From a bacterium (GTDB taxonomy: Bacteria; Hinthialibacterota; Hinthialibacteria; Hinthialibacterales; Hinthialibacteraceae), in contig CAXXSM010000089.1 of assembly GCA_963663405.2 (NCBI GenBank), forward strand, positions 29,113 to 93,112: a DNA stretch of 64,000 nucleotides, given 5' to 3'. The stretch's first letter is position 1. The number at the start of each line of letters is the position of its first letter. The notes beneath the pieces are model-generated. The model ran no database searches, was not told the DNA's origin, and saw only the letters and a list, made by a program, of their open reading frames with translations. Below, piece after piece: positions 1 to 64,000 of this stretch. The position numbers were made by a program, and so were the translations under genes.

Positions 1-471
1 ATTCATCACGGATCCGCAGGTAGTATCCACCATGGTACACCGAATGTTCGCCAATCGCTCCATCACTTCGACACTCGCGCCAAACGCGGGAAGAATGACA
101 ATATCCCCGGGTTGAACATCATCGTAATCGTATGTTTTTTCCTTCCCTCCACTCAAAAAACGGATGTCCATCTCCCGCAGTTTCCGATTCACGCGGGGAT
201 TATGAATGATTTCCGTCGTGATATAAATCGGTGTATCGGGATATTTCCGGCGGGTTTCATAAGCGTAATTGACGGCGCGGTCCACACCGTAACAAAATCC
301 GAACTCTTTGGCGAGAAGGATTTCGAAATCACCTACCCGCACGCTGGATTCGTTATCCCGCAGTTGTTGAATCAACTCGCTTCTATATTCATTCGTCAGT
401 GTGTCAGCGATTTCGTCTTTCATTCCGAAACCATGCCGGATGATGGGCAGCCCGCTTTTTTTCGACGGCAT
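1..471 (-). CDS. ispH: 4-hydroxy-3-methylbut-2-enyl diphosphate reductase, 5' part (runs off window start)
   Basis: Manual minus-strand translation (not in ORF track): MPSKKSGLPIIRHGFG...LAKEFGFCYGVDRAV...EIIHNPRVN...IVILPAFGA...VDTTCGSVMN; GGGAG upstream of ATG 471. Confidence 0.93.
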   Translation of the reverse strand, partial: MPSKKSGLPIIRHGFGMKDEIADTLTNEYRSELIQQLRDNESSVRVGDFEILLAKEFGFCYGVDRAVNYAYETRRKYPDTPIYITTEIIHNPRVNRKLREMDIRFLSGGKEKTYDYDDVQPGDIVILPAFGASVEVMERLANIRCTMVDTTCGSVMN

Positions 472-880
472 GAACAACTCCCAGGGTATAGTTTGCATGG
501 TAGTCTATCCGATCTATTTTTTAAAAACAACTCCATAAACGGCGTTGCAGGAAACGGCGCCTATGCGCATAGCTCAAAACGGATGATTTTAACTTCAGCA
601 ACGAGGGAAAATCTAGAATCCATTTTTAATAAGGAGTCCTTTTTGTTATTGTATCCATTCGAATCTAGAAATAGGGGCATTTTCTGATTCTATATTTCAT
701 TCCTAAAAAATAACTCACAATTCGCCTTTCCAACCATAAATTTTATGATCGCCTGCGCTTCAACCTAGGAAAAACCGGCTGAATCAGCGATGATATTGGA
801 TGGATAGAAAATTATCTTTTTACAATCGATACATAAGAACTGCGATGGTTTATATTAAGGATAGACAATAGGAGAGAATC

Positions 881-3428
881 ATGATTGAAGCGTATCTGCA
901 GCACAAAGCCGAACGGGAAAAACTTGGTATCCCCCCGCTTCCCATCAACGCGGAACAGATGGAAGACCTTTGTAAATTACTCCAGAATCCTCCTTCCGGT
1001 CAGGAGGATTTTCTTCTGAGTTTATTAACAGACCGTGTCCCTCCCGGTGTCGACCCCGCCGCTGGAGTGAAAGCCGCGTTTCTCGCCCAAATCGCGAAAG
1101 GAGAGGTAAAGTCTCCTCTAATCGATTCCATCCGCGCCGTGGAACTGCTTGGCACAATGCTGGGTGGCTATAACATCGATCCGTTAATTGAGTTTCTCAG
1201 CGCTGACGCGCTTGCGGAAACCGCCGCGAAGGCGCTCTCCCAAACACTTCTGATCTTTGGCAATTTCGACACAGTGAAAGAACTGGCTGATAACGGAAAT
1301 CCTCACGCCAAGAGCGTTGTCGAATCGTGGATGGAAGCGGAATGGTTCCAGAAAAAACCAGCGCTGCCCGATCGAATGGAACTCACTGTCTTTAAAGTGG
1401 ATGGTGAGATCAACACCGACGATTTTTCTCCCGCCCTCCATGCGGCCACCCGGCCGGATATTCCGCTTCACGCGCTCGCGATGGGCGAATCCAGCTTCCC
1501 AGGCGGCATCGAGACGATCGCCGAATACCGGTCGCAAGGACGCCAAATCGCGTTTGTAGGAGACGTGGTCGGCACCGGCTCATCGAGAAAATCCGCTTGC
1601 AATTCTTTGATCTGGCATATTGGAGAGGATATCCCCTGCGTGCCGAATAAACGCCGGGGAGGCGTAATCATCGGCGGGCAAATCGCGCCGATCTTTTTCA
1701 ACACCGCCGAAGATTCCGGCGCGCTGCCGATTCGATGTGATGTCTCGAAACTCAACACGGGCGATCAAATTCACATACTTCCCAAAGAAGGGAAGATCAC
1801 AAATCCAAACGGGGAAACGCTGGCCGAATTTGAACTCTTCCCGAACACGATCGGGGATGAATACCGCGCTGGCGGGCGTGTCAATTTAATCATTGGACGT
1901 GATCTCACCAACAAAGCGCGCACATCCTGTGGAAAGGAAGAAAGCGAATTATTCGTCAAATCCGTCTTTGTCCAGAAAGAGGGCGTTGGATACACCTTGG
2001 CGCAGAAAATCATCGGCAAAGCCTGTGATGTGGAAGGAATCCACCCCGGTACCGCTTGCACGCCCCTCATGACAACCGTCGGTTCCCAAGATACGACCGG
2101 TCCCATGACCGCCGATGAATTGAAGGAACTCGCGTGTCTTAAATTCAACGCCGATCTGGTTATGCAGTCATTCTGCCATACCGCCGCCTACCCTAAAGCG
2201 GCGGATATTAAAACTCACGCCGAATTACCGAAGTTCTTCACCGAACGGGGCGGCGTCGCGCTTCAACCGGGCGATGGGATTATTCACAGCTGGTTGAACC
2301 GCATGATCCTTCCCGATACTGTCGGCACCGGCGGCGATTCGCATACCCGTTTCCCCCTCGGAATTTCGTTCCCCGCCGGATCGGGCCTAGTCGCGTTCGC
2401 GGCGGCGTTGGGAATGATGCCCCTTGAAGTTCCCAACTCTGTCCTGGTACGGTTCAAAGGGGAACTGCGTCCTGGAATCACGCTGAGAGACGTTGTCAAC
2501 GCGATCCCTTACCGGGCTATTCAAGAAGGCTTGTTGACAGTTGAGAAAAAAGGGAAGAAGAACATTTTCAACGGCCGCATCGTTGAGATGGAAGGGCTTC
2601 CCGATTTGAAATGTGAACAGGCGTTTGAATTGACCGACGCCACCGCCGAACGCAGCGCCGCGGGCAGCACGATCAAACTCGGTGTGGAAACCATCTCCGA
2701 ATACCTGCGCAGCAACGTCACATTATTAAAATCCATGATCGCGAAAGGCTACCAGAACGCCGAAACCATGAAACGGCGCATCGCGAAAATGGAGGAATGG
2801 CTGGCGAATCCTGTCCTAATGGAGCGCGATGGAAAACGCGGAATACGAAGCGATTCTCGACGTCGATCTGAATGAGATCACCGAACCCATCGTCGCATGT
2901 CCCAACGATCCGGATGATGTTAAACTCCTCTCTGAAGTGGCGGGCGACCCGGTTCAAGATGTGTTTATTGGCTCGTGCATGACAAACATCGGTCATTTCC
3001 GCGCGGCGGCGAGAATTCTGGAAGACGGCCCCCCCTGCCCACTGCGTCTTTGGGTCTGTCCACCAACACGCATGGACGAAGCCCAGCTGCGGGAAGAGGG
3101 AATCTATTCCACCTTCGGCAAAGTGAACGCGCGCATGGAAATGCCGGGCTGTTCACTCTGCATGGGGAATCAAGCGCGAGTCTTGGAAGGTTCGACGGTC
3201 TTCTCAACCTCCACCCGCAATTTCGACAACCGCATGGGCAAAAACGCCCGCGTCTACCTCGGCTCAGCCGAGCTCGCCGCGGTCACAGCCCAAATGGGCA
3301 AAATCCCCACACCGGCTGAATACATGAGCGCCGTCGTCGACAAAATCAAACCCGTTGAGGATGAACTGTATAGGTATTTGAATTTTGATGAGATTCCTAA
3401 ATATATTGAATTGGCGGATCGAGTGTAG
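881..3428 (+). CDS. acnB: Aconitate hydratase B, split by one indel near 2830 (ORFs 881-2875 and 2829-3428)
   Basis: [81 protein letters not shown]; AGGAG RBS. Confidence 0.96.
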
Positions 3429-3609
3429 GAGAAGGTAAATAGACAGAAGACTGACTCAAGCCAGTGAGGATAATATTTGCGGTGTTTTAAGGAAAGATCA
3501 CACAAAGGGAATATATGGCTGCATTAGTGGTCAACATAACAGGATATTCAACATGGCAAACATACAAAAGAAACATTCCAAAAAATGTTTGGGTGGCAAA
3601 GAAGAACAA

Positions 3610-4005
3610 ATGTCTGACTTTGCAAAAGCCTTTCTCGTCATTGGGGTACTCGGTCTTTTTGCTTGTCTTTTACTTTTAGGAAGAGAAGATGGATTGTTCC
3701 AATTTTGGATCGCCTTGGGTATCGGTTGTTTTATTCAGGGATTATTTTTTTTCATTATCTTAAGTTTTGGAGCGGAAATAATAAGACTTCTCAAAAAATT
3801 AAATGGGCTTCCTTTTGGAGGTGAAATTTCAGGAAAATTTATTACTTGTCACATTTTTCAATGTTCTGAGTGCAAAACACAAATTACAAAAGAAAAAGTG
3901 CCTTTATCTGATAAGGAAAGATGGCCTAGAAAATGTCAAAATTGCGGAGTCGAATTTGCCAAAGATGAAGAAGCTAACATCATTATTCTGGAAAAGGAAA
4001 AATAG
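3610..4005 (+). CDS. Hypothetical membrane protein with C-terminal zinc ribbon
   Basis: Two hydrophobic helices, then CSEC...CQNC; AT-rich; start could be 3553. Confidence 0.55.
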   Translation: MSDFAKAFLVIGVLGLFACLLLLGREDGLFQFWIALGIGCFIQGLFFFIILSFGAEIIRLLKKLNGLPFGGEISGKFITCHIFQCSECKTQITKEKVPLSDKERWPRKCQNCGVEFAKDEEANIIILEKEK

Positions 4006-4017
4006 TCATGTAGTTAT

Positions 4018-4096
4018 TAAAGGGTAGATCTCGCTTTACCGATCCATCATAATAATTGATTAATTCGGCGCTTCAGAAATACGCGATCCACCCTAA
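4018..4096. repeat. GTAG-type REP-like palindrome, family A
   Basis: AGGGTAGATCTCGCTTTACCGATCCA...CGCGATCCACCCT; related copies at 7878-7907 and 18015-18044. Confidence 0.6.
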
Positions 4097-4136
4097 GGCC
4101 TGATAGACTGAAGGAAAGGCCTTCGGCCTTGGATGT

Positions 4137-4284
4137 TTGTCTGAATTAGGATGGTCAGGATTGAAGGATGACCAGGATTTTTTTTTAATCCTTGATTCAA
4201 CGTTCCACTATTCAATAAGAAGAACAACGGAACTTAATGATATCCTGAATATCCTTTAATCTAGGCTATCCAGAATTCAGACAA
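4137..4284. repeat. ~150-bp MITE/REPIN-like element with terminal inverted repeats TTGTCTGAA...TTCAGACAA, copy 1
   Basis: Terminal IRs, 9-bp-periodic AGGAT/ATCCT subrepeats, core ATTCAATAAGAAGAA shared with 7696-7865. Confidence 0.8.
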
Positions 4285-4370
4285 TGATATAGTACTATAT
4301 CTATTGCTATTCCTTCATTGATAGCCACAGGAAAGATATAGCATAAAGAAAAACTCCCGGAGTTATCAGA

Positions 4371-5612
4371 ATGGCAACCATCGAAGGTATCTTTGTAAAA
4401 AACTATCGCGTTCTTAAACGTATAGAATTCGGTAAAAACAATATATCATTCTGTTGTAGAACCTTTAACATCACGTATCAGCAATTATAGGCAAAAATGG
4501 AGTTGGAAAGAGTACGCTTTTTGATGTATTTGGTTTCCTTTCTGATTGTATGGAAATGGGAGTAGAAGAAAAGCAAGTGAACTAAAAACGCGAGGTGGTT
4601 ATAGGCGACTTGTTTCAAATAATGAGATGAACAAAATCCATCTCGGAATTCGGTATCGCGAATCAGAAAAAACATTGCCTATAAACTATATATTGACTAT
4701 TAAATTAGACCAAGATGAAAGACCATATGTTGATTCGGAGCTATATATCAAATTGATTATATTAAGCCATTTGAAGAACAAGAAAGAGAACTCGATGATC
4801 AATAATGTAATTCTTGAACTCACAAAGGGTAAAGGCGCTGTTTCTTTTGGAGATTCAAATTCTTCAAAAGAAGATTTAGAAATAGAATTATCCGATATTC
4901 GACAATTAGGCATCTCTACATTAGGTTTATTAAAAGAACACCCACGAATTGTCAACTTTCGAAATTTTATACAAAACTGGTATCTTTCTTACTTCACCCC
5001 CAACGCGGCGCGAACACTCCCAATTAGCGGCCCCCTAAAAGCGTCTCAATCGAGAAGGTAGTAATCTGGGCAACGTCGTCCAATACATGGAACGCAATCA
5101 CCCAGACCGGTTTCAATCGATCCTTGACCGCATCGCGGAGCGTATTCCAGGCGTTCAAAAGATTCGGACGGTTGAATCGCCTGACGGGCGGCTGCTTCTG
5201 CAATTCAACGACCGGGGATTTCAAGATCCATTCTACGCGCAGCAGATGTCAGATGGCACATTGAAACTCTTCGCGTATCTTCTTCTGCTCGAAGCCCCCC
5301 GACCCTCCTTCCTTAATCTGTATCGAAGAGCCGGAAAATTATCTTTATCACAAACTGCTCGAAACATTGGCGCAGGAATTCAGGGAACACGCTTCGGAAA
5401 AGAAACAGACGTCTCAAATGATCGTGACAACCCATCAACCTTATTTTCGTAGACGCATTGACTCCAGAAGAGGTATGGATTTTAGAAAAAAGGAGAAGAT
5501 GGATTCGCCAAAATCCGTCGAGCGAGTGATGATCCCATTGTGAAAGCGATGGTAGAAGAAGGGCAACCGCTGGGGCAGTTTATGGTACAGCGATTATCTG
5601 GATAAGGAGTAA
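4371..5612 (+). CDS. AAA_21/AAA_15-type ABC ATPase, several indels
   Basis: Starts MATIEGIFVKNYRVLK; Walker A IGKNGVGKSTLFD (about 4487-4525); signature QMSDGTLKLFAYL; Walker B LCIEEPEN; H-loop IVTTHQP; ends LWYSDYLDKE*. Confidence 0.8.
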
Positions 5613-5618
5613 CGCCAA

Positions 5619-6279
5619 GTGCATTTTGAAATTCTTGTTGAAGGCAAAAATGAGATTAAAGCGTTAAATCCAATCCTATCGAAAATTCTTGGTCCACGGT
5701 ATAAATACCATAGTTGGAAAATACGGCCTCATGAAGGAAAAGGAAATCTTCCAAGAAATCCTGAAGAAAAACCCAATCGAAAAAATCGCACACTTCTTCA
5801 CAATCTTCCTTCTAAACTCCGGCGCATATGGAAGCAGCCTTCAATCAGACTCTGCCGTAATTGTGCTCTTCGATCTCGATAAGGATGACTGCTATCAGTT
5901 GAAAAGTGATTTATTACAGTTGCTTGACTATTGCGATCCAGCGCCGGTCACGCTATTTCGAATTGCAATCGAAGAATTGGAAGCGTTGTTTCTCGGAGAT
6001 CGTAAAGCGCTTTTTGAAGCTTTTCCTAATGCGAATGAATCCAAGTATAAAACATATAAACAGGATTCAATTTGTGGGACATGGGAATTTTTCGCGGAAA
6101 TTGTTTTCCCTGAAGGTGAGCAATCTTTACGAAATAAAGGATGGGGCTGCTGTGTTGAATGAAAAAGGAAAATGGGCGAAGAACATCGCTCCTAAAATGG
6201 ATGTAGACAACAACCGGTCACCAGTTTCCGCGCGTTTCGTGATGGGTTGAAGCGGCTCTTAAAATTACAGGAGAAATAG
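5619..6279 (+). CDS. DUF4276-family (TOPRIM-like) protein, several indels
   Basis: EILVEG...VIVLFDLDKDDC...FRIAIEELEALFLGD...DSICGTWE; directly downstream of the ATPase. Confidence 0.75.
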
Positions 6280-6341
6280 ACGGCGCGAACGTTTGCTTCA
6301 TCCCAATTATTTCACTTTTCGGAACAAAGGATTCCACCCCA

Positions 6342-7628
6342 ATGAAAAATAAACCCATCGCAAGACGGCGGCTTTTACTGCACTCTGCAGCCGGTACAGC
6401 GTTGATTGCGGCGCCCTGTGTCGTACGCGGGATCGAATCGAACTCTCACTCTACAGTAGAATGCGCGGACGATACAAACATTACGACAGAAGCGGAGGTT
6501 CTGGTCATTGGTGGTGGCACGGCTGGTACGATCGCCGCAATTCAGGCCGCTCGAACCGGCGCAAAAACAGTTCTTATCGAACGGGGCAGCCAACTTGGAG
6601 GCACAATGACTGTGGGGGGCGTTGCCTTTCCCGGATTATTCCACGCATGGGGGAAACAGATTATCGCCGGCATTGGGTGGGAATTGGTTCGTGAAACCGT
6701 TGTGATGGACCAAGGGAAACTTCCTGATTTCACTGAAACACCATCCCGGCACTGGCATCACCAAGTACATATCAACCAGTTTCTATATGCGCTGCTTGCG
6801 GAAGAGAAGTGTTTGGATGCGGGGGTAACCATTGTTTACTACGAATTCCCACTGTCGATTAAGAAACTACCGGATGAGTGGATGGTCGAAACGGTTGGAC
6901 CCGGAACACGCCGTCAGATAACCTGCAAGCAACTGATCGACTGTACCGGCGGCGCTGACGTGGTTGGAATGCTCAAAATGCCCCGGCTCCGTGAGGAAGA
7001 AACTCAACCCGGATCGCTGTTGTTCAAATGTGGCGGCGCTTATAACCCAGGACGAGAACAACTCGAAGCGGTTTACGTTCATGGAGCGGATTCTTCAACC
7101 TCCGTAACGCGAACAGAAGCAAATCTTACTGGACGTCAAGCGATATTGAAACAGTTACGTCAGAAACAGACGCAAGCCGATGCGCGCTCGCGTTTAATAC
7201 AGATGCAGCCTGAAGCGGCCATTCGAGAAAGTTACCGTATTCTCGGTGAGACTGTTATTACCCACACGGACTACACTTCCGGCCGCTTGTTCAACGATGC
7301 TGTCTGTTATGCTTTCTATCCAGTCGACCTGCACACACGGCAAGGCGTTAAACCCAAGCCTTTGGCCGAGGGGGTCGTTCCAACGGTGCCATTGAGAGCG
7401 TTAGTACCAAAGAACAGCCGCAACATTATCGTGGCAGGGCGATGTGTATCGAGCGACAGACTGGCAAACTCGGGCTTGCGTGTACAAGCTTCCTGTATGG
7501 CCATGGGACAGGCCGCCGGCGCCGCCGCGGCTCTAGCCGCACAGCAGGAGTCGACCCCTCTTGAAGTTCCTTTAGAAGACATCCGGCGGCTGCTGCGAAA
7601 AAATGGAGCGATCGTACCCCATTCGTAA
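6342..7628 (+). CDS. Tat-exported FAD-dependent oxidoreductase (FAD_oxidored family)
   Basis: ARRRLL twin-arginine leader, VIGGGTAG, IDCTGGAD, VAGRCVSSD, RVQASCMAMGQAAG. Confidence 0.88.
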   Translation: MKNKPIARRRLLLHSAAGTALIAAPCVVRGIESNSHSTVECADDTNITTEAEVLVIGGGTAGTIAAIQAARTGAKTVLIERGSQLGGTMTVGGVAFPGLFHAWGKQIIAGIGWELVRETVVMDQGKLPDFTETPSRHWHHQVHINQFLYALLAEEKCLDAGVTIVYYEFPLSIKKLPDEWMVETVGPGTRRQITCKQLIDCTGGADVVGMLKMPRLREEETQPGSLLFKCGGAYNPGREQLEAVYVHGADSSTSVTRTEANLTGRQAILKQLRQKQTQADARSRLIQMQPEAAIRESYRILGETVITHTDYTSGRLFNDAVCYAFYPVDLHTRQGVKPKPLAEGVVPTVPLRALVPKNSRNIIVAGRCVSSDRLANSGLRVQASCMAMGQAAGAAAALAAQQESTPLEVPLEDIRRLLRKNGAIVPHS

Positions 7629-7695
7629 ACAGGCATAAAGGTTGGATGGATTTAGCCAGGACAGATGAAAAACCTTGCCCTGAGCCCATGCGTAT

Positions 7696-7865
7696 TTGTC
7701 TGAATCAGGTAAGACCGAGCAGCTGCGAGGGCTGCTTTAACAGGATTAAAGGATGGCCAGGATTTTTACTATTTTGATTCCACGTTTCGCCATTCAATAA
7801 GAAGAATAACAGTACTTAATAATATCCTGAATATCTTTTCATCCTGGTTATCCTGATTCAGACAA
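7696..7865. repeat. TTGTCTGAA element, copy 2, with 31-bp internal hairpin insert
   Basis: TTGTCTGAATCAGG...CCTGATTCAGACAA; aligns to 4137-4284 except at 7710-7740. Confidence 0.8.
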
Positions 7866-7925
7866 TAATATTGGCACGCAGGGTGGATCACGCTTTACCG
7901 GCCCACCGATAATTATTGATTGATT

Positions 7926-8429
7926 CTACGGGACGATCCGCACACAGGTCTCAGACACACCGCTTGTCAGAACCATAAGAGCTTCCTCGACAGTCAGTTC
8001 GACACTCGGAATTTTCTTTTCGGGGCAGAGGTCCGCGAGGGGGCGCAGGACAAATTCCCGCTTGAGCATACGGGGATGTGGGACACGCAGGCGGGATTCG
8101 TGGATGATCTCATCTCCATAAAGCAGGATATCCAGATCGACGGTGCGGGATTCATAATGGATCAAATGAGAGCGAGTTCTCCCAAGGGCTTCTTCAATTT
8201 GAAGCAACTGTTCGATCAACGCCTTTGGGGGACATTGCGTCTCGATCTCGGCGGCGCCGTTGAGAAAAAACGGCGCGTCGTCCGGCATCCCGACCGGAGC
8301 CGTTTTATAGAGGGGAGAGACACGCAGAACCTTTGTCTCATCGATCAGCGCGACGCGTTCGAGAGCGCGGTTAATGTTTTTTCTCCGGTCTCCCAGATTT
8401 GATCCCAAGGCGATATAAACAAGAGCCAT
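7926..8429 (-). CDS. folK: 2-amino-4-hydroxy-6-hydroxymethyldihydropteridine diphosphokinase
   Basis: YIALGSNLG, FLNGA, RTVDLDILLYG, VPHPRMLKREFVLRPL. Confidence 0.95.
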   Translation of the reverse strand: MALVYIALGSNLGDRRKNINRALERVALIDETKVLRVSPLYKTAPVGMPDDAPFFLNGAAEIETQCPPKALIEQLLQIEEALGRTRSHLIHYESRTVDLDILLYGDEIIHESRLRVPHPRMLKREFVLRPLADLCPEKKIPSVELTVEEALMVLTSGVSETCVRIVP

Positions 8430-8585
8430 CTTCTTATTCCTTTCCGATAAGTGTAGAATCCTTCCCACTTTTGTAAACTTGTCTGGAGAGTGAAAAATGC
8501 GCGCGCCTTCTCTCTCCCTTGTCGAAATCGGGTTTTTGTAAAAACATGAATGTGGGGTAAACCACTTTTTTTGGAGGATCGGCTG

Positions 8586-11500
8586 ATGATAACGAACTTG
8601 GGAATCGCTTTTCTTTTGACAATCACGGGAACGCCGGGAGTTTTACTCACGAACGGTGAATTCGAATCCGGTCAGATTGTAGACGAAGCCTTCGTCCCTG
8701 ACGGATGGACGGCTCCGGCGGAAAACGGGGGAACGGCGGCGGGATATGAATCAGAGCGCTGTGTGACGGTAATGGGATTCGGTTCGGATGAAGCCGCTTG
8801 GCTCTCCGATCCAATGGATGTGAAAGCGGGGGAAATATATGAATTCTCATTCTGGGGAAAAGCCAGTGGAAACGCGCAGGGAATCGCCGTCAGCGGCCCC
8901 ACGTTCTGCAACCACGATTACCATTTGACCAACGAATGGAGCCGGTATTCCTTCGTTTTCCGTGTGCCCGAAAACGAAACCCAAGCCCGCTTCCGCGTGG
9001 GGCAGTGGCATGCGGAAGGCAAATTCTTCTTCGATAACGTCCGCGTGCAATCCGTGCAAGCGGTCCATATCCGGCGTGGAGATATGGAAATCGGCGTAGG
9101 AGAGCGGATTCATAAACAGACTTACGAAGCCTGCCACAGGATGTCTTCCGAAGGAGCCAACTACTGCCGATTTCTACAATCCATGACAACGCGGTTCAAT
9201 AGCCCCCGTCTGCTGTTCGACGATTCATCCAATGTTGTCTACCGCTATGAAATTCCAGACAACCCATTCACAAAGGCGTCCATCGAGATCAATCTCAATC
9301 ATCACACCGGCGGCGTCCTATCCTGTTTGGTCCGCAAAGAGGATGGCGCATGGCAGGAAATAGGAACATTGTCCGAGGTCTCATCCAAATCGTTCCTCAT
9401 TCCGGATTCGCTCCTTCCCGCCTCAGCTTTTGAAGTGAAATTGGAAGGAAAACAGGATGCGGATGGTCAGTGTGGTTTTCAGGTGGACCGCTGTGATTTC
9501 AAAGGGGAACTGCAAACAGCCTGTGAACCTATACAAGGCGAAACCCGTTTTGTGAAAGTGATTCAAACCGATCCTGCATTGAGGGTAAAGATTCTTGAGA
9601 TCCAAACGCCTATGCCTTTGGCTGAATTTTCAGTACCGGTTGAGATTGAAAACCTGTCAGATCGAGCAAGGTATTTTGAATTAAATATTGTGTACAACAA
9701 TAATATAATTCCTCAATTGTTTTCTTTAGAACCGAAGCAGAAACAAGTTGTTGATACAGGGATAATCGCTGTCAAAACCACGGGGAAACATGAATTCCAG
9801 ATTGTTGTGGAAGAGTACCTATCCACGGTGGACTCTACTTATCATAGTATTGATAGAGAATCCCCAAAAAGAAATATCATCTATCAGGCAATGTTCTCAA
9901 TTAACATTCCTTTCCTTTATGCGGCGGATTACGGGCGTTTGATTGAGCAGAATGAAACAACCGCTGTCTGGTGGTGTCCAGGAACATACAAAGTATCAAA
10001 AGAACGCCCCGCGCCCTGGTGGCGGAAGGATACGACCGTTCATCTCTCCGCGGCCCGTGGAGAATATGAGCCGGTTCAAATTGTGCTGCGGCCAAAGCGG
10101 TCTTTATCACTATTGGAGATCAATACATATGATCTTATCGGCCCATCCGGAGCCATTATTCCTAAAGGGAATATCTCTGTCAAACAAGTGGAATATGTAA
10201 ACGTTCATCGTCCATCGGACGCGATTGGTTGCTTGGGAGATTGGCCCGATCCACTGCCGCCTGTTGAAGACATGCTTTCTCTTGAGAAAGACCGCAACTA
10301 TCCTTTCTGGATCACGGTTCTTGTTCCCCGCGCCGTGTCCGCAGGAATTTACAAAGGAACCATCGAATTTTATTCAGCGGAATGGAGAGGAGTGGCGCCC
10401 ATCCAGTTGCGCGTATACGATTTCGAAATTCCAAAACAGTTCAGCCTGCGCACAGCGTTCGGTTTCAGCCCAGGCTATCTGCGGCAGTATCATCACCTGG
10501 AAACCGATGAGGAATTGGATGAAGTTTTCGACCTTTACATGCAGGATTTCCGCGATCACCGGATCTCTCCCTACGACCCCACGGCGCGGAACCGGATTGA
10601 TTATGAATTGAAAACCAACGCGGACGGGAAAGAACATTTTACATTCGACTTCACCGATTTCGACAAAGCGGGAAAACGATACTTTGACGAATTCGGTTTC
10701 AATGGTCTCCGTCTGGGTTTGGTGGGCATGGGATCGGGCACATTCCACAGCCGCCGCAAAGGCCGGATCGGCGATCACGAACAGGGAACGCTTGAACACG
10801 AACGTCTGTTCAAAGAATACGCGTCCACAATCGAAAACCACCTTCGTGAAATGGGCTGGTTGAAACACGCTTATGTCTATTGGTTCGATGAACCCTCGCC
10901 CAAGGATTACAAATTCGTCAAAGAAGGCATGGACATGATCCACCGCAACGCGCCGGGACTGACACGATTCCTCACCGAACAACCGGAAGAAGAAATGTTC
11001 GGCACGGTGGATATCTGGTGCCCTATTCTGGACGCGTTCGATCCGGAAATCTGCTTGGAACGGAAGAAAGAAGGAGAGAAATTCTGGTGGTATATCTGCA
11101 CCGGACCGAAGGAACCGTATCCCGGTTTGTTCATCGACCATCACGCGATCGATTTCCGCATATGGCTGTGGATGACTCATCACTACTCGGTGGAAGGATG
11201 CCTGATCTGGCAGAGTAACTATTGGACCAGTTCCGTCGCCTTCCCCAGTCCGCAGTTACAAGATCCATACGAAGATCCAATGAGCTATGTGACCGGCTAT
11301 GGAAGGCCCGCCGGTTACATCGGCTATTGGGGCAATGGGGATGGGCGCTTCATCTATCCCCCGCGCGATTGGAAACAAGGCAAGAAGATTATCGCCGGAC
11401 CGGTCGATTCCATCCGCTGGGAAATTCTCCGTGAAGGGATCGAGGATTATGAATATTTCACATTAGTGAAACAGATTCTCAAAGAGAAGAACCTGTCACC

Positions 11501-11639
11501 CGAAGAACGAAAAACCGCGCAGGATCTATTGACAATCCCTGAAGAGATCATCAAATCACGAACCGAATTTACAAAAGATCCCCAATTGCTCTACGAGCGC
11601 CGCGAGCGATTGGCGGAATTTATCGAAAGTGTAAACTGA
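8586..11639 (+). CDS. Secreted GH123-like/DUF4091 glycoside hydrolase with N-terminal CBM4/9-like domain
   Basis: LTNGEFE CBM start; ARGEYEPVQI, WPDPL, YWFDEP, WWYIC, GDGRFIYP, SIRWEILREGIEDYEY; GGAGG RBS. Confidence 0.8.
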   Translation: MITNLGIAFLLTITGTPGVLLTNGEFESGQIVDEAFVPDGWTAPAENGGTAAGYESERCVTVMGFGSDEAAWLSDPMDVKAGEIYEFSFWGKASGNAQGIAVSGPTFCNHDYHLTNEWSRYSFVFRVPENETQARFRVGQWHAEGKFFFDNVRVQSVQAVHIRRGDMEIGVGERIHKQTYEACHRMSSEGANYCRFLQSMTTRFNSPRLLFDDSSNVVYRYEIPDNPFTKASIEINLNHHTGGVLSCLVRKEDGAWQEIGTLSEVSSKSFLIPDSLLPASAFEVKLEGKQDADGQCGFQVDRCDFKGELQTACEPIQGETRFVKVIQTDPALRVKILEIQTPMPLAEFSVPVEIENLSDRARYFELNIVYNNNIIPQLFSLEPKQKQVVDTGIIAVKTTGKHEFQIVVEEYLSTVDSTYHSIDRESPKRNIIYQAMFSINIPFLYAADYGRLIEQNETTAVWWCPGTYKVSKERPAPWWRKDTTVHLSAARGEYEPVQIVLRPKRSLSLLEINTYDLIGPSGAIIPKGNISVKQVEYVNVHRPSDAIGCLGDWPDPLPPVEDMLSLEKDRNYPFWITVLVPRAVSAGIYKGTIEFYSAEWRGVAPIQLRVYDFEIPKQFSLRTAFGFSPGYLRQYHHLETDEELDEVFDLYMQDFRDHRISPYDPTARNRIDYELKTNADGKEHFTFDFTDFDKAGKRYFDEFGFNGLRLGLVGMGSGTFHSRRKGRIGDHEQGTLEHERLFKEYASTIENHLREMGWLKHAYVYWFDEPSPKDYKFVKEGMDMIHRNAPGLTRFLTEQPEEEMFGTVDIWCPILDAFDPEICLERKKEGEKFWWYICTGPKEPYPGLFIDHHAIDFRIWLWMTHHYSVEGCLIWQSNYWTSSVAFPSPQLQDPYEDPMSYVTGYGRPAGYIGYWGNGDGRFIYPPRDWKQGKKIIAGPVDSIRWEILREGIEDYEYFTLVKQILKEKNLSPEERKTAQDLLTIPEEIIKSRTEFTKDPQLLYERRERLAEFIESVN

Positions 11640-11646
11640 ATAGAGT

Positions 11647-13083
11647 ATGAAATGTAATTTATTTATCCAATATATATTCACATGGGCGCTGACATCCTGT
11701 TTATTAGCGCCAGCCGCGTTCGTTCAAAACGCGCCTTCCGGTGATGATAATTTTCGTCTTTTATCTTCAGGTGTAGACAGCGCCAGCCAAGACGGTAAAC
11801 AACAAGCCATCCTTGATCGTGGATTCCATGTCTCCCCCCAAGGGGTAGATGACGTCGAACGGGATGGATCAAGCCAAGAACCCTGGCGGACTCTTGGATA
11901 CGCGTTGTCACGGTTGCCCGAAAAATTGCTGATGCCATATCGAATAAATACAATCATAGTAGAACCGGGAGAGTATCCCCGTGTCAGCACGACGCGCCAA
12001 TTCGAATATCCCGTCATTCTCCAAGCGCGTGTCCCCCATCAATCGTTCATTCTCCCCGATGAAGAGCATGGCCCTGTTTTATTCAATTATTCGAAGCATA
12101 TCACGCTGGAAGGTTTCGTCATTGACAATCGGAATAACAAAGCCGCGTCGAACGTAGTTCATCTTTTGGGAGGCAGTTCTTACATCCGGTTACGGAACAA
12201 TATCATCACACACGGCGGAGCCGGGTATCCCTACGCGGACGCGGTCAAGATCCATCGCGGAGTTCAACATGTGATTATCGAAGACAATGTAATCTTCGAT
12301 GCGATGGATGAAGAAATCGACATCGCAGAAGACGTGGATGACGTGATCCTGCGCCGCAACGTGATTTACCGGAACAACATTCTAAGAACAGAGCCTCTTC
12401 TATCGATCAAAAACCAATCCCGCCGCATCGTTTTAGACGCTAACGTTTTCCTGAATGGAACCATCCGAATCGGCGGAGGGATCACGGCGGGACAGGAAAC
12501 CTTTGATGTGTTCGCCGTACACAATCTTTTTCTCGGAGGAGTGAACCTGGCCGGCTGCGAACGAGCATTGCTCGCGAAGAATGTGTTCCTCGATCGGACG
12601 GAAGGCGGGAATTTCATCTCCATGAATAGACGCTATCCAAACGCGCAACCTGCGATCAGCCTTAAGAGCGTATACATCGCGAATAACACATTCCAATGGC
12701 GAAACATGAATAAAGAATTCCCCACAGGCCAAGAAAATAATCCGATCGTCTATTCACATAACCGCTATTGGAAACAAGATGGAGGAACCATCAATCCGCA
12801 AATTCTCACACACGATTCCAATCCGATCGTAGAAGATCCAAAATTCAAAATCGAATCGATCCAAGGCCGCTCCCCCTCATTGGATTGGCTCAACGCGGTT
12901 CATCTATCCAAAGAAGGGGCTGCTTATCAGATGAATCAACCTCCTATGGATTTGGGATTTTCTCTCAAAGATCACATGCCGGATCGATTGACCAAATTTG
13001 TGAAAAACTATCTTGAAGACTACGATTGGTATGTGAAATTGAGAATGTCTAGATACTCCGGTATACAAAAAATACATGATTAA
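11647..13083 (+). CDS. Secreted right-handed parallel beta-helix protein
   Basis: Signal peptide; HVSPQG...DGSSQEPWRT motif; repeated IxIEDN/ILRRN rungs. Confidence 0.75.
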   Translation: MKCNLFIQYIFTWALTSCLLAPAAFVQNAPSGDDNFRLLSSGVDSASQDGKQQAILDRGFHVSPQGVDDVERDGSSQEPWRTLGYALSRLPEKLLMPYRINTIIVEPGEYPRVSTTRQFEYPVILQARVPHQSFILPDEEHGPVLFNYSKHITLEGFVIDNRNNKAASNVVHLLGGSSYIRLRNNIITHGGAGYPYADAVKIHRGVQHVIIEDNVIFDAMDEEIDIAEDVDDVILRRNVIYRNNILRTEPLLSIKNQSRRIVLDANVFLNGTIRIGGGITAGQETFDVFAVHNLFLGGVNLAGCERALLAKNVFLDRTEGGNFISMNRRYPNAQPAISLKSVYIANNTFQWRNMNKEFPTGQENNPIVYSHNRYWKQDGGTINPQILTHDSNPIVEDPKFKIESIQGRSPSLDWLNAVHLSKEGAAYQMNQPPMDLGFSLKDHMPDRLTKFVKNYLEDYDWYVKLRMSRYSGIQKIHD

Positions 13084-13086
13084 GCC

Positions 13087-13815
13087 ATGACACACCCCAC
13101 CCCTTCTCCAACCGAAACAAAACGGGAATTCGTCCGCCAAGGTTTTGATGAAATCGCCGCGCGGTACGATCTGTTGAATGACGTAATGACCCTCGGCATG
13201 CACCGGCGGTGGAAGCGCGAGGTAATCCGCCGCTTGCAACTTAAGCCTGGGATGAAAGTTCTCGATCTCTGCGCGGGCACGGGGGATCTCGCGTACCGGG
13301 CGGCGCGGTTCATTGGGAATGAAGGCGAAGTGACCGCGTTGGATTTCTCCCATCCAATGATGGCGCAGGGCCGCGCGCGGATCGGGGATCGTACGCATGG
13401 AAGTATTTCATGGCTCTGCGGCGACGCGTGTGAAATCCCTTTCATGGACGAATCGTTTGACGGCGCGTCCGTCGGATTTGGATTACGGAACGTGCCCGTT
13501 CTCGAAGAAACGCTTGAAGAAGTCCGGCGTGTTTTGAAAAAAGGGAGCCGGTTCGTCAGTCTCGACACAGCGGGTTGTGAATGGAAAATCCTGACGCCGT
13601 TCTACCGCGCGTATATGTTCGGCGCCGTCCCATTCTTCGGCAAATTCCTAGCTGGGTCCGAAACCATGTACCGCTACCTCTCCACATCGGCGGCGGCGTT
13701 CCATCCCCCGGAAGAACTTCAAGCCTGTTTCGAACGCGCCGGATTCCGTAACACCGGCTGCGTCTACCGCCCCCGCTTGCTAGGCGGCGCCGCGTTGGTT
13801 TGGGGAGAGCGATAA
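13087..13815 (+). CDS. ubiE: Ubiquinone/menaquinone C-methyltransferase (UbiE/MenG)
   Basis: FDEIAARYDLLNDVMTLGMHRRWK, LDLCAGTGD, GFGLRNV, YRYLSTS. Confidence 0.92.
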   Translation: MTHPTPSPTETKREFVRQGFDEIAARYDLLNDVMTLGMHRRWKREVIRRLQLKPGMKVLDLCAGTGDLAYRAARFIGNEGEVTALDFSHPMMAQGRARIGDRTHGSISWLCGDACEIPFMDESFDGASVGFGLRNVPVLEETLEEVRRVLKKGSRFVSLDTAGCEWKILTPFYRAYMFGAVPFFGKFLAGSETMYRYLSTSAAAFHPPEELQACFERAGFRNTGCVYRPRLLGGAALVWGER

Positions 13816-13901
13816 GAAATCGTTGTGAGAATCTGCTCCTTGATTTAAATAGGAAATTCCGGTTACTATGCCTGCATCCCCCACTGGAAAGGAAAAATCG
13901 A

Positions 13902-15332
13902 ATGAAACGATTGATACCAATCCCGCTTTTCCTGCTTTTGACGATTTCATTTACGTACGCTTCCACGGATGATTTAAAAGACGAAGCGATTCGTTTGGTT
14001 GACAGCCAGAAAGACCGGTTGATCGAGATCAGCGATCGCATTTGGGACTACGCCGAGACCGCGTTGAAAGAAACACGTTCCTCCAAAGAATTAATCAACT
14101 ATACGAAACAATGCGGTTTTGACATAAAAGAGGGTGTCGCTGGGATGCCAACAGCGTTTATTGCGGAATATGGCTCAGGAAAACCGGTCATCGCCGTTCT
14201 CGGCGAATACGACGCGCTGCCTGGATTATCCCAAAAAGCCAGCGCGAAAAAAGAGCCACTGATCGAAGGCGCTCCGGGCCACGGCTGCGGGCATAATCTC
14301 CTTGGCGTAGCGAGTATAGGAACCGCCGTGGCGGTGAAAGATTTAATCGCCGCCGGGAAACTGAAAGGAACCATCCGCTATTATGGAGCGCCGGCGGAAG
14401 AAGCGATCGGCGGGAAAGTGTACATGACACGGGATGGATTCTTCAATGATGTAGATGTTGTATTGGCATGGCATCCCGCCTCGCAAACCCAAGCGGACAC
14501 CGGACAATCGTTGTGCATGGTGGATATTCAAGTCGAGTATTTCGGAAAAACCGCTCATGGAGCCGCCGATCCTTGGAATGGACGCAGCGCGTTGGATGGA
14601 GTGGAATTGTTCACTCATGGACTCAACATGATGCGCGAGCACGTTCCCCCCTCCGTCCGTATGCACTACGTCATCAAAAACGGCGGCAACGTTCCAAACG
14701 TCGTGCCCGATTACGCGATGGTCTGGTGTTACATCCGCGACAAAGATCATGACGGCGTCAATGAACTATTAAAATGGGTGCGGAAGATCGCGGACGGCGC
14801 CGGTCTGATGGCGGAAGTGGATGTCAAATTCACCATCAATACAGGCTATTACGAACGCATCGTTAATATCGAAGGCGTAAAGCTTCTCCATGAGAATCTG
14901 GTTCGCTTGGGAGCGATCAAATATACAAAAGAAGAACTCGCTTTCGCCGAACAATTGCTGAAGGCGATCGGCGTTAAAGACAAAAAACTGGATGGAACCG
15001 TGCAGATGTACGAACTGCCCCCTCCCCCGCCAACAAAAGGCTCTTCGGATATCGGTGATGTCAGTTGGATCACACCGTTGATTCATCTACGCGCTGTGAC
15101 GCATCCGGAGGGCGTGCCCGGCCACTCATGGGGGATCGTGGCGTGCGGCAAACATTCGATTGGATACAAAGGAATGCTTTACGCCGCCAAGGCGATGGCT
15201 CTCACCGCGATTGATTTATTCCAAGATGAAGACGCGCGGGAAAGAATCCGTAAGGAATTCGAAGAAAGCACGAAAAATTCCGATTATAAACCGTATATCC
15301 CCGACGGTCCCCCTCCTATTCCGGCTCCGTAA
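13902..15332 (+). CDS. Secreted M20 amidohydrolase, AbgB-like
   Basis: GEYDALPGL, GHGCGHNLLG, PAEE, WHP, GRSALD, GSSDIGDVSW, PGHSW; signal peptide. Confidence 0.88.
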   Translation: MKRLIPIPLFLLLTISFTYASTDDLKDEAIRLVDSQKDRLIEISDRIWDYAETALKETRSSKELINYTKQCGFDIKEGVAGMPTAFIAEYGSGKPVIAVLGEYDALPGLSQKASAKKEPLIEGAPGHGCGHNLLGVASIGTAVAVKDLIAAGKLKGTIRYYGAPAEEAIGGKVYMTRDGFFNDVDVVLAWHPASQTQADTGQSLCMVDIQVEYFGKTAHGAADPWNGRSALDGVELFTHGLNMMREHVPPSVRMHYVIKNGGNVPNVVPDYAMVWCYIRDKDHDGVNELLKWVRKIADGAGLMAEVDVKFTINTGYYERIVNIEGVKLLHENLVRLGAIKYTKEELAFAEQLLKAIGVKDKKLDGTVQMYELPPPPPTKGSSDIGDVSWITPLIHLRAVTHPEGVPGHSWGIVACGKHSIGYKGMLYAAKAMALTAIDLFQDEDARERIRKEFEESTKNSDYKPYIPDGPPPIPAP

Positions 15333-15384
15333 ATAGAATTCTATAAAATCGACATGTATAAAAACATAGTTTAAGGAATAGTAA

Positions 15385-15723
15385 TTGAAAACGATCTCAT
15401 GGTCTGATTTCGAGAGTGTAGAACTTCGCGTGGGAACGATTCTTTCCGCCGAAGATTTCCCGGAAGCTCGTAAACCTGCGTATAAAATCCGTGTGGACTT
15501 TGGTGAAGAGATTGGCGTCAAACAATCCAGCGCTCAGATTACAACTCTTTATTCAAAAGAGGAATTAGTAGGACGACAGGTTACCGCTGTCGTCAATTTT
15601 CCGGCGAAGCGGATTGGGCCGTTTATGTCCGAATGCTTGATCACCGGTTTCTATCGCGAGGATGGCGCTGTGGTTCTAGCCGTTCCCGATCAACCGGTTC
15701 CCAACGGCAGTAAACTGGCGTAA
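15385..15723 (+). CDS. csaA: CsaA tRNA-binding/export chaperone
   Basis: [36 protein letters not shown]. Confidence 0.92.
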
Positions 15724-15791
15724 ATAATTGCGGCCTGCGGCAAAGAAGAAATGAACAAAAGGTGGAGTAGCAGGATAAAAACCGGGCAGGA

Positions 15792-15971
15792 TTAAGCGAA
15801 AATTTCAAATCCCTTGTGTGTTTTTGTCTTCTCTTTCGTCTTCTCTTCTTTCTTCTTTTTCGAACGTTTATAGTATGGCAAAGGCGCGTTTTCTTTACCT
15901 TCATACTTGTTCGCGCCCGTCAGATCAGGCCGAAATACGTCTTGCGTAATAATATTGAAAGGATCGGTCAT
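15792..15971 (-). CDS. Small 59-aa Lys-rich hypothetical protein (below ORF-track cutoff)
   Basis: MTDPFNIITQDVFRPDLTGANKYEGKENAPLPYYKRSKKKKEEKTKEKTKTHKGFEIFA*; AAAGGAG RBS. Confidence 0.6.
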   Translation of the reverse strand: MTDPFNIITQDVFRPDLTGANKYEGKENAPLPYYKRSKKKKEEKTKEKTKTHKGFEIFA

Positions 15972-16139
15972 GATCGTGATCTCCTTTCTCTTGCGTTACT
16001 CTATGTATCGACTCAATTCCTTGGGAACTTAAAAAAGAATTCCATGTCGACTTTCAACAGGCGAAATTTTGATTCATCCGGTAAGTGAGTTGAAAATATA
16101 ATTTTGGGGAATTGCGCTTAATGTTCAGGATGGCTTAAT

Positions 16140-16255
16140 CGTCTGAACCATGATTCTAAAGATTATAGGATTACCATGATTAAAAATCATGAAAATCAAG
16201 CGAATCAAGTAAAGGCCGCGCCAGCGGGCTGGCTTTTAAATCAAGGTTCAGACAA
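16140..16255. repeat. TTGTCTGAA element, copy 3 (divergent), with hairpin insert
   Basis: GTCTGAACCATGATT...AATCAAGGTTCAGAC inverted ends; periodic GATT/AATC subrepeats. Confidence 0.65.
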
Positions 16256-16413
16256 TGAAAAATCGTAATACCGTTAGTAAAAAAGGGCAGACACAAGGCC
16301 TACCCCTATATCATCTTCTGATATTTATTACAAAAAAATACTGTTTAAATTAACAAAGGGAAAACTCTTTTTTTCTCACCCATGAATAACCAAAACCGGC
16401 CATTTGACACACA

Positions 16414-17628
16414 CTATTCCTCTCTCTCATTCCCCCACAACGCGCCGCCGCCTTTTGACTGCCGCCAGGCTTCCCGCCAGCGATGAATATCCACCGTCCC
16501 GATTTCCGGTTTGGGCGCGCGCTGATCCGCGGAGGGAAGCGTTGGGAAGATCTTATGCGGCTCTTTCTGGTACCAATAGACGACCGTCGCCAATTCAAGC
16601 GTCAAACAGTTGGCGTGTCCGTGTTCGATGGAGCCTTTGATGCTTTTGTGGAACACGATGGGATCTTGAATGTGAAACCGGTAGCAGTGCGTCCGCCCAA
16701 GCCAACCGATTGTGTTATTCACGCGGGGATATCCAAAGTAGGGATGAATATAGACTTCTTTAGGGCACCAGGAGGAATTGAAATAATCTTCCGTGCCGGT
16801 GCCGTGAAGCGATCCAGGCCAGGATTCCCCGTCGATCAGCCACATATCGTCTCCTTCTCCATACCACATCGGTGAAGGGCAGTTCACAAAATAATTGACT
16901 CCAACGACATGACCAGCGCCTTTCGCGTCGAGGATCAGATAGTTGAACTCATCAGTAGGATTCTCATCCACCGGTTTGCGCAAAGAGGCCCATTCATTCT
17001 CATCGCCTTTCCACGGTTCGGTGATTTCCTGGTTGTACCAGGCGTGAAATCGGAGTTGATCGCCTGGAATCTTTTTGTGTTCCTCATAGTCAATAAAATA
17101 ATAAAACGCATTGCATTTCTTTTCCGATTCGTTCTCAATCGTAATTGTCGCCTGTTTCGAGAACGGCATGGGAAAATAGCAGTTCAGCGCCTTTCCCCCT
17201 CCCGGCGCGGCCGCGAGCGGTAGAGACGCATAGGCGTATTCTTCGCCCCATCCCTGCCCGAAAAAATCACCGACAGGACATTCAACGCTGGGATATTCTT
17301 CTCCATCCCAATACATCCGTAGTACTAAATTCCGGCGGTACAGGCGGTCCGGATGAGAGATCGTAAACCAGATGTGCTTAATAATTCCCGCGCCTTTGAT
17401 ATCCGCGAGTGTCGCGGTTTCCCCCGCTTCGATCGTTAATCGGTCCGCGTTTCCGCCCGTTCGATCAAAACTTGATATCCGCTTGGTTTCGTGAGAGCGC
17501 TTCATGGAAAGACTCTCCAGCATGACGGACGGATTCTGCGCCCATGTGGTGGACGACAGAATAATCGAAATCAACAGCAATCCACAACAATAGCCTGCTA
17601 TCCTAAAAGTCCCGTTTCGTTTGTACAT
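16414..17628 (-). CDS. Secreted DUF2961 (GH172-like) protein
   Basis: SSFDRTGGNAD, GAGIIKHIW, YWDGE..PSVECPVGDFF, WYGEGDD, GTGTEDYF, IEHGHAN; AGGAG RBS. Confidence 0.9.
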   Translation of the reverse strand: MYKRNGTFRIAGYCCGLLLISIILSSTTWAQNPSVMLESLSMKRSHETKRISSFDRTGGNADRLTIEAGETATLADIKGAGIIKHIWFTISHPDRLYRRNLVLRMYWDGEEYPSVECPVGDFFGQGWGEEYAYASLPLAAAPGGGKALNCYFPMPFSKQATITIENESEKKCNAFYYFIDYEEHKKIPGDQLRFHAWYNQEITEPWKGDENEWASLRKPVDENPTDEFNYLILDAKGAGHVVGVNYFVNCPSPMWYGEGDDMWLIDGESWPGSLHGTGTEDYFNSSWCPKEVYIHPYFGYPRVNNTIGWLGRTHCYRFHIQDPIVFHKSIKGSIEHGHANCLTLELATVVYWYQKEPHKIFPTLPSADQRAPKPEIGTVDIHRWREAWRQSKGGGALWGNEREE

Positions 17629-17773
17629 AAAGATTCTCCTTCTCATAGAATAAATTGAACGCTGCACTAGCATCGCATGATTGGATAGGAAAAATCAAGT
17701 CGTGTCAGGAAGGATGAGAAAACAGAAAAATTCAGAAGGCAGACGGGCTTAGCGCATGGAAAAATGAATGGGG

Positions 17774-17980
17774 CTAGGGATAATCGCCGCGATCTTTATC
17801 CCCATACATCCGGATCAGCGCACGAAGCCCCCACACATCCCCCACGAGAAAGAGAAGCGTGAAGAGAATCAGCCAAGGATTGAGAAATCCAAAATAAAAA
17901 TGAGCCAGTAGTAGATAGACGATCAAATAAAATCCAACCGCCACCGCCGAACATTTAATCCATTCTTTTTGACTGTCCAT
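17774..17980 (-). CDS. Small two-helix membrane protein
   Basis: 68-aa ORF with two hydrophobic segments. Confidence 0.5.
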   Translation of the reverse strand: MDSQKEWIKCSAVAVGFYLIVYLLLAHFYFGFLNPWLILFTLLFLVGDVWGLRALIRMYGDKDRGDYP

Positions 17981-18268
17981 TTTTGATTTCCTGTTATCAG
18001 ATAAATACAGCCATGTAGGGTGGGTCGCGCTTTATCGACCCACCGGGAATGATTCATCGTTTCGGTAAGTCATAAAACTACGTTACTTCCTCTTTATACT
18101 ATAACTGTTTCCCGCGTGATAGAATCTTTATTTCATCGTTCTGTTTTCTCTATATACTGCGCGCGGACATAATCTGAGCTTTTCAATTCACATTTTACTT
18201 TCAACGGCTTGTTTCTAGAAATAAGAAACGCAAATTACGCTCACACTGAGTATATATCAATCCGCTGG

Positions 18269-18351
18269 GTAGCAAGGGGAAGGCTTTTTTCTCCCCTTGC
18301 ATAATTTCCGGAACGTAGCCAGGGCAGAAAAAAGCCTTGCCCTGGGCACCC
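18269..18351. repeat. Inverted pair of REP-like hairpins, family B
   Basis: GTAGCAAGGGGAAGGCTTTTTTCTCCCCTTGC and GTAGCCAGGGCAGAAAAAAGCCTTGCCCTGGGCACCC are near reverse complements; third copy about 7652-7686. Confidence 0.65.
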
Positions 18352-18468
18352 TTGATTTTTTTATTTCTATTCTAAAACAAGTGTCACAATCAGATCATTT
18401 CGATTCATGTATATGCTGCTGGTTTTTGGTAAACGAGAAACGCAGATTATAACCGCGTTCAATATAAC

Positions 18469-20298
18469 TCACTGCACATAATTGAGACTTCGCAATCGTT
18501 CCAGAAGCGGCTCGTTCATCTCTGAATTGGATTCAAACATTGTATCCAATTCATATCGATCAGTGTATTGTGGAGGCCGCTCTGTTAACAGCCCTTCTTT
18601 TAAAGCGTTCACAAGGATATTCCCCTCGATTTCCCGGCTGATGGGAAGCCCCAACAAGTAAAGGAGTGTGGGCGCGGCGTCAACTTGGTTCGCGTCCGGC
18701 GCGGTTGCCTTCGCTTTGATTTGAGGGCCGGCGAGAAGGAGAATCCCCTCCAGCTTATGCTTGCCTGGAAACGCGCGCTGGAAGAAAATAGACTCTACCG
18801 GCGCTGTCAGATCGCCGATCCGGATATTCTTCTCTGTTAGAATGGGTGAATCCGGATTCCAAGTCAAGGAGAAGTTCGTCCGCAATACAATCTCTCCCGC
18901 CTCATTGATTTCAACCAGAAAAACAGGTTCATCACTTTCTTCAAATTGGATGATCTCAAGAACCTTTACAAATGTATCAATTTCTTCCCGGCTAAGATTG
19001 ATTGGAGTCAAGATCACCTGCCGCATGATATTTTTAAAATGGAAATTCCGTTCGGCTTTGAATAAGCGAAGTAATCCCTCCACATCGAGAAAAAACTGGC
19101 GTGGATAGGCGGTATCCGCCTCCAAGCCATGATCGGACAGCACAGCGATTGTGGTTGATGGAGAGAGCGTTGTGAGAATTCGTCCCATCGCCCGGTCCGC
19201 TTCGAGGTAATAATCCGTGATTACATTGGCGTAGTTCTTATCCGGTTGAACGCCGGTCTCCGAAAAGGCGCCGGGTTCCATTGAATCCCAAAACCGGTGA
19301 GCGAGTTTATCGCTTCCGTATAGGCAGAACGCCGCCACATCGGGTGTGTAGCGCGTTAAAAGAGAATGAAACAGATCGGTCCGCAATCGGGCTTCCGCCA
19401 TCATCTTTCGATAAAGTCTCTCTTTTTCGGAAATACCGAATCGATCCCGCGTATAAAAAAACGCCATCCGTTGAATTCCATCCAGCCGCGCCCCCATCCA
19501 AGCGCATTGCCAGAGAGACCGCCACGGTTTGACCGCGCCTCCTTCACGGTCTTGATCCAGGTAAATCTCTTGCGCGCAGGTGTAACTCGATGGATACGTC
19601 TGCGGTGAACGGGCGAACCAGGATGGTATCTTAAAAGCGGACCGGCTCTGCGGCGGCCATGTGACCATCCAAGAAAACAGCCCGGTTCGGAGACCCTCCG
19701 CTTCACAGATTTCCCAAATTCGCGGCGTTTTCAAATCCGCTTGGGTGGAGAAAAAACCTGTAATTCCGTGGATTTCTGGAGACACACCGGACGCGATCGT
19801 CGTCCACAATCGTGGCGACCGCATTGGAGGCGAACTCAAGAGAGTCATCCTTGTTCCCCGGTCGCATAACCGCTGCAAATGAGGAAGCCGCCCCGCCTCC
19901 ATCAATGGATCGATGAGATCCCAACTCGCCCCATCCAATCCGATAACAAGCAGCCGCGGCGCCTTCCCGCCAAGAGAACAGCGATTGTATAGCGAAGCCG
20001 TCAGAAACAAAACAAGATAGACTAGAATCGAAAAAGAAACCGCGATCGCGAACGATCGCCAACTCCCAAGAACGCAAAAGAAGCGATCGTAGAAAGATAA
20101 AAACCGCTTATGCCATATCAAAAACCACCGTACAAGAAGCAGAATAGGTAAGAGAACCAACGCCGGAACGAGAAAGAGGACCAACAGAAGCCAAGGAAAT
20201 GTATCCACAAATCCAAGATTCCCAACACTGAGAAGGAGACAGCTTAACGCTGTCCCTGCAATGGGAATCAATAAACAGAACCGGATAATTTCCATCAT
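18469..20298 (-). CDS. Membrane-anchored alkaline-phosphatase-superfamily phosphodiesterase
   Basis: Three N-terminal TM helices; VIGLDGASW, WTTIASG, LSDHG, H...GILLLAGP, DAAPTLLYLLG, LERLRSLNY. Confidence 0.85.
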   Translation of the reverse strand: MMEIIRFCLLIPIAGTALSCLLLSVGNLGFVDTFPWLLLVLFLVPALVLLPILLLVRWFLIWHKRFLSFYDRFFCVLGSWRSFAIAVSFSILVYLVLFLTASLYNRCSLGGKAPRLLVIGLDGASWDLIDPLMEAGRLPHLQRLCDRGTRMTLLSSPPMRSPRLWTTIASGVSPEIHGITGFFSTQADLKTPRIWEICEAEGLRTGLFSWMVTWPPQSRSAFKIPSWFARSPQTYPSSYTCAQEIYLDQDREGGAVKPWRSLWQCAWMGARLDGIQRMAFFYTRDRFGISEKERLYRKMMAEARLRTDLFHSLLTRYTPDVAAFCLYGSDKLAHRFWDSMEPGAFSETGVQPDKNYANVITDYYLEADRAMGRILTTLSPSTTIAVLSDHGLEADTAYPRQFFLDVEGLLRLFKAERNFHFKNIMRQVILTPINLSREEIDTFVKVLEIIQFEESDEPVFLVEINEAGEIVLRTNFSLTWNPDSPILTEKNIRIGDLTAPVESIFFQRAFPGKHKLEGILLLAGPQIKAKATAPDANQVDAAPTLLYLLGLPISREIEGNILVNALKEGLLTERPPQYTDRYELDTMFESNSEMNEPLLERLRSLNYVQ

Positions 20299-20453
20299 GA
20301 TTGGCTCGCTCTAAAAAAATCGATTTGGAATGTTTCTTTCTTTTCATCCTGTTGTCCAAGAAAAACAACTTGAATAATATATCCGAGATGGAGATCAACA
20401 GCCGGAATCACCCGCAATCTAAAAGAACGCTATTGTTAGATTATCGTTTCGTT

Positions 20454-20837
20454 TTAATCTTCTTTCTTCTTTGGATGGACTTGTAATAATGGTGTTTCTT
20501 TTATACGGCCTATAATCCGTTTTCGTGTTTCGGCTTCTCTTGCCATCTGTTGGAATCTTCGCTTTCCGTCAATCTCTACTAATGTCACTACTTTTTTACT
20601 ATCATCAATGTGATAGAGAATATAAATTCCATCAATCGAATCGATGATTCGGTACTGACCATTCTTTCCACGCGCCCGTTCAGGTCTCCACTCCTGCAAT
20701 GATTCAATTTTACGATCTATCTTATTGAAATATTTTATCGCATGGTCTTCACCAAAATTATCGACAGAATACTCCCATTCCCGTTGATAACTTTCTTGAA
20801 AGCGGCGTGTATGATGAAGACTATATTTCTTGGGCAT
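20454..20837 (-). CDS. RelE/ParE-like toxin, divergent
   Basis: Downstream of ParD-like gene; WEYSVDNFGEDHAIKY and YILYHIDDSKKVV match the ParE pattern. Confidence 0.65.
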   Translation of the reverse strand: MPKKYSLHHTRRFQESYQREWEYSVDNFGEDHAIKYFNKIDRKIESLQEWRPERARGKNGQYRIIDSIDGIYILYHIDDSKKVVTLVEIDGKRRFQQMAREAETRKRIIGRIKETPLLQVHPKKKED

Positions 20838-20846
20838 GGAAGGTAT

Positions 20847-21092
20847 CTATTTCTTCTTTTTCACTTTTTTCAGCATTTCTAATGTATCGTCATGAACTTC
20901 CACTTCACCGCTTTCAAATTCTTCAATCGCATCTTCAAACATTACTTCATACACTTCATCACGAACTGGACGCGCAAAGAAATTACGAAGCGCGGCTCGT
21001 ACGACTTCGCTTGCGTTTTGGTACATCCCCGTATTCACTTGGTTTTGTACCATTTCTTCCAACTCCTTGGTTAATGATACATGCATTCCCAT
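20847..21092 (-). CDS. ParD-family ribbon-helix-helix antitoxin
   Basis: MHVSLTKELEEMVQNQVNTGMYQNASEVVRAALR plus acidic tail. Confidence 0.85.
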   Translation of the reverse strand: MGMHVSLTKELEEMVQNQVNTGMYQNASEVVRAALRNFFARPVRDEVYEVMFEDAIEEFESGEVEVHDDTLEMLKKVKKKK

Positions 21093-21287
21093 CTGACAGA
21101 CTCCTTTTAATTACAGTCATTCTTTATACTAATAGCAATGTAAAAGAATGTCAATGATTTACATCAATTGGGATTAATGGGCTATATGAAAGATGATTTT
21201 CTATACGTCTTTGAATGTGGAAATCATGCAATTGAACTAGAAATCAGGAAGTTTTGATTTTTGCAGGTTTTGAAGAAAAGACTTCTC

Positions 21288-21923
21288 TTAGAAATACGTA
21301 TCATACAATCCGATTTCTTCGAAAAACCGGTTACCGCGGAGGGGCATGGCTCTCCAGATGTCGCCGTTCGAGACGACGCCGTTTGTTGGGACATAGGGTT
21401 TGGCGTCCCGGTTGTCGAGCCAGTCGCCATGATCCCCGTCCGGTCCCGCTGCAAACATAAGCCAATGCGTGCCCAGTTCGGAATTGGCGCAGTCCCGGTC
21501 TTCGTATCCGTAGAATAGGCCTTTCATGAATGGATCCATTGGAATGGAACTGATGTAATTGATCGGTGTGGTCAGGAGCCCCCAGATTCGTCCATTAAAG
21601 TGGTTATCGCCAAGACTTCCACAATTGACACCCGCCTCACTGCATGTTTTCCCGAAGAAACTAAATCCTCCAGGTAATTCACATTTTTCGGGCGGGCCGT
21701 GGCTGGTGTCGTTTCCATCGATCAGCCAAAGGCCCGTGTCCAAGTGACGAATATTTGCTTGATCGTATAGCATCTTGATATCCGCGAATGTGCGAGCGGC
21801 CTTGGCCCGGATCTGGGCGTTCAGGAAATTTGGGACGGCGATCGCCGCTAAAATGCCAATGATCGCCACGACGATTAATAGCTCAATCAACGTGAAACCA
21901 GAATGTTTTTTCTCTACTTTCAT
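21288..21923 (-). CDS. Prepilin-type N-terminal cleavage/methylation protein, paralog 1
   Basis: G|FTLIELLIVVAIIGILAAIAVPNF; LTTP, DPF, GPDGD, YVPTNGVVSNGDI; GGAGG RBS. Confidence 0.9.
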   Translation of the reverse strand: MKVEKKHSGFTLIELLIVVAIIGILAAIAVPNFLNAQIRAKAARTFADIKMLYDQANIRHLDTGLWLIDGNDTSHGPPEKCELPGGFSFFGKTCSEAGVNCGSLGDNHFNGRIWGLLTTPINYISSIPMDPFMKGLFYGYEDRDCANSELGTHWLMFAAGPDGDHGDWLDNRDAKPYVPTNGVVSNGDIWRAMPLRGNRFFEEIGLYDTYF

Positions 21924-22196
21924 GAGAAACCTCCTCTATTTTTTTGTTGATAACAATAAAAAAAGATGTCTTGAATAACCGGATGTATATAATTATATCT
22001 AAGACGAGTCAAGGATACTGTACAACGCGATTGTAAAAAAGGAACTAGGAGAATTACTTCAGGTGAATCTCAAAAAACAAGCATGATTTGAGACCACAAA
22101 AACATAAATGAAAATAGATCGACATTAATACCGGTAGTTATAGTATTGAATTTTTGCCATTTCGCTAGGCAGGGATTATTTTATTGTTTTTTTTTA

Positions 22197-22218
22197 GCGG
22201 GCGGGACGCCCGCGCTCC
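22197..22218. repeat. REP-like GCGGGCGGGACGCCCGCGCTCC, family C
   Basis: Further copies at 30434-30456 and, inverted, 57907-57930. Confidence 0.75.
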
Positions 22219-22220
22219 AT

Positions 22221-22823
22221 TTAATAGGTCAGCGCGCTTGCCCAGGAGGGGACTTTCATGCCACCGCCGCGGTAGATATCGCCCCAGCTTAGGAGGCCAT
22301 TCGAAGGTTGATAGACAAGGCCGGGTGTGGGGAAGTTGTTGGCGTTATAGTCGTCTCCCGTATCCGGTCCGGAACTTTCCAGGAGCCAGACGTTGTTCGG
22401 GTATTGAACAACATATTCCCGCTCTGAAAGGGCGAACCAAGTTCCCAGTTCGAACATCGGATCCAGTTCGCGCCCGTCCGATAATGTGGCGCCCGACGCG
22501 TGTTTTGGTTTGAAGGGATTATAAAAGGCGCTGGCGCTGGTAATGTAAGGGACCGGAGTAGTCAAATCGCGGAAACCTCCATAATTGGTGCTTGGATCGC
22601 TGGTATCCCAGGCCCAGCGCGTGTAGGTGTTGTGATCGAGGTAGTACGCTTCCAGCGCAGTGCTGACGCTGCGCATGTTACTGACGGCTTGGGCCACTTT
22701 CGCACGGATCTGGGCGTTCAGAAAATTCGGGACGGCGATCGCGGCCAGAATTCCAATAATCGCGACCACGATCAACAACTCGATCAGCGTAAAACCACGC
22801 CGGCGCCTTATTCCCATTCGCAT
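22221..22823 (-). CDS. Prepilin-type protein, paralog 2
   Basis: RRG|FTLIELLIVVAIIGILAAIAVPNF; LTTPVPY, SSGPD, YQPSNGLLSWGDI; AGGAGG RBS. Confidence 0.9.
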   Translation of the reverse strand: MRMGIRRRRGFTLIELLIVVAIIGILAAIAVPNFLNAQIRAKVAQAVSNMRSVSTALEAYYLDHNTYTRWAWDTSDPSTNYGGFRDLTTPVPYITSASAFYNPFKPKHASGATLSDGRELDPMFELGTWFALSEREYVVQYPNNVWLLESSGPDTGDDYNANNFPTPGLVYQPSNGLLSWGDIYRGGGMKVPSWASALTY

Positions 22824-22877
22824 CCGTTTTCCTCCTATCGCCATAAAAAAACAGTCCAATTGCCTATAAATCGGTTT

Positions 22878-23474
22878 TTAGGGGCCTTTCCGCATGATAT
22901 CGCCATCTGAGACAACGCCGTTGGACGCGTCGTAAATCACAAAATTATCAAACCGTTTCCCTTCGTTGTCGAAATCCAGATCGGGACCGAGGCTGAAGGT
23001 ATAATACTCATTTGGAGCGCCTTTGTTAACTCGAAAACTGTCTTTTGTGAAATAAACATAGGGATACGGCGGACGGGATTGAAAATGGCGGATCATGACC
23101 GCCGTCTGCTGATGGGTCTCTTTTTTGTGAAATAGATCGTCTGGAATCTCGGTGATATAGGCGGTAGGCGTTGTCAACACACTTTGAATTCTTCGTTGAT
23201 CGAAATAATCATCCGACAAATCAGGATAATCGTTCCCATCAAGGGGATAGGTGTTATTATCGAGGTGATACGCTTCGATGACGGTGGACAGAGTTCTCAT
23301 TTCCGCCAACGCCGCTGTGACTTTCGCTTTCACCTGAGCATGCTGAAAATTGGGCAAAGCGATTGACGCCAGAATACTGATGATCGCGACAACGACCAAC
23401 AATTCAATCAGTGTAAATGAAGACTGAGATCGAATCCATCTCCATTTATTCGTTCGATCCTTTTTTTTCTTCAT
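22878..23474 (-). CDS. Prepilin-type protein, paralog 3
   Basis: S|FTLIELLVVVAIISILASIALPNF; LTTPTAY, SLGPD, YDASNGVVSDGDI. Confidence 0.88.
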   Translation of the reverse strand: MKKKKDRTNKWRWIRSQSSFTLIELLVVVAIISILASIALPNFQHAQVKAKVTAALAEMRTLSTVIEAYHLDNNTYPLDGNDYPDLSDDYFDQRRIQSVLTTPTAYITEIPDDLFHKKETHQQTAVMIRHFQSRPPYPYVYFTKDSFRVNKGAPNEYYTFSLGPDLDFDNEGKRFDNFVIYDASNGVVSDGDIMRKGP

Positions 23475-23598
23475 GATAAAACTCCATTGGAAAGTCCAAG
23501 GCTCTCCTACCTTATAATAATATCTAAAAAGAAGCGGATTGAAAACAAAATCCATTTATTTTGCAAAAACATACATTAATCTAACGAAAATCTTGTTC

Positions 23599-24381
23599 CT
23601 AAAATCGGTTTACAGGCCGGGTGGATGAGATCGGCTCGATGTCGTCTTTGTAACGCACCGCGACTAACGTCAATCCACGGGCCGCGAGCGTTTCACCGGC
23701 GTTATCCCGGTTTTTAGAATCGAGAATCTCTTTCACCGCTTCCGGTTCGATTTTCCCCCAGCCCACCCATAACAGCGTCCCGGCGATGATCCGCACTTGA
23801 TGGCGAAGAAAAGCGTTTCCTCTTACGCGCAGGCGCAGCAGGGGTGGTTCCTCCACCAGGGATAATTCGTCGATCGTGCGCACGGGGTGATTGGCGTCGC
23901 AGTGGATGTTTCGAAAAGCGGAAAAGTCATGTTCGCCGATGAGACACTGGGCCGCGCGGCGCATATTTTCGACATTTAATTTCGCGCGAATCCAATACGT
24001 TCTATCCCGGTAGAGGGCGGTGGGCGCGATATCATTATAATAGGTATAGCGGTATTCACGTTCCACGGCGTCCCAGCGGGCCCGCCAGTTCAAGGGCATA
24101 TCCATCACGTGATAGACAACAATGTCATCTGGGAGCAATGAATTGAGACCGCCAAGTATATGAATGGGCTCTATTTTGGTATCGGAAAAAAAGTGCGCGA
24201 CGTGTTGTTCGGCGTGAACGCCCGCGTCCGTACGGCCGGAGGAATAGAGAACAATGGGATGACGTATCATTGTTTCCACGGCGTTTTTGACGGCGGCTTC
24301 AATCGTCGGCTGTTGGGGTTGGTATTGCCATCCGCAATAGTTTTGCCCATTATATTCGAGGTCAAGACGAATGTTTCTCAT
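23599..24381 (-). CDS. truA: tRNA pseudouridine(38-40) synthase
   Basis: YNGQNYCGWQ, SGRTDAGVHA, GEHDFSAF, GNAFLRHQVR. Confidence 0.96.
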   Translation of the reverse strand: MRNIRLDLEYNGQNYCGWQYQPQQPTIEAAVKNAVETMIRHPIVLYSSGRTDAGVHAEQHVAHFFSDTKIEPIHILGGLNSLLPDDIVVYHVMDMPLNWRARWDAVEREYRYTYYNDIAPTALYRDRTYWIRAKLNVENMRRAAQCLIGEHDFSAFRNIHCDANHPVRTIDELSLVEEPPLLRLRVRGNAFLRHQVRIIAGTLLWVGWGKIEPEAVKEILDSKNRDNAGETLAARGLTLVAVRYKDDIEPISSTRPVNRF

Positions 24382-24482
24382 AGTGGGAAGATTGGGTCAT
24401 ATAAATAGGTCCGGTTCGGGTTCGTGATTTCGTAACGCGAAAGTATGATAAACCGTTGCTATGAATACAACCGTTTTTCTTT

Positions 24483-24662
24483 AGAACTATCATGATTGAG
24501 ATCACAACTGCAAATGAGTCACGGAAGAATTTGTGAATGAGATCATTCTGGAGACTCATTTTCATAAGAACTATCATGATTTGAGATCACTACATGTAAA
24601 TGAAAATGAGTCGCGGCAACAAATTCGAACGAGAAAGTCTTAGGAACTCATTTTCATAAGAA
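24483..24662. repeat. Degenerate tandem repeat (units of about 84 and 92 bp) with internal inverted motif
   Basis: AGAACTATCATGATT(T)GAGATCAC at 24483 and 24567; ATGAAAATGAGT / ACTCATTTTCAT palindrome. Confidence 0.75.
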
Positions 24663-24685
24663 TGACAGGCAGGAAAAATAATTCA

Positions 24686-27600
24686 ATGTGTAAGCGTCTT
24701 TTAATTCTCATACTGCTGTTCCCGCTGTTGATTTGCGCCGGGCCCGTTTTTGGAAGCCAAGTGGAGGCGGCGCAACCGTATTCACAGGCTCCCGTGGGAT
24801 CGAAATTGGTTCCACCGGATCAAAATACGGCGATTTATATGCCCGACAAGGAACAATATACGTTCACCTATCAGGGGAAAGACAGCCATATTCAATACGT
24901 CATAAGCGCCAGGGATCCCCTGATCCGGCGGGGATTGATCAGCCTGCGGGTAATTGTCGATAAAACAAAGCCTCTGTTTCCGTTGCGTGAAACCGGGCTT
25001 TATATCCGGTCGGCGACAGGAGAATTGATCGATCCGGGCGTGATCGCCCGAAGTGGGCAAAGCAGCCTGGTGAGTCATGAATTGAAGGGCTCTCACGCGC
25101 ATTTTTCCTTTCAGGACATCTGGCTGGGAAAACGGCTGCAAAAACAATACGATATTTTCATTCAAGGAGAAACGCTGGTTTTCCATGTTGTTTCGAATAC
25201 GGTCGCTGGAGCGACAACGGGTTATATCAGCTTTAATTTCGACCAATCCCGCAGCACGCCGTCGCCAAAAATACTGAACCTGCCTACCTCCCCCTATCCG
25301 GTCGTGGGATTAGAAGATGGGATCTTCATGTCCACGTACGCTGATCCCTTTTTAAGCAGTCTTGGACGCTATGATATTAGTGAAATGGTGGAACACGATC
25401 GATGCGTTCATGCGGCCAATACTCCCGCATGGCTGGTCGAAGACGCCAGTGGAACCTATCCCCCTCTTGATGTGACCGCGTACCTGACTATCAGCAAACG
25501 ATTGATCAATGTGGCGCCTTCCTCTCCACCTCAAAACGATCCGTATGCGAAGTCGATACGGTCCCAACCTCTTTTCGATCCCGGCCAAATTCCTTTGGCC
25601 CACCGCCCTTACGAATCCTTGAAGATCACACGAGGATGGGAAGCGCAGGAAACCGGATCCGTGGAATTAAAAGGATTGTTCTCGCTTAAAAACGGCCAGA
25701 CGGCTGTTTGCAATGTGCGCCTCTTAGAAAACGAAACCGGGGAAGAACACGTTCTTTTTTCTCAGATCCTCGATCGAACGACAAAAACAAAAACGGGAAT
25801 CGAAGGAACGTTTCCGCTCCAACAAGGAGACCAACTTCTTTTCGATGTCAACGCTCCCGCTGTGATGGATGGGGGCGAGGTGTTGTTCCACGTCATTATC
25901 GACGGCGAAGAATACCGGTATGACTCAATTGAAGATTTTACCAACGAGCAGGGCGCGTATGGCTGGTTTTATGAACAACAGAAAGGAGAGGAGTACACCC
26001 TCTTCGTCTGGAATCCCGAACGCGGCCGGTGGGAAAGCCCAAACACACGATCATATCAAACCGCGTCCCAAATGGTCTGCCGCGCGGGGCGGATGGGGAA
26101 CGCGTTTCAATCGGCGGAACTCTTTTTCGATGAGCTGCGCGCGATGGGGATCGGCCCCTTGACTCTATTCTTGAAGGATTGGAGCCGTCACGCCCGTCTA
26201 ACGGTTCCTCCCTCCAACGATGAGATGGAACGGTACTGGGGATCGATCGAATCGTTGAAGACAGTAACGAAACGGGAACAAACGCAGGGGAACTTGATCG
26301 CGCAGAACATATCGTTCGATCCGGAGCGGTATGAAATTGTAAAACAGGCGCCGGCGAATCCCATTCTATGGACGACCATGACGGCGCCGCCAACCTATAC
26401 CGCGCAGAGCCGCATCCTTTCTCATATCACGAAAGAAGAAATCGCTTCGGCCCGGAACAAGATGAATTTCAACGCGCTGGTTCTAGAGGATTTTCCTATT
26501 CTTGAACCAGGATCTCCCATGTTTATTCTGACAGATAAAAAAACACCGGATGAATGGAGTTCTTCTTCAGCGCTGCGTCAAGCGGCCCGGTTTCTCGATT
26601 CGTTGAAGAGTGAAGTGAATGGTCCGGTTTTGTTATGGGGCAAAGCGGGGAAACGGCGTTACGACACGTTGTTAGCGGGTTTTGTTACCGGCTTGATTGC
26701 GCCGATCGACCGGGGCGCCAACTTCAGTGAGACGATCGATGAAGAAATCAAACTGGCGCGAACCACCCAAACCCGCGCCGGATTTGGGACCTATGGAGAA
26801 TTTTTTCTGAAAGCCAAGGACGCGCGGGTTGATCTTCGCATGAATCCTTTCGACTACTATCTGACGTCCACAGTCTCGTTCGCGCGCGTTCCCTATCTAT
26901 CGCTGGCGATTCAATTTCCATCGATGAGCGACCGCGATATCCGCAAACATCTTCTCGAAACGTATTGCCTGCTGCAACCGCCATCTCTTGAATATCTCGA
27001 CGATGGGAACGCTGTGCGGAACATTATCTACTATTCGCTTGCAGGCAAACAATACAGCGCAGAATCTATGTTATTGGACCCAAATTCCGTGGAAACACCC
27101 CGCGTGAAAATCCAATATGCGAACGGTTTGGAGATATACGCCAATCAATGCGCCATACCCTGGGGGATCAATCACCCAGCGGTTCCTAATATCGATATCG
27201 AAAAAGATGGATTTCTCGCGACCAATGAAAAGACAGGACTGCTTAGCGTTATTGGTCAGAAAGGCGCGCGACCATTTACCGCGGCGCGAACGAAGGATTC
27301 CTTCTTCTTACACAGCCGCGGCGCCGTCTTGATGGGAATCCCCCCCCTTAGAGACGGATGGGATGACGCGAATGTGGGAATCTACGATCGGCGGAGAACA
27401 GAACTACGCCTGCGTTGGAGTAACCGAAGTTCTCTGGCTGGAAGATTTATCCCCTGTCGTGCGATCCAATGAACGCTTCGACTGCGTAATTCATTGGACC
27501 ACGCCGCGAACCGTGGAAATATGGATCCTCAAAACGGATCGTCCTCGTTCCATGATTGAATTTTTCACACTGCCTCAAGAATGGCTTAATGAAGAGAAAG

Positions 27601-27752
27601 GCTCCATCTCAATTACGCAAAGTGATGAGCAGAATAGAGAACTGAAAGAAGACGCCTATTGGTCCCGTGTGCAGGATGGAGAGAAAATGGGGATTCGTAT
27701 TGCGGATATCAACGGCGGCGCAATCTATACAATTGAATATAAGCCGATTTGA
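24686..27752 (+). CDS. Large secreted protein, possibly glycan-active (DUF5696-like C-terminus); indel near 27340-27360
   Basis: Signal peptide; ORFs 24662-27472 and 27363-27752 join near a C homopolymer; IQYANGLEIYAN motif. Confidence 0.6.
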
Positions 27753-27901
27753 TTTATACAATTCTATACGCGGCCTTCTATCGTTTCTTCTTTTTTAATC
27801 CTTTTCCACCGCTTGGGGGGCGTCTCAGCCAACTATTCTTGAACAGCGCCCACTTTTGCTTTGGCAAGTCCGAAAATTCATAAAAAATTCCCTGTCAGGG
27901 A

Positions 27902-27930
27902 TTGATTGCGCGTAACCTACAAGTTACACT
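27902..27930 (+). promoter_or_regulatory. Sigma70-like promoter with overlapping palindromic operator for the TA operon
   Basis: TTGATT-17bp-TACACT; GTAAC-N6-GTTAC at 27912-27927. Confidence 0.6.
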
Positions 27931-27939
27931 ACAAGCATT

Positions 27940-28269
27940 ATGAAGAGATACGAAATAGCCGTTTACACAACTGAGGAAGGAGAAGTCCCTTTCCATAAAT
28001 GGCTAAACGGCCTGAAAGATGAAGTGGCGAAAACAAAAATTGTTGCCCGGCTGGACCGGGCCAGTTTTGGCCTCTTTGGTGACAGTAAACCAATTAAAGG
28101 AGTGAAAGGACTCTTTGAAATGCGGGAACATTACGGTTCTGGTTATCGCATTTTCTATTGTATTATTGAAAACAAAATTGTGTTGCTGTTAGCCGGTTCC
28201 ATCAAAAGTGATCAGAAAAAAGCCATAGCTAAAGCAAAGTCGTATCTCGCAGACTATGAAAAGAGTTAG
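27940..28269 (+). CDS. RelE/HigB-like addiction module toxin
   Basis: PFHKWLNGLKD, RLDRASFGLFGDSK, EMREHYGSGYRIFY, LLLAGSIKSDQKKAI. Confidence 0.9.
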   Translation: MKRYEIAVYTTEEGEVPFHKWLNGLKDEVAKTKIVARLDRASFGLFGDSKPIKGVKGLFEMREHYGSGYRIFYCIIENKIVLLLAGSIKSDQKKAIAKAKSYLADYEKS

Positions 28270-28585
28270 CGCTATGAGTAGAAAAGCAAGTGTACCTTTT
28301 GATTTTACAATTCGTGACGAATTGCTGAAAGATCCTAAAAATGCATCGGTATATCTTGAGGAATGCCTTGCTGACGGTAATTTGGAACTCTTCCAAGAAT
28401 CTCTCAAACATGTAGCGAAAGCACAAGGCGGTATGTCTGCTCTCGCAGCAGAAACAAATCTTACCAGAGAAGCCCTTTATCGCTCCTTGTCCAAAAAAGG
28501 CAATCCAAAAATGGACACCATAACCAAAGTTCTTAATGCCTTGGGTATGCGAATATCCATTGTTCCGACAAACGCGCGTACGTAA
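28256..28585 (+). CDS. HTH addiction module antidote (HigA-like); start may be 28274
   Basis: VAKAQGGMSALAAETNLTREALYRSLSKKGNPKMDT. Confidence 0.9.
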   Translation: MKRVSAMSRKASVPFDFTIRDELLKDPKNASVYLEECLADGNLELFQESLKHVAKAQGGMSALAAETNLTREALYRSLSKKGNPKMDTITKVLNALGMRISIVPTNART

Positions 28586-28681
28586 GGACATTGACAACTA
28601 CCCGTTCATTAACGACATTATTGAAGTGATAGATCAATAATGGATGAACAACCTTTTTCCTGCATTTTTCACAAGTTGGTT

Positions 28682-28783
28682 CCCAGGGTTAGAAACCCTG
28701 GGCTATTTTCTTTTGTCCCTTAACGGCTCCGGCGCAAGCGCCGGTTGGACATTTAATACTAGCCCTGACATTCAAGTCAGGGC
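28682..28783. repeat. REP-like CCCAGGG-N-CCCTGGG hairpin cluster, family D
   Basis: CCCAGGGTTAGAAACCCTGGGCT; TGTCC...GGACA; GCCCTGAC..GTCAGGGC; related hairpin at 32707-32728. Confidence 0.6.
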
Positions 28784-28909
28784 GAACAATGTTTAGCAAT
28801 TATCCTTAAAAGGAAAATTTCAAAATGAGTTTTTTTTATTATTTTCCAACGCTTAAACTTAATTTCCAGTCAGTGGTACTCTAATGCGTACAATTTGAAT
28901 CGATTCTAA

Positions 28910-30325
28910 GTGAAGAATGAGCCGATGAATATTTATACTAGCGTAATATCCGTTCTGTTTCATTTTATCCGGGCGTGGCGGTGGCCGATTTTGTTTGGGG
29001 CCGTGATTGTGATGGCGGTAGTGGTTCGTTTTCCCTATTTACCCAACGGACACATCGATGAAGTGCATACCATCGGACGGGCGTTAAAGTTCATTTACAC
29101 CGGTGATTTAAATCCCCACATGTTCCAACATCCCACCGGTACGATGTACATCAGTTTCGGTGTCAATATTTTGGCGCTGGCCTCCATGAGCCGGGATGTG
29201 GGAGGCCGGCCCGGTGTCAGCGGCGCGCCTCCGCTCAATCTCATTCAAAAAGAATATCCCAATCCCGTTACGGTATCCGCCTTCGATGGGCCGGGATCCA
29301 AGTGGTGGGATCTGTTCCGGTACCGGGTGAGGCTGGTTTTTTTGATGTTTGTACCGATGCAGATATGCCTGCTATGGTATATCGGGAAACGGTTGGATCT
29401 TCTGTCGCCCGCGTTGGCGGCGGGGATTTTTTTGGCGCTCTGTCCGGCGAATATCCAAGATTCTGTGTACGTCTCGGTTAACAATACAACAGCCTTTTTC
29501 TGTCTGCTGACCGCCGCATTCGCCGCATATTTCACTTGCCGTCCACCCGCTGACCGTATCTGGCAGTGGCTCTTCCGGATGGGGGTGATGTCTTTGATTT
29601 GTGGATTGGCGGTGGCGTGCAAATACAACGCGGGCACATTTTTATTGATTCCGATGGTGTTCGGCGTGATGACGCTGCGCTACCTCCAGAACGGGAAACA
29701 ATTCATTCCGGAAAAATGCGCCGCCGCCTTTATCGTGATCCTGCTCTCGATGTCGGTTGGCTTCACGATCCTTTGTCCTTATTGGTATGTGGAACTGAAC
29801 CGGTTTATCCAGGAAGTGTTATTCCAAGTCTGGTACTTTAAAGTGGGACACAAAGATTACAACACATTTATTCCGGGATTAGATTTGAGCAACATCAGTC
29901 AATCGATGCTATTCATCAACCTGCGTTGTCTGGCGGATCAATATTCGTGGACCGCGATTCTTCTGACAGTGGTTTCGATTGTGTATCTCGCGTGGATGGG
30001 ATTTTTCAAGGATCCTCGATATGAGAAGATCCTGCGTGTGCTGATCCCCGTTTTTGTTGCATCAGTGGGATTCTTCATTTTAATGACGTATCAGGCCGTC
30101 TTCTTCGCGCGGAATTTCACGATCATGTGGGGATGTTGGTTTTTATGCTGCGCGGCCAGTTGGTGGTTCGCGGCGAAAACCTTTCTTGAACGGCGTAAAG
30201 TGGAAAATCTGACTTTCTATGCGAATCTGATTCTGTTCGCGATCACGGCGATCTGCCTGTTTAAGGCGCTGTGGCTGGATGTTTGGCTTGAGCCGAATCG
30301 GGAGTGGTGGAGGGTTTTGGATTGA
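28910..30325 (+). CDS. GT-C fold (PMT/ArnT-like) membrane glycosyltransferase
   Basis: HIDE acidic motif after TM1, DLNPHMFQHP, GLAVACKYN, about 10 TM helices. Confidence 0.75.
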   Translation: MKNEPMNIYTSVISVLFHFIRAWRWPILFGAVIVMAVVVRFPYLPNGHIDEVHTIGRALKFIYTGDLNPHMFQHPTGTMYISFGVNILALASMSRDVGGRPGVSGAPPLNLIQKEYPNPVTVSAFDGPGSKWWDLFRYRVRLVFLMFVPMQICLLWYIGKRLDLLSPALAAGIFLALCPANIQDSVYVSVNNTTAFFCLLTAAFAAYFTCRPPADRIWQWLFRMGVMSLICGLAVACKYNAGTFLLIPMVFGVMTLRYLQNGKQFIPEKCAAAFIVILLSMSVGFTILCPYWYVELNRFIQEVLFQVWYFKVGHKDYNTFIPGLDLSNISQSMLFINLRCLADQYSWTAILLTVVSIVYLAWMGFFKDPRYEKILRVLIPVFVASVGFFILMTYQAVFFARNFTIMWGCWFLCCAASWWFAAKTFLERRKVENLTFYANLILFAITAICLFKALWLDVWLEPNREWWRVLD

Positions 30326-30330
30326 GGTTT

Positions 30331-30366
30331 TTGTCTGAATCAGGATGGGCAGGATATTCAGGATAA
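30331..30366. repeat. TTGTCTGAA element, left end only
   Basis: TTGTCTGAATCAGGATGGGCAGGATATTCAGGAT. Confidence 0.65.
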
Positions 30367-30488
30367 GAATTATTTTTGCTGTATATGATATTGAATGACT
30401 TTATCATTGAATTTGTGATTCGTTTTTTTATTCATGGGCGGGACGCCCGCGTTTCATTTCGGCGGTGGATGTATTTTTTTGAGATCAT

Positions 30489-30518
30489 TTGACGAATCCT
30501 AGGGAGAAACGTTATAAT
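30489..30518 (+). promoter_or_regulatory. Sigma70-like promoter
   Basis: TTGACG-18bp-TATAAT upstream of the TPR gene. Confidence 0.55.
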
Positions 30519-30581
30519 TCTAGGTAAGACGCGTATCGATTTGAACTGGTGTGAATGAACCGCTTGATCCAGAGGGGAGGA

Positions 30582-31379
30582 ATGATGGACCGATTCACAG
30601 GGAGTTCTCATTGGCGCAAAATCGCCTGCCTATCGATTCTGATTTGTGGTATCACCTTACTGACATATTTTCCCGTACGGGCGGATTTGATCCATACCCC
30701 CAAGGCGGATGTAGAAGGCCGGGTCTTGGAAGATTCCGCGCAAGTGCTCGTTGTGGAGACCGTCGCGGGTGAGTATGTCGTCGTCCGCAAGAACCAGATC
30801 CTCTCTGTCACAAAAGAACCGCCGGAGGATTTTTACTACCGAAAAGCGAAGTTCTATGAAGCCAAAGGAGAAGACGACCGGGCGATGATCTATTATATCG
30901 AAGCGATCAACCGCAATCCCAATCACGCCGGGTCTCGTGAAAGCCTGGAAGCGATCCAATATAAAAAGAAAAAAGCGCAATGGGACGAAGGGCTTCAACA
31001 AGCCCAACTGCACATCGCCAATAAAGAATTTCGAAAAGCCATCGATACCTACCAGGAGATACTCGATCTCCAACCGGATGAAGAGACCGCGCGAAATATC
31101 ATGGACCGGATGAGCAAAGCCTACGCGGGTTTGGCGTTTCTGTTTTACGATCATTGTTATGACGAAGGCGCCATCCGTGAATTGGCGAGAGCGGAAGAGC
31201 TCAATCCAGAAAACGCGGAAATCTATTACGTCCTCGCGAAGATTCACGAAAGCGCCCAGCAATACGATCTCGCCCGTCTGGAGTACGAACGGGCGATCGA
31301 GCTCAATCCCGGCCATACCTCCGCTCGTGATAAACTGATGTCCCTCATCGAGCGAACGAGGGCGCGCGTGATTCAATGA
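30582..31379 (+). CDS. Secreted TPR protein
   Basis: Signal peptide; AINRNPNH, AEELNPENAEIYYVLA, AIELNPGH; GGAGG RBS. Confidence 0.85.
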   Translation: MMDRFTGSSHWRKIACLSILICGITLLTYFPVRADLIHTPKADVEGRVLEDSAQVLVVETVAGEYVVVRKNQILSVTKEPPEDFYYRKAKFYEAKGEDDRAMIYYIEAINRNPNHAGSRESLEAIQYKKKKAQWDEGLQQAQLHIANKEFRKAIDTYQEILDLQPDEETARNIMDRMSKAYAGLAFLFYDHCYDEGAIRELARAEELNPENAEIYYVLAKIHESAQQYDLARLEYERAIELNPGHTSARDKLMSLIERTRARVIQ

Positions 31380-32701
31380 TCCCGCCCCATTCCAGGACTT
31401 TTACATTCCAAACATTGAGGCGTTCTCTTATGAAGACCATTCATGTATTCCGCCCATCCCTTGTCATTCTTTTTCTATTCACGATATTTAATCAACTGGA
31501 GGGAGCGGAAGAATTTACGATTCCACCCTTATTGGCGATTGTCGATCTGCGCACCGCGGGGGATGATTCATCCATCGCGGAAGCGAAAGCCTTCAGTGAA
31601 TTTACCCGGCGGGAGATCGAGCAGACCGGTTTGTACCGGGTGTTAAGCCGCTCCTCCATGATGGCGATTTTAAAGAAACACGCTTTCCCTTTACCCTGTC
31701 ACGAACTCACTTGTTTTGTGTCCATGGGGAAACTGCTGGGCGCCGATCAAGTCTTGGCCGGACACCTTCAGCGCAATGGGGATACATATGAGCTGACTCT
31801 ACGGTTGATTAGTGTGAAAAACGCAAGTTTTATCCATTCCGTCTACCGTACGATCGAGAATGTGTCCGTCGACGATCTAATGGGAGACCGGGGACTCGAG
31901 ATTATCGCGGAAGTTTTCCAGATCGATCCACAAAAGTTTAAAGAGCCCGATACCGCGCCCACGATCAAACTGGATGTGCCAGAGAAAAAAGAAGGGATTC
32001 CTGACGAGGTCAAGAATAAATATCCGGGCATGATTTATATTCCCGCCGGGAAGGTGATTGTCGGCAGTGATGAAGGTGATCCCTGTGAGAAACCCCCGCA
32101 CACGGTTTACGTCGAGGCGTTTTATATCGGCAAATACGAAGTGACGAACCATGAGTATGAACTTTTCATCCGTTCGGATGAGCGGGGCGTCCCGCCGCAT
32201 TGGGACGGCGACGTGATCCCTACGGGTTTGAAGGATCATCCAGTGACATGGGTCTCCTTCGCCGACGCGGAAGCGTATTGCAATTGGCTGGGGGCGCGTC
32301 TCCCCACCGAAGTGGAATGGGAGCGCGCGGCGCATGGGGATGAAATGAGAGTTTTCCCCTGGGGAGATAAATTCGATTCCAACAACGCCAATACATGGGA
32401 AGCGGGCCGGGGTTCTACCGCGCCGGTCGGGAGTTATTACCTGGGCGCCAGCCCTTTCGGCGTGGAGGACATGGCGGGTAATGTGATGGAATGGGTCAGC
32501 GGTTTCTATGAACCGTACCCAGGCGCGCGGGCGTTGTTGGAGGATTATGGAAAACACCTCAGAGTTCTTCGCGGGGGATCTTGGAACTTTTATTCCTATT
32601 ACGCCCGGACGACCCATCGTTTCGCCCGTCCTGGAGGAGAGAAGGCGCGTTCCTATGGATTCCGCGTCGTGCGTGACGCGGCGCCCGGCGCTTCGTATTA
32701 G
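31376..32701 (+). CDS. Secreted FGE-sulfatase (SUMF1) domain protein with CsgG/TolB-N-like N-domain
   Basis: IGKYEVTN, HPVTWVSF, RLPTEVEWERAA, DMAGNVMEW, RGGSW, GFR; ATGA overlap with TPR gene. Confidence 0.88.
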   Translation: MIPPHSRTFTFQTLRRSLMKTIHVFRPSLVILFLFTIFNQLEGAEEFTIPPLLAIVDLRTAGDDSSIAEAKAFSEFTRREIEQTGLYRVLSRSSMMAILKKHAFPLPCHELTCFVSMGKLLGADQVLAGHLQRNGDTYELTLRLISVKNASFIHSVYRTIENVSVDDLMGDRGLEIIAEVFQIDPQKFKEPDTAPTIKLDVPEKKEGIPDEVKNKYPGMIYIPAGKVIVGSDEGDPCEKPPHTVYVEAFYIGKYEVTNHEYELFIRSDERGVPPHWDGDVIPTGLKDHPVTWVSFADAEAYCNWLGARLPTEVEWERAAHGDEMRVFPWGDKFDSNNANTWEAGRGSTAPVGSYYLGASPFGVEDMAGNVMEWVSGFYEPYPGARALLEDYGKHLRVLRGGSWNFYSYYARTTHRFARPGGEKARSYGFRVVRDAAPGASY

Positions 32702-32779
32702 TTGTTTCCCAGGGTAAAAATCCTGGGATTCGAAGATATACCTTTTTTCAACATAAAAAGAATGTAAGTCTTTCTGTCA

Positions 32780-33979
32780 TTAATCCTCAGAGAAGCGTTT
32801 CGGCGCCGGACCGAGAAATTGGTTGTGTTCGATTGTGACCTCTTTTATCCCTTTGCCATAATAAATTGCGGCGGTTTGGTGTTGATTGGTTTGGAAGATG
32901 TTGCCAATGATCTGTATTGCGCTGGTATCCGTCGTGAATTGTTCGGTGTTGTCAAGACGGATTTCACAATCTTTTTGCGCGTCATCTTTTTGGCCGTTTT
33001 CGCGGAAAATATTGGATGACACAATGATTCCGATCACGTCAGGCGCCCAAAGCCCTTCTCTTCCACTATAGGCGATCAGATTGTTTTGGAGCGTGCAGAA
33101 ACAGCTATCCCGTTCTATCGTAACGCCGCGCGAACCGTTGCGGACCACGATGTTCCCGGAGGCGAGGACATGCTCACAGCCTTCCAAAAAGTAGCCGCCC
33201 ATTTGACTTCCCACTACCACACTGTTGACGAATGTTCCATTGTGGCTGTGATAAAAATGGGTTCCATCGGATTGGGAATGTTCAAACCGGCAGCCGTCAA
33301 CCAACCAGCCGTTGACATAGTAGAACGCTACGGTTCCTTGATCTTTACGATCACTGCCAGGCGCCGGACCTTTGGTTGATTGAAGGTAATCGCCGTAAAA
33401 ATTACAGCAATTGATCCCCACTACGTTTCGTAGAGATATATTTCGGATTGGACTCTCTTCACTTTCGCCAAATACGCCAATGGCGTTACTGGAAAGATTT
33501 TGGAATGTCATATCCGAGAAGTTTAGGTTGCTGACGTTTCCATAGATCCGGATACCCGCGATGTTTGTTCCAGGATCCCATGCGTCCCGCCGCCCGATGA
33601 TTTCCCCACCCCGGAAGGTCACATTCGACACATTTTCGAGGAGGAAACATTGCCCGTCAGATTTGATGCTCTCCGCGAGCATCAAGCGGGCGCCTTCGAG
33701 AATCAACGTGGCTCCATCTGGAGGGTGTAGGCCTTTTGGATCGGTGATTCGATACTCACCGGGAGCGAATTGCAATGTAAGCGCCTGTCCGGACGCGCTA
33801 TCCAGTTTTTTCTGAATCCATTCTTGATGGCGCTGAGCGTCTTCACTTTTAAAAGGTCCGATTTTAATGAGCGAGGAATTAATGGTTTCAGCGCTATTAG
33901 AAGCGTACGCCAGACTGGATGCGAACATGAGACTAGCAATCAGGCTTATCATGATACCTGATATCAGTTTTTTATACAT
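32780..33979 (-). CDS. Secreted right-handed beta-helix protein
   Basis: Signal peptide; FAPGEY; repeated N-x-I/F rungs. Confidence 0.75.
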   Translation of the reverse strand: MYKKLISGIMISLIASLMFASSLAYASNSAETINSSLIKIGPFKSEDAQRHQEWIQKKLDSASGQALTLQFAPGEYRITDPKGLHPPDGATLILEGARLMLAESIKSDGQCFLLENVSNVTFRGGEIIGRRDAWDPGTNIAGIRIYGNVSNLNFSDMTFQNLSSNAIGVFGESEESPIRNISLRNVVGINCCNFYGDYLQSTKGPAPGSDRKDQGTVAFYYVNGWLVDGCRFEHSQSDGTHFYHSHNGTFVNSVVVGSQMGGYFLEGCEHVLASGNIVVRNGSRGVTIERDSCFCTLQNNLIAYSGREGLWAPDVIGIIVSSNIFRENGQKDDAQKDCEIRLDNTEQFTTDTSAIQIIGNIFQTNQHQTAAIYYGKGIKEVTIEHNQFLGPAPKRFSED

Positions 33980-34146
33980 GCGATATTGTCCTTTTGTTAC
34001 GATATATTTCCCCCATTCGAATCATAAAACCATCATGGTTCATGTTATAGGGTTCTATTGTCATCTAATAGCGGGATATCTTTTCTTGTTTGATTCTGAT
34101 ACGATTCACTGACTGTGATCCGGAATTGTAGAGAGGAACAATCATC

Positions 34147-35460
34147 ATGAAAAACGAACTGACACGCCGTCAATTTCACCGGGCCGCCGCAGGGGCTTCG
34201 CTCGCTTTTTCCGCCGCGCCCGCAATCAATGCCATAGGAGCGAACGAACGAATCAACGTAGCCCTGATCGGCTGCAGCGGACGGGGGAAAGGGCTGATCC
34301 GCGAATTTTTGAAACTCGACGCCAATTTTCTCGCTGTGTGCGACGTCGACAAAAACCGGTTGGCGGAAGGCCGCGAGATCGCGGGCGGCGAGGATGTAGC
34401 GGTTTATAAAGATTATCGCAACTTGCTGGAGCACAAAGGGATTGACGCGGTGATCATCGCCACGCCTCCGCATTGGCACGCGCTTCCATTCGTGGACGCC
34501 TGTAAAGTGGGATTGGATATTTATTGTGAAAAAGCGCTATCCGTCACTATTTGGGAAGGACAGCAAATGATTAAAGCGGCGCGGAAATACAACCGGGTCG
34601 TGCAATGCGGCACACAATCACACTCCGCCGCCAATTTCCAGGAAGGCGTTCAATTGATTCATGAAGGCTACATCGGTCATGTCCAAAAAGCGAAGAGTTG
34701 GAGTCTGCGAAACAACAATCCCAAGGGGCTTGGACAGGCGGTTATCACCGATCCACCGGACGAACTCGATTGGTATATGTGGTTGGGACCACTGCCGAAA
34801 ATGCCGTATTTCCGGCAAAGGTGTCATGGTGGATTCCGCTGGTTTTGGGATACGGACGGTGGATGGATGACGGATTGGGGTGTCCATCAACTCGATATTG
34901 TCCTGTGGGCCATCCAAGAAACCGATCCTCTTTCTATCTCGGCGGAAGGTGGAAAATTCTTCTTTACCGATTGTACGGAAACGCCGGATACGCTGGATAC
35001 AGTTTTCCGGTTCAAGGACTGCATTGTTCAATTCACGGTTCGCTCTGGAAATTCGTTCTGTCCAGCGCATGAACCGAAGATGAGCACATGGGATGGATAT
35101 GGAATCGAATTTTATGGAACAAAGGGCACGCTCTTTTTAGACCGGGACCGCTTGATCGTCTGGCCGGAAAAAGAATCCTTTGGGAAGGGAACACCCGCGA
35201 TCGATAAAACGACAAATTATTTGGAGATGAACCAGCGTCATATCAGGGATTTCCTGACGAAAATCAAAACGCGGGAACGCTGTGTATGTGATGTAGAGGT
35301 TTGTCATAAAGCGTCGAACATTTGCCATTTGGGAAGCATCGCCTATCGGACAGGGGAGCGAATTGTATGGGATGGAGAAACGGAACGGATTACGAATCAT
35401 CCTGAACTGAATTCCTGGCAGAGAAGACCTTATCGGAAACCATGGAAATTGGAAGTATAG
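34147..35460 (+). CDS. Tat-exported Gfo/Idh/MocA oxidoreductase
   Basis: TRRQF; IGCSGRG; ATPPHWH; YCEK; DWGVHQLD. Confidence 0.92.
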   Translation: MKNELTRRQFHRAAAGASLAFSAAPAINAIGANERINVALIGCSGRGKGLIREFLKLDANFLAVCDVDKNRLAEGREIAGGEDVAVYKDYRNLLEHKGIDAVIIATPPHWHALPFVDACKVGLDIYCEKALSVTIWEGQQMIKAARKYNRVVQCGTQSHSAANFQEGVQLIHEGYIGHVQKAKSWSLRNNNPKGLGQAVITDPPDELDWYMWLGPLPKMPYFRQRCHGGFRWFWDTDGGWMTDWGVHQLDIVLWAIQETDPLSISAEGGKFFFTDCTETPDTLDTVFRFKDCIVQFTVRSGNSFCPAHEPKMSTWDGYGIEFYGTKGTLFLDRDRLIVWPEKESFGKGTPAIDKTTNYLEMNQRHIRDFLTKIKTRERCVCDVEVCHKASNICHLGSIAYRTGERIVWDGETERITNHPELNSWQRRPYRKPWKLEV

Positions 35461-35602
35461 AATGTTACATCTTACGTTTTCATAAAAGCCTTCCCTATCC
35501 TATTTTCTTCCATCAATCATACAGAATTCCATATTGTCTCAACAATAAACAATTACAGAATTCGTTTTTATAAGTGAATCTATATCAATTAGGAATTATT
35601 CA

Positions 35603-37174
35603 TTGACATTAAAACAAAAGAGGAATGGTATTGTATTACTAATTGTTATTGTCTGTTTAATCTTGTTGGCCGTATTGAATGCAATTGATGGAAAATCGCC
35701 GATTCTCCAAGTATTCGGCAAAATCAATGAAAATTCTCATACTGAAGCCCAACGCGATGACAGAGAAGTAAGTCAAGTTGGTTTAATCCATCGCGATCCA
35801 CGATCGTTTGAGGGATACACGTTAATCGCGTCCGTTAATTCCACCAGCGCCTATTTGATCGATAACGACGGACGGATTGTCAATGAATGGAAGAGTGAAT
35901 ATCCAGGGTTTTCCGCCTACTTGCTCCCGAACGGCCATCTGCTTCGCACATCGATCGCCGACACTTCAGTCAACCGTAGATTTTTAGCTGGCGGGGCCAC
36001 CGGGCGCGTTCAGGAACTCACTTGGGATGGAACTGTGGTTTGGGATTTTACCTATTGCAATGAGGACCACGTTCTTCATCATGGGATTGAACTGTTGCCC
36101 AATGGTCACATTCTGATGATCGCTTGGGAGCGCAAAGACGCTGAAGAAGCGGTCAAAGCCGGCCGGCCGCTTCTGGTCAACGGAAATGAAGATATTTGGT
36201 CCGACTGCATTATCGAAGTCAAGCCAACAGGGAAATCAAGCGGGGAAATCGTTTGGGAATGGCATGTTTGGGATCATTTGATTCAAGATTACGACGCCAA
36301 CTGTGAAAATTATGGCGTCCTCACCAGCCATCCGGAACGGATCAATGTCAATCCAATGGGCTGGGAAGAACAATTGGCGCCGGATAATATAGAAAATCTG
36401 AGGGCGTTGGGCTATATCGGAGGTTCAAGTCATACCCAGCCGGATAAAAGCAACATCGATTGGACCCACCTAAACGCCGTGTCATATAATGCGGAATTCG
36501 ACCAGATTGCGATCAGCGCTCCAGGATTCCATGAAATCTGGATCATTGATCATGGAACGACAACCACCGAAGCAGCCGGTCACTCTGGAGGGAAGAGAGG
36601 AAAAGGCGGCGATCTTCTCTACCGCTGGGGGAATTCAATCGCTTATGGCGTTGGGACAGAAGAGGATCAGCAACTGTTCGCGCAGCATGATGTACAATGG
36701 ATTCCAAAAGGGAGAAAAGGAGCGGGAAATCTGTTGGTATTTAATAATGGACGTGGCCGATGGGATGGAGAGTACTCTACTGTGATCGAAATCGAGGCAC
36801 CTGTTGATGAAAATGGAAATTACACAGCCACGCAAGGTCTTCCATTCGATCCAGTCAAACCACGATGGATCTACGCCACGCAGGATAAAATGGATTTTTA
36901 CGCCTCTTTTTTGTCAGGCGCACAGCGATTGCCAAATGGAAACACTTTGTTCTGCAATGGGACATCGGGCGTATTATTCGAAGTGACGGAAAGTGGGGAG
37001 ATCGTGTGGAATTATATTGTTCCTAATGATCGCGGGGAATCCGTATCTTCCACTACACAAGGATACCGGATGGGTATCTTCACTGTTCGTCGGTATGGGC
37101 GGGATTTTCCCGGATTGATAGATAAAGACTTAACACCGAGTAACACACTCGAAGAGCGCCTTGCTTTGAGTTAA
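35603..37174 (+). CDS. Aryl-sulfate sulfotransferase family protein
   Basis: HHGIELLPNG, DWTHLNAV, GDLLYRWGN, AQHDVQW, SGAQRLPNGNT. Confidence 0.88.
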   Translation: MTLKQKRNGIVLLIVIVCLILLAVLNAIDGKSPILQVFGKINENSHTEAQRDDREVSQVGLIHRDPRSFEGYTLIASVNSTSAYLIDNDGRIVNEWKSEYPGFSAYLLPNGHLLRTSIADTSVNRRFLAGGATGRVQELTWDGTVVWDFTYCNEDHVLHHGIELLPNGHILMIAWERKDAEEAVKAGRPLLVNGNEDIWSDCIIEVKPTGKSSGEIVWEWHVWDHLIQDYDANCENYGVLTSHPERINVNPMGWEEQLAPDNIENLRALGYIGGSSHTQPDKSNIDWTHLNAVSYNAEFDQIAISAPGFHEIWIIDHGTTTTEAAGHSGGKRGKGGDLLYRWGNSIAYGVGTEEDQQLFAQHDVQWIPKGRKGAGNLLVFNNGRGRWDGEYSTVIEIEAPVDENGNYTATQGLPFDPVKPRWIYATQDKMDFYASFLSGAQRLPNGNTLFCNGTSGVLFEVTESGEIVWNYIVPNDRGESVSSTTQGYRMGIFTVRRYGRDFPGLIDKDLTPSNTLEERLALS

Positions 37175-37525
37175 GTAAAGCGGGGTTCATCCTACATTCA
37201 TAGACACCACTATACCTACCAAGTCTCCACATTTCGAAAATCAAGCGATTACAATCCCTCGATCTCCAAAAAACATCTTACGAATCAGAAGAATCCAATC
37301 GAGAAACATCGGCCGCGATTTAAAAGAATAGAATCAATGGGAGTATGGGAGAGCCCGTTTGCCGATTACAATAGTGAACAATATTTACATGTAGATGAGC
37401 GCCTAACCGGCTGCGCTGGTTGAATTGTCATAAGACCGGCCTATACATGAAAATATATTGGAAGGTTGTTCCTCATTTTATAGAACGCCTTCAATCATAC
37501 GGATCAATAATCAGGTTGGATCATT

Positions 37526-38335
37526 ATGTTGAAGAAAAAATGGATTTACGCCGGATGCGGCGGTTGTTTAGGGGTGACCGTTCTTTTTATTATTGGATTG
37601 GTAATCTTAATCTGGATGGCGAGGAATTTCTTCACGAAAATTGATTCCCAGATGATAGCGCTCAATGAGGAGTATAAACAGCTGGCTGAGGATTTTCCAT
37701 TTACACGCCCCAATGAGTTTCAAATCGATGAAGCCCGTTTCAGCCAGTTTCTAGCCATCCGGGAGAAAACGATCGCCGCTGTTCAGAGCAAGGAAGAACT
37801 GGCGTGGTTTCTTCAGATGGCGGAATCCAAGGAAAAACGCGATGAGCTTTCTATCTTCGGATTAATCTCACATACCTATACCGGCGCGCAACAAGTGATC
37901 GATGCCGGCTTCGAACAAGTCTCATTTTTGCGGGAGGCGGAGATGGCGATGGAGGAATACGTCTATCTAACCAAAATCATCACCGCCGAGATTCTTTCCT
38001 GGTATGAACAGGAAGAGGATACCGCGCGCGCAGATCAAGCCAAAGCCTATTTCCAATGGTTCTTTGATCTCAATCAATGGAGAGAAGAGCGGGTTCAGAG
38101 AGATCCGGATGATACGATGGATCCAGTACCTTTTGATTTTGAGGAATTTAAAAAGAATTTGACGGATTATCGCGATCCGGAACATACCAATCGAAGCCTG
38201 ATTTCCGCACAAGCGGCTCAGGTTTTTATTTCTAAAGTGGCGGTTGTGATCGACGCGTTTGTCGTCAATATGCGCCCTCCGGAGTTAGAAAAAACGGATG
38301 CTCAAAAAAATGAGGAGCCGGTCGAAAACGAATAA
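37526..38335 (+). CDS. Hypothetical single-pass membrane protein
   Basis: KKKW..GCGGCLG plus TM helix, then acidic helical domain. Confidence 0.65.
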   Translation: MLKKKWIYAGCGGCLGVTVLFIIGLVILIWMARNFFTKIDSQMIALNEEYKQLAEDFPFTRPNEFQIDEARFSQFLAIREKTIAAVQSKEELAWFLQMAESKEKRDELSIFGLISHTYTGAQQVIDAGFEQVSFLREAEMAMEEYVYLTKIITAEILSWYEQEEDTARADQAKAYFQWFFDLNQWREERVQRDPDDTMDPVPFDFEEFKKNLTDYRDPEHTNRSLISAQAAQVFISKVAVVIDAFVVNMRPPELEKTDAQKNEEPVENE

Positions 38336-38427
38336 ATCCAAAAAAAGATGGGTCATGCGGAGATTGGATCGAAGAGGATTCGGAATAAGAAAATCCGAAA
38401 TCGTTTTTCTCCGCATGGCGGAATGGA

Positions 38428-39642
38428 TTGGCGGGTATGTTTACCCATGAAACCAGAACAAATAGCGAACGAATGATTCTCATCGTTGATGACGAAAGAA
38501 TCAATCTGAATCTTTTAACTTTGATGTTAGAACCGGAAGGCTATCAGATCGTGCAGGCCGAATCGGGCGAGGAAGCGTTGCAGATCCTGTTTGATTCCCC
38601 ACCCGATCTTGTGATTATGGATGTTTGCATGCCAGGGAAGAATGGATTCGAAGTTTGTCAGGAAATTAAATCAACGATCACCAACCGGTTTATACCTGTG
38701 ATGTTGTTAACGAATTTGGCTGACGCTGAAAACCAAGTCGCCGGTCTGGACGCGGGCGCGGATGAATATCTGGTGAAACCGCCACGTAAAGCGGAACTTC
38801 TCGCCCGGATACGCGCCCTGCTGCGAATTCAGGATCTGCAGGAGCATCTCATCCGCTCGACACAGGATCTTAAAAAAGCCAACGAACGGCTGCGGCAAAT
38901 TCAAAAACAGATCGATCGTGATATGGAACGCGCCGAGTTGATCCAGCGGTCTTTTCTGCCTTCTCAGTTTCCCGGTCATCCAGAAATCGAGTTCGGTCAT
39001 TATTACGAACCATGCGCAAAAGCAGGGGGGGATTATTTCAATGTCGTTGAGATGGATGATTCGCAATGGGGTTTGTTAATCGCTGATGTAACCGGTCATG
39101 GAACATCGGCGGCGATCATCATGGCGGTGACACATACTTTAATGAATACGGTTCTTAAATCCTTCCCCAATCCCAGCGTTGCTCTAAAAACCGCGAACGA
39201 ACAATTGAGCGCTCTTCTCTCCCCATCCATTTTCGTCACGATGTTTTATGGCGCGCTGAATCTGGTTACGATGAAATTTGTTTATTCTTCCGCCGGTCAC
39301 GAGCCCATGATGCTCTACCGGGCGCGGGAAGATCGGGTTGAGTATCTTAAGACCAGCCACGGATTTCCTCTCAAGTGGGAAGAGGCGAACGAATACGATG
39401 AAAAAGAAACCTTCTTTGAACCGGAAGATAAAATTATTCTCTTCACGGATGGCCTTGTTGAGATATTGAATGAAAATGGGGAGATCTTCACGCCGGAACA
39501 TTTAGAGGGAGTCGTTAAAAAATATCATGCTTTGGCGCCGCAATCCTTTGTTGACGCCATCGTCACCGAGGCGAAACAATTCAACGGGGGACGCCCTTTT
39601 GTAGACGATGTGGCGATTCTGACTGTGCAGCGTATAACATAA
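38428..39642 (+). CDS. Response regulator with PP2C (RsbU/SpoIIE) phosphatase domain
   Basis: ILIVDDE, MDVCMP, EYLVKP; GGDYF, IADVTGHG, SAGH, FTDGLVE, DDVA. Confidence 0.93.
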   Translation: MAGMFTHETRTNSERMILIVDDERINLNLLTLMLEPEGYQIVQAESGEEALQILFDSPPDLVIMDVCMPGKNGFEVCQEIKSTITNRFIPVMLLTNLADAENQVAGLDAGADEYLVKPPRKAELLARIRALLRIQDLQEHLIRSTQDLKKANERLRQIQKQIDRDMERAELIQRSFLPSQFPGHPEIEFGHYYEPCAKAGGDYFNVVEMDDSQWGLLIADVTGHGTSAAIIMAVTHTLMNTVLKSFPNPSVALKTANEQLSALLSPSIFVTMFYGALNLVTMKFVYSSAGHEPMMLYRAREDRVEYLKTSHGFPLKWEEANEYDEKETFFEPEDKIILFTDGLVEILNENGEIFTPEHLEGVVKKYHALAPQSFVDAIVTEAKQFNGGRPFVDDVAILTVQRIT

Positions 39643-39649
39643 ATGAAGT

Positions 39650-41065
39650 TTATTTAAAGGTATTTTCGTATCGCTGGCGGACATCTTTATAATGGATGTC
39701 CGTCGAATAGACCTGCCCGTACGCTTCCCGGGCGCCGGTTTTGTCTCCCAATTCTTCCTTGGATAATCCCAGGTAATAATAGACCGCCTTTAATTCTTCC
39801 GTCGGAACATGGGAGTAGCCTTTATTTTTGAAGAATTCCAAGGCTTTATCAAATTGACCGACCGCCAGTTGATAATCCCCCTGAGCGCGGAAACACTGTC
39901 CCAGCAGATAAAACACCCGGCCCGCCCAGGAAGGTTCATGGACCAAGCGTTGAAGAACCGTGATCGCCTCTTCGATTTTCCCGAATTTGAGGAACAGTTC
40001 TCCCAATTCCGCCCGTTCTTTATACGCTTCCGGGCGTTCTTTGATCAGCCGGCGGAGCATGACAATCCGGTTCTTCTCCCGCTCCTGGATCACGCGTTCC
40101 ATTTGAATCAGCGCTTCTTTATCCTGTGGATTGGCGTGTACTTCTTTCCGAAGTTGGTCCACGCGGGCGCCCAGGTATTCATCCTTCAGCGGTTGATCGT
40201 GTGGCGACGCGGCGAGAAGTTCTTCGTATAGATTTACAGCGATATCCAGCTCACCCGATTCTCTCCAGACACGGGCCTGTTCGCGCCGGGCCGGTTCGAA
40301 CTGTGGATCCTTGTCCAGGATGGAACTGAGGATTCGATTCGCTTCTTCGAGAAGATTCCCCTCCCGGTAATGAGCGGCGATTTCTACACCGGTGGCTTTA
40401 TCATCGGGATTGCGTTTATAGGCCTGCAGCAGTTTTTCCACCCGTTCCAGGATTTCCGGTGGAATCGGCGATTCGAGTTTTTCTTTCTCCATCGCGGCGC
40501 GGCGCGCTTTTAGATCTTCGGGAATTCCCACGCGCGCGTAGGCCTGCGCAGTGATATCCCGCAGACGATGTGAGATCTTATCATCATTGGGCCGCAGGGC
40601 CTGCAGGCGTGTGAAGAGGGTTTGGGATTCCTCAAAGCGGGCGAGATGCGCGAGGATTTCGGCGTCGGCCTGAAGGGCTTTCTGATTCTGGGGTTGAATC
40701 GAGAGCACGCGGGTATAGGCTTTGTGCGCTTCTTCGTCGTTGCCGATTCGATGCGCGCAGTCAGCGAACGCCATCGCCGCGCCGATATGGTTGGGATTGA
40801 TCCGATGGATCAATTTCAAGTCGTTGTAGGCCTTGTCCGGCTTTCCGATTGTTTTTAATAAAAGGGCGGCGCCCAGTTTGACCGCCCTTGTCACCGGGGA
40901 CCATTTCTTTTTGGCCTGGGCTACTTCAAGGTCTTTTAGACCTTCCAGCGCGTCGGTGTTATTCGGAAACATCCGGAGCACCTGGTTGAAATATTGATTC
41001 GCCAGATCCAATTCCCCATCCTTCAAAGCGGACCGCGCGCGATTGAGGTATTCCGATACGTCCAT
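39650..41065 (-). CDS. TPR repeat protein
   Basis: Multiple TPR motifs; C-terminal YYLG...DIHYKDV. Confidence 0.85.
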   Translation of the reverse strand: MDVSEYLNRARSALKDGELDLANQYFNQVLRMFPNNTDALEGLKDLEVAQAKKKWSPVTRAVKLGAALLLKTIGKPDKAYNDLKLIHRINPNHIGAAMAFADCAHRIGNDEEAHKAYTRVLSIQPQNQKALQADAEILAHLARFEESQTLFTRLQALRPNDDKISHRLRDITAQAYARVGIPEDLKARRAAMEKEKLESPIPPEILERVEKLLQAYKRNPDDKATGVEIAAHYREGNLLEEANRILSSILDKDPQFEPARREQARVWRESGELDIAVNLYEELLAASPHDQPLKDEYLGARVDQLRKEVHANPQDKEALIQMERVIQEREKNRIVMLRRLIKERPEAYKERAELGELFLKFGKIEEAITVLQRLVHEPSWAGRVFYLLGQCFRAQGDYQLAVGQFDKALEFFKNKGYSHVPTEELKAVYYYLGLSKEELGDKTGAREAYGQVYSTDIHYKDVRQRYENTFK

Positions 41066-41121
41066 TGTCTGTATCCCCGAAATCGTTATGTATCAACGAT
41101 ATCGCAAAGTGTTTCCTTCTG

Positions 41122-44100
41122 TCAACGCGTGGAAGGAGCCGTTTTCCGCTGTTGCGTTTCCCGGCAGGGAATACTGATGAGAACGCTGCGCAGAGACGGT
41201 GTTAAACCAGAATAGGACGGCCGGGTGAAACTGATATAATACTGAAAGTATGTTCCCTGGCCTGGAATTTGCAATTGTCCTTTGGCGCCGTCCGCGATCC
41301 TTGCCCAAGGTAGAAATTTCAATTCGCCTGACGGCATTCGAGTAATCCACCGCGCTTTCACGGAAAGACTTGTCCGTTCCGGAATATCGGCTTCCCATTT
41401 AATCTCCGCCTGTCCTTGACCGGATCCTTCCGCGGGGAAATAGGGAGAGAGATAGCCCGCCGAGATGGGAGTGTCCCGTGTAGGGCATTTAAAGCGTATG
41501 TATCCTAAGTTCGTCGCGTACTTGCCGGGAACAGCGTTGAATTCGAGGTTGAATTCGTCGTTTTTAATATCGTAGGTTCCCAGTTTGAAATAGGAATCAG
41601 TCTCGTCAGATTTAGAATGCTTTAAGAGTATAAATTCCGAATCGTTCGGTGTTTTGTACTGAATCGGAGCGGATGTGTTTTGGTCGTGCGCCGGAGAAAA
41701 CAGCTGGGCCCAGACATCGTAGCTTCCATTCGGCGCGGGGATGGACAACTGCAAGATCTGTTCTTCTTTATCCGGTGTGTAAAAAGTGCTGTATTTTGAA
41801 CTCCAATGCCATTTCGTCCCCGTATAACGGGTTGAAAAACAATCCTGATTCTGCACGAAAGTCGGGATGATTCGATGAGTCGCGGTTTCCATGTTTGGAT
41901 GCATGGTATAACTTTTCGAGTTCGGATCGTAGATGAGATATTCCCCTAAACCGGCGGTGAATTCATCTTTTTCCGATACCCGGTAGACGCGGCGGTTGTT
42001 CGCGATGGGAGCGGGGGGCATTTGGAGTTGTACGCACAATCGCCGTTTTTTACTGGCGTTATTGCCCGGTTGGACTCTTTCATCTTTCTCGCCGATGAGA
42101 TCGTATTTGTCCGCATGGATAATGAGTGTGTTTTTCGCGGAGACTAAAGGAATTTCAATACTCGTCTCGTTCCGGCTGTTTTTCTTGACATGATCCAAAA
42201 AGCGGGTCAGTTCGTCGTCGTTATGGAGAAAACTCAAACGGACGTAATCGGCGTCAGAATCTCCTTCATTCCACACACGTCCGCGGAGTTCCATTGGCTG
42301 TCCCCAGACTGGTAATCCACCTTCGGCCGAGATGGATATGTTATGATCGCTCCAAGGATTGACCACCAAATCAGGCAAATCGGCGAACGTGAATGAAAAG
42401 CGGTTGGTGTTGTTCGTCTCATTCAGTTCGAGAATCCGTTGGAATGGATCCGCGACGATATGAATTTGATGGGAGCCTTTACCGTCATATGCGGGTGGAT
42501 CCCATTTGATCTCCACTTCCTGCATTCCACCGGGTTCGAGGTATTTGATCTTCGCTACCCCTTGATCGTTGAACGGCTTGATCCGTTTTTTAAGCGAGGG
42601 ATCACCGTCAAACGCGACAACACTTACATCACGCGCGGGCGCGCCACCCATATTGTACACTGTCGTGCGGAATGTAACGGTTTGACCGAGTACGGGAATT
42701 TCGGGCGTACAGGTCACATCATCTTCCGCTAAGGCCAAATCAGGTTTCTCCAACGCTTCGATCGTAATCGGATAGGTTTTTTCATGATCCTGATACGCCA
42801 TCTGCAGCTGGTATTCAAGAACCTCTGGCCGGGGCGGTTTGATGGAGAAGTCAAACCGCCGCTGCAGTAACGGTTTAAGAGTAATCACGCTGCTTTTTGT
42901 CGCGCTGCCCGGTCCACTAATGGTAGCGGTCACCGACTCGGTTTCTTCCGCGGATAGATTGATAAACGGGATGTTCAAACTGATCGGATGCGCTTCGATC
43001 ACATCGGGGGGTGAAGTCGCCAATAAACCAAGCAATGGCGCGATGGGGATCTCATCCGGCTCCCGGAGTTGGATCACCAACCGGTCTTCATTCTCTGTGG
43101 CGGAAATGCTCTGAAATGGATCGGCTTCGATCCCGGCGTAGGCGAACAGAGCTGATTCGGACGTGGTTCCCGTCCATTCCAGCGTCTGCGCGCTGTGAGC
43201 GGGAAGCGAGGGAATTTCGATATCGTGTATTTCATCCTCGACATACAAATGACAGAGCGCGTTTTCAACGGGAAAAACGGAGTGATTCTCCAGTTTAAAT
43301 GTAATATGGGTTTTTCCATTTTCCTTGGATACAGCGCCGTCAGTCAATTCCAATTCCGGTTGGAATTTGCTCAATGCGGCGCCTCCCCAGCCATCCGTGT
43401 TCTCTTCCGTATTCCATATATAAACACGCGCGTACGCGGTGGCGTGTTCCACCGTGTTGAATGAAAGGGGGAAGGTGTGAGATATCCGTCCTCCTTCATA
43501 CGAAAATGGTTCGCTTTGATAAATGCTGGTTCCTTCAATGGAACAGGAGACTTGAACGAGACCGGAGGGTATGGTCTTAGATTCTGCGTTAAGCGTAAAT
43601 TCTCCATCGCTGTATTCATAGAAAACCGCTGGTTCCACTTGGACAGCAAGATCCTCTTGGGGCAGCGCCAATTTGACCGCCGGATCACCGAAAAGAATAT
43701 ATTGATCCGCCATCTTTTGATACGTTTTCGCTTGGAGATATTCCAATTTCGTATACGACGCCGCCTCGCCTACACGGGTAAGTCCATCATAGAAGAGACT
43801 GCGTGTGATAATGTGACTCATAATGTTGTGATCGTCGGGCGATCCCCGCTCGGTCGGCCCCCAGACCGCGATGGCGCCCCGATCGTGATACCGGATCAAC
43901 TCTTCGGCTAAACAAATCGTAAAGGGATTGAAATTGATGTTTAAATATCCTGTCAAGCAGGACCAATTAAGCACGAGTGGAAATCGCGTATTCGGCTGTA
44001 ACTCAAGAAGATTACTCGTCGCTTTGTCCATGCCATAAAAAATCCGTTCGTCCGACCACAACTGCGCTCCGCCATGTCCGCAGTATTGGGTGATCAATGC

Positions 44101-46577
44101 GCCCCGGTCAAACGCTTTGATAATGGCTAATGCGGTTTCGGGAGAATATTTTTTATTTGTATATTCCTCCCTTATTTCCGGATCGGGATCATTGACAAAA
44201 CCGTGAAAGAGATAGGGATTGGTGACATGCGGAAAGTCCCGTTGATTGATCATCCGGGGTTGTAACTTCGGACCCAAACTCAGATTTGCGCTTTTTACAC
44301 TGTAACGCTCAAAGATATCATCCGCGACAAAGAGAGCTTCGGCTTTCCATGGCCCTACTGGAGTTTCGGTTCTATAGGTGATCAATTTCTTGAGATAGTT
44401 ATCCACGTCCTCCTCGTTGGCAAGAGAAATCCGTCCAACGATTAAATCTGGACAATCATCGGTCTGGTTTTCCCACAGGTATCCATAGTACTCATCCGAC
44501 GCATAGCGCTGTGGATCTTGGATGGGGGCGTATGTGGGAATCTGGTCGACAACACCGGTCTGCTCGTTGTCGCGGTGATCCCAGGAACAATCACCGATCA
44601 GTGTGAGAAATTCAGGTGAAAGCCCTTCCCATTCGGATTGTGTGTATCGAAGAAATCGCCGGATCGCGTCAAAATCGGGATACCCATAATTGAACTCATC
44701 GTAAACATCCCGGACGTCTACTAAAAGAACATTGAATCCATCCGCATTCCGGAGTGTGGCCAATTTCCGGGCTGATTGGATTAGAGTGGGATACGCGATG
44801 ATAACATAATTAAAGCCCTGATCCGTTCGGTGAAGGGTGGAAGGATAATCCAAATCGATGGTTCGGGGGCCGGGTATATCCTCGTCCTGCAGGATTTCGA
44901 TCCGTTCCCATGTCGCGCTGGGCAGACGCATTGTGCTCGTTTGTTCGGGAATTCCTTCCGCGAAAAGGCGCATGATTTGATTCTCATTATGAATCACCCA
45001 TGCGCTCAGCGGTTTCGGCCGATCCGGGGCGGTGAGCGCGAGATTGAACATCGTGTTTGGAATTAGGCTCCGCTCAAGTATGATCGGATCATTTTCGAAC
45101 GTGGCGCCGCGGGGGTAGTTGACTTCCATACGGTCGAAAAAGAGATGTGGCACATTCCCGACTTTTTCACTGGCTGTTCTTTCTTTCAAACTCAAATGCC
45201 GTGGAGGTTGATCGAGCCGGATAATCAATTCCGGGGATGCGAGCGCCTGCGACGCGGAAGCGACAATGACAGTTGTCGTCGCTGAATTGACTGTAATCGT
45301 GATGTGCTCCGTGCAGCTGCCAACAATCGAAGTAAATCCACAATCCACCCCGGTTCGATTCAGGATCTCAAGAGAGATGGCGATGGTTCCATCCTGTATC
45401 AGTCCGGGCAATTCCAAAGGAATGACGGTCTCTTGTTTTTCGATATCTTTCCAATACCAGCCGTATAGATTCCGGCTTTTCGAAACGAGAACTGTATCGT
45501 CATCTGCGATCGTTTGGGCGCGAAACGTGGGGATGCCCTTCACCTGCCACTCCATTGGTTTTTCTTCGATTCGAAGGGGGGGGGGGTATCGAGGGGGAAC
45601 CATGTGAGATAATAGATCCTATCTTTTGAGAAATCGGAGTCCGATTCTTTCCCCATAAAATAGAGCGCGTCACCGTTTCCGAAGACACCGTCGCCGTTAT
45701 CTTTCACAAACAGAGGTTTTTCTTTTCCCCGATCCCAAATGCGCGCTTGGTTCATATCCAGTGAACTGGGATTGATTTTCTGTTCGACAAGGTCTTGTGC
45801 GCGGATGGCCGTGATTCCCTCTCTTCGGACACGGACAATCGCCGCGTCTTTCCGGTGGATCACAGGGCCCTGAGCGTAATTAATAATCTTATCCTCTTCT
45901 TTGAAGCCGGATACCTGGGGATGGAAACCTTTTTCCGCTTCGGTTTCGGGCAGGGTTCGTTTTCGGCGGAACGTCTGCGCCTGGTCCGAATTGATGACGA
46001 GGCTCCGGTACATGCGGGAAAAACCGGCGTCGAGGGAAGAGACCTCGTTCGCTTTTTTCGCATTCCCGCCGTCCCATTCCACAGCAAACTCGAGCATCGA
46101 GAGGAGAGTTCTTTTTTTCTCGGCAGTACGGGTCGCGTCTTTCACCGAGACATCTTTCGAAGGAAGGACTTGGAAGCGGATCACATCCAATTCCTGCACG
46201 GCGAGTTTCTTGGTTAAAATATGGGATTCCAAATCCGATTGCGCGGCTGTTATTTCTTCTGAACTCGACTGGATAGAGCCTGTATGATGTTCGAGAGTTT
46301 CCGTTCTATCCGTCACTTCATAGTCCCACGAACGAAGCGTATAGGTATAGTCCGCTCCGGTGGGAATTCCTACGTAGATATAATCTTTCTCTGTGATAAA
46401 TGACTGTTCGGTGTGATTATAACGGATTACAGCGTGGCTGGAATCGGATTCGATCAATTGAAATTTGGGATGATGAGAGGGTGTGTATTCAGGATAATAT
46501 CGCTCCGAGTATACACAATGAGAAAATCCCAGAATCAATCCACAAAGATACCCCATACAAAGACTGAATTTTTTCAT
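41122..46577 (-). CDS. Secreted C25 (gingipain-like) cysteine peptidase with CARDB domains, about 1800 aa; frameshift at the G tract 45576-45586
   Basis: Signal peptide; DVYDEFNYG, LIGD, VGRI, catalytic GHG and SC, LFGDP; PDL...DPFQRILELNETNN CARDB. Confidence 0.88.
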
Positions 46578-46633
46578 GCCTCGTTACCTCAACAGTGAAA
46601 TATGGTACTGGGGTGGGAAAAGAAAGAGGACTT

Positions 46634-47680
46634 TTAGAGGGAAAGAAGCCCCATTTCTTCTGGAAATCCCACAATCAAATTCATGTTTTGAACGGCTTGT
46701 CCTGCGGCCCCCTTTTTCAAATTGTCTTCCGCGGTAACGAGGATGATTTCACCCGTGGATTGGTCTTGGTGCAGCGAGATATCGACAAAATTCGTATCCT
46801 GAACGGCTTGAAGGTTTGGCGCTTCTCCTAATGGGTATAAGCGGATAAACGTTTCGGCCCCGTAAATGTCACGATACACATTCCAAATGTCTTCCAAAGA
46901 CACATCACGCGCTTTCGCGCAAAAGATCGTCGAGAGAATCCCCCGCCGGATCGGCAGCACGTGAGGAACGAACGACGCTGATACATTAATCCCCGTCGCG
47001 CGTGAAAGCACCAACGTGATTTCCGGCTGATGCTGGTGACTGCCGACACGGTACGCGAAGAAATTTTCCGTCATCTCGGTGTGGTGGAAAAGGATTTTCG
47101 CGTTCTTCCCCGCGCCGGACGCGCCGGACGCGGCGCTGATATGGATGCCTGACGGTTTCAGCATACCGCTTTTTAGACCTGGATACAGGCCGAGAATCGA
47201 GCCGGTTGGATAACAACCCGGATTGGCGATCAACCGCGCGGGTTTGATCTGATCCCGGAACAGTTCCGGCAGCCCATAAACGGCTTCCGCGCAGAGATCG
47301 GGGGAAGCGTGGGTGGTTCCATACCAACGATCCCGCTCAGCTGGATCGGGGAAGCGGTAATCCGCCGATAGATCGATCACTTTGCATCCTGTCTCAAGAT
47401 ACGCCGGAGCGAGTTTCATGGAGACATTATGGGGTGTGCTGAGAAAGACCACATCGGCCCCACACCGGTCGCATTCCGTCTCTTCGCTGACGGGCATATC
47501 CGTAATCCCCCGCAGCCAGGACCAATGTTTATACAGTGGCTCGGACGGCGCCGCCAATCCAGCCGCTGTCACGGACACGATCTCCACACGGGGATGATCA
47601 TGGAGAATCCGAAAGAGTTCTCCCCCCGTATATCCTGTGCCCCCAACAATCTTCACACGGCATTTTTCTGAATCATTCAT
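46634..47680 (-). CDS. argC: N-acetyl-gamma-glutamyl-phosphate reductase
   Basis: GGTGYTG, IDLSADYR, YGLPE, ANPGCYPT, SGASGAG, DNLKKGAAGQAVQNMN. Confidence 0.96.
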   Translation of the reverse strand: MNDSEKCRVKIVGGTGYTGGELFRILHDHPRVEIVSVTAAGLAAPSEPLYKHWSWLRGITDMPVSEETECDRCGADVVFLSTPHNVSMKLAPAYLETGCKVIDLSADYRFPDPAERDRWYGTTHASPDLCAEAVYGLPELFRDQIKPARLIANPGCYPTGSILGLYPGLKSGMLKPSGIHISAASGASGAGKNAKILFHHTEMTENFFAYRVGSHQHQPEITLVLSRATGINVSASFVPHVLPIRRGILSTIFCAKARDVSLEDIWNVYRDIYGAETFIRLYPLGEAPNLQAVQDTNFVDISLHQDQSTGEIILVTAEDNLKKGAAGQAVQNMNLIVGFPEEMGLLSL

Positions 47681-47713
47681 CACGTTCACCAATTCTATAA
47701 GCATAGAACAATT

Positions 47714-47741
47714 AGTATATACGGGAATGTTTTTTTGTCAA
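47714..47741 (-). promoter_or_regulatory. Sigma70-like promoter for argC
   Basis: TTGACA-16bp-TATACT on the minus strand. Confidence 0.6.
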
Positions 47742-47829
47742 AATCGATGAAGATTGTTGAGAGAAAAAACGGGAGGGATATGATCGATTGGAGAAAGAAG
47801 ATCGATAGAGTATAAGAAGTCCACAGATT

Positions 47830-48183
47830 TTATTCTTTTCCCTTTTCAATAACTTGTCGAAGTTTTGGAACAAGGGAAGGAAGTTCGTCTTGGATGACTC
47901 GCCAAATAATATCACAATCAACACGATCATATTCGTGCGCTAAAACATTGCGCAATCCCCGCATTTCCGCCCAAGGGGATTTCTGAAAAAGATGAGATCA
48001 CAACCTCAGGAATATGGCGCGCCGCTTCACCAATGACAAGTAGATTCATCTGCACAGCGTCAACGATGATCCAGTTATTTTCAAACGCTTCGCAGGAAAG
48101 TCCAGCCGTACACGATTGAATTTTCTCAATCGCCTGCAGGATATGCTGAATGCGGAATTTCCATTTGCGTGTTTAGAACACAT
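47830..48183 (-). CDS. HepT/DUF86 HEPN RNase toxin (indels; not in ORF track)
   Basis: Manual translation: HILQAIEKI...DAVQMNLLVIGEAARHIP...W..MRGLRNVLAHEYDRVD..IIW; RX4H motif RNVLAH. Confidence 0.85.
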
Positions 48184-48466
48184 TAACCGCCTCAGAAAGG
48201 ATATCCTCTTTGAGTTCATCAATGAGAGCATTACGGGAGACAAGATCAACGGGGCGGCCTAACAGTTTTTCAAGACGCAAGCGAACCTTGGAAAAATGAA
48301 GAAGTCCGATCGGACGGTTGAATTCCACTAACAAATCAATATCGCTCTCTTTACCCGCGCCGCCTCGGGACAGTGGGAGCCGAAAACCGCTAAAGAATGA
48401 ATTCCCAGTTCATTCAATTCATCATGATGTCGACTTAAAATTCTATCGGATGGATTGTTGGTCCAT
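48173..48466 (-). CDS. MntA-like minimal nucleotidyltransferase antitoxin (indels)
   Basis: LAVFGS...RG...ESDIDLLVEF...LGRPVDLV...ILSEAVNVF*. Confidence 0.85.
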
Positions 48467-48476
48467 TTTAATACTC

Positions 48477-48728
48477 ATTTTCTACGGATATTAGTCCCAG
48501 CAAGAATCGAAATGGGGGAATCGGAAGCCCCTTTCAAATACTAAGCAGAATCCAACCTTCCAAAACGTCTTTCAAATTCGCCCGGCATTCTTCCAACGTT
48601 CTTCCTGACGCCCAGACACCTTGGAGATCCGCAATCTCACCATAATATGGTTCGTCATCATCGATCAGATCATACTTGGCGCGATTTAACGCTTCCTGGA
48701 TCTGAGCTGAGATGTATTCCGAAATCAT
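48477..48728 (-). CDS. Short HicB-family protein
   Basis: YYGEIADLQGVWASGRTLEECRANLKDVLEGW; 3' end frameshifted (..GLPIPP). Confidence 0.8.
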
Positions 48729-48812
48729 GTCTTTTCTCTTAGGCAAGCAGGATGAATCTTCATTTAGCAGTATACAACCGTCATGGATTGATAGAAAGTA
48801 AATTCTACCGCA

Positions 48813-49875
48813 TTACCGAATCAACCGTTTCGCAAAAAGAAATCGCTCTCCATAATCCTCTGGACGTTCCACGGTGATGACCGAGACGCCGTTGTCTCCG
48901 GCGTGGATGTATTGATCGGGGCCGAGGGACATGGCGACGTGCGTGATTCCACCATACTTTCCGGAGAAGAAAAGCAGGTCGCCGGGTTCCAGCGCCTGGG
49001 TGACGCCGGGAATGGCGCTGATCCGGCCCATTAGGCATTGCTGGTTTGCGTCGGCGGGGAAGGTAAATTCCAATATTCCGGTACGCGCGGCCGGTTAATC
49101 CTGAACAATCAATTCCCTTGCTTGAAACACCGCCCCACACATACTTGGTTCCATTGAGCGAAGTCGCCATCGAGCAGAGCGCTTTTGCGCTGATGATTCA
49201 TTTGCCGGGTAACATGAATGGCGCCCATTTCCGGCTTCTGGATGGTTTCGTTCGTAGGCAAAAGAACTTTCGTTGGAAGAGAGCAGGGGCAGTTCCGCGC
49301 CCGGTGGGATGGTAATCCCATTCATTTTTATCTCACTCACAAAAACCAGCCGGTCCTGCTTCATCCATTGAATCCATTCCGCGGTGTTCAGTGTCCGGAA
49401 TGTATCGTTGGGGGACCCAGCCGATATAGCCGTTTGGGACTTGAACGAGTGAGTGGGTTCTCCCCACGCCGGAGGATAACGAGCGAATCTCCATAGAGGT
49501 TTGTATCTAAACATTCTCCTTCCGGCGCGGTGGCGTAGAGGGGGCATTCTTCACACGTGACCAAGCCAAAAATCTGATCGCCCAGCTGGGGATCCGGAAG
49601 CGTAGCCACCCGGCTGGTATCACACTCAGTTCCTAAATTTTCACTGGCTTTCTTTTAACGCAAGGAGCGTGTTCGGTGAAGAGACGTATCCTTTCTACCG
49701 CGAATGATTCCCCTTCAGATGGCGTAACATCCCACACTTGAACGCGCACATCCGGGACGGACGTGTAACCGATGAATTTACATAAACGGCGCCGTTCTTC
49801 AATCGTATTCAAACTATTAACTGGCAAATCGCGAAGAACGCTGTCAATCGAACGCCGGGAAAGAAGTCGTGTCAC
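48813..49875 (-). CDS. NlpC/P60 (C40) peptidase with SH3-like N-domain, many indels
   Basis: YVWGGVSSKGIDCSGL, DANQQ, PGDLLFF, ITHVAM, YIHA; GGAGG RBS before GTG 49875. Confidence 0.8.
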
Positions 49876-49998
49876 TATAAACCTCCATAGATTAGGTGTT
49901 TAGGTTGAAGGCTGAAGACTGAAAGGTTTTATTTTGCGGCCTGCGGCCTTAAATGATTTAATACGCTTCAGTGTTAGCCTATTTCAAAATGATTTCCT

Positions 49999-51052
49999 CT
50001 ATACAATCAACATCGCGTCTCCGTAGGAATAAAACCGGAAGCGATTTTGTATGGCGAATCTATACGCGTTTTTCCCGCAATTCGTTCCCCATGAAGGCTG
50101 AAACGAGAAGCACTAACGATGACCGGGGGAGATGAAAATTGGTCAACAAGGCGTCGACGGCTTTGAAAGTGTATCCAGGATAAATATATAGGTCCGTCTT
50201 GCCTTCCCCCGGTTTGATGATATTGTTCTCTTTCACGGCGGATTCCAAAACACGGACCGCGGTTGTGCCCACCGCGATGATCCGCCGCCCCTCTTTCCGC
50301 GCGGTTTGAATTTTTACCGCTGACTCTTCCGAAATAACATAGGTCTCCGAGTGCATTGCATGGTCTTCCACACGCTCGACGCGCAGAGGGAGAAACGTAT
50401 CAATCCCGATCCGCAACGTAACGGGACAGATTTCAGCTCCCCGGTTTTTCACCGTTTCAAGGAGAATGCGGCGTTGAAATGCAGTCCCGCTGTCGGCGCG
50501 GCGGCGGAATTCATGCTTCGTTGATCCCGCGCGAACACCGTCTGATAACGGTCTTTATCCAGCGATTTGTTTTCCCCGTTCTTCCTCGCAATATAGGGAG
50601 GGGAGGGGAATCTGTCCATGCTGGTCCAGCGCGCTTTGCCACGATCCTTCATAAAGAAAGCGGACGATAAACCGCCCGCCATCCAATAGAATGTACTACC
50701 TCGCAATGGAGCGCATCCGAGAAACAAATCCGCGTTCCTTCTTTCAGCCGCGCCGCGCGATACGCGAGAACCTCCCATTCTTCTCCGGCGCCCGCTTCAA
50801 GTAGAAGAATTTCGATCGCGGCGCCGCCGGATTCTTTGATTCCATGAAGGCGGGGCTGGGATTACGCAGGTGTCGTTCACGACGATGACATCGCCGGGTT
50901 GTATAGAATGGACGATCTCGTGAAACACGGTTTCGCGCAGTGTTTCCGTTGCGCGGTCCACGACTAGAAGACGGGATTTGATCCCGCTCGGACGAAGGAA
51001 CTTGAGCGATCAGTTCCTGGGGTAATTCATAATCAAACAAAGAAAGATCCAT
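49999..51052 (-). CDS. queA: S-adenosylmethionine:tRNA ribosyltransferase-isomerase, many indels
   Basis: [65 protein letters not shown]. Confidence 0.93.
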
Positions 51053-51064
51053 AGACTATTCAGT

Positions 51065-51287
51065 TTATCGCCAACCACCGAAAATGTTGAGAATCAATGT
51101 GATTAAGATGGATAGAAGGATACAAGTGACGAGGGGAAAATAAACCCGCGTGTTCTTACCTTCGTAATAGAAATCCCCCGGCAGTTTTGCCCAGGAACGG
51201 AATATGTGGCGCCAGAAGGAAGGCCAATCCCAGGAGAATAAAGACACCGCCTAAGACGATGAAAAACTTGCCTAGTGTTGGAACCAC
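51065..51287 (-). CDS. DUF2905 family small membrane protein (one indel)
   Basis: LGK/LPGDF...RVYFPLVTCILLS; commonly found upstream of queA. Confidence 0.85.
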
Positions 51288-51402
51288 GATTTCAATTCCT
51301 TCCTTTCTATTTCCCACTATTATTGTGGAAATACTAAAAAGATGTATTATAACATCGTATAGTGCTAATGTTTTGTCGATTCCCAATTCGGGAGGGTCGT
51401 TC

Positions 51403-51850
51403 ATGATTCATACGGAAAATAGGAGATTTGGTATTATTGAAGTTGGCAGGCTTGGTCGGGTATGAAGATACGGAGAAGTTGAAGTTGAAAATGATCGGCC
51501 TGATCGATCAAGGAAAAGTCTACATTGTGTTGGATGTATCGGGAGTCGATCAGCTGATTAGCAGCACATTGGGCGTGTTATTCGCTACTTTAAAAGAATT
51601 GAAGACAAAAAACGGAAAAATCGCCATCATGGGTCCGAATCCAAATTTGCGCAAAACACTGCGCGATTGGAAAATGGATCAGTTCATCCCCGTCTTTGAA
51701 ACGATGGAAGAAGCGGCAGGAGTATCTGCAACATTAAATCTCAGCGGAACACTTCTTCGCAGCATGCGCCGCGTTCTTTTTATAGAAACGAGCCGTTATC
51801 TTATTACGCTGTTTGAACAATCCGTTGGTTTGTGGAATGACAGCGCGGCT
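51403..51850 (+). CDS. STAS-domain anti-sigma-factor antagonist (ends uncertain)
   Basis: IVLDVSGVDQLISSTLGVL...GKIAI...FIPVFETMEEA. Confidence 0.75.
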
Positions 51851-51860
51851 AGAGGAACTT

Positions 51861-52530
51861 ATGAAATCACTCAAATTGAATCATTGGACACGCCGGGATT
51901 GGCTGCAGACAGCGCCTGGTTTGGTACTGACATCATTAGGTATATCCTGCGGCGGCGCATCGCTGTCGCTGGATCAAAATGTGCGTTCGAAGGTGAAAAA
52001 AAAATATCACTGGGCGCGCCGGGAGGAATGGACCGGTGAGGAAGCTGTAGTTGGTGTAACACAGAGCGTTGACCCGTTACTTGATGGGTTTATAATAGAG
52101 AAGGCTTGGGCTGGACATTTCCCATGCAAATCGTTGATCCACAAATCCACGGCGCCAAAACACAAGGGAACAAAGACCTTTTACACGCCGCGACAGAGAC
52201 CGTTTACGAGCAGACGCTGCTTAGCGTGATCCCCAGTGAATGTGTGTTGATGGCGGTATGGCTATGTCTTTGACGATTTGAATAAAACGAACGCTATTGG
52301 TTCACTGGTTCAACATTATTATTTTAGGGGATCATCTGACTAAGCCACATGCCAATTTGAGCAATACCAGCGAAGCCAAATGGATCGCCTTGGACGATCC
52401 AAAACTGGGGAGGGGTATTGCGTATGCGGTTACAAGAGTTTACTGACGCAGGCGAAGGGAATTCCATCATCATGGAAGCCAGCCGCGTTTTAAATCCGGA
52501 AACGAAGGTTCGAAAACTAGAATTCCATTG
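51861..52530 (+). CDS. Putative Tat lipoprotein with degenerate Nudix-like segment (indels; end uncertain)
   Basis: AGAGGA RBS; TRRDWL...LGISC; later frames give WTFP...LLHAATETVYEQTLL and EAKWIALDD. Confidence 0.45.
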
Positions 52531-52740
52531 ATTCCATCGAAGAGGTGATTATGGAAAAACAAGAAAACAAAGTTTTGGAAAGGGCCGTCAATGAGCGTAC
52601 CCCATTGGAAGAGCGGGAGGAATCTCCTTACGAGATGTATGGTTGGGAGTTCCACAAACGGGCCGTTGATGTACGCTTTGATTCTCACCATTCTCTTTTA
52701 CGCGTTTATTTTCTTCTACATCAATATCTAGGATATAACA

Positions 52741-54166
52741 ATGGATCGAAGACAATTTGCCAGCGCGGCGATCGGTCTCACGTCCGGTATCGGAATTCTA
52801 TCCGCAGGAGCGGTTGATCTACAAAAAACCGGCGTGAAGGGCGATGGAACCACGGACGACACCGCCGCCATCCAACGGGCTGTTGATTCCACGCAGGGCG
52901 CGCTGTTTTTCCCAAAAGGCGTTTACCGGATCAGCCGGACCATAACGATCGATCTCGCCAAAACCGGATACAAATCCTTACTCGGTGATGGTACGGCGCG
53001 GATCGAAATGGCCGGCCCTGGTCCCGCGTTTCATTTTCTCGGTTCGCACGAACGCACCGCCAATCCCATCAGTTTCGATGATGGCGTATGGAACCAGGAA
53101 CGAATGCCCCTCATCAGCGGTCTGGGAAATCCGTGGGGAACATCCCGAATCGGCCGGGATTTTGTCTGCAAAAAACAATGCAGGCGATTCTGACCGGTGT
53201 AATGATCCGAAGGTGTAAAAACCGCCGTTCATCTCGTGGAACGGAACCGGAATCTCCTCATTGATCACTGCCAGATCTATAACAACCACGAAACGGGAAT
53301 TCTCTTCGACCATGTCGACCTCCATCAAGCGATTGTGTCCAATTCCCATATCAGCTACAACGCCGCAGCCGGGATTTGGTTGAATGGTGGATCGATGCGC
53401 AACTTCCAGTTCGTGGGAAACGATATCGAATACAACCATGATCCGGGCCGCGATGGCTGCGCGGATATCTTTATCGACATGCGCAATAATGGCGATTCCT
53501 TCCGGGAAGGAACGATCGTAGGGAACACGATTCAAGCTGATCTCACCCCCCGGCGGCGCGAATATCCGGATTCTCGGTGGCGCCGGACTGCGCACGGCGG
53601 GTTTAATGGCGATCACGGGCAACCTGATCGGCAGCCAGACGGATAACATCCACCTCGCCGATTGCCGGGGAGTGACCATCAGCGGCAATTCAATCTACAG
53701 CGCCGGGGATCATACGATTCTGCTGGAGCGGTGCGCCAACATGGTGATTGGCTCAAACGTCAGCGATTGGAATCCCGATCATAACCAGAAACAGACAATC
53801 GATGGAATCACAATCCGGGATTGTGATGGAGTCAATCTTTCCGATACAATCATCGAAAATAGTTTTCATGGCTCCAAAGAATCTGGTGGAACTATAGAAA
53901 TTGAGCGAAGCCGTGACGTTACGGTCAGCCACTGCCAGGTTCTCGATCCCCGCTACCGGGGAATCACAATCACCGATTCCAAACGCTGCAAAGTGATGGG
54001 CTGCACGGCGATTGACCGGCGCACACCCCCTGCCGCGGCCGCTTCCATTCAAGTAACCGGAAAAAGCAGCGATAACCTGGTCAGTGGAAACACTGTCAAT
54101 AAAAACTCCCTCGCGATCGGCGATGGCTCCGCCCGTGTGGAAGGAACGATGGAAATCGAGATTTAA
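52741..54166 (+). CDS. Tat-exported pectate-lyase-like beta-helix protein (three ORFs joined across indels)
   Basis: MDRRQF; GVKGDGTTDDTAAIQRA; FFPKGVY; ITGNLI/ISGNSI rungs. Confidence 0.85.
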
Positions 54167-54244
54167 TATTGATGTATTTGTGTGATTTATAGGTTTAGAG
54201 AATTTGATTAGTCTTATCTACCTAAATGGCAGGGGGATAATAAT

Positions 54245-57022
54245 ATGTTAGATAAACGACTAATACATTCAATTAATAGTGGTCGTTGTTTCGTTCTCGT
54301 TGGATCAGGACCCTCCTGTGAAGTTGGATACCCCTCCTGGCACAGTCTTGCCTCACAAACTTATGAAACTCTCTTAGAGAGAGACTATAATTTAGATAAA
54401 AATTCATACAAAAAATATCTGGAGCAGAAGAAATATCCTGAGTTGTTTAGACAAGCGGAGTTAGATATTGGAGATCGCCAAAAACTGATTGATATCATTC
54501 AACAACATCTAAATCCATCAACCAAAAAAAATAGTTTTCTTTATGAACTAATTTGTACATGGCCTTTCGCCTGCTATCTCACAACAAACTATGATGATGA
54601 AATAGCCTTATATCTCAATAAAAAATATGAGCATTTCGAAGTCATTAGAAATAGAAAAAGTGATTTCTCTTTATTGCGGGATGGTGCTAATCACCTTATT
54701 CAAAAGATACATTCAGACCTCAATCACATCGATGAGGTAGTCCTTACGTCTTCCGATTACCAACTCTTTTATGTAGAGGATGCTGGGCAATATTTCCGCG
54801 ATAAACTTCGCCAAGTATTTGAAATGTTTAATTTCTTCATTATTGGTCATAGTTTATCAGATCCTGATATCGAATACGTTTTGCAACTGGCACGTAAAAC
54901 AGCAAGTCCACAACATCCTATATACATGGCCGCTGCAGATTACACAAATGCAGATGAACGAGAATATCTCGAGAAATACAATATCGTTCTTGTACGATAT
55001 TCGAACAGTGATGGTACACACTCTGAACTTCAACGAATGCTCAAAGCTACTGATCGATTCATTGTATCACGGAGTCGTCGTAAAGAGAGAGGAGAAATAA
55101 AAACAAGGTCCAAAGAAGAGTTAGAAACCACTACCGCATTGTATCTTTATAGACGGCTTAATGAAATACAGGATACAGATAACCTATCACCACTCATTCT
55201 TACTGATCTCTTTTTTGTTAATGACAAAGAAATGTCAAAAGAAGAGATAGTTTCTCTTCCAACATTGAAAAAGTTCTCCGTAACAAAAAATGCTATAGAT
55301 GCTATAGATGAATCCTTGCATTCTCTTGTAAGACAAGGCTTAGTGATCGAATCAAATGGAAGATTCTTGGTTAGTAAAAGCGGCCAAGAACGAGTCAAAG
55401 AATGTCAAACAGTCAGGGAAACGGAAAAGGATAAAGCCTTTGGTCAGTTCTGTCTAAATTTAAAGAGTAGTTATATCGGTATAACTGACAAACAGTTGGA
55501 TAAATGTAGGAAATTGGCCGAAAAGGTCATAGTCGCCAGTTTCGATAGTCGGGGTTTGACTATAGCCAACCAAGTTTTTGCTGGTCAATCCGCGAGTTAT
55601 GAAGAATTATCTGACATATTTGGCTATGTTTCTGACATTGCACGTGAACTCGATGGAATGGAACTTAAAGCCGCATTTGTGGAAGCAATGCATACATTTT
55701 TGGTTGAGCCAAACCATCCACAGAGAGAATATCTCGCTTCAGTCTCTCAAGGTTTTTTTCTTTATCACCTTCTTGGACTTGATCCGAAATGTATACAGTT
55801 GCGTCGGGATATATTTAATAAAACACTTTGGCTCTTTGATTCAAGTGTTCTCTTGCCCTTTTTAGCAGTAGGTTGTCATAACTATGACTATGCTTCTGAA
55901 CTATTTAAGATGCTCACTGACGCAAAAGCCGTACTGTATACAACACCCAATCTTCTTAAAGAGGCGTGGGATCATTTTCGATGGGCTTCGGATTTCATGA
56001 ATACATATGATGTAAGATCATCAGCGTTTCTTCAAGCAACGCTTGTGAAGGGAAGTTATAAACAAAACCTCTTTCTTGATGGTTATATAAGACTCAGCGC
56101 AGAAGGTCGGGTTGGATCATTTAAGGATTATCTCGAATTGATTTTTCCACAAGGAAAAGACCAATCTTCTTTTGAAGCGTACATTACACAGGCTGGATTG
56201 CGTGTTATAAATGTCTCCGACATAGATGGATTTATTGAAGAGGACTGGGGAGAAATTGAAGAGGCGAAGACCAAAATCAAGAATCATCGTGAGGAACAAG
56301 GTACTTTTCGTACTAAACATCAAGTCTTAGCAGAAGCTGAAGTTTGGATCTTTTTAAAAAATCTTCGTTCCGGAAAGTATTCGTTATCTAACTGTGATGA
56401 TGAGATTGAAAGATTTTATTTCGTATCACAAAGCCGAATCTTGGATCGGGAATTCCAACCGAGAGATGTTTCGACATGGACACCAGAAGCTCTATTTAGA
56501 TATGTGACAGCTCTACCAGGAAAGCAAACAAATCCTGATTTGCTTCAACAATGTATGCTCCATGAATATTATTACGCGGGTATCTCATTTATTGATAAGG
56601 AACGTTATATTCGCTTTTTCGGTCCAAGCATAAATACTGCCAAGATATCCTATGAACAAGAGAAAACTAAATATATTTCTGAAATTGAAAAAAATCATGC
56701 CGGAAATCTTGATGAAGTATTCAATAATACTCCAGATCTCGACAAGCCATTCTTTGTAGCACAAATGGGATGGAAAATTGCAGAGAAATCCAAACGTAGT
56801 GAAGAATTTGCCAAAAAACGAGAGCAGGATGCTAAACGTCGAGCTGAGTTAGCGGAAGCAAGGGTTAAGCAACTTGAATTAGAAAAAGACGAAGCTTGGA
56901 AAAAACGGGAAAAAAGAAAACAAGAACAAGAAGTTTCAAGATTGCAAAACCTTCAAGATCCTAAACATATACGCAAACGTAAGAAGCAAGCGAAGAAGCG
57001 TAGCAAACAAAAACGAAAATGA
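54245..57022 (+). CDS. SIR2-like (SIR2_2) domain protein fused to wHTH and PIN-like domains
   Basis: VGSGPS..GYPSW, LTTNYD, KIH, IGHSLSDPD; LVRQGLV...FLVSKSG wing; LFDSSVLLP...YTTPNLLKE; AT-rich. Confidence 0.8.
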   Translation: MLDKRLIHSINSGRCFVLVGSGPSCEVGYPSWHSLASQTYETLLERDYNLDKNSYKKYLEQKKYPELFRQAELDIGDRQKLIDIIQQHLNPSTKKNSFLYELICTWPFACYLTTNYDDEIALYLNKKYEHFEVIRNRKSDFSLLRDGANHLIQKIHSDLNHIDEVVLTSSDYQLFYVEDAGQYFRDKLRQVFEMFNFFIIGHSLSDPDIEYVLQLARKTASPQHPIYMAAADYTNADEREYLEKYNIVLVRYSNSDGTHSELQRMLKATDRFIVSRSRRKERGEIKTRSKEELETTTALYLYRRLNEIQDTDNLSPLILTDLFFVNDKEMSKEEIVSLPTLKKFSVTKNAIDAIDESLHSLVRQGLVIESNGRFLVSKSGQERVKECQTVRETEKDKAFGQFCLNLKSSYIGITDKQLDKCRKLAEKVIVASFDSRGLTIANQVFAGQSASYEELSDIFGYVSDIARELDGMELKAAFVEAMHTFLVEPNHPQREYLASVSQGFFLYHLLGLDPKCIQLRRDIFNKTLWLFDSSVLLPFLAVGCHNYDYASELFKMLTDAKAVLYTTPNLLKEAWDHFRWASDFMNTYDVRSSAFLQATLVKGSYKQNLFLDGYIRLSAEGRVGSFKDYLELIFPQGKDQSSFEAYITQAGLRVINVSDIDGFIEEDWGEIEEAKTKIKNHREEQGTFRTKHQVLAEAEVWIFLKNLRSGKYSLSNCDDEIERFYFVSQSRILDREFQPRDVSTWTPEALFRYVTALPGKQTNPDLLQQCMLHEYYYAGISFIDKERYIRFFGPSINTAKISYEQEKTKYISEIEKNHAGNLDEVFNNTPDLDKPFFVAQMGWKIAEKSKRSEEFAKKREQDAKRRAELAEARVKQLELEKDEAWKKREKRKQEQEVSRLQNLQDPKHIRKRKKQAKKRSKQKRK

Positions 57023-57243
57023 ATGAAGAAATAGAATGTTGAATACGGATTGATTTTATATATTATAAACAAAGTATTGTCCTATCATTTAATTGAATAC
57101 CAATTTTGGATTTTATGAATGAATGATGACTATTGCATTTTAATTTAGGCTTGCATTGAATATATGTATAATAACAAAAAATAAATAACTAATTTTTATT
57201 AGTAAATTCGTTGTATACATACTAGTTGTAATAACTTAAGGTT

Positions 57244-57891
57244 ATGAGTGACATCCGTGGGATTCCAATCGTCGTCTCCGGACCCTCCGGAGTTGGGAAA
57301 GGAACCGTGATCGCCCGGCTGCTTGAGCGATGGCCGGAGCCGAAACTTTCTATCTCGATGACAACCCGTTCTCCCCGGCCTGGAGAACGGAACCAGGAGG
57401 ATTATTTTTTCGTCTCCCGTGATGAATTCGAACGAGCGATCGAGCGGGATGAACTGGTCGAATGGGCGGAGGTTTATGGGAATTATTACGGGACGCCGAA
57501 ATGTATGCTAGATGAATCTTTTTCCGCTGGACGTGACGTGATTCTGGACATCGACGTTCAAGGCATGGGAGCGGTACGAAGCTTGTACGAAGACGCGATC
57601 GGCGTCTACATTGTCCCCCCATCCTGGGATGAACTGAGACGCCGCCTTTTCAACCGCGACAAAGGAGAGGGAGACAACCTGGACCAACGTTTAGGAGAAG
57701 CCGAACGCGAAATTCAATACATCGGCCTTTACGACTACATCATCATCAACGACACCATAGAACAAGCGGCAACTGATCTCCAATCTATCATTACTACCCA
57801 AAGACTCCACCGCAACCGCATCGAACAACATCTTATAACCCGCGGCATCCTAAATGAACTACCCAATGGACCGCGAGCATCCCAAAAATGA
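57244..57891 (+). CDS. gmk: Guanylate kinase
   Basis: SGPSGVGKGT, SMTTRSPRPGE, YYGT, LDIDVQG, PPS, YDYIIIND. Confidence 0.97.
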   Translation: MSDIRGIPIVVSGPSGVGKGTVIARLLERWPEPKLSISMTTRSPRPGERNQEDYFFVSRDEFERAIERDELVEWAEVYGNYYGTPKCMLDESFSAGRDVILDIDVQGMGAVRSLYEDAIGVYIVPPSWDELRRRLFNRDKGEGDNLDQRLGEAEREIQYIGLYDYIIINDTIEQAATDLQSIITTQRLHRNRIEQHLITRGILNELPNGPRASQK

Positions 57892-58068
57892 ATGCGGGTA
57901 ATTCCAATGGAGCGCGGGCGTCCCGCCCGTGAAAGAGTGAGATTCCTATCACCCGCAAAAAAAAGACTTGAAAGCAATCTCATTTTCATGCAATACTTAT
58001 TCAAGCCGAGTCTAAAACGAACGGTATCTTGTTAGAGTTCTCAATCATCCACAATTGTGGGGGAAACC

Positions 58069-58725
58069 ATGAAGACCAACGCTTTTACCTTGATTGAATT
58101 GCTTATCGTTGTCGCGATTATCGGTATCCTGGCGGCGATCGCGGTTCCAAACTTTATGAACGCGCGTATCCGGGCCAACGCCGCGAAATCATTTTCAGAT
58201 ATCCGGATGCTGTTCGAACTCAATATCACGCGCAAGCTGGATACGAATCTCTGGATGCCGGATGGAAATGACAAAGGCTGGACCAATCACAACGGTGAGG
58301 TGTCACCGGACGATGTCTGCGCGTTGGATCATTTCGGACCACGGTGGGGCAGAACCTGCGCCGACGCGGGTTTGGATCCATGCTACGATCCATATCATGA
58401 TGGGCGTGTGTTGTCTCAACTGACCACACCGGTTTCCTATATGAACAGCATCCCCGTCGATCCCTTCTTGAACGGGCTTTTCGTAGCCTATGGCACGAGT
58501 GGATGCCCGAACAACGCGGGTTATTACTGGGTATTCATGGCGGGCGGGCCGGACCGGGATAACTACGATATCGCCTGGTCGACCGCGAGTTCCTCCATCC
58601 CCTACGTCCCATCGAATGGCCTGATTTCAAATGGAGATATCTGGAAATCGTACCGGCTCAATGAAAGCACGGACACATACGATTGGAAGATCGCTTTTGG
58701 ACAATACCCCGATTCATTTTTTTAG
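58069..58725 (+). CDS. Prepilin-type protein, paralog 4
   Basis: A|FTLIELLIVVAIIGILAAIAVPNF; LTTPVSY, DPF, GPDRD, YVPSNGLISNGDIW. Confidence 0.9.
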   Translation: MKTNAFTLIELLIVVAIIGILAAIAVPNFMNARIRANAAKSFSDIRMLFELNITRKLDTNLWMPDGNDKGWTNHNGEVSPDDVCALDHFGPRWGRTCADAGLDPCYDPYHDGRVLSQLTTPVSYMNSIPVDPFLNGLFVAYGTSGCPNNAGYYWVFMAGGPDRDNYDIAWSTASSSIPYVPSNGLISNGDIWKSYRLNESTDTYDWKIAFGQYPDSFF

Positions 58726-58756
58726 GGAAGATAAAATTTGGAAGAAAAAAGAAAAA

Positions 58757-58829
58757 TGGAGCGCATGGGACTTGAACCCACGACCCCTACCTTGCGAAGG
58801 TAGTGCTCTCCCAGCTGAGCTAGCGCCCC
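58757..58829 (-). tRNA. tRNA-Ala(CGC), CCA not encoded
   Basis: GGGGCGC/GCGCTCC acceptor with G3:U70; anticodon arm CTACC-TTCGCAA-GGTAG; GGTTCAAGTCC T-arm. Confidence 0.96.
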
Positions 58830-58910
58830 AATGGTGTTTACAATCACTATCATCATCATGCGGAAGATATTTTAAAGCCTGCTCGATATCCGCATGACTA
58901 CAGAAATTAA

Positions 58911-58938
58911 ATTATAGTAATCAACCGGGATTTGGCAA
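58911..58938 (-). promoter_or_regulatory. Sigma70-like promoter for tRNA-Ala
   Basis: TTGCCA-16bp-TATAAT on the minus strand. Confidence 0.6.
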
Positions 58939-59043
58939 ACCCCCATCAAGCCTGATCGGAATAAAATCATGCGTTCTAAGCATTCGAGGGTTAAAAGAGA
59001 CCGTGATCGCGTTATAATATAAAATCAACTAAAATCAACCGAT

Positions 59044-59117
<74 letters not shown>

Positions 59118-59166
59118 TATTGATTTTACTGGACTTACATTTGTGTCCTGAAAACCAAAAACTCCA

Positions 59167-59188
59167 TTGTCTGATTTTTGTCTGATTT
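59167..59188. repeat. Tandem 11-bp direct repeat, putative integrase arm-type sites
   Basis: TTGTCTGATTT twice, between tRNA and excisionase. Confidence 0.5.
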
Positions 59189-59195
59189 TTTGTTT

Positions 59196-59432
59196 TTAAA
59201 AAATCGGGTTTTCTGTATTGGAATCAATCCACTTCTCTAATTTTTTTCTATTAAACCGAATTAACCGGCCCACTCGAAAATGCGGAATCACGCTGGCTCG
59301 CACTAAATCACGCAGCTGACGAGATGTCGTATTGAGGTATCGCGCCGCTTGCTCAATGTTCATGTTAAGCGGTACTTCTTCTTCGTGACACACGGGGCGT
59401 AAATCCGATTTTTTCTCTGATGGACTTGTCAT
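59196..59432 (-). CDS. Excisionase-family (HTH_17) DNA-binding protein
   Basis: MNIEQAARYLNTTSRQLRDLV...IPHFRVGRLIRFNRKKLEKWI. Confidence 0.88.
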   Translation of the reverse strand: MTSPSEKKSDLRPVCHEEEVPLNMNIEQAARYLNTTSRQLRDLVRASVIPHFRVGRLIRFNRKKLEKWIDSNTENPIF

Positions 59433-59532
59433 TGTATTTCTTCTTTATACCGAAGATCCAGTGAACTTTTTATGGTATTCCGGTTGGTATCGTGACCGGC
59501 GAAGATTCACCGGCCAACATACAAATCGGAAA

Positions 59533-59835
59533 TCAATCTGACAGGGTTTTGTTTGGAAGCGCCGCGCCTTCTTCTTTGAGAGTGGTCCGGCGGCCAGGCT
59601 TCTTGTTTTGATCCACCCCCGCGAAAACAATCAATCCTTCGCGGCTGACTGCCTCATTCCCAAACGCGATGTGAAAACTATCCGGTAATTGATCGCCAGA
59701 TACCAGATAGAGATCCACCTCCTCTTTTTTGAGGGTTTTTAAGACCGTTGGATTTAGTGAGGTTTTGTAATAAACCTCTCCTTCCTTCCCATTCTTTTTC
59801 TCACAGACGGCGATGATCTTTCGCGCATTGTTCAT
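59533..59835 (-). CDS. Hypothetical protein (3' end may be frameshifted)
   Basis: 100-aa ORF with AAAGGA RBS, co-oriented in the island operon. Confidence 0.55.
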   Translation of the reverse strand: MNNARKIIAVCEKKNGKEGEVYYKTSLNPTVLKTLKKEEVDLYLVSGDQLPDSFHIAFGNEAVSREGLIVFAGVDQNKKPGRRTTLKEEGAALPNKTLSD

Positions 59836-60016
59836 GGTTGATGTCCTTTCTTTTTTTATCTTTGGCCATGATTGATCTCAATTCTTTAAAACCTATCGAG
59901 TCAATCAGGCGTTTGGACTGGGTTGTGAATTCGGTGGCTTGTTGTGGGCCAACTGCGTTTTCACTTTGTTCTGTTTTTTTCGATCCAATTTCGCTCCTTT
60001 TTCACCGGAACGGTGA

Positions 60017-60646
60017 TTAAAGATTCTTGAAAAATGAAAGTTGATTGGGTGAGAACTGGTTCGTAATGGACGTGGATAACACGTGTGGATTGAGAGACCG
60101 GGCTTTGTCGTAATACTCTCTGGCTTTATATCGCTCGCCGCACATCAACGCGCAGACGGCCATATACATAAATGTCTTTTCCCGATCGGTTTGATTGAGG
60201 TGGGTTTCTTCGATGTCAGAGAAAACATTAAACGCTAATTGGAACTGCGATTTTTCATAAATCTCGATTCCTCTTCTCATCAGTTGACCAGCCTTTTTGT
60301 TCAATAATAGGATATCTTTTTTTTGTTTCTCTGTGTTTTGAGAGGAAGACTTTGATGAAGAAGACCTTGAATCGCTTCCTGTGTTTCTGATTTCTTGAGG
60401 CTGTCTGGTTATTAAAGAGTAGCCAGCCGTTTTCATAATTGGTTTCGGGGTTGGTGTGGGGCGCTTGACCGGCGTATAACGCGTCTGCGTATTATATGAT
60501 GTTTTGGTGGGAGTGGGTTTTGGCCCTGTGCCCAGTATATCATCCAGAGCGACTCCCAAAGGTGTGAACACACCTGTTGTGGAACAGGCGGAAAATGCGA
60601 TCACAATGAATACACTCAATCCAATCATGGCGAATAAATTTTTCAT
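60017..60646 (-). CDS. Lipoprotein with Pro/Thr/Ser-rich linker and C-terminal TPR
   Basis: Lipobox FSAC; PKPTPTK linker; AREYYDKARSLNP; ATGA overlap with upstream gene. Confidence 0.75.
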   Translation of the reverse strand: MKNLFAMIGLSVFIVIAFSACSTTGVFTPLGVALDDILGTGPKPTPTKTSYNTQTRYTPVKRPTPTPKPIMKTAGYSLITRQPQEIRNTGSDSRSSSSKSSSQNTEKQKKDILLLNKKAGQLMRRGIEIYEKSQFQLAFNVFSDIEETHLNQTDREKTFMYMAVCALMCGERYKAREYYDKARSLNPHVLSTSITNQFSPNQLSFFKNL

Positions 60647-61632
60647 GGCGATATCCTTTCGAAGGTAATTGTGAAATTCAAATCCTTAACTCGAACAACT
60701 GACCGGCGGTTTTCCTGCACCGTTACCTCGGGAACACGAAACGGGTGGGGATTCATATCGAAAATCAAACTGTATTCACCGGGAGAAACTCGAATGGGAT
60801 CCACCATCGGCGCAGTGGTTTTGATGATTTTTCTGTTGACGACGCCATTTTTGTAAATGGTGACTACCGACCAGGGAGTTGGATTCTGTTCTTTTGAAAA
60901 ATGAGCGTACACAATCAACTCTCCTTTTCCCGTTCGAATTCTTCGATCCGGTTCCCTTGGTGAATCGATTCTGTTGGATTCATAGGAACTGGATTGTCTC
61001 GCATGTCGATTCGGTTTCTCACTGGTGCAAGAACGTGATGAAAGCAAGAAAGAACAGAGGATGGTCATTACGAATCCACCAACGATTGCGGCGCTGATTT
61101 GAGGATAGATCGCCCAGAATCGTTGGCCGGTTTCATACAATCGTTTCCCAAACTCATATAGTTGGATCGCATATGAACCCATCTGTTGAAGAAAAGATCC
61201 AAACTTTTTGATCCATTGATTTATCGTGGAAAAAAATTCATAGACCTGGGCCGGATCCCAACTTGCGGGTTTCGTTTTTACGGGTTTGGGAGAGGACGCT
61301 TTGGGCGCTGATGGGGAGCCCGTATACCGGAAAATGGAAGGATTATTATTGATCCAGTCGAAATGCTCGTTAAGAATGGCCCGGCATTGATTCATTTCTT
61401 GGATGAAGGCGTTGAATTGATCCCGATCCCGATTCACATTCGTGAAAGTCGCGTTGGCTTCATTAATTTTTTTTTGAAAGCGGCTCGTGATCGCTGACAG
61501 ATCCAATGGTAAATCCTGGCGTGTAAAGCCAAATACGCTCAAGGCTTTTCGCATAGCCGCTTTCGGATCTCCGCCACGCATTATCGATCTCCCGTTCGTT
61601 GGAATAGGGGGGGGAACTTTGTTCCCCCCCAT
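60643..61632 (-). CDS. J-like domain (no HPD) - linker - TM helix - PEGA-like domain
   Basis: ALSVFGF...LSAITSRFQKK...FIQEMNQCRAIL follows the J-domain helix pattern; TM ISAAIVGGFVMTILCSFLL; GELIV...PWSVV...VSPGEY. Confidence 0.6.
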   Translation of the reverse strand: MGGNKVPPPIPTNGRSIMRGGDPKAAMRKALSVFGFTRQDLPLDLSAITSRFQKKINEANATFTNVNRDRDQFNAFIQEMNQCRAILNEHFDWINNNPSIFRYTGSPSAPKASSPKPVKTKPASWDPAQVYEFFSTINQWIKKFGSFLQQMGSYAIQLYEFGKRLYETGQRFWAIYPQISAAIVGGFVMTILCSFLLSSRSCTSEKPNRHARQSSSYESNRIDSPREPDRRIRTGKGELIVYAHFSKEQNPTPWSVVTIYKNGVVNRKIIKTTAPMVDPIRVSPGEYSLIFDMNPHPFRVPEVTVQENRRSVVRVKDLNFTITFERISP

Positions 61633-61647
61633 CCCACTGTCACTAAC

Positions 61648-63191
61648 TCAACTATCCGATTGTTCTTCGTATTGCACGGAGATTTCGAATTCCGTCTGGC
61701 CATCACCCATCAAATCACGCCCTAAGACTTTAAGGATGATTTGCTCGTCTACTTCCATGCTGATTTCGACCTGTTCTTGGAGGTTGGGATTATCCGGATT
61801 CAATTTGATTCTCGATTGCCCGATTTTATCATCCGGGGAAAACAGCGTGTCCGGTTTGCCTTTAGTGATTTGAATCAACGCTTGTTGTTGGTTTCGACTT
61901 TTTGGGGCGAAGCGGCCCATCATGGCTTTCGTGGGAATCCGCGTTCCTTTCGGAATAATAAGTGAGTTATACAGCTGATCGCCGCCATGGCAGGCGGCGA
62001 CACATAAATCATGCGGCAGTATTTTCCAGATTTTGATATCGGGAAGATACCGTGTTTCTGAAAACTGGTTTCCTGTTTCGTTCTGTTTTTGAATCGACGA
62101 GAGACAGTTTCCTTGTACCACATCAAATTGTGGATCGCTGGAAATCATAATCTCTGTGGTGGGAAAATGGGATTCAATCGTGGATTGAACCATCTCCGTT
62201 TGAGACGATCCCCCTGTTAAAAAGACGTAATCGATCTGCTCCTTATCCAAATTCGCTTCCTGAAGGGTTTGATCGATGCTGGTTACCACCTTTTCCATTA
62301 ATTCTTTTCCCAGTCGATTGAATTCTTCGCGGGTGAGTTGAAATGTGGTGTAGTTTTTCCCGTCCCAAACCGGAATAACCGCCGTATCGGATTCAGACAA
62401 GGAATGTTTGGCGGACTCAGCGTTGATAAATAACTGGGAAAGAACCACAGGATCGGTGGGTAAAACGCCACCAAACGATCGATCTTTTACCAACGATACG
62501 ATCAACTGGTTAATATCATGACCCGCCACATCGCAGGCGCGCGTGGCCTTGATTTCAAACTCATTTTCCGCTTCGTTCTTTTTGACAATGGAGATATCCG
62601 TAGTTCCACCCCCGTTGTCAAAAACGAGCCCGATCCCGGCTAACGGGGCTTGGGTTACCAGATTTTTGAGCGCCTGGTTAGGTTCATTATCCAAGCCACA
62701 CAAGTTGATCCCGGCGTCTTTAACCGCCTGGCGCCACAACGCATGTTCCCCGCGCGTCGAAATTCGCCGGACAGGAAGCGAATACAGGTAAATCCTGAAT
62801 GGGGAACTGGACAAACTCAGACGCCCTTTTTAAAGACGTATTCAAAAAAACGTGTTAACATCTGAAGAGGAGTCACCGGTTTTCCATCGACATATAAACA
62901 CGCGCTCTCGCGTTCACTCAATTGATCTTTGCCGATGGAATACACACTCTCTTTCCCCTCAATAGCCAGATTCAACGCCTTTTGGCCGAATACCAAGCCT
63001 TCTTCCGGGGAGATCCCGACCCGGCTTGGGAAGGTCCGCGAACCATCAATCGGCACAACTCGTTTTTCCAGTTTGCCGTCTTGGATGCGGGCCAGCATGA
63101 TCGTTGTGGAATGATTCCCGCCATCAAATCCCACAAACACACGAATGGTCGATTGTAAACTCGTTTCGTTTAAATTCCTGGATTGCGTCAA
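61648..63191 (-). CDS. Divergent Hsp70-family protein lacking the helical lid (two indels near 62750-62830)
   Basis: GFDGGNHST, TFPS, corrected frame SCPANFD, NEP, VFDNGGGTTD, AESAKHSLS, LTGGSS, IIPKGTRIP. Confidence 0.88.
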
Positions 63192-63743
63192 GCTTGATGA
63201 TCTTCGTTTTCATCTTCTTCTTTCTCCTTTGTCTTAGGTTCGGTGGCGACAACCACCCCCCGCCGGTCTGATCAGACGGTCATTGATCCGAATTCCATAA
63301 AAAACGAAATTGGCGATCGTTCCTGGCGCTTTCTTGGAGTCGGCCGAAACCGCCTTCAGCATGGATTGCCAGGAGGGATCGAACGGTTCACCCACCAATT
63401 CGTCCGAGCCAAGCACTTCACATCCGAGGCGATTCATGATTTCAAGAAGAGTCACATGAATGGCCAGGTATTCATTCCGTTTTTTGGATTGCCGCGAGAT
63501 CAGGTCGAGTTTCTGTTTGAGGCTCGAACTCAACGCGCATAAGAGATTCACGGCAAGGATCTGGTTGGAACAGGCGAAAAGATCGTCTCGGAACCGATTC
63601 ACGGTTTCGAAATCAGTTTTCATCTCCTCCCATAAGACCGGATCGGACTTTTGAAGTGAATACAATTTCTCCAGAGTGGTATTGATTTTTTGGAGAAGCG
63701 GTTCCAATTGCTGGTAAAACTGGGTTTGTTCCTGTTTTGTCAT
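63188..63743 (-). CDS. Divergent GrpE-like nucleotide exchange factor (one indel in a G tract near 63260)
   Basis: N-terminal helix; VGEPFDP, GTI, GIRINDRLIRPA; removing one G gives GVVVA and a stop overlapping the Hsp70 TTG; GGAGG RBS. Confidence 0.8.
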
Positions 63744-64000
63744 GTTTTTTACCTCCACTTTTTTCTATATAGGAAAAATTCCATAGGTAAGAAAAAAATT
63801 ACTTGTTAAGCCTTTTTTCCCTGGATTCATCCCAATAGTTCCTTCTCTAAAAAAAATAAATATTGGTAAAAAAGCTTTGAGAGAGGAAATTTTTTTGGGA
63901 GGTTCGCTTTGTGAGATTGGATTTGGAGGGATAAAAAAAGATCAATTTTTTCTAAGAGGACTAATTTTTACAATATATACCCATATAAGGGGACTGAATG

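Follow-up and report, generated by a model that had tools for sequence, protein, structure and literature searches.

A four-gene module on the minus strand of a 64,000-nt stretch of bacterial DNA (hereafter the window) encodes, in order, a GrpE-like protein, a lidless Hsp70, a J-like/transmembrane/beta-sandwich protein and a lipoprotein. We tentatively read these genes as a self-contained, membrane-tethered Hsp70 cycle that belongs to the core of tRNA-integrating elements and that may assemble or drive an envelope DNA-handling apparatus. The module is not a housekeeping heat-shock operon, a conclusion already drawn in the preliminary description of this DNA and supported by a separate canonical grpE-dnaK pair on contig C76 of the genome (896.8 and 164.4 bits). 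The lack of a CIRCE element was likewise reproduced, as a search of the whole window that allowed up to 3 mismatches gave 0 matches.

Coding layout and reading frames

In the window, the module appears as five open reading frame pieces (63758..60017) that are interrupted by one-base excesses at 63256, 63130, 62824 and 62748, all in C-runs on the plus strand; a fifth excess, also in a plus-strand C-run, is probable at 61607. The preliminary description had counted three indels and called for polishing. In comparisons made on contigs with a depth of 2 to 5, not on raw reads, the extra base is missing at all four sites in a public run from another study (X1) and at the three sites spanned by a second public run (X2), whose contigs differ from the window in 0 other letters over the pieces compared. 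None of the runs that contain this DNA is an RNA run. In silico deletion of the four bases results in intact GrpE and Hsp70 frames that are colinear with their homologues. Assembly errors are almost certainly the cause of the frameshifts, because contigs of two independent public runs lack the extra bases and the frames are restored on their removal.

That the frameshifts are real and this copy is dead in the strain is highly improbable. Such decay would fit four frame breaks within 0.5 kb, as well as a related copy (G012:C1) that is truly broken by a transposase insertion, but all four breaks in the window consist of one extra base in a C-run, and neighbouring long genes, such as a 925-aa ORF, are unbroken. 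Between this copy and a second one in the same genome, we counted 1 nonsynonymous versus 6 synonymous changes in the Hsp70 part, and 6 versus 6 in the J-like gene, which has 3.5 times as many nonsynonymous as synonymous sites. Confirmed pseudogenes, which would have spoken against the preliminary description, are therefore not what the contigs, the read-through and the substitution counts indicate.

The grpE gene, which starts with an ATG 8 nt after a GGAGG, is broken in the window at the run near 63256, where X1 has one base fewer; read through, it stops at TGA 63190-63188, 189 codons from GTG 63758, and its product ends in NEDHQA. The GrpE-type factor is translationally coupled to the Hsp70; after removal of the excess at 63130, the Hsp70 N-terminus is read from ATG 63213 and the two genes overlap by approximately 26 nt, and overlaps of 29 nt and 4 nt are found at homologous loci. 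The tight operon described previously is thus retained with its ATGA overlap between the stop of the J-like gene and the start of the lipoprotein gene (60643-60646), while the 26-nt overlap takes the place of the proposed TTGA. The start of the J-like gene has moved from 61632 to 61581 (MRGGDPK), as the in-frame stretch upstream is absent from the second copy and from run X3.

Table 1. Features of the module and of the adjoining part of the element (window coordinates).
Feature	Position	Strand	Evidence
GrpE-like nucleotide-exchange factor	63188..63743	-	Pfam GrpE; read-through of the run near 63256
Divergent lidless Hsp70, NBD and SBD-beta	61648..63213	-	Pfam HSP70, tblastn, read-through
J-like three-helix domain without HPD, probably cytoplasmic (residues 1-85 of the 312-aa membrane protein)	61327..61581	-	AF2, fold comparison
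Single transmembrane helix (residues 162-182 of the J-like protein)	61036..61098	-	Hydropathy, model
C-terminal transthyretin-like beta-sandwich, probably periplasmic (residues 218-312)	60646..60930	-	VIA-align
Lipoprotein, 209 aa	60017..60646	-	Signal peptide, Cys21, weak TPR_2
100-aa ORF, no assigned function, conserved in second copy	59533..59835	-	ORF list
Excisionase-type HTH protein of the element	59196..59432	-	PHROG excisionase families, e.g. phrog_66 at 5.5e-8
tRNA-Arg(TCT)	59043..59118	+	ARAGORN

The divergent Hsp70 and its partners

The divergent GrpE of the preliminary description was recovered with Pfam, in which the first ORF piece scores 35.1 bits against a cut-off of 25.8 (residues 12-166 on profile positions 10-159 of 165). 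The Hsp70 is split over four frames by one extra base each at 63130, 62824 and 62748, and tblastn showed that it is colinear across these frames with the homologues P0006 and P0007. Read through, it forms a single frame of approximately 520 aa with 35% identity to residues 10-522 of P0006; the range across copies is 508-556 aa. A 388-aa piece matches Pfam HSP70 with 100.7 bits (profile 149-501 of 599), and the NCBIfam DnaK model gives 101 bits for this piece and 63.6 bits for an intact homologue, against a cut-off of 648.

Because the aligned Hsp70 ends at approximately DnaK residue 513, it has no helical lid, and the altered motifs GFDGGNHST and NEPNQA are both present, as first described. 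Motif alignment showed that equivalents of the DnaK residues D8, K70, E171, D194, T199 and D201 are retained, as is the beta substrate-binding domain. Relative to DnaK, the T11-T12-N13 segment and the VLLLD linker are altered, so that allosteric coupling may be changed or absent. The phylogeny proposed in the preliminary description places the module Hsp70s in a long-branched clade of their own (stem length 1.39), which the free tree separates from DnaK/HscA, HscC and YegD. In that tree, HscC groups with an Hsp70 on contig C129 of the same genome (SH-aLRT 96); an AU test did not reject a clade of the module Hsp70s with HscC (p-AU 0.068).

The J-like domain is modestly supported, with a fold assignment below every statistical threshold. 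The AF2 model of this part alone has a pLDDT of 82.6 and a pTM of 0.71, and its best two matches among 48,161 chains are Tim16 (2guz_B, Z 6.5, rmsd 3.6, 64 aligned) and the HscB J domain (1fpo_A, Z 6.5), with unrelated entries barely below at Z 6.3 and 6.0. J or J-like domains account for 7 of the 50 rows listed in this comparison. An Atlas lead points to DnaJ clusters (scores 0.77 and 0.75), and hhalign recovers the J-domain register with a probability of 5%; Pfam DnaJ and Foldseek at E<=0.001 gave no match. The HPD motif is absent from the domain, and the equivalent of DnaK R167 is missing from the Hsp70 in all 6 rows that cover this column. The pairing of HPD with R167 matters for the stimulation of the ATPase by J domains. 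Because both are missing, canonical J-domain stimulation cannot be assumed.

A long helix (110-181) in the model leads into the single transmembrane helix noted in the preliminary description, which coincides with a hydropathy maximum of 2.3 over 19 residues from residue 162. The outer domain had been called PEGA-like, for which Pfam PEGA gave no match and the fold suggests a transthyretin-like sandwich instead (5a9h_A, Z 9.3, rmsd 1.9, 83 aligned; transthyretin 4pwe_B, Z 8.9), with a best Foldseek match at E 1.8e-3. The fourth protein is a lipoprotein, as proposed, with a signal peptide and a Cys21 that is invariant in 4 of 4 homologues, followed by a Thr/Ser/Pro-rich linker of 84 residues and a C-terminal helical domain. 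The TPR-like character of this domain is weaker, as TPR_2 reaches 19.7 bits (E 8.6e-4), below its cut-off of 27; a Ycf3 model matches at E 4.9e-4, and an Atlas lead points to TssQ-type lipoproteins (score 0.94).

Integrative elements and their ATPase neighbour

The element starts directly past the 3′ end of the tRNA-Arg(TCT). A near-identical homologue of its HTH protein in L084 matches Pfam HTH_17 at 1e-12, and the 100-aa ORF has no family match in PADLOC or PHROGs. The second copy in the same genome is 97.6% identical and lies beside a tRNA-Pro(TGG), with similarity beginning just after the tRNA. Together with the integrases and excisionases of related loci, these two copies at different tRNAs bear out the earlier suggestion that the module is mobile. 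A search for the conserved neighbourhood, also suggested there, showed that it is recurrent: among 35 species genomes of the phylum, the module occurs in the two copies described and at four loci in three other genomes. The same four genomes encode the module Hsp70 (E<=1e-30) and a full-length J-like protein. The order of the four genes is kept in all six copies, which come from four related genomes and are not independent, and each copy is accompanied by an excisionase, integrase or tRNA gene.

In five of the six copies, counting that of the window by inference across the contig end, the module adjoins, back to back, genes for an FtsK/HerA-like ATPase with a winged-helix tail and two small membrane proteins. 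Because the contig ends at 64000, this cluster was not visible to the preliminary description; in this genome, the C-terminus of the ATPase is found at the end of contig C81. The ATPase exceeds the DUF87 cut-off (25.2 versus 23.2 bits), matches PADLOC mad8 at 1.5e-14 (residues 96-434 on 4-297 of 314) and has weak matches to CedD, TraD and HerA. It is present in 5 of the 35 genomes, including all four module carriers; at the G019 locus, the only ATPase is truncated, and an AEP primase is present. A transfer apparatus is a guess, because the elements contain no recognisable relaxase, T4SS or capsid gene.

Proposed function, alternatives and related systems

The topology suggests that the third gene encodes a bitopic inner-membrane protein, the J-like head of which would bring the Hsp70 to the membrane from the cytoplasmic side, so that client binding and release could be driven by ATP there, while the transthyretin-like domain and the TPR-like lipoprotein would extend into the periplasm. 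Judged by synteny, the client may be a product of the element itself. Because the ATPase cluster is back to back in five copies, the module may assemble or drive an envelope-associated DNA-handling apparatus of this ATPase during element transfer or establishment. The preliminary proposal, in which a switch or pulling motor powered by ATP would be coupled to a sensor outside the cytoplasm and might serve in defence, exclusion or transfer, is a conjecture from domain layout and synteny. In its arrangement, the module is reminiscent of the mitochondrial presequence translocase-associated motor, in which an Hsp70 and a GrpE-type factor (Mge1) work with inner-membrane J and J-like anchors (Tim14/Pam18 and Tim16/Pam16). 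Tim16, the best if middling structural match of the J-like domain, also lacks HPD and regulates Tim14. This is an analogy and not membership, as the module has no recognised translocon, HPD-bearing J partner or client, and mtHsp70 has a lid and canonical motifs, in contrast to the module Hsp70.

A conflict or defence cargo is rather unlikely in our estimate. In such a system, the periplasmic domain and the lipoprotein would sense envelope damage or phage, the Hsp70 cycle would serve as an ATP-dependent threshold switch, and the effector would be the HerA-like ATPase with a nuclease-like tail or another partner; entry exclusion of related elements would be a variant. Defence cargo is common on small integrative elements, the ATPase resembles mad8, and a SIR2/ThsA-like gene is located 2 kb from the insertion site. 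In the available texts, MAD7-MAD8 is an ATPase-nuclease module required for MADS defence (PMC13662399), conflict systems join HSP70, GrpE and a DnaJ- or TPR-fused protein (Kaur et al. 2020, PMC7159879), and protease-effector defence modules carry a fused DnaK-like domain that lacks a lid (PMC12642450). However, PADLOC models match none of the four proteins except for a weak PDC-M61B match of an Hsp70 piece (5.8e-6), the loci showed no GTPase, EAD, protease or any further effector that could be recognised, and the SIR2 gene lies across the tRNA from the element and is not part of it. Because the module occurs in each copy and makes up a large share of these small elements, it behaves as core and not as variable cargo.

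Private chaperones, localised at the membrane, for the replication or recombination proteins of the element are distinctly improbable. The DnaK-DnaJ-GrpE system of the host activates replicons such as phage lambda and the plasmids P1 and F, an AEP-type primase gene is directly upstream of grpE in G019 (AEP-TOTE, 3.6e-35), and a small downstream ORF weakly resembles SSB and phage replication-initiation proteins (7.8e-6 and 1.9e-5). However, the primase is found at one of six copies, the SSB-like ORF is absent from the copy in the window, canonical DnaK and GrpE already exist in the host, and the conserved periplasmic domain and lipoprotein would be left unexplained. We also consider it quite improbable that the module is an accessory proteostasis or envelope-stress island that adds to the capacity of the host to chaperone membrane proteins or lipoproteins. 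HscC and the membrane-anchored DjlB and DjlC have been proposed as chaperones of membrane proteins (available text of Mayer 2021), a clade with HscC was not rejected, and Hsp70 expansion appears to be a habit of this organism because its genome has two further J-GrpE-Hsp70 modules. Against this, the module is confined to mobile elements in four of the 35 genomes, and the extreme divergence of its Hsp70 and its altered J interface speak for a single dedicated client.

Several known systems resemble the membrane-tethered cycle that we favour. The E. coli hscC locus (ybeQ-ybeR-djlB-ybeT-ybeU-djlC-hscC) shares with it a specialised non-housekeeping Hsp70, a membrane-anchored co-chaperone with an N-terminal J-type domain that deviates from HPD (HPE in DjlB/DjlC), and helical-repeat proteins (Sel1 in E. 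coli). In contrast to the module, that locus is chromosomal, and DjlB/DjlC are tail-anchored with a large cytoplasmic domain instead of spanning the membrane to a beta-sandwich. According to the available text of Mayer 2021, HscC is 550-580 aa long, has a shortened lid and is thought to act without GrpE; this agrees with the preliminary description, but the HscC-like Hsp70 of this genome adjoins its own GrpE, and the module has a dedicated one and no lid. GAP1-N2 GTPase-centred systems (Kaur, Burroughs, Iyer, Aravind 2020, PMC7159879) likewise combine, in a mobile and patchy cluster, a non-housekeeping HSP70 and GrpE with J-type, TPR and beta-rich components, one of them an FNIII protein that carries a DnaJ or TPR fusion. 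None of their hallmarks (GTPase, tubulin, FNIII repeat) was detected at the module loci, and as described in that text they are reported mainly from actinobacteria and firmicutes; the separation relies on the text description, and overlap with a minor variant is possible.

With canonical DnaK-DnaJ-GrpE, the module shares the actin-like ATPase core, SBD-beta, a GrpE partner and catalytic residue equivalents, but differs by the missing lid and CIRCE, an altered phosphate-1 loop and linker, and a score far under the NCBIfam cut-off. Uncharacterised DnaK derivatives with a shortened or missing lid (FEBS J 2026, PMC13580251) and the DnaK-like domain without a lid that is found in EACC1-protease fusions (PMC12642450) belong to the same broad class as the module Hsp70. 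The EACC1-associated domain is reported in that paper to share approximately 50% identity with DnaK, in contrast to the low DnaK model scores of the module Hsp70; in the available parts of these descriptions, a dedicated GrpE, J-like membrane protein, lipoprotein or integrative element is not mentioned. The conserved chaperone set of these elements appears made for a task of the element at the membrane, not for the heat-shock response.

Gene layout and frame corrections

The minus-strand module is a genuine Hsp70 system, conserved, mobile and very divergent, in which genes for a GrpE-like protein, a lidless Hsp70, a protein joining a J-like domain, a transmembrane helix and a beta-sandwich, and a lipoprotein follow one another. 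In the assembly it is read as five ORF pieces, and a tblastn comparison showed that the Hsp70 is colinear with two intact relatives but split among three frames. We compared positions 59000-64000 of the window with contigs at depth 2-5 from three public runs (X1, X2 and X3) of two studies; none of the public runs listed for this DNA is an RNA run. The contigs of X1 and X2 were each one base shorter than the window at 62748, 62824 and 63130, and X1 was also one base shorter at 63256, where the X2 contig stops. Apart from the missing bases, not one letter of the X2 pieces (0 in all) differed from the window, and the X1 pieces carried a few substitutions. All four sites are C-runs on the plus strand, and removing the four bases in silico yielded a GrpE frame of 189 codons and a single Hsp70 frame of 533 codons, the latter aligning in one segment with each of the intact relatives P0006 (10-522, 35%) and P0007 (6-525, 34%).

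The preliminary description had restored the reading frames by indel correction. The frame breaks are real in the assembly, but the one at 63130 had been overlooked; once it is corrected, the Hsp70 starts at ATG 63213 and overlaps grpE by about 26 nt, so that the TTGA overlap assigned to this junction has to be abandoned. The corrected Hsp70 N-terminus (MKTKII..IQEFKRNEF..) agrees with the N-termini of the relatives, in which the grpE/hsp70 junction shows overlaps of 29 nt and 4 nt. The ATGA overlap between the J-like and lipoprotein genes was borne out by the sequence. A fifth run-length difference, at 61607, is common to run X3 and the second module copy of this genome; because it removes an in-frame upstream start, the J-like gene is taken to start at 61581.

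Judging from these base-level comparisons, the frameshifts of the window are very probably assembly errors. Because the comparison is of contigs at depth 2-5, a real variant in this strain keeps a small share of the probability. The five probable one-base C-run over-calls fall within 1.7 kb, whereas long genes nearby read without a break; local assembly quality seems poor in this part, where the two element copies compete. Promoter- and terminator-like sites were no more frequent than chance would give: 7 of the former were counted (7.7 expected) and 9 of the latter (6.9 expected). No CIRCE element occurs anywhere in the window with up to three mismatches allowed, as had been stated for the upstream region.

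Features of the module, its surroundings and related loci
Feature	Coordinates	Strand	Size	Remarks
Module, five ORF pieces	window 63758-60017	-		
GrpE-like piece		-	174 aa	Pfam GrpE (PF01025) 35.1 bits vs cut-off 25.8, profile 10-159 of 165
Hsp70		-	124-aa + 388-aa pieces	larger piece: Pfam HSP70 (PF00012) 100.7 bits vs cut-off 20.6, profile 149-501 of 599
Membrane protein (J-like)		-	312 aa	without family match
Lipoprotein		-	209 aa	lipoprotein-type N-terminus; sub-threshold TPR_2
Probable C-run over-calls	window 61600-63260			five
Motif GTCTGATTTTT, twice	window about 59165-59195			between tRNA end and excisionase gene
tRNA-Ala(CGC)	window 58756-58830	-		just before insertion site
Prepilin-type N-terminal cleavage/methylation protein	window 58057-58725	+	222 aa	just before insertion site
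SIR2-like protein	window 54245-57022	+	925 aa	SIR2-like domain N-terminal; PADLOC ThsA 8.3e-23, LmuA 1.3e-17
Complement of GTCTGATTTTT, in tandem	L084:13729-13781			between tRNA end and excisionase gene
Group II intron reverse transcriptase	L084 3298-4560			within element
Hsp70 interrupted by Transposase_29 gene	L086 (G012:C1) 9429-13367			transposase 663 aa
J-protein/GrpE/Hsp70 module	G000:C129:30834-34202			
J-protein/GrpE/Hsp70 module	G000:C165:4816-10661			

Divergence of the Hsp70 and features of its partners

The GrpE-like protein passed the Pfam cut-off, and its homologue in L084, an element locus of genome G012, scored 23.3 bits, slightly under it. The GrpE gene is coupled to the Hsp70 gene in every copy that covers that end. 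The Hsp70 is likewise a clear member of its Pfam family, and at the level of more specific models the 388-aa piece did not reach the DnaK equivalogs PRK00290 (101 bits vs 648) and TIGR02350 (96.8 vs 822.55), the HscA model TIGR01991 (99.3 bits vs 708.55) or the YegD-type model PRK11678 (42 bits vs 331). An intact 536-aa homologue gave 63.6 and 61 bits with the same two DnaK equivalogs.

We placed the Hsp70 in a 64-row tree comprising the 388-aa window piece, five relatives, E. coli DnaK, HscA, HscC and YegD, four paralogues of this genome and 50 further hits, obtained by taking every second one of the 99 that measured 450-700 aa in a set of 143 and leaving out the rest. In this free tree, a quick search with long branches, the divergent Hsp70 and its relatives formed a clade of their own (SH-aLRT 99, stem 1.39 changes per column) outside DnaK, HscA, HscC and YegD. 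E. coli DnaK and HscA grouped with the housekeeping DnaK of contig C76, away from the family, and YegD was the most distant row. HscC grouped with a paralogue on contig C129 (SH-aLRT 96). Forcing the family and HscC together, a group named after the tree was seen, cost 32.4 lnL and was not rejected (p-AU 0.068). Two more J-protein/GrpE/Hsp70 modules of this genome, on contigs C129 and C165, have zinc-ribbon or TPR partners. The Hsp70 on C129 is HscC-grouped yet adjoined by a GrpE gene, a pairing that conflicts with the idea that Hsp70s of the HscC type need no GrpE.

The altered motifs GFDGGNHST and NEPNQA that had been quoted for the Hsp70 are present in the sequence. The equivalents of DnaK D8, K70, E171, D194, T199 and D201, the residues that matter for the ATPase of DnaK, are kept wherever a family row extends over the columns concerned. 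The position of DnaK T11-T12-N13 reads N-S/G/H-x, the residue that corresponds to R167 is G, G, D, C, G and G in the six rows, and VLLLD of DnaK is replaced by a V-x-V-type linker that follows an insert of about 10 residues. The family Hsp70 possesses SBD-beta and, as had been proposed, is lidless: aligned to DnaK, none of the six members extends beyond residues 505-513; the intact members are 508-556 aa long.

For the 312-aa membrane protein, a full-length AF2 model built from 6 sequences (pLDDT 70.8) shows N-terminal helices at 6-17, 28-48 and 53-79, a long helix at 110-181, a disordered linker and a beta-sandwich at 220-309. The only hydrophobic segment of the protein, at 162-182, lies at the end of the long helix. 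The N-terminal 89 residues modelled alone (pLDDT 82.6, pTM 0.71) formed the same three helices and a short one at 81-84, and when this model was compared with 48,161 chains, the best match was Tim16 from the Tim14-Tim16 complex (Z 6.5, rmsd 3.6, 64/65 aligned), followed by the J domain of E. coli HscB (Z 6.5, 74 aligned). Among the 50 rows listed there were five more J domains, and unrelated helical rows came next at Z 6.3 and 6.0. Foldseek returned no match to the N-terminal model at E<=0.001, and Pfam DnaJ (PF00226) did not match the 312-aa protein at E<=1. A profile comparison (hhalign) with four E. coli J domains aligned the N-terminal domain in the J register with a probability of only 5% and an E of 0.008; the HPD position then reads T-N-V-N-R, and T-N/T-V-N-R in the closest four homologues. 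The HPD tripeptide is absent from all 6 aligned homologues. An Atlas feature search, which we regard as a lead only, pointed to DnaJ-domain clusters at 0.77 and 0.75. The fold ranking at Z 6.5, close to the scores of unrelated rows, leans towards the earlier designation as J-like; HPD, a Pfam DnaJ match and a significant profile match are all lacking. We consider it likely that the N-terminal domain is J-like. The losses of HPD and of the R167 equivalent would fit a co-evolved, non-canonical interface.

The beta-sandwich is transthyretin-like, with matches to the PepT2 extracellular domain (5a9h_A, Z 9.3), transthyretin (4pwe_B, Z 8.9) and the T6SS protein TssJ (Z 6.8); with Foldseek it gave no match at E<=0.001, the best E being 1.8e-3. 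It had previously been called PEGA-like; the Pfam PEGA domain is a member of the transthyretin clan, and there is no Pfam PEGA match.

At its N-terminus the fourth protein carries a signal peptide, a hydrophobic stretch ending in F-S-A-C21, the lipobox cysteine being invariant in 4/4 homologues. Between Cys21 and a helical domain of about 100 residues lies a Thr-, Ser- and Pro-rich linker of 84 residues. The lipoprotein half of the designation TPR lipoprotein is therefore well founded, whereas the TPR half is weaker, with one repeat only and scores below the cut-offs (TPR_2 19.7 bits vs 27, TPR_1 17.9 vs 27.8). The helical domain also matched the TPR proteins Ycf3 (4.9e-4), YbgF (0.018) and BamD (0.028) weakly, and from these sequence matches it is best called TPR-like. 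An Atlas lead (0.94) to TssQ-family T6SS lipoproteins found no confirmation in NCBIfam.

Recurrence, neighbouring ATPase and mobile carriage

Among the 35 species genomes of the phylum in the collection, the Hsp70 was found at E<=1e-30 in four, this genome included. The full-length J-like protein occurs in the same four genomes, and in two more the match is confined to its C-terminal domain. G019:C155, G012:C8, G012:C1 and G003:C8 all keep the order GrpE, Hsp70, J-like protein, lipoprotein, and the neighbourhood is therefore recurrent. Beyond the phylum, the following searches brought up nothing close. In an exhaustive profile-free search of 1.84 billion representatives, 8 proteins, query included, were recovered at E<=1e-30; the five intact relatives are all singletons in the clustering. 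Scans of contig collections for related loci, with a 3-row alignment as profile, returned at least 74 loci from genome_contigs, at least 80 from metagenome_contigs and 4 from viral_contigs; among the matches listed there were distant Hsp70s only, with 21-25% identity for the best whole-length matches. A word-indexed protein search gave nothing above 30% identity, and a profile of the J-like protein matched only its own cluster and the G012 copy.

At three related loci, an ORF of 154-189 aa that belongs to no family, a P-loop ATPase of 657-687 aa and two small membrane proteins are encoded back to back with grpE. The ATPase scored 25.2 bits with DUF87 (cut-off 23.2) and 1.5e-14 with PADLOC mad8, showed weak similarity to CedD, TraD, TrbC and HerA, and ends in a winged-helix and YraN-like tail. 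In the genome of the window, an ATPase C-terminus and two small membrane ORFs lie at the end of contig C81, on which the window element probably continues. Overall the ATPase is present in 5/35 genomes; in one of them, G004, a truncated ATPase occurs with an excisionase and the module is absent.

The module is mobile, as the preliminary description had proposed: excisionase or integrase genes, insertion at tRNA genes, more than one insertion site and two copies in one genome all indicate this. The second copy, on contig C45, is 97.6% identical across 3,232 bases and is stopped by the contig end within the Hsp70. The window copy begins directly after tRNA-Arg(TCT) and the C45 copy directly after tRNA-Pro(TGG), and the flanks beyond each tRNA are unrelated between the two. 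Four copies adjoin tRNA-Arg, tRNA-Pro (two different ones) or tRNA-Lys, those of the relatives including tRNA-Pro-GGG and tRNA-Lys-CTT. An excisionase-type HTH gene adjoins the tRNA. Phage_integrase hits of up to 109 bits were found at the related loci L083, L085 and L086; within the window no integrase is visible. No att direct repeat that would mark the far end of the element was found in L084.

Between the tRNA end and the excisionase gene, a short motif is repeated in the window and, as its complement, in the G012 element; these repeats are probably recombinase or excisionase binding sites. Among the related loci, one has its Hsp70 interrupted by a Transposase_29 gene, and another element carries a group II intron reverse transcriptase. 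Outside the element, a prepilin-type protein gene and a tRNA-Ala gene precede the insertion site, and a SIR2-like gene, probably a separate defence gene, sits in DNA of low GC (0.38) some 2 kb away from the tRNA pair.

Comparison with known systems and possible function

In its layout the module is similar to the mitochondrial import motor and, of the systems in bacteria, to E. coli HscC with DjlB and DjlC. In the E. coli K-12 locus (L173, 676000-690000), DjlB and DjlC are anchored at the C-terminus and have an N-terminal J domain that reads HPE, not HPD; genes for Sel1-repeat proteins lie in between. Passages of Mayer 2021 describe HscC as a protein of 550-580 aa with a shortened lid that is thought to work without GrpE, whereas the family has a coupled GrpE and no lid. 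YegD-type proteins consist of the NBD only, whereas the family Hsp70 retains SBD-beta. GAP1-N2 GTPase systems with HSP70-GrpE-DnaJ/TPR themes are treated in passages of Kaur et al. 2020 (PMC7159879); they centre on a GTPase, but a Pfam scan of 20 proteins from the neighbourhoods yielded no GTPase family, with coverage upstream of the window copy stopping at the contig end. DnaK derivatives are called unexplored in a passage of PMC13580251. We found no description of this gene set in the literature on Hsp70 systems, in a search that took in neither Barriot et al. 2020 nor the figures and supplementary material of Kaur et al. 2020.

The comparisons establish that GrpE and Hsp70 are a coupled pair whose active site is plausible, that a predicted bitopic protein and a lipoprotein keep a fixed order with them, and that the carriage is mobile. 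In such an assembly, the cytoplasmic J-like head would dock the Hsp70 at the membrane, the dedicated GrpE would imply a real nucleotide cycle, and the beta-sandwich and the lipoprotein would carry the assembly into the periplasm. Since these small elements have the module as a core part, placed back to back with an FtsK/HerA-like ATPase cluster, we tentatively favour the reading that it serves the element itself in a step associated with the envelope.

A switch for defence or exclusion seems rather unlikely. Lidless DnaK-like domains appear in defence fusions in passages of PMC12642450, and the GrpE-like, J-like and lipoprotein products gave no PADLOC or PHROGs match. It is quite improbable that the genes form a stress module. 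A chaperone for replication strikes us as similarly improbable. At G019, an AEP primase is encoded directly upstream of grpE and the ATPase is truncated. That the genes are pseudogenes, as their frames in the assembly might suggest, is hard to credit: between the two copies of this genome, the Hsp70 part shows 6 synonymous changes and 1 nonsynonymous change (pN/pS 0.04, from small counts), and the J-like gene 6 synonymous and 6 nonsynonymous changes (pN/pS 0.29, also from small counts).

A far-reaching form of the envelope-associated reading, which we hold to be highly improbable, is that the module is a bacterial counterpart of the mitochondrial import motor. An element-encoded, membrane-docked Hsp70/GrpE ratchet, together with the FtsK/HerA-type ATPase, would pull protein or protein-capped DNA across the inner membrane when the element enters or leaves, with the periplasmic sandwich and the lipoprotein as the outer conduit. 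If true, no Hsp70-driven translocation device would have come before it in bacteria, and horizontal DNA transfer would gain a new minimal route.

The context of the family is unusually complete and compact, with its own exchange factor, a J-like anchor that has lost HPD while the matching arginine of the Hsp70 is lost, a periplasmic domain, a lipoprotein and a small element found at several tRNA genes. Because of this completeness and compactness, the family is a testable system for how an Hsp70 is recruited without the canonical J interface, what role a lidless Hsp70 plays, and why a mobile element pays for its own chaperone cycle.
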